Source: Halomonas zincidurans B6
GTDB lineage: Bacteria; Pseudomonadota; Gammaproteobacteria; Pseudomonadales; Halomonadaceae
Direction of reading: 5' to 3'
Length of the DNA stretch: 40,000 nt
Assembly (NCBI RefSeq): GCF_000731955.1
Contig: NZ_JNCK01000001.1
Coordinates: forward strand, 624,676 to 664,675
Part shown: positions 1-40,000 of the stretch, piece by piece
Layout: each line of letters opens with the position of its first letter
Position numbering within the stretch: the stretch's first letter is position 1
Position numbers and translations under genes: made by a program
The notes under the pieces: generated by a model
What the model was told of the DNA's origin: nothing
Seen by the model: the letters and a program-made list of their open reading frames with translations, nothing else
Database searches by the model: none

Positions 1-2
1 CG

Positions 3-1568
3 ATCGGGGCGATCTTCCCACTGCTGGTGCTGGTCGGGTTGGCGTATGCCTTCTTCGGCTCGCTGATACCCGGCGCGCTGGGGCATCGCGGCTTCGGCCT
101 GGCCTTCGTCACCGAAACGCTCTATCTCGGCGATCTGGGCGTCTGGGGCATGCTGGTCGGCGTGGCGGCGACGACGATCGCTGCCTTCGTGCTGTTCGGC
201 TGTCTGCTGTTGCACACCGGCGGCGGTCAGGCTTTCATGGACCTGGCCCTGCGCATCAGCGGGCGCTCGCCGGGCGGGGCGGCCAAGGTGGCCACGGTCG
301 CCTCGGGACTGTTCGGCATGGTCAGCGGCAGCGCGGTGGCCAACGTCGCGACCACCGGCAATTTCACCATCCCCATGATGAAGCGGCTGTCCTACCCGGC
401 GCCCTTCGCCGCCGGGGTCGAGGCCGTGGCTTCGACGGGCGGCCAGGTGGCGCCGCCGATCCTCGGCGCGGCGGCTTTCATCATGGCCGAGATCCTCGGC
501 GAGAGTTACGTGCGTATTGCGCTGGCCGCGCTGTTGCCGGCGATCCTGTTCTATCTGGGCGTGTTCCTGACCATCCATCTGGTGGCGAGACGCCGTCAAT
601 TGCGGGTCGTTCCGGAAGACGAACTGCCGGCCTGGCGGGATGTCCTGCGCCCCGGCCGGCTGGTGCCGGTACTCGCTGCGCTCGGCGGGCTTTTCTACGG
701 GGTGCTCAGTGGCCGCTCGATCCAGACGGCGGCCTTCTTCGGGATCCTGATGACCGTGGTCAGTTATACCGGCTTCGCATTGGCCGGCGGCGCCGGGCTG
801 CGCGACGTCGCGGCCAAGCTGCTCGCGGGCTTGATCGACGCGGGCAAGGGCATGGTGATCATCGGCGCGCTGCTGGCCGGGGCGCAGATACTGGTGGCGA
901 TGATCGGCTTGACCGGGATCGGCGTGACCCTGGCCGGATTGATCGTCGACCTGGGCGGTCAATCGCTGTTTCTGGTGGCGCTCATCGTCGGCGGCGTGTG
1001 CTTGATTCTCGGCATGGGGATCCCCACCACGGCGGCCTATGTGCTGGTCGCGTCGGTGCTGGCGCCGGCGCTGACCGAGATCGGCGTCGAGCCGCTGATT
1101 GCTCACCTGTTCGTCTTCTACTTCGCGACGCTGTCGGTGATCACGCCGCCGGTGTGTGTCGCGGTCTTCGTCGGCGCGGGGATCGCCCAGACCAATTGGC
1201 TGCCGGCGGCCGGCGAGGCCATGCGCCTGGCCGCGGCGATCTACGTGATCCCTTTCCTGCTGTTGATCTATCCCTCGCTGGCCGGCTTCGGAGGGTGGCT
1301 CGACATCCTGTTGGCGGCGGTTCAGGGCACGGTCTTCGTGATCGCCTTCGCCACCCTGATGGCGCGCACCGCGCTGACCGGAAGCCGGGCGCTTGACGTC
1401 CTGGCGTTGCTGGTCGTCGTTGCCCTGGCCTTGACTCCGGGTTGGGCGAGCACGCTGGCATCAGTGCTGGCGCTTGGCGTTCTCTACGCGCGCCAGCGTA
1501 GTCGCCGGCCGCTATCGGACGACACGCTGGGTGCGGTGGGTGAGCCGCCCGGGGAGCGGCGGCCATGA
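3..1568 (+). CDS. TRAP transporter fused permease subunit (TAXI-type 4TM/12TM fusion), 5' end cut by the window edge
   Basis: The reading frame is open to base 3. The product is very hydrophobic, with motifs GLFGMVSGSAVANVATTGNFTIPMMKR and VASTGGQVAPPILGAAAFIMAE that I recognise from fused TRAP permeases. The stop overlaps the next start (ATGA at 1565-1568). Confidence 0.8.
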   Translation: MGAIFPLLVLVGLAYAFFGSLIPGALGHRGFGLAFVTETLYLGDLGVWGMLVGVAATTIAAFVLFGCLLLHTGGGQAFMDLALRISGRSPGGAAKVATVASGLFGMVSGSAVANVATTGNFTIPMMKRLSYPAPFAAGVEAVASTGGQVAPPILGAAAFIMAEILGESYVRIALAALLPAILFYLGVFLTIHLVARRRQLRVVPEDELPAWRDVLRPGRLVPVLAALGGLFYGVLSGRSIQTAAFFGILMTVVSYTGFALAGGAGLRDVAAKLLAGLIDAGKGMVIIGALLAGAQILVAMIGLTGIGVTLAGLIVDLGGQSLFLVALIVGGVCLILGMGIPTTAAYVLVASVLAPALTEIGVEPLIAHLFVFYFATLSVITPPVCVAVFVGAGIAQTNWLPAAGEAMRLAAAIYVIPFLLLIYPSLAGFGGWLDILLAAVQGTVFVIAFATLMARTALTGSRALDVLALLVVVALALTPGWASTLASVLALGVLYARQRSRRPLSDDTLGAVGEPPGERRP

Positions 1569-2944
1569 GCTTCCTACTGGGTAGCGGAGCCGGGTTTTCC
1601 GGCGATCGTACCGATGCGGCGACGCCCGTGGTCGCGGAGCTGATCCGGCGCGGACAGCCTGCCGCGCTGATCTTCGAGACGCTGGGAGAGCGCACGCTGG
1701 CGGCCGCCCATCGGGCGATGCGCGAGGATCCACAGGCCGGCTTCGAACCATTGCTCGAGGAGTTGCTGGAGCCGGTCCTGGCCGACTGCCAGCGCCACGG
1801 AATCGCCATTCTCGGCAACTTCGGTGCCGCCAATGTCGCTGGCGCCTGCCGTGTGGTCGGGGAGCTGGCCGCGCATCAGGGCTGCGATGGGCTGCGCATC
1901 GGCCGGGTTCATGGCGACGACGTACGCGACCGGCTCGAGTCCCTCGACCTCGAACCCTGGGAAGCCGAGACGCGCACGCTGCCGACGGGCGAGTCGCTGA
2001 TTTCGGCGAATGTCTACCTGGGCGCGGCGGCACTGGTGCAGGCGCTCGAGCAGGGCGCCGATGTGGTGGTGACCGGCCGAGTCGCCGATCCGGCGCTGTT
2101 TCTGGCGCCTCTGGTTCGCCACCATGGCTGGGCATGGGACGATTGGGATCGGCTCGCCGCGGGGATGATGGCCGGTCACCTGGGGGAATGCGGGGCGCAG
2201 GTGAGCGGCGGCTACTTCGCCGACCCGGGGCTCAAGGAGGTCGCCGAACTGGCGACCCTTGGCTATCCGATCATCGAGGTCGAGGCGGATGGCCGGCTGG
2301 TCATCACCAAGCCGGCCGGTACCGGCGGCTGCATCGATGCGCGCACCGTCAAGGAACAACTGCTCTACGAAGTGCACGATCCGGCGCACTACCTGACGCC
2401 CGACGTGGTCGTCGATCTGACCCATGTCGTGATCAACGAACTGGGGCGGGACCGGGTCGAGGTCCTCGGCATCCGGGGCAAGCCGGCACCGGCCCGGCTC
2501 AAGACCACGGTGTGCTACGACGGCGGATGGCAGGGCGAAGCCGAGATTTCCTACGCGGGGCCCAACGCGCTGGCCCGGGCGCGTCTGGCGGTGTCGGTGT
2601 TGCAGGAACGGCTGCGCTTCAGGGCACCCGCCGAGCTGCGCACGCGACTGGACATCATCGGTCACACGAGTGTCTTCGACGACGATTCGGGCCATCTGCG
2701 CCGCCAGTGCCGGCCCACCGACCCGGCAGGCGACTATAGAGTGCGGCTGGCCTGCGAACATGCCGAGCGGCGCTGGGTCGAACGCGCCACCCAGGAGCTG
2801 TTGGCCTTGTACTGCGCCGGTCCCGCCGGCGGCGGCGGGGTCCGACGGCACTTTCAGCGCCGCGTGCACACCGCGTCGTTCCTGGTCAGGCGCGACGATG
2901 TCACGGCCCGCGCCTCGCTCTACGAGGATGCCACCCATGAGTGA
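1565..2944 (+). CDS. AtuA-like protein (DUF1446, acyclic terpene utilisation family)
   Basis: This is a 459-aa ORF. The N-terminal GSGAGFSGDR and the overall sequence are recognisable as the DUF1446/AtuA family. It is translationally coupled to both neighbouring genes. Confidence 0.7.
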   Translation: MSFLLGSGAGFSGDRTDAATPVVAELIRRGQPAALIFETLGERTLAAAHRAMREDPQAGFEPLLEELLEPVLADCQRHGIAILGNFGAANVAGACRVVGELAAHQGCDGLRIGRVHGDDVRDRLESLDLEPWEAETRTLPTGESLISANVYLGAAALVQALEQGADVVVTGRVADPALFLAPLVRHHGWAWDDWDRLAAGMMAGHLGECGAQVSGGYFADPGLKEVAELATLGYPIIEVEADGRLVITKPAGTGGCIDARTVKEQLLYEVHDPAHYLTPDVVVDLTHVVINELGRDRVEVLGIRGKPAPARLKTTVCYDGGWQGEAEISYAGPNALARARLAVSVLQERLRFRAPAELRTRLDIIGHTSVFDDDSGHLRRQCRPTDPAGDYRVRLACEHAERRWVERATQELLALYCAGPAGGGGVRRHFQRRVHTASFLVRRDDVTARASLYEDATHE

Positions 2945-3329
2945 CACCGCACTCGACGCAGCGCACGACGGGGGCGGTGGCGTCACCGTCACGCTGCACC
3001 AGCTCGCCCACTCCCGCGCCGGCGACAAGGGCGATCGTCTCAATCTATCGCTTTTCGCCTACGATCCTCGTCATTATGCGACATTGCTCGAACAGATCAC
3101 CGAGCCGCGGGTATTGGCGCTATTCGCTTACCGTGGCGCGAGTCGGGTGCGGCGCTATCCGATGCCGGGGTTGGCCGGCATGAACCTGGTGATCGACGAC
3201 GTACTTCAGGGCGGCGTCAACGGCGCGCTCAATCTCGACGGGCATGGCAAGACGCTGTCTTTCCTGCTGCTGGGGCTGACCGTCACGTTGCCACGACCCT
3301 TGTTGCCGGAGCGGTTGCTGGTGAAATGA
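2937..3329 (+). CDS. Small DUF4387-like partner of AtuA-like proteins
   Basis: An in-frame ATG at 2937 lies inside track ORF 2670..3329 (MSDTALDAAHDGGGG...). It overlaps the upstream stop codon region by 8 nt. The HQLAHSRAGDKGDRLNLSLFAY region is typical of the ~130-aa protein that follows DUF1446 genes. Confidence 0.6.
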   Translation: MSDTALDAAHDGGGGVTVTLHQLAHSRAGDKGDRLNLSLFAYDPRHYATLLEQITEPRVLALFAYRGASRVRRYPMPGLAGMNLVIDDVLQGGVNGALNLDGHGKTLSFLLLGLTVTLPRPLLPERLLVK

Positions 3330-3347
3330 TCCCATGCGCAGGAACGA

Positions 3348-3369
3348 ACGCCGTCCGCAGGGGCGGCGT
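3348..3369. terminator. GC-rich hairpin between convergent genes (possible bidirectional terminator)
   Basis: The stem is ACGCCG...CGGCGT with extra inner pairs (tcc/ggg). It lies between the DUF4387-like stop (3329) and the narK stop (3393). There is no strong U-tract. Confidence 0.3.
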
Positions 3370-3392
3370 GCTTCGTCTGAGTTGGCCGGAGT

Positions 3393-4742
3393 TCAGCGAA
3401 GCGACAGGGCCGCAGTGGCGGTCTCGCCGGACGCAGTGCGGTAGGCGTCGTCTTCCTCGGCGAGCACCTGCGGCGAGAAGCGCACCAGGAAGGTGAAGAA
3501 GGATGCCAGCATCACCGCCATGCCCAGGTACAGAAGGCCCTGCTGGTAGCTCAGCGATTCGGCGCGAAACAGAAAGCCGGCGGCGACGGCTCCGGCATTG
3601 CCGCCGGCGCCGACGATGCCCGCTACCGCGCCCAGGGCGTTGCGGTTGACGAAGGGCACCACGCCGAAGGTGGCACCCTCGGCCATCTGCACGAACAGGC
3701 TGAACACCAGCATGATGCCGATGGCCACGGCGAGTACCTGCATCTGGGCGAAGAACATTAGCGCGATGGCCTCGCAGAACATGGCGATGAACAGCCAGCG
3801 CACCCGGCCCTTGAGGCCGCCGTGGCGGGCGAAGAGATCCGAGAACACGCCGCCCAGGGTGCGCGCGAACAGGTTCATCAGGCCGAACAGCCCGGCGATC
3901 AGGCCGGCGGTGGCCAGGTCGAGTTCGAAATTGTCGAAGAAGTAGATGGCGGCGATGTTATTGATGGTCAGCTCGACGCCGAAGCAGGCGGCGTAGACCA
4001 CGAACAGCGCCCAGACTCGAACGTCCCGGGCGGCCGCGCCGAAGGTGCTGCGCATGCTGTATTCCTTCTCGGCACGCGGCAGTTCGCCGCGCTCACGCAA
4101 CTCGTCGAAGTTGCCGTCCGGCGCATCCTGGGTCAGGCAGTAGTACGCGATGCCGGTCAGGAACAGCACGATCCCCGGAACCACCATCGCCAGGCGCCAA
4201 CCCAGCGTGGCTTCCACGCCCAGCATCAGGATGCCGGCGAATATCAGCGGCATGAGGATCTGTGTGGTGCCGCCGCCCAGGTTGCCCCAGCCGGCGGTGG
4301 TGGCGTTGGCGGTACCCACCACGTTGGGACCGAACATCACCGAGGTGTGATATTGGGTGATGACGAACGAGGCGCCGATCGCGCCGATCGCCAGGCGCGC
4401 CAGGAAGAAGCTTTCGAAGCTGTCGGCGAAGCCGATCATCATCACCGGCAGCGAGCCCAGGCACAAAAGCCAGGTATAGGCCTTGCGCGGGCCGATCTTG
4501 TCGCAGAGCACGCCGATCGCCAGACGCACGATGACGGTGATCGCTACCGAGGCAATGATGGTGTTGCCGATCTGGGTCTTGGTCAGGCCAAGATCGTCGC
4601 GCACCACTGCCATCAACGGGGCGATGCCGAACCAGCCGAAGAAGCAGATATGGAAGGCGAACCACGAAAGGTGGAAAGCCCGCATTTGCGGACTCTTGAA
4701 GCTGAACAGACGAATCCTGTTGGCTTTGTTGCGAATGTCCAT
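3393..4742 (-). CDS. narK: MFS nitrate/nitrite transporter (NarK/NasA family)
   Basis: The product is a polytopic MFS protein. MDIRNKANRIRLFSFKSPQMRAFHLSWFAFHICFFGWFGIAPLM is a typical NarK N-terminus. I placed the start at ATG 4742 (MDIRNK), because the track ORF extends upstream to 4910 through an Arg/Pro-rich, non-NarK-like stretch. ATG 4760 is an alternative start. Confidence 0.8.
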   Translation of the reverse strand: MDIRNKANRIRLFSFKSPQMRAFHLSWFAFHICFFGWFGIAPLMAVVRDDLGLTKTQIGNTIIASVAITVIVRLAIGVLCDKIGPRKAYTWLLCLGSLPVMMIGFADSFESFFLARLAIGAIGASFVITQYHTSVMFGPNVVGTANATTAGWGNLGGGTTQILMPLIFAGILMLGVEATLGWRLAMVVPGIVLFLTGIAYYCLTQDAPDGNFDELRERGELPRAEKEYSMRSTFGAAARDVRVWALFVVYAACFGVELTINNIAAIYFFDNFELDLATAGLIAGLFGLMNLFARTLGGVFSDLFARHGGLKGRVRWLFIAMFCEAIALMFFAQMQVLAVAIGIMLVFSLFVQMAEGATFGVVPFVNRNALGAVAGIVGAGGNAGAVAAGFLFRAESLSYQQGLLYLGMAVMLASFFTFLVRFSPQVLAEEDDAYRTASGETATAALSLR

Positions 4743-5081
4743 AAGTCGGTCGGTCCTCATCGAGTCGTGTCGAACGCGGGATGGATCTTCGTCATTGAAG
4801 GTCCGGGGCCGACGCACTCGTACTCGCGGGGTCAAGCCTGGTCCACGTCGGTCTGCCAGGAATAAAGCATCAGCCGTGCCAATCTCCAGCGATGCTTCTC
4901 TTTCAGTCATTTGCGAACCATTTGATGGCTGTCGCGCGGCTTCGCTCGATCCTCGAAGCGCTGCTTTGGCGCATCCGGCGAGGCGGTTGCGCTATGAAAA
5001 GACGTCTTGGCAGATAACGTGCAGGTGGCGGGGAAGAGGACTTCGGCGCTTTGAACGCGGGAACTGGATGGTGGTGGAAAC

Positions 5082-5110
5082 GAAGACGCCCCGCGATGCG
5101 GGGCGTCTTC
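5082..5110 (-). terminator. Intrinsic terminator-like hairpin downstream of the M23 peptidase gene
   Basis: A perfect 13-bp stem GAAGACGCCCCGC-gat-GCGGGGCGTCTTC lies 22 nt after the stop at 5132. On the minus strand it is followed by GTTTCC. Confidence 0.55.
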
Positions 5111-5131
5111 ATCAACAGTATGGCCTTTCCA

Positions 5132-6868
5132 TCAACTGTCGTCGGGGTTTCTCTTGCTCGGCGTCGAGGCGCGAGCCAGCTGAGCGTCGCCGCTGGTTTC
5201 GAGCTTGGCCAGCAGTTGCTGGGACTGTTGCTTGAAGGCCGCCAGAGCCTGCCCGGACAGACTCTGGTTCTCGGGTAACTTGACGCGCATCGCATCCACG
5301 GCACGGTTGTTGACCATCACCTCGTAATGCAGGCTCGGCCCGGTGGCGTTTCCGGTGCTGCCGGAAAGGGCAATTTTCTCGCCCATCTTGACGCGGTCCC
5401 CTTCCGAGACGTAACGCTTGGAAAGGTGCATGTAACGCGTCTTGTAGCCGTTGTCGTGACGGATGACCATGTAATAGCCGGCGCCATTGGCCTGGTAAGC
5501 AGACTTGATGACGCGCCCGGCGCCAGCCGATTCGATGGGCGTGCCGGTAGGCACGGCGAAATCCGTGCCGCGATGCGGCGTGATGCGTCCGGTGACGGGA
5601 TGTTTGCGGCGCAAGTTGTACGATGAGCTGACCCGGTAGTTGCCGTCGAAAGGATAGCGATTGAACGCCGGGTCCAGGCTTCGCCCGTCGGGGGTGTAGA
5701 AGCGATCGTCCTTCGGATTGCGAACGACTGTCAGCTCGGTCCGCGCGCCTTCGTATCTAGCCGCCAGAATGCGCGAGTCCAGTGCCTTGCCCTCAATCAT
5801 GTCCGCTTCGACCAGCACCTGGAAACGATCGCCGCGGCGTGTATCGCGACGAAAATCAATCTTCTTGGCCAATAGGTTGCTGAGCTCTGCCACCTCGCTG
5901 GAGGACAGCCCGGTGGCACTTGCCGAACCGGCAAAGCTGCCACTGACCGTTCCGGCAAACAGCCGCTGGGTAGCTTCGCCGGCCTTATCGATATTGGCGA
6001 CCTCAAACGTGTGCTGCTCGGCATCGCGCTCGATGAGGTAGCCCGAACGGGCATCCTTCATCACGCGCAGGGCCAGCAGTTGACCTTCTTCATCGAGCTG
6101 AAAGTCGATGTTGTCGCCGGCACGCCAGTTGGTCAGCGGCTTGTCGTCCGGTAGCGCATCCAGCAGGCGCAGCACTTCGCTGTACTCCAGGCCGAAGGTA
6201 CGCTCGGCCATGACTGCGAAGGTGTCGCCCTGTTGAACGGTATAGGTTTCCCACTGCGGGACGAAGTCTTCCTTGGCGACGATCTCGTTCTCGAGTTCGA
6301 TTTTGCCGTCATCGAGAATCAGCGAGTCCGAAGAGAGAAATTCGTGGGAAGCGCCGCTGTCGAGTTCGCCCTCGATTGCGTCAGCGTCGAACAGTTGTCG
6401 CGCAATCTTGAGTGTCTGAATGTCGAGGGCGGCGTCATTTTCCTCGCTACCGGGCTGCGTGGCCGGAGCCGGCTGGGCGGGGGCGTTGGCCACTGCCGCA
6501 GGCGTCTGCGGCTGAAGTACCGTGAGATCGGCAGAAGCGTTGGGCTCTCGGGCTTCGGCGGTCTCGATGAAATTCAGGTCGACGATTTCCTGAGTCGTCA
6601 GGGCGACCAGGGGAATATCCCGACCGATCAGGCTGGAACTGGATGGTTGGAGATTTTTGGAAACAGCCTGATCGAGCGCCTGGGTATTGACTACCGAGGT
6701 CGGGGCGGCGATAGCAAGATTGACTGGCTTATTCATGCCGTTAGTAACATCGGTTTCGTTCAGAGCGGCCAAAATCTTGTACGTGCCCAGCACAGTAACC
6801 ATGGTGGCGACGGGTAGCAGCAGCAACTTGTGCGTGCGGGGCAGCGAATGGAAAATTCGCAACATCAT
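5132..6868 (-). CDS. Peptidoglycan DD-metalloendopeptidase, M23 family with OapA/LysM-like domain (MepM/YebA-like)
   Basis: The C-terminal M23 signature is HRGTDFAVPTGTPI...YMHLS...GSTGNATGPSLHYEV. A LysM/OapA-like segment reads YTVQQGDTFAVMAERTFG, and there is an N-terminal membrane anchor. The start is uncertain: ATG 6868 or 6865 (MMLRIFHSLPRTH aligns with the MepM N-terminus), or 6928. Confidence 0.8.
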   Translation of the reverse strand: MMLRIFHSLPRTHKLLLLPVATMVTVLGTYKILAALNETDVTNGMNKPVNLAIAAPTSVVNTQALDQAVSKNLQPSSSSLIGRDIPLVALTTQEIVDLNFIETAEAREPNASADLTVLQPQTPAAVANAPAQPAPATQPGSEENDAALDIQTLKIARQLFDADAIEGELDSGASHEFLSSDSLILDDGKIELENEIVAKEDFVPQWETYTVQQGDTFAVMAERTFGLEYSEVLRLLDALPDDKPLTNWRAGDNIDFQLDEEGQLLALRVMKDARSGYLIERDAEQHTFEVANIDKAGEATQRLFAGTVSGSFAGSASATGLSSSEVAELSNLLAKKIDFRRDTRRGDRFQVLVEADMIEGKALDSRILAARYEGARTELTVVRNPKDDRFYTPDGRSLDPAFNRYPFDGNYRVSSSYNLRRKHPVTGRITPHRGTDFAVPTGTPIESAGAGRVIKSAYQANGAGYYMVIRHDNGYKTRYMHLSKRYVSEGDRVKMGEKIALSGSTGNATGPSLHYEVMVNNRAVDAMRVKLPENQSLSGQALAAFKQQSQQLLAKLETSGDAQLARASTPSKRNPDDS

Positions 6869-7118
6869 AAAGGGCCTAGGTGCATGTAAATGGAGGAAAA
6901 AACCCATGCACCATAACGCATGACTCATAGCATGCCTAGCCTGTGTGAATGTACAGGCTTTAAACCCTTGGCCAACGGCTACTCTTTACCAACAATTAGT
7001 TACCATGGTGCTACATGGCTCGTCCTTCAACTCTTTCCTTGCAAAGGACAGCGCGCCGCTTCGGAGGCGATGCAAACGTTGTCACGAATTGGATAGGGCA
7101 TTACTGACGAGTCGGCAC

Positions 7119-7952
7119 TCACTGGGCCAGCGTGCCGTCGCGATAGTCGCGTAATGCCTGGTCGAGTTCCTCGCGCTGATTCATCACGAAAGGGCCATAA
7201 TGCGCGATCGGCTCGCCATGTGGATGGCCAGCCAATAGCAATACCTGCGCGCCTGAATGGCTGGACAATGTCAGCGTTTCGCCCGCATTCAGGCTGGCCA
7301 GTCGCTGCGCGGAAACCGTCTGGCCGGCTATCTGCAATTCGCCTTCGAAGACATACGCCAGCAGCGTCGGTGCATCCTGTTCCAAGGTTAGCGTCGCTCC
7401 CCCCTCGAGGCGAACATGGGCGATTCCGGCCTGCCCGGCCAGGGCATCCAGGGGCCCGTCGACAGCTTGAGTCGCGCTTGCCCAGTGTCCGCCCAGGGCG
7501 ATCAGCTCGCTGCCTTCCTCTTCGAGGTGCGGCATCTCCTCGCGCTTGATATCACGATAGGTAGCCGGACTGAGCTTGTCACGCGCAGCCAGGTTGATCC
7601 ATAGCTGGAAGGCATGGAGCCCGGCATGATCGGTCAGCGGCATTTCCGAGTGGATGATGCCGCGGCCGGTATGCATCCATTGGGCATCGCCGCTGCCAAT
7701 GGAGCTACTGTGGCCTAGATGGTCTTCGTGCATCAGCCCGCCATGCACGACGTAGGTCAATGTCTGGATGCCGCGGTGCGGATGCGGCGGGAACCCGCCG
7801 ATGTATTCATCGGGTTGCTCCGAACCCAGTTCGTCTAACATTAGAAAGGGGTCAAGCCCGCCGCCGAAATCGTGGACGCGGGAAATCTTGACACCATCGC
7901 CGTCCTGGCTGGGGTGGCTGGCAATAACACGGTTGATTGTGCGCTGCGGCAT
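7119..7952 (-). CDS. Pirin family protein
   Basis: The 277-aa product has the bicupin signature FPPHPHRGIQTLTYVVHGGLMHEDHLG and a C-terminal GPFVMN motif. Confidence 0.85.
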   Translation of the reverse strand: MPQRTINRVIASHPSQDGDGVKISRVHDFGGGLDPFLMLDELGSEQPDEYIGGFPPHPHRGIQTLTYVVHGGLMHEDHLGHSSSIGSGDAQWMHTGRGIIHSEMPLTDHAGLHAFQLWINLAARDKLSPATYRDIKREEMPHLEEEGSELIALGGHWASATQAVDGPLDALAGQAGIAHVRLEGGATLTLEQDAPTLLAYVFEGELQIAGQTVSAQRLASLNAGETLTLSSHSGAQVLLLAGHPHGEPIAHYGPFVMNQREELDQALRDYRDGTLAQ

Positions 7953-8048
7953 CGTCTTTACCTCGCGATAACGGAATGATTGTATTGTAGGACGACTTTT
8001 TCGAAGAATAAGCGCATAGTTTTGCTTGCTTCGTTCGAGGAAAACGAA

Positions 8049-8999
8049 ATGTCACGAGTGACCCTGGCTCAATGGCAGATGCTTGCAGCGGTCGTCGATC
8101 ACGGCGGCTTTGCCCGTGCGGCGGAGGCGATTCACAAGAGCCCCTCGACGCTCAATCACGCCGTGCACAAGCTCGAAGCGCAGCTTGGGGTGTCGATTCT
8201 CGAGCCGATCGGACGCCAGGTGCGGCTCACCGATGCGGGCGAGATGCTGTTGCGCCGGGCGCGCCAGTTGATCGAGAACGCCGCGGCACTGGAAGAGGTC
8301 GCCGAGAGCATGGCGGCGGGGTTGGAAGCGGAAGTGTCGCTGGCGATCGATCAGATATTCCCGCCCGATGCGCTGGCCGAAGCGCTTCAGCAGTTTTCCC
8401 GCAACTATCCGCACGTACGCGTCCAGTTGCACGAAACGGTGCTCAACGGCGGGGTCGAAATGCTCTACGACAAGCGTGCCGATCTGGTGATCTCGGGGCT
8501 CGCCGCTCAGGGCTTCCTCGGTGAGCCCCTGGTAACCCTGCGCTTTATCGCCGTTGCCCACCCCGCTCATCCGTTACATGCGCTGGCGCGTACCCTCGAC
8601 CTGCGCGATCTGATTCAGCATCGCCAACTGGTGGTGCGCGATTCGGCCTTGCGCCAGTCGATGGATGCCGGCTGGTTGAAGGCCGAGCAGCGCTGGACGG
8701 TCAGCCATCTGGCGACTTCGCTGGACATGCTCGAGCGTGGGCTGGGGTTTGCCTGGCTGCCCGAAACGCGCATACGGGAAGCGCTGACCGCTCGACGCCT
8801 GAAGCCGTTGCCATTGGCGGCAGGCGGTACCCGCGAGGTGCCCATGCAATTGATCTTCCAGGATCGCGACCGGGCCGGGCCGGCGACCCACGCCATGGCC
8901 CAGGCGCTTCATGCGGCCGTCAACACCTGCTGTCCCATCGATGACGATTCGTTTTATTCGAAAGAAAATGCGGAAAAATTGCAGAGTAGCGTCGAATGA
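8049..8999 (+). CDS. LysR-family transcriptional regulator, divergent from the pirin gene
   Basis: The N-terminal wHTH reads LAQWQMLAAVVDHGGFARAAEAIHKSPSTLNHAVHKLEAQLG, followed by a LysR substrate-binding domain. The start was chosen at ATG 8049 (MSRVTL). The gene is divergent from the pirin gene across a 96-bp gap. Confidence 0.8.
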   Translation: MSRVTLAQWQMLAAVVDHGGFARAAEAIHKSPSTLNHAVHKLEAQLGVSILEPIGRQVRLTDAGEMLLRRARQLIENAAALEEVAESMAAGLEAEVSLAIDQIFPPDALAEALQQFSRNYPHVRVQLHETVLNGGVEMLYDKRADLVISGLAAQGFLGEPLVTLRFIAVAHPAHPLHALARTLDLRDLIQHRQLVVRDSALRQSMDAGWLKAEQRWTVSHLATSLDMLERGLGFAWLPETRIREALTARRLKPLPLAAGGTREVPMQLIFQDRDRAGPATHAMAQALHAAVNTCCPIDDDSFYSKENAEKLQSSVE

Positions 9000-9047
9000 A
9001 TCGGTCTAAGCTGGCGTGAATCGCTTACTGCATTCAAGGAGACGACG

Positions 9048-10052
9048 ATGGGCTTGTTGATCGAAGGCCAATGGCACGACCAGTGGTATGACACCGAGAA
9101 GCACGGCGGCGAGTTCGTGCGTGAATCGGCCCAACTGCGCAAATGGCTGACCGGCGACGGCGCACCGGGACCGCAAGGGCAGGATGCGCTGCCGGCCGAA
9201 GCGGATCGCTACCATCTGTATGTCTCGCTGGCCTGTCCCTGGGCGCACCGCACCCTGATCATGCGCAAGCTGAAGGGCCTGGAGCGGCTGATCGGCGTGT
9301 CGCATACCAGTCCGCTGATGCTCGACCAGGGCTGGAGTTATCATGTCGGCGAGGGCTCGAGCGGCGATCCGCTCAATGGCGTGGACTACCACCATCAGCT
9401 CTACACCATGACGCAACACGACTATACCGGTCGGGTCACGGTGCCGGCGCTGTGGGACAAGCTTGGCAAACGTCTCGTCAATAACGAATCCGCCGATCTG
9501 GTGCGTATCTTCAACGACGCCTTCGACGCTATCACCGGCAACCGGCTGGACTTCTATCCGACCGAGCTGCGCGAGACCATCGAAGCGGTCAATGCCGACG
9601 TCTACGATCACATCAATAACGGCGTCTACAAGGCCGGGTTCGCCACCGAGCAGAATGTCTACGAGAAGCACGTCACGGCGCTGTTCGAGGCGCTCGATCG
9701 CATGGAAGCGCGGCTTGACGAGCAGCGTTACCTGGCCGGTGAATGGCTGACCGAAGCGGATATTCGGCTATTTACCACGCTGGTGCGTTTCGATCCCGTC
9801 TATCACGGGCATTTCAAGTGCAATCTGCGGCGCATTACCGACTATCCCAATCTCGCGAACTACCTGCGCGAACTGTACCAGTGGCCGGGTATCAAGGAGA
9901 CCGTCGACTTCGATCATATCAAGCGCCACTACTATGGCAGCCATGCCACCATCAATCCCACCGGCATCGTGCCCAAGGGTCCGATCCTCGACCTCGAGCG
10001 GCCGCACGACCGCGAGCGCCTAACGGGGCAGGGGATCCGCGAGAAAGCATAA
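9048..10052 (+). CDS. yqjG: Glutathionyl-hydroquinone reductase (Xi-class GST, YqjG/ECM4 type)
   Basis: The product is near-colinear with E. coli YqjG as I remember it, including MG.LI.G.WHD.WYDT and the active-site stretch YHLYVSLACPWAHRTLIMRKLKGLE. Confidence 0.85.
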   Translation: MGLLIEGQWHDQWYDTEKHGGEFVRESAQLRKWLTGDGAPGPQGQDALPAEADRYHLYVSLACPWAHRTLIMRKLKGLERLIGVSHTSPLMLDQGWSYHVGEGSSGDPLNGVDYHHQLYTMTQHDYTGRVTVPALWDKLGKRLVNNESADLVRIFNDAFDAITGNRLDFYPTELRETIEAVNADVYDHINNGVYKAGFATEQNVYEKHVTALFEALDRMEARLDEQRYLAGEWLTEADIRLFTTLVRFDPVYHGHFKCNLRRITDYPNLANYLRELYQWPGIKETVDFDHIKRHYYGSHATINPTGIVPKGPILDLERPHDRERLTGQGIREKA

Positions 10053-10096
10053 TCCAGGCTCGGATGTAAGCGGTGAAGACTAGATATAAGTTTGTT

Positions 10097-10154
10097 GGGG
10101 AACGTGTTCCCGACAGCCTGTTGCCGGCTTCAATCGCGAATGAATTCGCTCCCA
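10097..10154 (-). repeat. REP-like palindromic element (two short hairpin modules)
   Basis: The modules are GGGAAC-gt-GTTCCC and GCGAAT-ga-ATTCGC. Read on the minus strand the element is TGGGAGCGAATTCATTCGCGAT...GTCGGGAACACGTTCCCC, the same layout as the element at 12108-12173. It abuts the intron 5' end. Confidence 0.5.
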
Positions 10155-10666
10155 GTGCGCCCGTGAAGGCGTGCACACAACTCGGTGGAAGTCCGAGTCG
10201 GGGTAAGCCATGGCCCCGTAGTCGAAGGTAACTGCGTCGCCGCGAGGCGGGGTGGAGAGCAACCGGAGGCGAACTGGCGGTCCGTAGGATGACGAACTCG
10301 ATTCGGCCGGGTCAGGTGGCGAGCTTGCTGGGAGACAGCGAAGCCTGAAACGCACCCGTCGCGCTGGGGTGGCGGCTAAAGCGACGGCGGGACCTGCCAG
10401 GTGGTTGGAGGCGGAACGTCAGGAAGGGTGCACGAGATAAGCGGGGAGTCCTGGTCACCGAGGTGACGGCGGCCAGGGGTCAGAGCCTTCATAGTACCGG
10501 CGTGCGGATCACGCCTTGGCCACGGCTCATCCCGGCGAAAGCAGGGATCTAGAGATGCGGGAGTGCTAACTCTGCCTACCGCCAAGACGCCGTACAGGAG
10601 GCGCAGAGAACAGAACCTGTGCCGAGGGAAGGGAGGCAGGAAGATGGATGCGAGAGACGACCAGAG

Positions 10667-12001
10667 ATGAGCGAACGCAACAGCACAGCATCGATAGTGT
10701 CCCCCCGTGGGACTAAGCAAGGTGCGTCATCACCCGCCGCTATGGCGGGGGGTGACCGCTCAATCTGGACGGACCGCATGTTGGCGGCGCTGGATAACGG
10801 CGTCAAAGGACGTAAATGGTTCAGCCTGATCGACAAGGTACACCGCTCGTCGACCCTAGCGAGTGCCTGGCTACAGGTCTACCGCAACCAGGGTGCAGCG
10901 GGGGTCGATCGGCAAAGCGTGTCACGCTTCGCCGCGCAGTCCGGACGCCACCTTGAGGAGCTCCAGGCCGACCTGGCGGCGGGGCGGTACCGCCCACAGG
11001 CGGTGCGGCGGATCGAGATCCCCAAGGGCGGCGGCAAGACACGCCCGTTGGGTATCCCTACCGTCAAGGACCGCATCGTTCAGGCGGCGCTCAAGCGTGT
11101 CATCGAACCGATTCTCGAGCACGAGTTCCTGCCGATGAGCTATGGCTTCCGACCAGGAAGAGGCTGCAAGGACGCCTTGCGGGCCGTCGATGATGGCCTC
11201 AAGGCCGGCATGACCTGGGGGGTCGACGCCGACCTGCAGGGTTACTTCGACAGCATCCCGCATGACCGCCTCATGAGCCGTGTTGAGGAACGGCTCAGCG
11301 ATGGTCGGTTGTTGTCACTGCTGCGTGCCTGGCTGACGCAGGACATCGTTAGCGAGATGAACTGCTGGAGCCCCACCGCGGGAGCGCCGCAAGGAGCGAT
11401 CATCAGCCCCTTGCTGGCGAATCTCTACCTGCACCCGCTGGACCAGGAGATGACCCAGCGCGGCTATCGCATGGTGCGGTATGCCGACGACTTTGTCATC
11501 CTCTGTTACAGCGAGCAGGAGGCCCGGCAGGCCCTGGCCCACGTGCAGGACTGGGTGATGACGAATGGCCTGACCCTGCACCCCGACAAGCCCCATATCG
11601 GTGACTGTCGACAACGCGGCGAGGGCTTCGACTTCCTGGGCTACCGCTTCGAGGCGGGAAAGCGCTGGGTACGTAGGAAGAGTCTCAGAGCCTTCAAGGA
11701 CAAGGTGAGAAGCAAGACGCGGCGGACGGAAGGTAAGAGTCTGCGGCAGATCATCGCCTCACTCAATCCTCTGCTAAGAGGCTGGTTCGGCTACCTCCGA
11801 CACGCCTATCGGACAACGTTCCGGCCGTTGGATGGCTTCATCCGCCGACGGCTTCGCGCCATCCTGCGCAAGCAGGAGAAACGCCCTGGGCGTGGCAACA
11901 CCGGAACAGACACGCGACGTTGGCCCAATAGGTTCTTCGCCGCTGCCGGGCTTTTCACCCTAGCCGAAGCCTGGCAGCAAGCGAGCCAATCACGATGTTG
12001 A
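10667..12001 (+). CDS. Group II intron reverse transcriptase/maturase
   Basis: RT motifs are RPLGIPTVKDRIVQAALKRVIEPILE, GFRPGRGCKDAL, PQGAIISPLLANLYL and YADDFVILC. The maturase X region reads LNPLLRGWFGYLRHAY. No HNH/En domain follows. The start could be ATG 10667 (chosen) or the track GTG at 10619. Confidence 0.9.
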   Translation: MSERNSTASIVSPRGTKQGASSPAAMAGGDRSIWTDRMLAALDNGVKGRKWFSLIDKVHRSSTLASAWLQVYRNQGAAGVDRQSVSRFAAQSGRHLEELQADLAAGRYRPQAVRRIEIPKGGGKTRPLGIPTVKDRIVQAALKRVIEPILEHEFLPMSYGFRPGRGCKDALRAVDDGLKAGMTWGVDADLQGYFDSIPHDRLMSRVEERLSDGRLLSLLRAWLTQDIVSEMNCWSPTAGAPQGAIISPLLANLYLHPLDQEMTQRGYRMVRYADDFVILCYSEQEARQALAHVQDWVMTNGLTLHPDKPHIGDCRQRGEGFDFLGYRFEAGKRWVRRKSLRAFKDKVRSKTRRTEGKSLRQIIASLNPLLRGWFGYLRHAYRTTFRPLDGFIRRRLRAILRKQEKRPGRGNTGTDTRRWPNRFFAAAGLFTLAEAWQQASQSRC

Positions 12002-12015
12002 AACTATCGACTGGA

Positions 12016-12083
12016 GAGCCGTGTGCGGGAGAACCGCACGCACGGTTCGGAGGGCGGGGAGGCGAAGCCTTCCCGACCCCTAT
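12016..12083 (+). ncRNA. Group II intron catalytic domain V plus branch-point domain VI
   Basis: The domain V hairpin has an AGC triad near the base of the helix, a 2-nt bulge on the 3' strand and a GAGAA-type loop. The domain VI helix is GGGGAGGC-gaa-GCCTTCCC (one G-U pair) with an unpaired A at 12076. Confidence 0.8.
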
Positions 12084-12107
12084 CAAGGACAAACTAACTG
12101 GCAGGGG

Positions 12108-12173
12108 GCTGTGGGAGGGAGCTTGTTCGCGATAGGGGCAGCCGAAACCGATCGGGAACAAGTTCCCTCCCCC
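12108..12173 (+). repeat. REP-like imperfect palindrome (long hairpin)
   Basis: The arms GGGAGGGAGCTTGTTCGCGAT (12113-12133) and ATCGGGAACAAGTTCCCTCCC (12151-12171) are complementary apart from 2 mismatches, around a 17-nt loop. The element sits between the intron 3' end and the queG stop and may also act as a terminator. Confidence 0.55.
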
Positions 12174-12238
12174 AAAACCCTAGGTCTCGGCTTGGGTGGG
12201 CCATCATCGAAATGGGGTCCCCTGCCACGGCTGGCGGT

Positions 12239-13336
12239 TCAGTCGGTTGAGAGAGCGATGGGTTGCTTGCGGCGTTGCCGGTCGAGCGCCCAGCGCACAT
12301 GTTCGCGCACCAGATCGGAGGGGTAGGCGAGCCGCGCCTGAAGGGCGGCTTCGACGGCCCGGCTCCAGGGGGCGTTGCCCAACCCCACGGCGAGATTGCG
12401 CAGCCAGCGTTCGTAGCCGATGCGGCGGATCGCGCTGCCCTGGGTCTTGGCGAGGAACTCCCCTTCGCTCCAGGCGAACAGGGCCAGCAGCTCGGCGCGG
12501 TCGAGATCGTGGCGCGGGGCGAAGTCCTCTTCGGCGCTGGCCCGGGTGAAGCGCGTGTACGGACAGACCAGCTGGCAGTCGTCGCAGCCGTAGACCCGGT
12601 TGCCCATCGCCTCGCGATACTCCTCGGGTATGCTGCCGTGCAGCTCGATGGTCAGGTAGGAGATGCAGCGCCGCGCATCGATCACCTTGTCGTCGACGAT
12701 CGCCCCGGTGGGACAGGCGGTCTGGCAAGCCGCGCAGGAACCGCAGTGCTCGCTCTCGAACGGCGCGTCCACCGGCAGCGGCAGGTCGGTGTAGAGTTCG
12801 CCGAGGAAGAACAGCGAGCCGGCCTGGGGGTTGAGCAGCATCGAGTTCTTGCCGAACCAGCCGAGCCCGGCCTTCTGGGCCAGGGCGCGCTCCATGACCG
12901 GCGCGGAGTCGACGAAGGTGCGATAACCGTAGGCGCCGCCCGCGTCCTCGATGCGTTTGGCGAGGCTCGCCAGGCGCTTGCGAATCAGCTTGTGATAATC
13001 GCGGCCCAGCGCATAGCGCGACACATAGGCGCGCCGCGGTTGGCCGAGTACCTTGGTGGTCTCGACCTCCGGCGGCAGGTAATCCATGCGCACGCTGATC
13101 ACCCGCAGGGTGCCGGGGATCAGCTCCGCGGGTCGGGTGCGCCGAGTGCCATGCCTGGCCATGTAGTCCATCTCGCCGTGGTGGCCGGCTGCCAGCCAGC
13201 GCTGGAGATAGCGCTCGTGGTTGCCCAGCTCGGTGTCGGTGATGCCGACCTGCTGGAAGCCCAGTTCGCGGCCCCATTGCTTGATGCGCTCGGCCAGCTC
13301 GGGGTAGTCGGGTTGTGCGCGTTCGCCAGAAATCAT
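12239..13336 (-). CDS. queG: tRNA epoxyqueuosine(34) reductase
   Basis: The sequence is QueG-like throughout, with 4Fe-4S motifs CGSCAACQTACPTGAI and CDDCQLVCP. It is divergent from nnr, as queG (yjeS) is in E. coli. The start is ATG 13336 (MISGERAQ) or 13360. Confidence 0.85.
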   Translation of the reverse strand: MISGERAQPDYPELAERIKQWGRELGFQQVGITDTELGNHERYLQRWLAAGHHGEMDYMARHGTRRTRPAELIPGTLRVISVRMDYLPPEVETTKVLGQPRRAYVSRYALGRDYHKLIRKRLASLAKRIEDAGGAYGYRTFVDSAPVMERALAQKAGLGWFGKNSMLLNPQAGSLFFLGELYTDLPLPVDAPFESEHCGSCAACQTACPTGAIVDDKVIDARRCISYLTIELHGSIPEEYREAMGNRVYGCDDCQLVCPYTRFTRASAEEDFAPRHDLDRAELLALFAWSEGEFLAKTQGSAIRRIGYERWLRNLAVGLGNAPWSRAVEAALQARLAYPSDLVREHVRWALDRQRRKQPIALSTD

Positions 13337-13497
13337 CGATTCACGTCGGTCGAGGGGCAATGCGAGCTACTGCGAAGAACCATCATGCAAGGTAGGCTGT
13401 CGTTTCAACAACGCCCAGCCAATGTCGGGCCAATACTGAGAAGAGAAGGACGTAGCCTACACTATTCACCCGTTCATGGTCATAGCGGAGGGCGCGC

Positions 13498-15066
13498 ATG
13501 TCGAGCCATTCCAGTCATTCCAGCCATCCCCGTAAGCCGGGTGACGCGACACCGCATCCGCTTTACCTGGCCGCCCAGGTCCGTGAAATCGATAGCCGCG
13601 AAATCGCCGCCGCCCAGCCCGGTGACAAGGAGCGCGGCGACGCGCCGGGCTTCGCGTTGATGCAGCGCGCGGCGATGGCCGCCTATCGGCAGCTGCGCGA
13701 ATGCTGGCCCGAGGCGCGCCGACTCAGCGTGCTGTGCGGCTCGGGCAACAACGCCGGCGACGGCTACGTGCTTGCCGCACTGGCCGTCAACGACGGACTC
13801 GAGGTGCAGCTCCTCGCGCTGCGCGACCCCGCCGCGCTCACGGGCGAGGCGGCACGCGGCGTCGAGATGGCGCGTGGGGCCGGGCTCGTCGTGCAACCAT
13901 GGGCGGAGGATGCCGCGCTCACCGGCGAGGTGGTCGTCGATGCCTTGTTGGGAACTGGCCTGGGCGGCGAGGTCCGCGAACCCTACGCCATGGCGATCGG
14001 CACGATCAATGCAAGCGAGCGGCCGGTACTGGCGCTGGACATCCCCTCGGGGCTGGCCGCCGACAGCGGCGCGGTGCTGGGCGTGGCGGTGCGCGCCACG
14101 CTGACCGTGACGTTCATCGCCGACAAGTTCGGCCTGCACACCGGCCAGGCCGCGGATTATGTCGGCGCGCTGGCGTTCTGCCCGCTCGGCGTCGACAGTG
14201 GCGAACATGCGGATATCGCGCCGGTCGCCGAGCTGCTCGATGCGAGCCTGATCGCCACGGCATTGCCGCCGCGCGCCCGGGCCAGTCACAAGGGCGATTT
14301 CGGTCACGTGCTGGTGATCGGCGGGGCGCCGGGGCTGGGCGGCGCGGCACTGCTCGCCAGTCAGGCGGCGGCGCGGCTGGGGGCCGGCAAGGTCAGCCTG
14401 GCCACCGCGCCCGAGCACGTCGGCGCGAGCCTGATTCGCACCCCCGAGGTCATGGCCCGCGGGGTGCGCGGGGTGAGTGACGCCACACCGATGCTCGAGG
14501 CGGCGGAGGTGATCGTGATCGGTCCCGGGCTGGGGCGCGATGCCTGGGGGCAAGGCTTGATGCAGGCGGCGCTGGACAGCGGCAAGCCGTTGGTGATCGA
14601 CGCCGACGGTCTCAACCTGCTGGTCGAGCGCTGGCCCGAGTTGCATCGCGACGACTGGCTGCTGACGCCGCACCCCGGCGAGGCGGCGCACCTTTTAGGC
14701 ATCAGCGGCAGCGAAGTCCAGGCCGACCGGTTGGCGGCAAGTCGCGCGCTTAAGGCGCGGCGCGGCGGCACGCATGTACTCAAGGGTGCGGGGAGCCTGA
14801 TCGCCGGCCCGCAGGGCATCGGGGTGTGCCCTTACGGCAATCCGGGCATGGCCAGCGGCGGCATGGGCGACGTGCTTTCCGGCATTCTCGGCGCGCTCGT
14901 CGCCCAGGGCCTGACACTCGAGTCCGCGGCGCGGGTGGGTACGCTGCTGCACGCCTGCGCCGCCGATCAGGCGGCGAGCGTGTACGGCGAGCGTGGCCTG
15001 CTGGCGGGCGATCTGGCATGCTATGCGCGAATTTTGGCGAATGGCCGACCGACGACGCGACGATGA
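13498..15066 (+). CDS. nnr: Bifunctional NAD(P)H-hydrate repair enzyme (epimerase / ADP-dependent dehydratase, YjeF)
   Basis: The N-terminal YjeF_N region reads VLCGSGNNAGDGYV. The C-terminal carbohydrate-kinase-like region reads HKGDFGHVLVIGG...GNPGMASGGMGDVLSG. The position upstream of tsaE matches E. coli yjeF. Confidence 0.9.
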   Translation: MSSHSSHSSHPRKPGDATPHPLYLAAQVREIDSREIAAAQPGDKERGDAPGFALMQRAAMAAYRQLRECWPEARRLSVLCGSGNNAGDGYVLAALAVNDGLEVQLLALRDPAALTGEAARGVEMARGAGLVVQPWAEDAALTGEVVVDALLGTGLGGEVREPYAMAIGTINASERPVLALDIPSGLAADSGAVLGVAVRATLTVTFIADKFGLHTGQAADYVGALAFCPLGVDSGEHADIAPVAELLDASLIATALPPRARASHKGDFGHVLVIGGAPGLGGAALLASQAAARLGAGKVSLATAPEHVGASLIRTPEVMARGVRGVSDATPMLEAAEVIVIGPGLGRDAWGQGLMQAALDSGKPLVIDADGLNLLVERWPELHRDDWLLTPHPGEAAHLLGISGSEVQADRLAASRALKARRGGTHVLKGAGSLIAGPQGIGVCPYGNPGMASGGMGDVLSGILGALVAQGLTLESAARVGTLLHACAADQAASVYGERGLLAGDLACYARILANGRPTTRR

Positions 15067-15527
15067 TGATTTGCTTATCCGACGAAGCCGCCCAGGTGGC
15101 GTTCGGCGATGCCCTGGGCCGGGCGCTGGCCGGACGCGGCGTCGTGCATCTGACCGGCGAGCTGGGCGCCGGCAAGACCACCCTGGCGCGCGGCATTCTG
15201 CGGGCCTACGGCCACCGCGGCGCGGTCAAGAGCCCGACCTACACGCTGGTCGAGCCGTATCGACTGGCCGGCCTGCAGATCAACCATTTCGACCTTTACC
15301 GGCTGGGCGATCCCGAAGAGCTGGAGTTCATCGGCGCCCGCGATCTGTTCGGCAGCGATTCGCTCAATCTGATCGAGTGGCCGAGCCGCGGCGCCGGCTG
15401 GCTACCCATGCCCGACCTGGTGATTTCCCTGAGCGTTTCGGGGCCGGGTCGTCAGGCCCATCTCAAGGCGGAGACCGCCTATGGCGAGGCCGTCATCGAG
15501 CGATTGTCGGTCCCGTCCGTCGATTAA
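15063..15527 (+). CDS. tsaE: tRNA threonylcarbamoyladenosine biosynthesis ATPase TsaE
   Basis: The start is an internal ATG at 15063 within track ORF 14826..15527, overlapping the nnr stop (ATGA). The P-loop reads LTGELGAGKTTLARG, followed by SPTYTLVEPY and HFDLYRL motifs. Confidence 0.85.
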   Translation: MMICLSDEAAQVAFGDALGRALAGRGVVHLTGELGAGKTTLARGILRAYGHRGAVKSPTYTLVEPYRLAGLQINHFDLYRLGDPEELEFIGARDLFGSDSLNLIEWPSRGAGWLPMPDLVISLSVSGPGRQAHLKAETAYGEAVIERLSVPSVD

Positions 15528-15543
15528 GGATACACGCTAGACC

Positions 15544-17025
15544 ATGACTTTCTGGATTTGGCAGAGCCTCCGGGCTCGTTGCACGGGCCTTCGTCGCGGG
15601 CTGGTCGCCGTGCTGTGCGGCGTCGCGATGACCGTCGCCGCGACACCGACACGGGCCAACGAAGTCGACAACGTGCGGTTGTGGGCGGCACCCGATCGTG
15701 TGCGGCTGGTCTTCGACATGGCCAGCGCGCCACAGGCCAACATCTTTTCCCTCGACGACCCGCGACGCCTGGTGATCGATCTCGCCGACAGCCAGCTCGA
15801 GGCCGACGTTGCCTCGATCGATCTCGAGGGCAGCGCGATCAGCCGGATTCGCAGCGGTACTCGTAACGGTGACGATCTGCGTGTGGTGCTCGATCTCAAG
15901 CGCCAGGTAGTGCCGCGACATTTCACCCTGGCGCCCAACGACCAGTACGGAAACCGGCTGGTGGTCGATCTGAAGTACCCCGGCGAGAGCGCCGTGGAGG
16001 ATCCCATCGACCCCATCGAGGCGAAGATCCGCGAGCAGGAGATCGCCGCCCAGCGCGCTCAGGCCGAGGCGCGTGTCAACGGTCAGCCCGCGGCGACTGT
16101 CGAAGCGGTGACGGCCGCCAAGTCGCATCCCAAGCGCGATATCATCATTGCCGTGGATGCCGGCCACGGGGGCGAGGACCCGGGTGCCAGCGGCCCACGC
16201 GGCACCCAGGAGAAGGCGGTAGTGCTGGCGATCGCCCGCAAGCTCAAGTCGCAGATCGATGCCACGCCCGGTTACAAGGCGGTGCTGACCCGCGATGGCG
16301 ACTACTATGTGGGGCTGCGTCAGCGCACCCTGCTGGCACGCGACCAGAAGGCCGACTTCTTCGTCTCGATCCACGCCGATGCCTTCAAGAGTCCACGGCC
16401 GACCGGCAGCTCGGTATACGCACTGTCGCAGAGCGGCGCGACCTCGGAGACCGCCAAGTGGCTGGCGGCCTCCGAGAACCGTTCGGACCTGATCGGCGGC
16501 GTCGACGGCAGCCTGAACCTGGCCAACAAGGACGAGACGCTGCGCGGTGTGCTGCTCGACCTGACCATGACCGCCACACTCAACGATTCGTTGGCGGCGG
16601 GCGGCCAGGTGCTCGACCAGCTCGACAAGATCAACAGCCTGCACAAGTCGCGGGTCGAACAGGCCGGTTTCGTGGTGCTCAAGTCGCCGGACATACCGTC
16701 GCTGCTGATCGAGACGGGGTTCATCTCGAATCCCGGGGAGGAGCGCCGCTTGCGCGACCCAAGCTATCAGGGCCAGCTTGCCCGGGCGATCTTCAAGGGG
16801 ATCGACGCGCACTTTCAACAGAGTCCGCCACCCAGCAGCCTGATCGCCTGGCAGCGCGACCAGGGGCGGGGTGGGCAGGCCAATCAGTACCGCATTCAGC
16901 CGGGCGACACCCTGTCGGAGATTGCCTCCCGGAATCAGGTGTCGCTGAGCACACTGCGCGAGGTCAATGAGCTCGAGAGCGACTCGATTCGCGTCGGCCA
17001 GGTCTTGCGCATTCCGCGCGGTTAA
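15544..17025 (+). CDS. amiB: N-acetylmuramoyl-L-alanine amidase (Amidase_3) with N-terminal AMIN-like region and C-terminal LysM
   Basis: Catalytic-region motifs are IIIAVDAGHGGEDPGA, FVSIHADA and ETGFISNP. The C-terminal LysM reads YRIQPGDTLSEIASRNQVSLSTLREVN. A signal peptide is present. The tsaE-amiB-mutL synteny matches E. coli. Confidence 0.85.
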   Translation: MTFWIWQSLRARCTGLRRGLVAVLCGVAMTVAATPTRANEVDNVRLWAAPDRVRLVFDMASAPQANIFSLDDPRRLVIDLADSQLEADVASIDLEGSAISRIRSGTRNGDDLRVVLDLKRQVVPRHFTLAPNDQYGNRLVVDLKYPGESAVEDPIDPIEAKIREQEIAAQRAQAEARVNGQPAATVEAVTAAKSHPKRDIIIAVDAGHGGEDPGASGPRGTQEKAVVLAIARKLKSQIDATPGYKAVLTRDGDYYVGLRQRTLLARDQKADFFVSIHADAFKSPRPTGSSVYALSQSGATSETAKWLAASENRSDLIGGVDGSLNLANKDETLRGVLLDLTMTATLNDSLAAGGQVLDQLDKINSLHKSRVEQAGFVVLKSPDIPSLLIETGFISNPGEERRLRDPSYQGQLARAIFKGIDAHFQQSPPPSSLIAWQRDQGRGGQANQYRIQPGDTLSEIASRNQVSLSTLREVNELESDSIRVGQVLRIPRG

Positions 17026-17040
17026 TCTTCGGTAGTCGCC

Positions 17041-18978
17041 ATGAACCAGACACGACGCATCCAGATTCTCGACCCGCGACTGGCCAACCAGATCGCCGCC
17101 GGCGAAGTGGTCGAGCGCCCCTCGTCGGTGCTCAAGGAACTGGTCGAGAACGCCATCGACGCCGGCAGCCGGCGCATCGAGATCGACCTGGAGAACGGCG
17201 GCACGCGATTGATCAAGGTGCGCGACGACGGCCACGGAATCGACGAGGCCGATCTGCCGCTGGCGCTGTCGCGCCATGCCACCAGCAAGATCGTCTCGCT
17301 GGAGGAGCTCGAAGGCGTGACCAGCCTGGGTTTTCGTGGCGAGGCGCTGGCCTCGATCAGCTCGGTGTCGCGGCTCGAACTGGCCTCCAATACCGCCGAC
17401 GACCCGGCGGGTGGCTGGCGGGTGGTCGCCGAGGGCCGGCAGATGGAGCCGCGGGTCGCGCCGGTTCCCCATCCGCGCGGTACCTCGGTGACGGTGCGCG
17501 ATCTGTTCTTCAATACCCCGGCGCGGCGCAAGTTCCTGCGCACCGAAAAGACCGAATTCGCTCATGCCGAAGAAGCCTTCCGGCGTCTGGCCCTGTCGCG
17601 CTACAACATCGGTTGGGTGCTGCGCCACAACCAGAAGACCGTGCACCAGTTGCGTCCGGCAGACGACAACGCGGCCAGCGAACGGCGTATCGCCGCGTTG
17701 CTGGGCGCCAAGTTCCTCGACAACGCGCTGCATATCGATCTCGAGGTCACCGGCATGCGTCTGTGGGGCTGGGTGGGCTTGCCGACTCACGCCCGCGCCC
17801 AGGCCGACCAGCAGTATTTCTTCGTCAACGGCCGGGTGGTGCGCGATCGGCTGATCGCCCATGCCGTTCGCCAGGCCTATCGCGACGTGCTGTTCCACGG
17901 TCGTCATCCGGTGTTCGTGCTGTACCTGGATGTCGACCCGCTGGTGGTCGACGTCAATGTGCATCCCACCAAGCACGAGGTGCGCTTTCGCGACGGCCGG
18001 CTGGTGCATGATTTCCTGTTTTCCAGCCTGCATCGGGCGCTCGGCGAGGTCCGCCCCCGGGATGGCTCGGCGGCGCCGGCGGGCGGGCCCTCGACACAGC
18101 CGCGCGACAGCCAGCCCGCCGGGGCGAACGACACCGTCGCCGAACCGCGTTGGCAACAGCAGCCCATGGCGCTGCGCTCGGCTTCCGGCGGCGAACACGC
18201 AGGACGCCCCGGCGCTTCGCGGGTGCGCGAATTCATGGCCGGTTATCAGGCGCTGCATCCCGAACACGAGGCCAGTCTGCTGACGCCCCAGCTCGAGACC
18301 GCCCCGGGCGGAACGGCGGCGGAAACCGCCTTCGCCGAGCGCCGCCGCCGCTCGCCCGAGCGGGTCGCATTGGCCGACGACGACCCGACCCAGGCACCGC
18401 CGCTGGGCTATGCGGTGGCCCAGTTGCACGGCGTGTACATTCTTTCCCAGACGGCGCGGGGGTTGGTGCTGGTCGACATGCATGCCGCCCACGAGCGAAT
18501 CGTCTACGAACGCATGAAGACCCAGGTGCATGGCGGGGCGCTCGACGCCCAGCCGCTGCTGGTGCCGGTGTCGCTGGCGGTCAGCGCCAACGCCGTGGAG
18601 GCCGCCGAGGCCTGCCGCGAGGCGTTTGCCCGGCTCGGCGTCGAGCTCGACGTCGCGGGGCCGGAAACCTTGCTGGTGCGCCAGGTGCCGACGCTGCTGG
18701 CCGAGGCCGACGTCGAGCCGCTGATCCGCGACATGCTCGGCGATCTCGAGCGCTACGGGCGCTCGGACAGGCTCGAGGCGCACATCAACGAGCTGCTGGC
18801 GACCATGTCCTGTCATGGCAGCGTGCGCGCCAATCGTCGCTTGACGGTGCCCGAGATGAATGCGCTGCTGCGCGACATGGAACGTACCGAACGCAGCGGT
18901 CAGTGCAACCACGGTCGGCCGACCTGGACCGAGATGTCGATGGCCGAGCTCGACAAGCTGTTTCTGCGCGGCCAATGA
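17041..18978 (+). CDS. mutL: DNA mismatch repair endonuclease MutL
   Basis: GHKL ATPase motifs are [25 protein letters not shown] and [10 protein letters not shown]. The C-terminal dimerisation region ends in CNHGRPTW. Confidence 0.95.
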
Positions 18979-19919
18979 ACGGCGCGAGCGATAAGCGGCC
19001 GCTGGCGATCCTGCTGATGGGGCCCACGGCGTCCGGCAAGACCGAGTTGGCGATGGCGCTGCACGAGCGCCTGGGCGCGGAGCTGATCAGCGTCGATTCG
19101 GCGATGGTCTATCGCGGCATGGACATTGGCACCGCCAAGCCTTCCGCCGCCGAGCTGGCCCGCGCGCCGCACCGCCTGATCGATATCCGCGACCCCGGCG
19201 AACCCTATTCGGCCGCCGAGTTTCGCGACGACGCGCACCGCGAGATGAGTAATATCAGTGCCGCCGGCAAGCTCCCGCTGCTGGTCGGCGGCACCATGCT
19301 CTATTATCGTAGCCTGCTGGGCGGCGTCGCCCGACTGCCTGCCGCGGATCCGGCGCTGCGCGCCGAGCTCGAGGCCTGGGCGGCCGAGCGCGGCCTGGGC
19401 GTCCTGCACGAGGAGCTGGCGCGGGTCGATCCCGAGTCGGCGGCGCGCATTCACCCCAACGATCCGCAGCGGTTGATGCGCGCCCTGGAGGTACAGTGTC
19501 TGAGCGGCCGATCGATGAGTGCGCTGTGGCGTGAACAGCCAGCCGAAACCTTTCCCTGGCGGACGTTGTCCATAGGGCTCGCGCCTGCCGATCGGGCGGT
19601 GCTGCATGAACGTATCGCCCGGCGCTTCGACACCATGCTCGAGCAGGGCTTTCTCGACGAGGTAGTCGCGCTGCGCGAGCGGGATCTGAGCCCCGACCTG
19701 CCGGCACTGAAAAGCGTCGGCTATCGACAGGCGTGGGCGTATCTCGACGGTCAGTACGATCGAGCTACGCTACGCGACAAGGGAGTGATCGCGACTCGCC
19801 AGCTGGCCAAGCGCCAACTGACCTGGCTACGCGCCTGGCCGGCGTTGAGATGGATTGACTCGTGTGCGCCTTCGCCGCTCGGCGAGGCCTTGAAAATCGT
19901 GCGCCAATGCAGCACTTAG
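18975..19919 (+). CDS. miaA: tRNA dimethylallyltransferase
   Basis: An internal ATG at 18975 lies in track ORF 18150..19919 and forms an ATGA overlap with the mutL stop. The P-loop is [13 protein letters not shown], followed by [17 protein letters not shown]. Confidence 0.9.
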
Positions 19920-20035
19920 CGTAAGATGAGGCTTTCGTCGTGGTGTCGTTAGCCGGCGGCGTGGCCCAGGCCTCATAAAGCCCCGTGGGGCGAACATTAA
20001 AATGACATCAACTAGAGACAGTTAGGGAGAGCAAA

Positions 20036-20284
20036 ATGTCCAAAGGGCAGTCCCTTCAAGACCCGTACCTGAACATCCTGCGCAAGGAACGCATTCCGGT
20101 GTCGATTTTCCTGGTCAACGGAATCAAGCTGCAGGGTCAGATCGAGTCCTTCGACCAATTCGTGATTCTGCTGCGTAACACCGTCAGCCAGATGGTCTAC
20201 AAGCATGCCATCTCTACGGTGGTGCCGTCACGCAATGTGCGTCTTCCGGCCCAGGATCCCAATATGGCCGGGCAGGAAGATTGA
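20036..20284 (+). CDS. hfq: RNA chaperone Hfq
   Basis: [64 protein letters not shown] is a near-canonical Hfq Sm core. An RBS AGGGAGAG lies upstream. Confidence 0.97.
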
Positions 20285-20298
20285 TCGCGAGGTACTGA

Positions 20299-21627
20299 TT
20301 GTTTTTCGAACGTCCCGACGCCGGTGAAACGGCGGTTCTCGTCCATGTCGATTTCCATGACGAGCAAGAGCGTGAAGACCCGGGTGAATTCCTGGAACTG
20401 GTGCGTTCCGCGGGCGCCGAGCCGGCGACCCTCATGCAGGGAAGCCGGCGTCGGCCCGATCCGCGTGCTTTCATCGGCAGCGGCAAGGTGGAGGAGTTAC
20501 GCGAGTTGCTTGCCGTTCACCACGCCGAGCTGGTGATTTTCAACCATACCTTGAGTCCCTCCCAGGAACGCAACCTCGAGCGTTCCTTGAAATGTCGCGT
20601 GCTCGACCGCACCGGGCTGATCCTCGACATCTTCGCCCAGCGCGCCCGGACCCATGAAGGCAAGCTGCAGGTGGAGCTGGCTCAGCTCGAATACATGTCC
20701 ACGCGGCTGGTGCGGGGCTGGACTCACCTGGAGCGCCAGAAGGGCGGCATCGGCCTGCGCGGGCCGGGTGAAACCCAGCTCGAGACCGACCGCCGGTTGC
20801 TGCGTGCGCGGATCAAGGCGATTCACAAGCGGCTCGACAAGGTGCGCAGCCAGCGCGAGCAGAACCGCCGGGCGCGCTCGCGGGCCGAAATTCCCAGTGT
20901 CTCGCTGGTCGGCTACACCAACGCCGGCAAGTCGACGCTGTTCAACGCCTTGACCGCCTCGACGGTGTATACCGCCGATCAGTTGTTCGCGACACTCGAT
21001 CCGACCCTGCGCCGGCTCGACGTGGCCGATGTGGGACCGGTGGTGATCGCCGATACCGTGGGGTTCATTCGCCACTTGCCCCACAAGCTGGTGGAGGCCT
21101 TCCAGGCCACGCTGCAAGAGGCCAACGAAGCCTCGTTGCTGATCCATGTGATCGATTGCGCCGACCCCGAACGCGAGCAGAACATCGCCGAAGTCAATTC
21201 GGTGCTCGAGGAGATCGGCGCCGATGCAGTGCCCTGCCTGCGGGTGATGAACAAGATCGATCTGCTCGACAGCGCGCCGCGTATCGAGCGTGACGGCCAC
21301 GGCGTACCCGAGGAAGTATGGGTTTCGGCACAACAGGGCAGCGGTTTCGATCTGCTGCATCAGGCATTGTCCGAGCGTCTGGCCGAGGACTTGCTCGATC
21401 TGGAGCTGACGTTGACGCCTGATCAGGGTAGGCTACGGGCGGGGTTGCACGAGCTGGACGCGGTCCGCAGCGAGCGTTTCGACGACCAGGGCCGCAGCCT
21501 GCTGACGATTCGCCTGCCACGGCGCGAATTCATGCAACTGCTCGCCCGGCTGGGCGAGAAAGCCGAGGACTACCTGCCACCGGAGGATCTGGCGCCGCCG
21601 ATCTGGGCCGATGGTGTCCGAGAATAA
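20299..21627 (+). CDS. hflX: Ribosome-associated GTPase HflX
   Basis: Motifs are QVELAQLEY, GPGETQLETDRR, the G1 motif GYTNAGKSTLFNAL, DTVGFI and NKIDL. The apparent start is TTG at 20299. Confidence 0.9.
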   Translation: MFFERPDAGETAVLVHVDFHDEQEREDPGEFLELVRSAGAEPATLMQGSRRRPDPRAFIGSGKVEELRELLAVHHAELVIFNHTLSPSQERNLERSLKCRVLDRTGLILDIFAQRARTHEGKLQVELAQLEYMSTRLVRGWTHLERQKGGIGLRGPGETQLETDRRLLRARIKAIHKRLDKVRSQREQNRRARSRAEIPSVSLVGYTNAGKSTLFNALTASTVYTADQLFATLDPTLRRLDVADVGPVVIADTVGFIRHLPHKLVEAFQATLQEANEASLLIHVIDCADPEREQNIAEVNSVLEEIGADAVPCLRVMNKIDLLDSAPRIERDGHGVPEEVWVSAQQGSGFDLLHQALSERLAEDLLDLELTLTPDQGRLRAGLHELDAVRSERFDDQGRSLLTIRLPRREFMQLLARLGEKAEDYLPPEDLAPPIWADGVRE

Positions 21628-21632
21628 CAGCG

Positions 21633-21664
21633 AGGCCGCCGTCTCCATCGTAGACGGCGGCCTC
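21633..21664 (+). other. Strong stem-loop between hflX and hflK
   Basis: A perfect 13-bp stem GAGGCCGCCGTCT-ccatcgt-AGACGGCGGCCTC lies 6 nt after the hflX stop. No U-tract follows. Confidence 0.5.
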
Positions 21665-21702
21665 GTCGCACATCGCAATCTTGCTTAGTGGAGAGACGAC
21701 GT

Positions 21703-22923
21703 ATGGCTTGGAATGAGCCGGGTGGGGGTGGCAAGCAGCACGACCCCTGGAGTGGCGGTGGCCGACGTGGCGGCGGCGGTAACGGCAATGGTGGTGGCGG
21801 TAACAACAACCAGGGCCCGCCGGATCTGGACGAGGCGCTGAAGAAATTCCAGGACAAGCTCAATCGCATGCTCGGCGGTCGCGGCAAGCGTGGCGGCGGC
21901 GGCAATGGTGGCGGCGGTGGCGGTAAGCGCAGTGTCTTCGCGCTGCCGGGGCTGCTTGCGATAATTGTCCTGGCAATCTGGGCGGCGTCCGGCTTCTATC
22001 TGGTCGATCAGTCGGAGCGTGGGGTGGTGCTGCGCTTCGGCAAGTTCGAGCAAATCGTCAATCCCGGCTTGCAATGGAACCCGCCGATCATCGACGACGT
22101 GCGCATGGTCAACGTCACCGGAGTACGTTCGGTATCCCAGACCAAGTCGATGCTGACCCGCGACGAGAACATCGTTAAGGTCGATATTTCCGCCCAGTAT
22201 CAGGTGGCCGATCCGCGCGACTATGCACTCAATGTGCGTACGCCCGATCTTTCCATCGAGAATGCCCTTGATTCGGCGCTGCGCCAGGTAGTCGGCGGCA
22301 CCGATATGGACGAAATTCTGACCTCGGGACGCGCATTGCTGGCGGATACCGTTTCCACGCGTCTGCAGACCTATCTCGATAGCTATGGCCTCGGAGTGCG
22401 CATTCTGGCGATCAACATCGAGTCGACCTCGGCTCCGGACGCGGTTCAGGACGCCTTCGATGACGTGATCAAGGCGCGCGAGGATCGCCAGCGGCTGATC
22501 AACGATGCGATCGGCTACGCCAATGCAATCATTCCCGAAGCCCAGGGTCAGGCTCAACGCCTGATCGAGCAGGCGCAGGGCTATCGTGAATCGGTGGTTG
22601 CCAAGGCTCAGGGTGAATCCAATCGCTTCAATTCATTGCTGACCGAATATCGCCAGGCACCCCAGGTGATGCGCGACCGCATGTATCTGGATACCATGAC
22701 CGAGGTGTTGTCGAATACCAGCAAGGTGTTGATCGATATCAACAAAAGCAGTCCGCTCATGGTGCTGCCGCTCGACAAGCTGAACCGTGGCAACGCCAGC
22801 GGCGCCGATTCGCAGCAGGACGTCAATGTCACGCCGTCGCTGATCGAGCAGTTGCGCAACAACTCGGCAGGCAGCAGCAACTCGTCGCAGACGAGCGGTA
22901 TCCGCAGGGAGGGTCGTCAATGA
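21703..22923 (+). CDS. hflK: FtsH protease modulator HflK
   Basis: The product has MAWNEPGG followed by a Gly-rich N-terminus, one TM segment and an SPFH/band-7 domain. The start is ATG 21703, with an RBS GGAGAG upstream. Confidence 0.9.
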   Translation: MAWNEPGGGGKQHDPWSGGGRRGGGGNGNGGGGNNNQGPPDLDEALKKFQDKLNRMLGGRGKRGGGGNGGGGGGKRSVFALPGLLAIIVLAIWAASGFYLVDQSERGVVLRFGKFEQIVNPGLQWNPPIIDDVRMVNVTGVRSVSQTKSMLTRDENIVKVDISAQYQVADPRDYALNVRTPDLSIENALDSALRQVVGGTDMDEILTSGRALLADTVSTRLQTYLDSYGLGVRILAINIESTSAPDAVQDAFDDVIKAREDRQRLINDAIGYANAIIPEAQGQAQRLIEQAQGYRESVVAKAQGESNRFNSLLTEYRQAPQVMRDRMYLDTMTEVLSNTSKVLIDINKSSPLMVLPLDKLNRGNASGADSQQDVNVTPSLIEQLRNNSAGSSNSSQTSGIRREGRQ

Positions 22924-23825
22924 TCAATAATCGTTCCCTGCTCATCGTCGCCGGCCTGGCCGCGGTCGCTTGGGTAGGCAGCAACACTCTGTATATCGTC
23001 GACGAGACCGAGCGCGCCATCAAGCTGCAGTTCGGCGAGATCGTCGAAGCCGATATCCAGCCGGGACTGCACTTCAAGGTGCCGATCACCAACACGGTGC
23101 GCACCTTCGATGCCCGCGTGCTGACTCTTGAGCTCGATACCAGTCGTTACCTGACGCTGGAGAAGAAGGCGGTGATCGTCGATTCCTATGTCAAGTGGAA
23201 GATCGTCGACTCGGCGCGCTACTACCAGGCGACTTCGGGCCAGGAGCAGGTGGCCCAACGGCTGATCATCCCGCGTGTCGACGAGGCGCTGCGCAACCAG
23301 TTCGGTCGGCTCGAGTTGCAGGAAATCATCGCCGAACGTCGCGATGAGCTGATGGAGGAGCCGACTCAGCAGCTCAATGAGGTGCTGCGCGAGGAGTTGG
23401 GCGTGGCGATTCTGGACATTCGCATCAAGCGGATCGACCTGCCCGACGAGGTGACCCAGGCGGTCTATGAACGCATGCGCACCGAGCGTAATCGCGAGGC
23501 CCGCCAGTATCGCGCCCAGGGCCAGGAGGAGGCCGCCAAGTTGCGTGCCAATGCCGAGCGCCGTCGCCAGGTACTGCTTGCCGAGGCTCAGTCCAAGTCC
23601 GAGACGCTGCGCGGTCAGGGCGATGCCGAAGCGGCCTCGATCTATGCCCAAGCCTATCAGCAGGATGCCGAGTTTTTCCGTTTCTACCGCAGTCTCGACG
23701 CCTACCGAGCCAGCTTTGACGGCAAGTCCGACCTGTTGGTGCTCGAGCCGGATAGCGACTTCTTCCGCTACCTGAACGGTGCCAGCCCGCAGCCTCAGCA
23801 GAGCAGCAACGCGGACGGCTCCTGA
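22920..23825 (+). CDS. hflC: FtsH protease modulator HflC
   Basis: The product has an N-terminal TM segment and an SPFH domain. The start forms an ATGA overlap with the hflK stop. Confidence 0.9.
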   Translation: MINNRSLLIVAGLAAVAWVGSNTLYIVDETERAIKLQFGEIVEADIQPGLHFKVPITNTVRTFDARVLTLELDTSRYLTLEKKAVIVDSYVKWKIVDSARYYQATSGQEQVAQRLIIPRVDEALRNQFGRLELQEIIAERRDELMEEPTQQLNEVLREELGVAILDIRIKRIDLPDEVTQAVYERMRTERNREARQYRAQGQEEAAKLRANAERRRQVLLAEAQSKSETLRGQGDAEAASIYAQAYQQDAEFFRFYRSLDAYRASFDGKSDLLVLEPDSDFFRYLNGASPQPQQSSNADGS

Positions 23826-23882
23826 GGCGATCGTCTTGCCCTCCGGGGTACACCCGGGGGGCAAACATGCTAGAATCCGTAA

Positions 23883-23905
23883 ACCGGGCGTGGCCCGGTT
23901 TTTTT
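23883..23905 (+). terminator. Rho-independent terminator after hflC
   Basis: The hairpin is ACCGGGC-gtg-GCCCGGT, followed by TTTTTT. Confidence 0.75.
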
Positions 23906-23906
23906 G

Positions 23907-23951
23907 TGGCCATTCATCTCTGGCCATTCATCTCTGGCCATTCATCTCTGG
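23907..23951. repeat. Tandem repeat, 14-bp unit TGGCCATTCATCTC x3 plus partial TGG
   Basis: Three perfect head-to-tail copies at 23907-23920, 23921-23934 and 23935-23948 lie between the hflC terminator and the hisZ start. Confidence 0.9.
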
Positions 23952-23968
23952 TAGACAGGCAAAGGCTA

Positions 23969-26514
<2,546 letters not shown>

Positions 26515-26540
26515 GAACCAGTCCGGTCGCCGGGCCGGAT

Positions 26541-26566
26541 CAAAAATGCCCGGGACGAACCCGGGC
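26541..26566 (-). terminator. Rho-independent terminator ending the minus-strand polysaccharide locus (hairpin shared with convergent purA)
   Basis: On the minus strand the hairpin GCCCGGG-ttcgt-CCCGGGC is followed by ATTTTTG. It lies 23 nt after the Sel1-repeat gene stop. Confidence 0.65.
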
Positions 26567-26589
26567 AAACGACATGCGATTACAAGCGA

Positions 26590-29361
26590 TCAACTTCCAG
26601 TGGTGGGAACCTCACTGGCGATTTCGGCGGCCTGATCGTTCTCGAGCAGGTCGCGCATCGTTTCCAAGGCGACCTGACTATTGCCGTCGATGGTCTGGTC
26701 GAGCCACAGCAGCGCCTGTGACTGGTTGGCGTTTTCCAGCCCCTGAGTCCACAGGTAGGCCTTGGCGAGTGCCAGGCGAGCGGTGGGGTGGCCCTGACGG
26801 GCGGCTCGGAACAGGTATTCGGCGCCCTTGGCATTATCTTGCTCTAGCACGTCGCCACGCAGGTAGGCCCGCCCGAGAGTCGCCTGAGCGCCGGCATGGC
26901 CCTGCTCGGCCGCATCCTTTAGCAGTTCCAGACCGCGCTCCACGTTCTGGGTGATGCCGTCGCGCCCGTAGAGCAGTGAACGGCCCAGATTGGCTTGCGA
27001 AGAGAGACTGCCCGCTTCGGCCGCGCGAGTCAGCCACTGTTTGGCCTTGGCCGGGTCCTTGGCAACTCCCTCACCCGACAGATAGGCCTCGCCCAGTACC
27101 TGCGCGGCGTAGGCGTTGCCGCGCTCGGCGCTGCGTGTCAGCAGACCTATGCCCTTGTCGGTATCGCGCGCGACCCCGTTGCCCTTGAGGTACGCTTGGC
27201 CCAGGGTCTGCATGGCGCCCAGGTTGCCACCGCGAATGGCGCGCTGTAGCAAGCTGACCCCACGTTGCGGGTTGGCCGCCACCTGATTGCCGTTGAGCAG
27301 CCGCGCTCCCAGATCGGCGCTCGCACCGATATGGCCGCGCGAGACGGCGGTCTCCAGGTAATTAAGGCCCTTGGAGATGTTTTGCGGAAAGCGGTCCCCC
27401 TGCAGGTAGGCCCGTCCCAGTGTCGCCGCGGCGCCGGCGTGGCCAGCGTTGTTGGCCTTGGTCAGCCATTGGTAGGCCTTCTCGGTATTCTGTTCCAGGC
27501 CCAGGCGGCCCTTGAGATAGGCGCGCCCAAGATCGGCCATGGCGCCAGGTTCGCCGAGCCTGGCCGCGCGAATGATCGCATCGATGTTGTTGCCATCGCC
27601 ACGGTCGCGATAGAGCCTGGCCAGCGCAAGCTCGGCGGAATCGCGACCGGCCGCTTGGGCCCGCTTCAGCCAACGCTCGCCCTTGGCGTAATTCTGCGGC
27701 AAGCTCTCGCCGTCGCGATAAGCGCGGCCCAGCACGATCATTGCGTAGTCGTCACCCTGCTCGGCGGCCCGGGTGAGCAGCGATTGCGCTTCGCCGATAC
27801 TGTCGCTGTTGCCGCTGAGCGGGCCGTCGAGATAGGCCTTGCCGAGCACCGTCATCGCGGTGGTATCACCGCTCTTGATGGCTTGCCTGAGCAGCGTTTC
27901 GCCGGCTTGGGGGTCGGGGGGAATTACCTCCCCGCTCAGGTAGGCTTCGCCAAGCAGGCGCGCGGCAAACGACTGGTTCTGATTGGCGGCTTCACGCAGC
28001 AGTTTTTCGGCACGCGAGGGCGAGCGTGCCACCCCCGTGCCGGTCAGATAGGCTTCACCCAATTGAGCGGTAGCGTAACTGCTTCCGGCCTGGTGGCCGC
28101 GCTTGAGATAATCGATGGCCTTCCGCGGTTGGGCCAGGGTCCCTTCGCCATCCAGATAAATATCGCCAAGCACCGCCAATGCCAGCGGATCGTCTTTATC
28201 CGCGGCCTTTTCAAGCAGTCGTATGCCCTGTTGACGCTGCCCCGGTAATTGCGTTCCGTCGATATAGGCCCGACCCAGGGCGATGGTGGCATTCAGCGAC
28301 CCTTGCTCGGACGCGCGGGCCAACCACTGCTCGGCTCGCTGTGGCCGGGGTGTGATGCCTTGCTCACCCAGCAAGGCCTTGCCCAGATCGGTCATGGCTT
28401 CGACATCGCCCGCTTGCGCGGCCTGTTCGAGCATGGTAAGCGCGCGTTCGCTTTCGCCGCTGGCAAGTAGCGCCTCACCGACTTCGCCGAGCGCATCGGG
28501 GTCGCCGGAGTCGGCGGCACGCATCAACCAGCGCCGCTGCTTTTCGGGCTGGTAACCGAGCATGCCATCGCGCGCGTAGAGTGCCGCGAGATTGGTCATT
28601 GCATCGACGTCGCCCTGTCTGGCACGCGTCTCGATCGTTTCGGCATAACGCTGCGCGTAGTTCTTGGATTGCTGTGGATCGGCCTGATACCAACCGCCTT
28701 GTCGATACGCCTCGGCCAGCGCGAGCAGGGCGCTCGTGTTGCCGTTCTCGGCGGCCTTGCGGTAGAGCTGGATGGCGCGCTCGGGCTGGCGTTCGACGCC
28801 CTGGCCGCGGGCCAGCATGTCGGCTAGCAGCGGAGTGGCGTCGACTTCCCCTTCGTTGATCGCTTGCTTGAGTAGATAGAAGGCCAGGGTGTCGTTGCGT
28901 TCGACACCATCGCCATCCCGATACAGGCGCGCCAGATTGAGCGAGGCGTTGCCAAGGATTGGCGAAGGGCGTTGCAGGGCTTGGCCATAGAACTTGGCGG
29001 CGCGCTGTGGGTCGCGGGGTACGGCCTCGCCCTTGTCGTAAATCTTGGCCAACTCGTAATACGGCAGCATGAAACCTTCATTGGCCAGGGCCTGGAAGCG
29101 CGCGATGGCCGTTTGCGTGTTGCCTGCCGCTGCGGCCTGGCGTGCGAAATCGACTCGGCTCCAATCCAGGGCATCCATATCGGTCGGCCGACCGCCATCG
29201 AACCAGTCCTGATACTGCTGGGGTACGGCCGGAGCGGCGCTATCTCGAGTCACTTCATTCGTAGCGGCGCAACCCGCCAGAGCGAGCAGCAATGGCATGG
29301 TATATAGAATCGCAAGCCACTCGCGGCGTGGTATGCCACGGTAAGTCGTCTGATCGGTCAT
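26590..29361 (-). CDS. Sel1-repeat (TPR-like) lipoprotein, AlgK-like but about twice as long
   Basis: The start is ATG 29361, preceded by AAGGAGGA. A lipobox LLALAGC lies near residue 30. About two dozen Sel1-type repeats follow (consensus A..L..aY..G.GV..d...A..W...AA..G), running to the C-terminus with no beta-barrel-like segment. Confidence 0.8.
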   Translation of the reverse strand: MTDQTTYRGIPRREWLAILYTMPLLLALAGCAATNEVTRDSAAPAVPQQYQDWFDGGRPTDMDALDWSRVDFARQAAAAGNTQTAIARFQALANEGFMLPYYELAKIYDKGEAVPRDPQRAAKFYGQALQRPSPILGNASLNLARLYRDGDGVERNDTLAFYLLKQAINEGEVDATPLLADMLARGQGVERQPERAIQLYRKAAENGNTSALLALAEAYRQGGWYQADPQQSKNYAQRYAETIETRARQGDVDAMTNLAALYARDGMLGYQPEKQRRWLMRAADSGDPDALGEVGEALLASGESERALTMLEQAAQAGDVEAMTDLGKALLGEQGITPRPQRAEQWLARASEQGSLNATIALGRAYIDGTQLPGQRQQGIRLLEKAADKDDPLALAVLGDIYLDGEGTLAQPRKAIDYLKRGHQAGSSYATAQLGEAYLTGTGVARSPSRAEKLLREAANQNQSFAARLLGEAYLSGEVIPPDPQAGETLLRQAIKSGDTTAMTVLGKAYLDGPLSGNSDSIGEAQSLLTRAAEQGDDYAMIVLGRAYRDGESLPQNYAKGERWLKRAQAAGRDSAELALARLYRDRGDGNNIDAIIRAARLGEPGAMADLGRAYLKGRLGLEQNTEKAYQWLTKANNAGHAGAAATLGRAYLQGDRFPQNISKGLNYLETAVSRGHIGASADLGARLLNGNQVAANPQRGVSLLQRAIRGGNLGAMQTLGQAYLKGNGVARDTDKGIGLLTRSAERGNAYAAQVLGEAYLSGEGVAKDPAKAKQWLTRAAEAGSLSSQANLGRSLLYGRDGITQNVERGLELLKDAAEQGHAGAQATLGRAYLRGDVLEQDNAKGAEYLFRAARQGHPTARLALAKAYLWTQGLENANQSQALLWLDQTIDGNSQVALETMRDLLENDQAAEIASEVPTTGS

Positions 29362-29410
29362 GTGAATCCTCCTTGATTGACACCGGCACCTGGGCATCCA
29401 AGGACGCTAT

Positions 29411-30664
29411 CTATTCCAGGTCCTCGAAGAGCCGGTTCTGCTGTTTTTTCTGCTCGGTAGAGACCTGTTCCTGAGCCTTGGGATCCATGAAATAAAGCGT
29501 CACGTAGCCCCCCGCGCCTCGATTGAAAATAGGCCGCATGGTCTCGAGAAATTGGGTCAGGCGAGGATTGTTGAAACGTGCCAGGTAAATTTCCATCCAA
29601 GCTAGATATTGATCATCCTTGAGGAATCCCATGTATTGCTCCTGGGGCGCCAGATCACCTAGCTTCGAGGGATCCACGATGACATCGATGGCAAAGTTGA
29701 CGGCATCGCGGATGGTATTCCCATCAATCTCAAGATTGAAAATATCATACCCTTGGCGAGCGATTATCTGCATATTGGGGATAAGCCAGAGCAGGGCGTA
29801 GTTCTGATAGTGAACGGCACGCCGGCCACGCTTCATTTCCAGCGGAAAGGCACCTTCCTCGGTCATGTCGTTCAGCGCCGAATACACGGCACTGACGCCG
29901 AAGCGAAATAACTCATCGTCATCGGTAAGCACACCTACCATCGTGGCGTATAGCGCGCGACGATAGAAATGGTTGTTGCAACAGCTGTTGTTAGGCTGAC
30001 CGGGGATAGCCTTGTGTTGATAGGCTAATCGCTTGAGCCAGTCGTTGATCCGTTGTTTCTGTTCTGCCATGCCATCCACAGCCCCTCTTACCACTGAATA
30101 AGCCTCGGCGGCGGAGAAAATCATTGACTCGGTGGCAAACCAGGCCTGCGGCTTCGCTGAATCGTAATAGAACTTCATGAGCGCATCGCTGCGGGCCCAC
30201 TTGTCGAGAAACCGGATCAGACATTCGCCATAGTAGATATCGCCGCTGGCCACATAGGAGCCGGCAAGCTTGGCGACGGTTTTCTCGAATTCAAATAGTG
30301 GGCTGGATATTTCACGCCATGCCTTGGGGCTGGGATAAAAGCCTGGGATTCGAATCTTTGTATCCAGCGGTGGAATCTCCAGCAATTGCCGGCAACTGGG
30401 CCCCGTTGAAAGCCTTTCGATCTGCGTCAGCAGCAACGGATTGTCGGTCCTCTGAAGAAGCTCCATGCGTTCTTGAACGTCGAAGTAAGAGGCATTCGGG
30501 CGGGTCACCGTGTACTCTGATAAATCGAGTTTCTGGCGCTCCTTGATCGACATCGCCTGGGTGGAGGCGGCCCATACCATTAGCAGGATCGTAACCATCA
30601 TCAGTAATGGGCCAAGGGGCTGACGAGGTCTTGTGTGTTGGCGAACTTCATTCATGGCGGACAT
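29411..30664 (-). CDS. PL5-family (AlgL-like) polysaccharide lyase, secreted/periplasmic
   Basis: A signal peptide is present (LLMVWAASTQA). The alginate_lyase-type motifs are SCCNNHFYRRALY (compare NNHSYW in AlgL) and EMKRGRRAVHYQNYALLWL. The start is ATG 30664 or 30655. Confidence 0.75.
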   Translation of the reverse strand: MSAMNEVRQHTRPRQPLGPLLMMVTILLMVWAASTQAMSIKERQKLDLSEYTVTRPNASYFDVQERMELLQRTDNPLLLTQIERLSTGPSCRQLLEIPPLDTKIRIPGFYPSPKAWREISSPLFEFEKTVAKLAGSYVASGDIYYGECLIRFLDKWARSDALMKFYYDSAKPQAWFATESMIFSAAEAYSVVRGAVDGMAEQKQRINDWLKRLAYQHKAIPGQPNNSCCNNHFYRRALYATMVGVLTDDDELFRFGVSAVYSALNDMTEEGAFPLEMKRGRRAVHYQNYALLWLIPNMQIIARQGYDIFNLEIDGNTIRDAVNFAIDVIVDPSKLGDLAPQEQYMGFLKDDQYLAWMEIYLARFNNPRLTQFLETMRPIFNRGAGGYVTLYFMDPKAQEQVSTEQKKQQNRLFEDLE

Positions 30665-30691
30665 GGCGACTCATTGTCGAAATGGCGAAAC

Positions 30692-30711
30692 GGCTGAACG
30701 ATCGTTCAGCC
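30692..30711 (-). terminator. Perfect 20-bp palindrome overlapping the jelly-roll lyase stop codon (possible internal attenuator)
   Basis: GGCTGAAC-gatc-GTTCAGCC forms an 8-bp stem. On the minus strand it is followed by GTTTCGCCATTTCG. Confidence 0.35.
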
Positions 30712-31623
30712 CCGGTCAGCGTAAACACGGAAATCGGCAAAATCGGCATGCTGGTCCCTGGGCGTACGCCACCCCTTGCCGTTACCGCCGAAGAAGGTAG
30801 AAAACATCAGCCCGTCAGCATACACATCGCTCTGCCGGCGATAGACGATGCCTCGTTGCTCGAGGATCGGTTCTCCGTCGACCCATACCCGAGCGATCCC
30901 GTTGTCGCTATCGGGATCGTTGAGGATGACTTCCTGTTCGAGAGTGACCCACTCGCCGGTTGGAAAACGCCAGAGTCCACGCCCGACCGACTTGCCGTAA
31001 TCGTTGTCCTCGTCCTTGTTGACGACGTACTCGTAGAGCTCGCCCTGGCCGTTCTTGCGCCACATGAAGCGCATCGAAAAGCCGTCACCGGTCACTTCGT
31101 CGCCACCGCTGGGCGCTTGACCGCCATAGAGTCCCGGTAGTTTGCCACCCTTGACGAAATCGAAGTCCTCGGGAAAGCGAACCTTGTACTGCAGGCATGC
31201 CCGCTCTGCATTGCTGAGTGCTGGCAGGGTTGCATAGAAGCCGGCGCCACCGGTTTCGGTGTCGCTGGGCGCCGATGTGCCCTTGGGATAGCTGACCCGA
31301 AACCCGCGTTCTCCGATGCCGGTCTGGCTGGCATCGAGCACTTCGATGTTCTTCTCCGTGCCCCAGTCGTCGTTGGTGCCAAAGGCCTGGCGAACCGCAC
31401 GCTTGCCGTCTTCGACCTGGGGAGGCTCGACGTCGGCCGCCAGCGAGTAACGTTGCGAGCAGGGAGCCACCTGGGGCACCGGTAGCGGGGCCTTGTCTTG
31501 TTCATCGTCACCGGCCAGTACGCCCGGAGTGGCGAATAGCAAGGCCAACGGCAGAGCGAGGCCCGCGGAAAGCGGGTGAATCCGGTGAACTGACCGATGG
31601 CTGTGAGTCACGCGGGTAAACAT
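30706..31623 (-). CDS. Secreted beta-jelly-roll polysaccharide lyase (Pfam Polysacc_lyase PF14099-like)
   Basis: The start is ATG 31623, preceded by AAGGAGA. A signal peptide is present (LALPLALLFATPGVLAG). The core reads GGAGFYA...FVKGGKLPGLYGG...GFSMRFMWR...GEWVTLEQEV...ARVWVDG, which I recognise as the ConA-like lyase family. Family assignment needs an HMM search. Confidence 0.6.
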   Translation of the reverse strand: MFTRVTHSHRSVHRIHPLSAGLALPLALLFATPGVLAGDDEQDKAPLPVPQVAPCSQRYSLAADVEPPQVEDGKRAVRQAFGTNDDWGTEKNIEVLDASQTGIGERGFRVSYPKGTSAPSDTETGGAGFYATLPALSNAERACLQYKVRFPEDFDFVKGGKLPGLYGGQAPSGGDEVTGDGFSMRFMWRKNGQGELYEYVVNKDEDNDYGKSVGRGLWRFPTGEWVTLEQEVILNDPDSDNGIARVWVDGEPILEQRGIVYRRQSDVYADGLMFSTFFGGNGKGWRTPRDQHADFADFRVYADRG

Positions 31624-31701
31624 GCTTGTCTCCTTGACGGCCAGGCCGACATTGCTGCGGGCATGGCGTCGGTTAGGCGACATCCGACTGCGAGGATGCC
31701 G

Positions 31702-33288
31702 TTAACTGGCGGCGGCGGTCTCGGCCTGATCGTCGCTATCATCGAAGACCTGGTTGAAGACCTTATTGAAGAGCTGCTCGGCCTGTTGATACACGGCGCG
31801 ACCACCCTGCCAGACCCACTCCACGGTGGCATCGACAATAGGTGCTTCGCTGAAGCGTACGTCCACCGGGACGCCGACGGCGCTCGCCGGCAACGGCTCT
31901 TCGGGCACGAGCAGGACGCTGGCGACGTTCTGCTGCTGACGTACCCAATTGGGGAAGCCGGCGCGAGGCTGGCGTTCAACATCCAGCGACACGGTGCGCA
32001 CCTGGGCCTGGATCGGCTCGGAGGCGTTGGGTAGCGCGATGTACGCCGTCTGGCGAGGCTCGATACGGCCGATATCATTCATATGCACCAGCGCCTCGAC
32101 CATGACATCGTTCTGCCCGGTCTTGATCAGCGTCATGATGCGTTCGCTCTTGTTGATATAGGTGCCGCCGGAACTGCTGCGGGCCCAGGCCACCAGGCAG
32201 TCGCAGGGACTGTAGGTGACATTGGCAGACATCCGCGATTGCAATGCATCGATACGCGAACGCTGATAATCGCGGGACATTTCGAACTGGTTGATACGGA
32301 TGCGAGCAACTTCAGCCGGCACGCTTTCGAAGTTGGCTGCTGAGCTCGAAGGGCCCGAACTGCCGCTGGGCATGTATACCTGGTTGGCGCCGGGGGAATC
32401 GATACGCGCCTGCAGATTCTTGATCAGCTGGTTGTTGTAGTTGAGAGAAGCCTTGGCCAAGATGAGGTCGGTCTTGAGTTGGCTATTCTTGACCCGTACC
32501 AGCTTCTGGTCGCGTTGGACCTTGTCGCCGGCTTGAAAGTCGTGCGGGGCGAGTATTCCCGAGCCCGGTGCGCGAATATCGATGCGCGGCGCGGTTACCG
32601 CAGCGAAATCGGGCTCGATGAGAAAGAAGTTGCGATAGGCGGTCGCCGTGATTACCGCCAGTAACAGCACTGCAGCCAGTGCCAGCGCCATGTAGCGTCC
32701 CCAATACTTGCGCTCGCGAGGCTTTCTTTGCGCCACGCTGGTAGTTTGACGCTTGCGTGGGGTCTGGGGGTCTTCCGTGGCGACCAGGCTTTCCACGGAG
32801 GCATGATTGCCGCTCAGGTGAGCGCGGATGACTCGCCGGAGCAGTTCGCGGTGACGCCGTGCGATACGGGTGATCTCGAAGGCGATCTCGTACTGCTTGT
32901 CGCGCCGCCGGCCTGCGTCGCGCAGCACCTTGGCATCGACGGGCACGATGAGCTCCGCTGCGCCGGCAACCAGCAATAGCGAAGCCGATACGACCTTGCC
33001 TTCCTCGATGGGCTTGTCGCTATACACAGAGAAGCCCCCGAGTGACAGGTCATGCCCGGGCAGGGTGGTGTCGTCAGCGAAACGTACCTGAAAAGGCGCA
33101 TCGACACGCACATGGCGGCGTTCGTCGCGCCGCTCGTGGCCCAGCTGGCTATCTCGGGCGATCTGCTCGTCATGCTCGTCGTGCATTTTGGTCGAATGCC
33201 ACTCGCCATCCCGGTCAGGCCGGGATGGCGTGTCCTGTCCGTCGAGGGTCGGCTCTCTTCTGGAATCACGCGTATTGTCATCGCTCAT
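31702..33288 (-). CDS. Alg44-like co-polymerase: PilZ (c-di-GMP receptor) domain, one TM segment and a HlyD/membrane-fusion periplasmic domain
   Basis: An RBS AAGGAG precedes ATG 33288. The PilZ motifs are RDERR (RxxxR) and DLSLGG (DxSxxG). The TM segment is YMALALAAVLLLAVITATAY. The HlyD-like region reads IDIRAPGSGILAPHDFQAGDKVQRDQKLVRV and beyond. Confidence 0.75.
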   Translation of the reverse strand: MSDDNTRDSRREPTLDGQDTPSRPDRDGEWHSTKMHDEHDEQIARDSQLGHERRDERRHVRVDAPFQVRFADDTTLPGHDLSLGGFSVYSDKPIEEGKVVSASLLLVAGAAELIVPVDAKVLRDAGRRRDKQYEIAFEITRIARRHRELLRRVIRAHLSGNHASVESLVATEDPQTPRKRQTTSVAQRKPRERKYWGRYMALALAAVLLLAVITATAYRNFFLIEPDFAAVTAPRIDIRAPGSGILAPHDFQAGDKVQRDQKLVRVKNSQLKTDLILAKASLNYNNQLIKNLQARIDSPGANQVYMPSGSSGPSSSAANFESVPAEVARIRINQFEMSRDYQRSRIDALQSRMSANVTYSPCDCLVAWARSSSGGTYINKSERIMTLIKTGQNDVMVEALVHMNDIGRIEPRQTAYIALPNASEPIQAQVRTVSLDVERQPRAGFPNWVRQQQNVASVLLVPEEPLPASAVGVPVDVRFSEAPIVDATVEWVWQGGRAVYQQAEQLFNKVFNQVFDDSDDQAETAAAS

Positions 33289-33324
33289 GTATTGCTCCTT
33301 GTCCGGTATTCGTATCCGTACGCT

Positions 33325-35262
33325 TCAGTCCTGGCGGGACGCGAGCCTGACGTTCATGTCGCTCAGGGTGACTGTGCCAAGAATGGTTTGCAGTTCGCAG
33401 GGTGCTTCGGTCCTACAGTCGAACTGCCTGGCATCGGCCAGGATCTGGCCATCATTGGCTTGCAGGTTTGCAGCGAGAGCCGGGCTCAAGTGGAGCACCG
33501 TCGGCCGCTCGCCGCCATGACCCTTGATTAGTGAAGAGCGTATTTCACCCAGTTCGAAAAGTTTCTCGGTCAGCTGAGAGCCGACGTACAGATTGCCTGC
33601 GGACAACTGCACTTGGCCGCCTTCTGGGGCATCGGCCAGCGCCAGCGCTAGCCAACCACCATCGTCGCCGGCGTCGCCGCGTTCGGGGTCGCTGAACTGC
33701 TGTTCGCTTTCGTCCCCCATGACTTCCAGCGTCACCCGGTCGGGCGGTGCGACCACCCCAACGAAAATGGCTAGCGCCAGGAGCATGCTGCCGAGATACA
33801 CGCTGTGCATGAAATGGCTCATGCGTCGTTGACGTCTGGCGGCCTTGGGGTCGTCGGGCTCGCCGGCGGAAATCCCTTGACGCGACCAGGATTGACGATT
33901 GAAGCGAAAGCTGACGTAGGTCTTGAGCAGCGCGCCGCCGATCTGGTTGTAATAAAGCAGAGGAATCCAGAGCAGGCTGATACGACCCCGCTGCAAGGCC
34001 AGTACGCACGTCGCCACACTGCGTGTGAAGAAGATCCACAGCAGGTAGGCGAAGATGAACGATGGCCGCACGAACAGGGTCAGCATGATCGCCACCGTGG
34101 GCCCGATCAGCGTCGTCCACATCGACAGGCGCTGATCGACCAGACTCCACCAGGTGAACAACCCCATGCGCTTGGGGCCCAAGGCGATGGCTCGGCCACT
34201 GGTGCGCAGCATATTGCCGTACCACCGACGCATCAGGTCGATAGTGGACTTGAAGAAGCGGTCCTTGTCGGGAAGCTCCTCGAAGCCGGCCACGTACACG
34301 TCCGGAATATAGAGCATCTTCCAGCCGTTCTTGAGCAGCCAGTACCAGGTCGACTTGTCATCGCCGGAGAGAAACTTGAAGTTGCCAAAGCGCCAGTGCT
34401 CGACATGGTCGTTTTCGACCAGATCGATGAAATCGGGATTGGTGGCAAGTTCGGCGCGAAAGGCGCTGTAACGGCCGGTCAGTACCAGCAGCCGCTCGGA
34501 AACTGCCATCGAGCTCATGACCAGATGGCGCTGCGCGTAACGCAGGTCGTACCACTCCTTGGTAACGTCGCCGCCGTTGACTATCGAACGATTGTTGGTG
34601 GTCAATGCCCCCAGGTCGTCCTGCGCCAGGAAAAAGGAGAGTGAGCGTGGAAGCGTGCCCGGCTCGATCTCGATATCGCCGTCCATAGTTATCAATAACG
34701 AGCGGTGGCTGGGCATGCGGCGCGAGATCGCGCGCAGCACCTCGGCCATTGCCGAGCGCTTGCCGTCACCCTTCTGAAACATGTAACTGACTTCGACGTT
34801 TTGCGGCCAGCCGTTTTCCGCCATTACATGATCGATGACATCGACGTCGCTGCGGTCCGAGATCGCCGCGAAGATCGTCGTCGGCACGCCATAATCCCGC
34901 GCTTCACGTATCAGCGCATCGTAGACCGAGAACGAAACCTCCGGTTCGATGCGAAAGGACGTGCAAAGCACATAAAGCGCATCGGGACGTTGAGTCGCTC
35001 CGGCCGCATCGGCCTTTTGCCGCAATTGCGGGAACACATGGCGGTTGAACCAGACCGAGCGCACGGCTTGGGTAAACCACCATGAATAGCGCCAAGCGCC
35101 GACTACGCCGATCGCGAGGATGAAGCTCTTGGAGTTGGGCGAGAAGACTTCCGGTGGCAGCTCGAAGACGAGCACCACCAGAACAGAGAGCATGAACAGC
35201 AGTGTCGTTACCTCGGTAACACGACTGGCCGTCGAACCCTTGCTGTGCTTGTTCAGCGACAT
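33325..35262 (-). CDS. Alg8-like processive family-2 glycosyltransferase (polysaccharide synthase) with a ~138-aa extra C-terminal domain
   Basis: The start is ATG 35262 (MSLNKH), preceded by GGAAGG. The track ORF start at 35394 would overlap ugd. GT2/Alg8-type motifs are ITMDGD, LTGRYSAFR, FLSGDDKSTWYW and LMRRWYGNMLR. TM segments flank the catalytic domain. Confidence 0.75.
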   Translation of the reverse strand: MSLNKHSKGSTASRVTEVTTLLFMLSVLVVLVFELPPEVFSPNSKSFILAIGVVGAWRYSWWFTQAVRSVWFNRHVFPQLRQKADAAGATQRPDALYVLCTSFRIEPEVSFSVYDALIREARDYGVPTTIFAAISDRSDVDVIDHVMAENGWPQNVEVSYMFQKGDGKRSAMAEVLRAISRRMPSHRSLLITMDGDIEIEPGTLPRSLSFFLAQDDLGALTTNNRSIVNGGDVTKEWYDLRYAQRHLVMSSMAVSERLLVLTGRYSAFRAELATNPDFIDLVENDHVEHWRFGNFKFLSGDDKSTWYWLLKNGWKMLYIPDVYVAGFEELPDKDRFFKSTIDLMRRWYGNMLRTSGRAIALGPKRMGLFTWWSLVDQRLSMWTTLIGPTVAIMLTLFVRPSFIFAYLLWIFFTRSVATCVLALQRGRISLLWIPLLYYNQIGGALLKTYVSFRFNRQSWSRQGISAGEPDDPKAARRQRRMSHFMHSVYLGSMLLALAIFVGVVAPPDRVTLEVMGDESEQQFSDPERGDAGDDGGWLALALADAPEGGQVQLSAGNLYVGSQLTEKLFELGEIRSSLIKGHGGERPTVLHLSPALAANLQANDGQILADARQFDCRTEAPCELQTILGTVTLSDMNVRLASRQD

Positions 35263-35359
35263 GGCAAACCTTCCATGACTGGCGATGGCGGGCTGCTGGC
35301 GTTGGCACGATGCGAGAAGCATTGCCCGTTCCGCTAGCAGTACAGGGAAGCGATGGCCA

Positions 35360-36709
35360 TCAAGTTGTCTGGCGTGGCTGCAACGAGTCGCCACGACCCA
35401 TAGCGAAATACAGCAGTCCGGCTGATTTCACACTTTGCGGATCGAAGAGGTTACGGCCATCGATGATGACCGGGGTGCGCAGGGTGGCGGCGATATGCCC
35501 GAAATCCACGGCGCGGAAGGCTTTCCATTCGGTACAGATAACCAGGGCATCGGCGCCTTCGAGTGTGTCGTCGCGGCGTTCGCAGTAGCTCAGGTCGTTG
35601 CGTTCGCCATAGATGCGCCGGCATTCGTCCGTTGCCTCTGGGTCGAAGGCTTGCACCCGTGCGCCGGCCGCCCACAAGGCTTCCATCAGGGTACGACTCG
35701 GCGCCTCGCGCATATCGTCGGTATTGGGCTTGAACGCCAGCCCCCACAAGGCGATGGTCTTGCCGGCAAGGTCGCCATCGAAAGCCTGTTCGAGCTTCTG
35801 GAACAGCTTGCTCTTCTGGCGCTTGTTGACGGCTTCGACAGCACTCAGCAGCTCGGCCTTGTAGCCGATGTCCGCGGCGGTGCGGCCGAGCGCCTGAACG
35901 TCCTTGGGGAAGCACGAACCGCCGTAGCCGCAGCCGGGATAGATGAAGTGATAGCCGATACGCGGATCGCTGCCGATGCCGTGGCGAACGTCCTCGATGT
36001 CGGCGCCCAGGCTTTCCGCCAGGTTGGAAATCTCGTTCATGAAGCTGATCTTGGTGGCCAGCATGGCGTTGGCCGCGTACTTGGTCAGCTCGGCGCTGCG
36101 CACGTCCATGAACATCAGCTTTTCATGGTTGCGATTGTACGGCGCGTAGCATTCGCGCATCGCCTTGACGACCCGCTCGGAATCGGTGCCGACGATGATG
36201 CGTGCGCCCTGGGAGAAGTCCTGGACGGCAGCGCCTTCCTTGAGGAACTCGGGGTTGGAGCACACATCGAAGGCCAAATCCAGGCCCCGCTCGTCGAGCA
36301 CCCGCCGGACGGTTGCGGTGACCTTGTCGGCGGTACCCACCGGAACGGTGGACTTGTCGACGATGACCTTGGGCTCGCACATGTGCTGGGCGATGGTTTC
36401 GGCGACCTTGAGCACGTACTTGAGGTCGGCGCTGCCGTCTTCGTCGGCGGGGGTGCCGACGGCGATGAACTGCAGCTTGCCGAACGCAACGGCCTCGGTG
36501 GCATCGGTGGTGAAGCGCAGCCGGCCGGCACGCATGTTGGTGGCGATCATCGGCTCGAGGCCGGGCTCGTAGATGGGCACCTCGCCGCGATTGAGGCGGG
36601 CGATCTTGTCGGCGTCGACGTCGACGCAGACGACTTCATGGCCGACATCGGCCAGGCAGGTTCCGGTCACAAGACCGACATAACCGGATCCAAAGATGGT
36701 TATCTTCAT
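35360..36709 (-). CDS. ugd: Nucleotide-sugar 6-dehydrogenase, UDP-glucose 6-dehydrogenase type
   Basis: [32 protein letters not shown]...IYEPGLE and the catalytic [14 protein letters not shown] resemble Ugd/UdgA rather than AlgD (MRISIFGLGYVGAV..., GGSCLPKD). An RBS GGAGAGG lies upstream. Confidence 0.8.
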
Positions 36710-36911
36710 AAGTCACCTCTCCATGGTGTTTGATTTTTGCCGCTACCGAGCGGATGGCATGCACGCCTTGTCCGTTACGTGAGCGAGCGCGTCAGGCTGA
36801 CTGTCTATCCCTTGTGCGAATGCGAGCATTCGGCAGTGCCGACGTATAATTTCTTGCTGGCTCTCGGCTATCGAGGTTGGCTATCGATCCAGGCCGGCAT
36901 GCCAGTCTTCT

Positions 36912-36940
36912 ATTCTTAGTCTCCTAAATTAGCCTTTCAA
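36912..36940 (-). promoter_or_regulatory. Candidate sigma70-type promoter for the ugd-led operon
   Basis: On the minus strand the sequence reads TTGAAA-N17-AAGAAT (-35 at 36940-36935, -10 at 36917-36912). This would give a 5' UTR of about 195 nt. Confidence 0.35.
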
Positions 36941-37000
36941 TTCAGCGGGTAATGTTTTGTAACCTGTAAGTTACGGCCTCTAGCCTAGGAAAAGCTGGCT

Positions 37001-37030
37001 CCAACGTCAAAACCTGACGTTGGTTTTTTT
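37001..37030 (+). terminator. Orphan plus-strand Rho-independent terminator in the ugd / Rrf2 divergent intergenic region
   Basis: The hairpin CCAACGTCA-aaacc-TGACGTTGG is followed by TTTTTTT. No plus-strand gene ends upstream of it. Confidence 0.7.
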
Positions 37031-37069
37031 CGAATACACTGTTCGAAAATGTCCGATAGTCTCCCTGTC

Positions 37070-37098
37070 TTCACAGTCAGCGCATATAGGACTAAAAT
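37070..37098 (+). promoter_or_regulatory. Candidate sigma70 promoter of the Rrf2-sufBCD operon
   Basis: TTCACA-N17-TAAAAT ends 35 nt upstream of ATG 37133. Confidence 0.45.
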
Positions 37099-37132
37099 GG
37101 TACGCAATCGCTGAGCGAGCTGGAGAGCAGCA

Positions 37133-37600
37133 ATGCTGAAGCTGTCAAAGCTGACCGACTATGCCGCTGTGGTGATGGCACAGATAGCGCGCCACCCCGA
37201 TCGGGCATATGCCGCTGCGGAGCTTGCTGAAGCAGTGAAGTTGCCGCATCCGACTGTCAGCAAGACGTTGAAGATGCTGGTGCGTGCCGGTCTGCTGGTT
37301 TCACGGCGAGGGGTCCAGGGCGGTTATCGCCTGGCGCGCTCGCCGTCGCAGATATCGGCTCGCGACATCATCGCCGCCATCGAAGGGCCGGTGGCAATGA
37401 CCGAATGCAGCCAGATCGACGGCGATTGCGAGTTGCTGGGCAACTGCAGCGTCGCCGACAACTGGCAGCGCGTGACGCTGGGTGTCCAAACATTGCTCGA
37501 TAGTGTCAGTTTGGCACACCTGGCACAGACCACGCCAATCAAGTTACCCGTGCAGCTACCCATACAGAGCGTGACGCTAGCGGCTTCGGCCGAGGGCTGA
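37133..37600 (+). CDS. Rrf2-family (IscR-like) SUF system Fe-S assembly regulator
   Basis: The N-terminal wHTH reads KLTDYAAVVMAQIARHP...LPHPTVSKTLKMLVRAGLLVSRRGVQGGYRLA. A three-Cys cluster-ligand motif reads ECSQIDGDCELLGNC. The gene lies directly upstream of sufB. Confidence 0.85.
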   Translation: MLKLSKLTDYAAVVMAQIARHPDRAYAAAELAEAVKLPHPTVSKTLKMLVRAGLLVSRRGVQGGYRLARSPSQISARDIIAAIEGPVAMTECSQIDGDCELLGNCSVADNWQRVTLGVQTLLDSVSLAHLAQTTPIKLPVQLPIQSVTLAASAEG

Positions 37601-37654
37601 CACGCCGATCATCGCTTGAACAGGGCGCAAGCAGACCGCCCGGAGGGGAAGACC

Positions 37655-39097
<1,443 letters not shown>

Positions 39098-39190
39098 GGC
39101 GCTATTGCGCTCGGTCATGACGCGCCAAGTGGCGTACTAGTTTATCGGGGTCGTCGAGGCGGCTCGAATCCAGATTCAAGGTGGCAACAC

Positions 39191-39943
39191 ATGCTCGAAG
39201 TCAAAGATCTGCACGTCTGCGTGGAAGGCTCGAAAATCCTCAAGGGGCTCTCGCTGACGATTCTTCCCGGCGAGGTCCACGCGATCATGGGCCCTAACGG
39301 CGCCGGCAAGTCGACGCTGTCGGCGGTGATCGCCGGCAAGCAAGGCTACGAAGTCACCGCGGGCACGATCACCTTCGAAGGTCGCGACGTGCTCGACATG
39401 GAGATCGAAGAGCGGGCCCAGGCCGGCCTGCTGATGGGCTTCCAGTACCCGGTCGAGATTCCGGGGGTCAAGAACATCTACCTGCTCAAGGCGGCGCTCA
39501 ATGCAAGCCGCGAGGCGCGCGGGGAGAGCGAGATCCCGGCGCCGGAATTCATGAAACTGGTCAAGGAGAAGCTGGCGTTCATGAAGATGGACTCGAGCTT
39601 CCTGCAGCGCGCCGTCAACGAAGGTTTTTCGGGCGGCGAGAAAAAGCGTAACGAGATCCTGCAGATGCTGATCCTCGAGCCCAAGCTGGCGATGCTCGAC
39701 GAGATCGACTCGGGGCTCGACATCGACGCCATGAAGATCGTCGCCGATGGCGTCAACTCGTTACGCAATGCCGATCGGGCGATTCTGATGGTCACCCACT
39801 ATCAGCGCCTGCTCGATTACATCATCCCCGACAAGGTGCATGTGCTGGTCGGCGGTCGCATCGTCAAGTCCGGCGACAAGAACCTGGCCCTGGAACTCGA
39901 ATCGCGCGGCTACGAATGGGTCGTGGAGGAGTCCGCAGCATGA
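39191..39943 (+). CDS. sufC: Fe-S cluster assembly ATPase SufC
   Basis: The Walker A motif is GPNGAGKSTL, the ABC signature is FSGGEKKRNEILQ and the Walker B motif is LAMLDEIDSGLD. Confidence 0.95.
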   Translation: MLEVKDLHVCVEGSKILKGLSLTILPGEVHAIMGPNGAGKSTLSAVIAGKQGYEVTAGTITFEGRDVLDMEIEERAQAGLLMGFQYPVEIPGVKNIYLLKAALNASREARGESEIPAPEFMKLVKEKLAFMKMDSSFLQRAVNEGFSGGEKKRNEILQMLILEPKLAMLDEIDSGLDIDAMKIVADGVNSLRNADRAILMVTHYQRLLDYIIPDKVHVLVGGRIVKSGDKNLALELESRGYEWVVEESAA

Positions 39944-40000
39944 GCGAGCGCAGTTTGAGTGAAGAGCAAGGCTTTCTCGAGCGGCTACGGGCGCGGGACG
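39940..40000 (+). CDS. sufD: Fe-S cluster assembly protein SufD, 5' fragment (runs off the window)
   Basis: ATG 39940 overlaps the sufC stop (ATGA), and the frame is open to the window end (MSERSLSEEQGFLERLRARD). The identity is assigned from position after sufC only. Confidence 0.55.
   Translation, partial: MSERSLSEEQGFLERLRARD

Follow-up and report, generated by a model that had tools for sequence, protein, structure and literature searches.

What does a bacterium make when it joins the core of an alginate machine to an enzyme for a different sugar precursor? The question is raised by an operon in Halomonas zincidurans B6, within a 40-kb window (the whole stretch of DNA analysed, 40,000 nucleotides). 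Since an alginate-type core stands here beside a UDP-glucose dehydrogenase, the product is probably not alginate but a polyglucuronate-type slime that is as yet uncharacterised. The initial annotation called the system a candidate undescribed one, and a search of the accessible literature gave no description of it. Of the refuting checks that the annotation proposed, all that could be run favoured it. A 2023 paper stated that the genes for bacterial glucuronan were unknown (PMC10180729).

Operon layout and synthase core

Six co-directional genes occupy positions 26,590-36,709 of the minus strand, to which all features below belong. They are separated by 97, 36, 78, 41, and 49 bp, with start codons as chosen in the initial annotation, whose operon coordinates and gaps proved exact. 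The products, in order, are Ugd (35,360-36,709), an Alg8-family GT2 synthase (33,325-35,262), an Alg44-like PilZ-TM-HlyD protein (31,702-33,288), a PL14 lyase (30,706-31,623), a PL5 lyase (29,411-30,664), and a Sel1-repeat lipoprotein (26,590-29,361). All domains were confirmed with Pfam. Four genes have strong Shine-Dalgarno sequences, as had been claimed: ugd (GGAGAGG), the Alg44-like gene (AAGGAG), the PL14 gene (AAGGAG), and the Sel1 gene (AAGGAGG). Those of the synthase (GGAAGG) and PL5 (AATGAG) genes are moderate and weak, respectively. The predicted closing terminator also was found: a strong intrinsic hairpin at 26,547-26,567, starting 23 nt past the Sel1 stop codon, with an 8-bp stem (7 G-C), a 5-nt loop, and a TTTTT tail. 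The candidate promoter proposed upstream fared less well. A weak sigma-70-like candidate lies 5' of ugd (36,912-36,940; TTGAAA-17-AAGAAT, 9/12 positions matched), but shuffled sequence yields promoter-like matches at least as often as this locus, so the site is not evidence by itself. Alignment of the intergenic regions 5' of ugd reveals a conserved ribosome-binding site, along with a partly conserved block, CGTAAC-N6-GGTTACAAAA.

Judged by its sequence relationships, the operon dehydrogenase is clearly of the Ugd type, not the AlgD type. The 449-residue protein contains all three UDPG_MGDP_dh domains (N-terminal, central, and C-terminal), and its top NCBIfam match is the UDP-glucose 6-dehydrogenase TuaD (485 bits). 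Among PDB entries it matches Burkholderia BceC (2y0e) over its full length with 564 bits and UgdG with 441, versus 207 for AlgD. It is 34% identical to Pseudomonas aeruginosa AlgD, and 32-34% across AlgD-type enzymes. These values place it outside the AlgD clade, as first proposed. Its predicted activity, forming UDP-glucuronate from UDP-glucose, has strong support from homology.

The synthase (645 residues; Pfam Glyco_tranf_2_3) shares 44% identity with P. aeruginosa Alg8 over 448 residues (E 4e-125). Its catalytic domain spans roughly residues 93-350 (34,213-34,986), and the motifs DGD, GDDKS, and RWYGN are invariant in alignments. In the tree it falls in a clade apart from canonical Alg8, in favour of the initial reading; synthases from AlgD-linked control loci are closer to Alg8. 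Fixed differences between Ugd-linked and AlgD-linked synthases adjoin active-site motifs: FQKGDGKR versus VRIPGTGKR; TTNN versus TTNE; and LSGDD versus LTGDD. The AF2 model (pLDDT 85.7) retrieves hyaluronan synthases, BcsA, and chitin synthases as top Foldseek matches; with hyaluronan synthases, TM is about 0.62 (target-normalised) at 12-14% sequence identity.

The co-polymerase (528 residues; Pfam PilZ E 1e-8, HlyD_3 E 5e-9) is colinear with P. aeruginosa Alg44, the SPCDC motif included, at 22% identity (E 3e-9). It consists of a cytoplasmic PilZ domain (residues 53-154; 32,827-33,132), a single transmembrane helix (residues 199-217), and a periplasmic HlyD/MFP domain (about residues 319-442; 31,963-32,334). 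The PilZ motifs for c-di-GMP are present as RRDERR (RxxxR) and DLSLGG (DxSxxG), and are kept in 76 of 79 loci. Their preservation suggests a protein of the c-di-GMP-gating type, as originally proposed. An Alg8/Alg44-type core is thus in place, but to call it a rewired alginate core, as the initial annotation did, overstates the case: the system is a sister lineage within the diverse Alg8 family, not a trimmed alg operon.

Accessory proteins, gene content and conservation

Both lyases carry signal peptides. The first (305 residues; N-terminal hydrophobic segment at residues 18-36) had been described only as a jelly-roll lyase; it is indeed a lyase, specifically of family PL14 (Polysacc_lyase_14, E 6e-66). 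In the PDB it matches Aplysia AkAly30 (5gmt) with 112 bits and, more weakly, chlorovirus vAL-1 with 37. The second (417 residues) is an AlgL-family PL5 enzyme, as claimed (Alginate_lyase, E 9e-39). It matches Sphingomonas A1-III with 165 bits, the 7fhu-series "polysaccharide lyase" with 96, and AlgL with 75; P. aeruginosa AlgL is 27% identical to it, and the catalytic motifs NNH and HYQNY are seen in the PDB alignment. The nearest characterised relatives of the two are mannuronate-specific alginate lyases (AkAly30; A1-III and AlgL). Activity on beta-1,4-glucuronan is known for the PL5 enzyme Smlt1473. The PL14 family also has members acting on this polymer (PMC11890756), and vAL-1 too is counted as active on it. 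Both lyases are present in every locus, and duplicated in some.

The Sel1-repeat protein is the giant lipoprotein it was said to be (923 residues; Pfam Sel1 E 3e-91, with 10-17 repeats; lipobox LAGC). A crude scan detected the lipobox in 46 of 70 homologues. The protein is about twice as long as AlgK, about 28% identical to it at repeat level, and scores 120 bits against the NCBIfam AlgK model (cutoff 700). By analogy it may serve as an AlgK-like periplasmic or outer-membrane scaffold.

Searches with tblastn for P. aeruginosa AlgE, AlgG, AlgX, and AlgI gave no match in the whole window, in keeping with the claim that only parts like Alg8, Alg44, AlgK, and AlgL are present. Moreover, none of about 80 loci encodes an outer-membrane porin, and genes for epimerisation or acetylation are likewise absent from all of them. 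The proposed "secretion system" is therefore incomplete, and secretion by it putative.

Halophilic lineages carry the locus as part of their core genome. All six genes are found in 60 of the 62 Halomonadaceae loci with enough flanking sequence, always adjoining purA; the operon is chromosomal, vertically maintained, and held at one site across the salt-loving Halomonadaceae. The ugd gene is retained in these loci although the upstream neighbour switches from Rrf2-suf to cobO. An adjacent ugd is lacking in two complete Halomonadaceae loci and in three minimal alphaproteobacterial loci. Six other alphaproteobacterial loci (in Caenispirillum, Kiloniellaceae, Dongiaceae, and Thalassobaculum) have the same gene types, arranged as GT-Alg44like-ugd-PL14-PL5-Sel1, with a Ugd from another lineage that is 41-46% identical to the Halomonadaceae enzyme. 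The one compared with PDB entries, from Caenispirillum, likewise favours UgdG (489 bits) over AlgD (175). The Caenispirillum synthase is 69-71% identical to that of the window and nests among Halomonadaceae synthases, whereas its Ugd is only 43% identical. This combination of a close synthase and a distant Ugd marks a non-orthologous replacement that preserved the Ugd function in the locus.

The proposed polymer and related systems

Donor specificity of a GT2 synthase cannot be read from its sequence. We put at roughly 0.6 the probability that this is an Alg8/Alg44-type operon for synthase-dependent exopolysaccharide production, with UDP-glucuronate rather than GDP-mannuronate as substrate. 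Since porin, epimerase, and acetylation genes are missing from every locus, the polymer is most likely a beta-linked polyuronide derived from UDP-GlcA, neither acetylated nor epimerised, of the glucuronan (poly-beta-1,4-GlcA) type. Ugd would oxidise UDP-glucose to UDP-GlcA. The synthase would polymerise the sugar, presumably GlcA, at the inner membrane and thread the chain through its own channel; activity would require c-di-GMP on the PilZ domain of its partner, as in Alg44. The HlyD-like domain of that partner would extend into the periplasm, where the Sel1 lipoprotein may provide a scaffold reaching the outer membrane. The secreted lyases might trim or clear the polymer.

Could the operon simply be a reduced alginate system, with GDP-mannuronate supplied by an AlgD-type enzyme encoded elsewhere, an unepimerised and unacetylated mannuronan as product, and ugd serving other glycans? 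This is unlikely. The similarity of the synthase to a true mannuronan synthase, the M-specific relatives of its lyases, and the few loci without adjacent ugd all speak for it, as do the database names of synthase homologues ("mannuronan synthase" or "Alg8"), but these names are automatic annotations. Against it stand the linkage to Ugd in two gene orders, two Ugd lineages, and one non-orthologous replacement, and a synthase clade distinct from canonical Alg8, with fixed substitutions beside the catalytic motifs. Control loci point the same way. In P. aeruginosa, Rhizobium gallicum, and Loktanella, the dehydrogenase of the Alg8-family locus is of the AlgD type (47% identical to AlgD in Rhizobium and Loktanella), and each locus has genes of the AlgG, AlgI, or AlgX type: all three in Pseudomonas only; AlgG in Rhizobium; and AlgI, AlgX, and AlgF homologues in Loktanella. 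An AlgD-type enzyme together with AlgG, AlgI, or AlgX homologues never occurs in the examined loci of the Ugd-linked clade. Quite improbable is a heteropolymer, made by one bifunctional synthase that alternates UDP-GlcA with a housekeeping UDP-sugar (UDP-Glc or UDP-GlcNAc). It would follow the logic of HasB/HasA and Cps3D/Cps3S, and accords with hyaluronan synthases as the best structural matches, but identity to these is low, the synthase is a clear homologue of Alg8, which makes a homopolymer, and PL5 and PL14 are known for homopolyuronate blocks, not glycosaminoglycans.

The polymer might also never leave the cell, the lyases cutting it in the periplasm to anionic oligouronides, retained or leaked, which would resemble osmoregulated periplasmic glycans and suit halophiles. 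The absent porin, the constant and at times duplicated lyases, the core-genome status in halophilic lineages, and the link between c-di-GMP and salt responses in Halomonas (PMC12421958) are consistent with this idea. We consider it very doubtful: the reading is wholly inferential, true secretion systems too have AlgL-type lyases as integral parts, the long Sel1 lipoprotein suggests a scaffold directed at the outer membrane, and a porin may be encoded elsewhere. Least credible of all is a catabolic locus for degrading algal alginate. Two genes of "alginate lyase" families are present, and PL5 and PL14 are counted as markers of brown-seaweed degradation in CAZyme surveys (PMC9676036), but gene content contradicts this reading: the operon centres on a membrane GT2, a PilZ-MFP co-polymerase, and a nucleotide-sugar dehydrogenase, and genes for oligoalginate lyase, transporter, or DEH reductase are missing.

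Among known systems, the P. aeruginosa alginate operon (algD-8-44-K-E-G-X-L-I-J-F-A) shares with the putative polyglucuronate operon a nucleotide-sugar 6-dehydrogenase as first gene, a homologous synthase, a distant but colinear PilZ-TM-MFP co-polymerase with c-di-GMP-binding motifs, a TPR/Sel1 lipoprotein, and a PL5 lyase. The operon here differs in its Ugd-type dehydrogenase; in lacking AlgE, AlgG, AlgX/I/J/F, and AlgA; in its additional PL14 lyase; in a synthase from a separate clade with an added C-terminal domain; and in a Sel1 protein twice the size of AlgK and far under the AlgK model cutoff. The Rhizobium gallicum (pRGM101b) and Loktanella salsilacus (plas2) loci encode synthases 40-41% identical to that of the window, with the dehydrogenase gene immediately 5'; next comes an Alg44-like gene in Rhizobium, as here, and a hypothetical protein gene in Loktanella. 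Both differ by their AlgD-type dehydrogenase and by having neither PL14 nor a giant Sel1 protein, and Loktanella adds a nucleotidyltransferase-type gene.

The epm cluster of Pseudomonas alkylphenolica is reportedly another "alginate-like" polyuronide locus, homologous to Alg but distinct from the canonical operon; it is said to comprise 11 ORFs mirroring most alg genes, to make a substituted polymannuronate, and to be known from Pseudomonas, Alcanivorax, and Marinobacter but not Halomonadaceae. Streptococcal HasB/HasA and Cps3D/Cps3S likewise pair Ugd with a single processive membrane GT2 that uses UDP-GlcA, and the Chlorella virus and Xenopus hyaluronan synthases (PDB 7sp6-9, 8smm) are the best fold match to the operon synthase; HAS and Cps3S systems lack a PilZ/MFP partner, lyases, and a Sel1 scaffold, and make alternating heteropolymers. 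Sinorhizobium meliloti BgsBA, for mixed-linkage beta-glucan, is also a minimal, c-di-GMP-activated pair of GT2 and membrane-fusion-type partner with no dedicated porin in its operon, but BgsA resembles cellulose synthase and uses its own C-terminus to bind c-di-GMP, the glucan is neutral, and Ugd, lyases, and Sel1 protein are absent (PMC5567048). The glucuronans of S. meliloti M5N1CS and Peteryoungia rosettiformans (PMC10180729) are of the predicted class, beta-1,4-polyglucuronate accompanied by glucuronan lyase activity. Rhizobial glucuronan is O-acetylated, whereas the operon here has no acetyltransferase.

The C-terminal domain of the synthase

The domain added to the synthase (residues 535-645, about 110 residues; 33,328-33,660) contains two invariant cysteines and is predicted, from hydropathy and charge, to be periplasmic. 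It has no Pfam match and no significant PDB fold match; AF2 models it with a pLDDT of about 96. Most of the clade has it, with exceptions in Litchfieldella, Franzmannia, and some Vreelandella. P0121 has a longer C-terminal extension, whose beginning aligns with the first 24 residues of the domain; that extension shows weak similarity to the beta-helices of C5-epimerases and pectate lyases.

A six-gene operon of the Halomonadaceae

The locus comprises six minus-strand genes, all present exactly as the initial annotation had described them: ugd (35360-36709), encoding a three-domain UDP-glucose/GDP-mannose dehydrogenase (Pfam, NCBIfam); the GT gene (33325-35262), encoding a GT2 synthase (Pfam Glyco_tranf_2_3); a gene for an Alg44-like protein (31702-33288; PilZ and HlyD_3 domains); two lyase genes, PL14 (30706-31623; Polysacc_lyase_14, E 6e-66) and PL5 (29411-30664; Alginate_lyase/PL5, E 9e-39), both with signal peptides; and a gene for a lipoprotein with 10-17 Sel1 repeats and the lipobox LALAGC (26590-29361). 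Pfam and NCBIfam bear out the domain assignments of all six products. The product formerly called a jelly-roll lyase is a lyase, and its specific family is PL14.

Intergenic gaps of 97, 36, 78, 41, and 49 bp are reproduced with the start codons that the annotation implied, and four strong Shine-Dalgarno sequences are present (GGAGAGG, AAGGAG, AAGGAG, and AAGGAGG). The proposed terminator is a convincing intrinsic hairpin just past the last stop codon (26567-26547, minus strand; an 8-bp stem with 7 G-C pairs, followed by T5). The proposed upstream promoter fares less well: its hexamers exist and match 9 of 12 positions, but such hexamers are no more frequent than in shuffled sequence and therefore carry little weight. 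An Rfam scan of the ugd 5' region found no riboswitch or other family, the c-di-GMP riboswitch included.

The surroundings are a housekeeping region, in the order mutL ... hflX-hflK-hflC-hisZ-purA, the locus, and Rrf2-sufB-sufC. The locus belongs to the chromosome of a halophilic gammaproteobacterium and is no mobile island. The comparative-genomics survey proposed earlier as a check covered 79 loci from a one-genome-per-species collection, onto each of which the six window proteins were mapped by tblastn and gene calls. All six genes, in the window order, stand beside purA-hisZ in 60 of the 62 Halomonadaceae loci with enough flanking sequence; genera include Halomonas, Modicisalibacter, Salinicola, Billgrantia, Onishia, Franzmannia, Litchfieldella, and Vreelandella. 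Where the upstream neighbour switches from Rrf2-suf to cobO, ugd remains attached. Complete genomes that carry the locus include those of Halomonas socia NY-011 (CP049827), H. litopenaei (NZ_CP197403), Caenispirillum salinarum (NZ_CP085224), and Halomonas sp. HP20-15; H. maura CECT 5298 (L078) and H. smyrnensis AAD6 (L069) are tractable carriers. Within-locus duplications of the PL5, PL14, or Sel1 gene (L004, L060, and L070 in Modicisalibacter; L021, L024, and L036 in Billgrantia; and L002) add no new gene types. Porin, epimerase, and acetyltransferase genes occur in none of the surveyed loci. In six loci from Alphaproteobacteria (Caenispirillum, Kiloniellaceae, Dongiaceae, Thalassobaculum), all six gene types recur, arranged as GT-Alg44like-ugd-PL14-PL5-Sel1. 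The operon serves biosynthesis and is an ancient feature conserved in the Halomonadaceae; it is one of the synthase-dependent, PilZ-controlled polysaccharide systems, with homology to the core of the alginate machinery.

Smaller assemblies of Alg8-family genes also exist: L083 (Vibrio penaeicida), L085 and L081 (metagenome/Geminicoccaceae), and L084. The Vibrio locus consists only of the GT and a 525-aa PilZ-like protein; other examples read GT-Alg44like-PL5 only, or Sel1-GT-833-aa Alg44like-PL14-PL5. None of these four minimal loci contains a porin gene.

Several local features deserve record. In the ugd-Rrf2 intergenic region (36710-37132), six relatives share without change the block GACCATTTTAGTCCT that adjoins the Rrf2 start; conservation is partial for a palindrome, CGTAAC-N6-GGTTAC, with AAAA after it; and a plus-strand hairpin with a T7 tail (37001-37023) has no plus-strand gene upstream to terminate. 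These could possibly be operator or regulatory elements. G+C content is about 55% across the PL5 and PL14 genes (29001-31000), against 60-66% in the remaining locus and flanks, so the lyase pair may differ in origin or in codon usage. Elsewhere in the window lies a group II intron (at least 10619-12083, plus strand): an ORF with RVT_1 and GIIM maturase domains (10619-12001) is directly followed by an Rfam Intron_gpII match (12014-12083, 55 bits).

Dehydrogenase, synthase, and the activated precursor

The proposal that a Ugd-like enzyme replaces AlgD is upheld. Against PDB sequences, the window Ugd matches the UDP-glucose dehydrogenases BceC of Burkholderia (564 bits, full length) and UgdG of Sphingomonas (441 bits); P. 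aeruginosa AlgD, the GDP-mannose 6-dehydrogenase, scores 207 bits over residues 1-371 only. Pairwise identity to that AlgD is 34%, and AlgD-type enzymes generally fall at 32-34%. With Ugd-type scores so far above AlgD, the enzyme lies outside the AlgD clade, which settles a question on which the original proposal could have failed. Its gene, ugd, opens the operon and is conserved together with the rest, as expected of a dedicated UDP-GlcA supply for glucuronan biosynthesis.

Alphaproteobacterial loci provide a second example. The Caenispirillum dehydrogenase, the only one of these run against the PDB, likewise matches UgdG (489 bits) better than AlgD (175 bits), and the remaining alphaproteobacterial enzymes group with it by identity. 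They form a separate Ugd lineage, 41-46% identical to Halomonadaceae Ugd and 48-54% among themselves. The GT of Caenispirillum, at 69-71% identity to that of the window, falls among the Halomonadaceae GTs in the tree, yet its Ugd is only 43% identical. One Ugd has therefore been swapped for another, while Ugd function was kept in the locus.

The synthase itself is clearly a member of the Alg8 family, for which an exhaustive profile search yields no more than 569 clusters, counted as representatives at 50% identity. It is 44% identical to P. aeruginosa Alg8 over 448 aa (E 4e-125, pairwise); its nearest homologues belong to Halomonas sp. HP20-15 (93%) and Modicisalibacter (79%), followed by many other Halomonadaceae. 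In a neighbour-joining tree, distance-based and computed without bootstraps, the Halomonadaceae and alphaproteobacterial GTs form a clade apart from canonical Pseudomonas Alg8, in answer to the phylogenetic check initially proposed. The DxD, GDD, and RW motifs are invariant. Fixed differences between Ugd-linked and AlgD-linked GTs adjoin active-site motifs: M161/F162/Q163 before GDGKR; N224 (TTNN versus TTNE); V260 in LVLTGR; and S299 (LSGDD versus LTGDD). From the window GT to Alg8, the group-specific residues read Q163I, N224E, V260T, and S299T. They are compatible with a change of donor, though no proof of one.

An AlphaFold model of the GT (AF2; pLDDT 85.7) was compared with the PDB by Foldseek. 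Hyaluronan synthases match best, followed by BcsA and chitin synthases (E 1e-14 to 1e-7), which supports a processive, channel-forming synthase. By predicted fold and by motifs, the protein would be a membrane-embedded processive GT2 with its own channel, as in synthase-dependent exopolysaccharide systems. PDB sequence searches with the GT and the Alg44-like protein returned nothing useful, and there is no Alg8 structure on which to model donor binding.

Alginate biosynthesis with reduced gene content is one rival to the reading of a polymer made from UDP-GlcA. The alginate system and the window locus have in common an Alg8-family GT2 and a PilZ-TM-MFP Alg44-like co-polymerase. They differ in that the alginate system uses an AlgD-type GDP-mannose dehydrogenase, whereas the window locus has a Ugd-type enzyme, and in that the AlgE porin, the AlgG epimerase, and the AlgX/I acetylation proteins of the former are unmatched in the latter. 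(The pairwise comparisons used database proteins of a genuine P. aeruginosa alg operon, L082.) The reported absence of AlgE, AlgG, AlgX, and AlgI stands: tblastn with the P. aeruginosa queries gave no match in the 40-kb window. AlgE likewise had no match in L080, L081, or L083-L087, and no Alginate_exp domain occurs among the called genes of the related loci; AlgG, AlgX, and AlgI, the queries used beside AlgE, had none in the same-clade loci L080 (Caenispirillum) and L081. The defining alginate features tested at the locus (AlgD, AlgE, AlgG, acetylation) are absent.

With the GT as query, a tblastn search of plasmids recovered Alg8-family genes from Rhizobium chromids and from Roseobacter-group plasmids. 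Two of these alginate-like operons served as control loci, and between them they do hold AlgG, AlgX, and AlgI homologues. R. gallicum pRGM101b (L086) encodes AlgD-type, Alg8, Alg44, and AlgG homologues; Loktanella salsilacus plas2 (L087) encodes AlgD-type, Alg8, AlgI, AlgX, and AlgF homologues along with a nucleotidyltransferase. Both neighbouring dehydrogenases are AlgD-type (47% identical to AlgD, about 400 bits; only 34% to window Ugd), and both GTs are nearer to P. aeruginosa Alg8 than to the window GT. Across the Alg8 family, then, the AlgD-type enzyme travels with alginate-modifying genes, and the Ugd-type enzyme with PL14, PL5, and a long Sel1 protein. No argument for UDP-GlcA as the substrate of the window synthase is stronger than this correlation, and we regard UDP-GlcA as the likely precursor.

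A GT of this kind occurs in nine Rhizobium records; that of pRGM101b lies within 858299-877591. P0365 is the canonical Alg8 of Pseudomonas alkylphenolica, whose epm locus is reportedly an 11-ORF alg-like cluster. The Pseudomonas 'Pap' cluster was considered as a relative and rejected, being of Wzx/Wzy type.

Co-polymerase, lyases, and the probable product

The Alg44-like protein is 22% identical to P. aeruginosa Alg44 (E 3e-9), colinear over the PilZ, TM, and MFP parts, and both contain SPCDC. It matches no Alg44-specific Pfam family, and so is best termed a distant homologue. A single TM helix (199-217) separates the PilZ and HlyD parts. The PilZ motifs RxxxR (RRDERR) and DxSxxG (DLSLGG) are present and are kept in 76 of 79 loci, as predicted for a c-di-GMP receptor coupled to the synthase in this class of systems. 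By analogy with Alg44, c-di-GMP binding should be required for polymerisation (PMC2170427). The Sel1 protein resembles AlgK at the repeat level only: it has 923 aa versus 475 aa, and scores 120 bits against the NCBIfam AlgK equivalog, whose cutoff is 700. A Sel1/TPR scaffold is present in the locus; gene calls in the related loci reveal no beta-barrel in any of them.

The two candidate polymers, polyM and polyGlcA, differ only at C2. Among PDB sequences, the PL5 protein scores highest against Sphingomonas A1-III (165 bits), followed by the 7fhu-series 'polysaccharide lyase' (96 bits) and AlgL (75 bits); its pairwise identity to P. aeruginosa AlgL is 27%. The 7fhu-series enzyme we take to be Smlt1473, active on polyGlcA, polyManA, and hyaluronan. 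For the PL14 protein the top match is AkAly30, an M-specific lyase from a mollusc (112 bits), with chlorovirus vAL-1 more distant (37 bits). Subfamilies of PL14 include endo-beta-1,4-glucuronan lyases (PMC11890756), and the PL14 and PL5 families both hold glucuronan-active members (PMC11890756; vAL-1). With M-specific nearest relatives in families that have glucuronan-active members, the lyases are neutral between the two polymers. A catabolic 'alginate utilisation' reading of the locus was rejected on gene content.

The locus is very probably an Alg8/Alg44-type biosynthetic operon. The full mechanistic statement, a UDP-GlcA-fed, PilZ-controlled Alg8/Alg44-type polyuronide operon, we place at a probability of roughly 0.6. 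Judged from gene content, the likeliest product is probably a UDP-GlcA-derived, beta-linked polyuronide, and glucuronan-like. Rhizobial glucuronans are O-acetylated, whereas the window locus is without an MBOAT, AlgX, or AlgJ-type gene. A bolder proposal, to which we assign somewhat less than even odds, is that this would be the first genetically defined bacterial poly-beta-1,4-glucuronate system: one with a donor switch from GDP-ManA to UDP-GlcA, a core trait of the Halomonadaceae and several halophilic alphaproteobacteria, porin-less in cis, and with two obligatory lyases shaping the product.

If true, this would provide a genetic basis for bacterial polyglucuronate, a polymer of industrial and biomedical interest. 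The Alg8/Alg44 machinery would not be alginate-specific, donor switching would have occurred within one synthase family, and the few residues next to the catalytic motifs in which the GT groups differ would become testable. Halomonas species are industrial chassis organisms, and a conserved c-di-GMP-controlled slime operon would bear on their aggregation and downstream processing. Database labels on homologues of the locus read 'mannuronan synthase', 'Alg8', and 'alginate lyase'; marine surveys therefore count Halomonas PL5 and PL14 proteins as alginate producers or degraders.

Within literature coverage that lacked most subscription journals, no published description of an Alg8/Alg44 plus Ugd system or of the Halomonas locus was found. 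The genes or loci for bacterial glucuronan biosynthesis were stated to be unknown in 2023 (PMC10180729). A highly transcribed Halomonas PL5 beside 'alg8' and 'alg44' was assumed to act in exopolysaccharide biosynthesis (PMC11890756); this protein, from Halomonas sp. S2151, was the most strongly transcribed of its PL5 group in the Tara Oceans data (PMC11890756; PMC9676036). Consecutive gene numbering is consistent with its belonging to a window-type locus. In H. hydrothermalis, a c-di-GMP-stimulated polysaccharide and a salt-dependent biofilm were described, the genes not being named (PMC12421958).

Appended domains and a divergent neighbour

Residues 535-645 of the GT follow the last TM helix and are modelled at pLDDT of about 96. 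The loop just before them is rich in basic residues (11 K+R versus 3 D+E) and the tail is acidic, which points to a periplasmic location. Two cysteines of this domain are invariant; Pfam yields no match to it, and the PDB none of significance by fold. The opening 24 residues of the domain align to the start of the C-terminal extension (about 350 residues) of P0121, a synthase of the sister clade. The P0121 extension weakly resembles the beta-helices of pectate lyases and mannuronan C5-epimerases (AlgE4/AlgE6), with the match at the extension start. The GT domain might conceivably be a truncated remnant of a P0121-like beta-helix module.

Many Alg8-family synthases, among them P0121, P0127, P0131, P0147, P0148, and P0154, are 876-964 aa long, of which a C-terminal extension makes up about 350 aa. 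Their architecture suggests fusion to a periplasmic polymer-modifying module.

In Caenispirillum salinarum, divergent genes directly upstream of the locus (L080:3142-9450) encode the ABC transporter and adaptor of a type I secretion system together with a 1061-aa protein that combines CBM2 with RTX calcium-binding repeats and weakly matches a parallel beta-helix. This protein might be a secreted polymer modifier, in a layout that recalls secreted AlgE-type epimerases and lyases.
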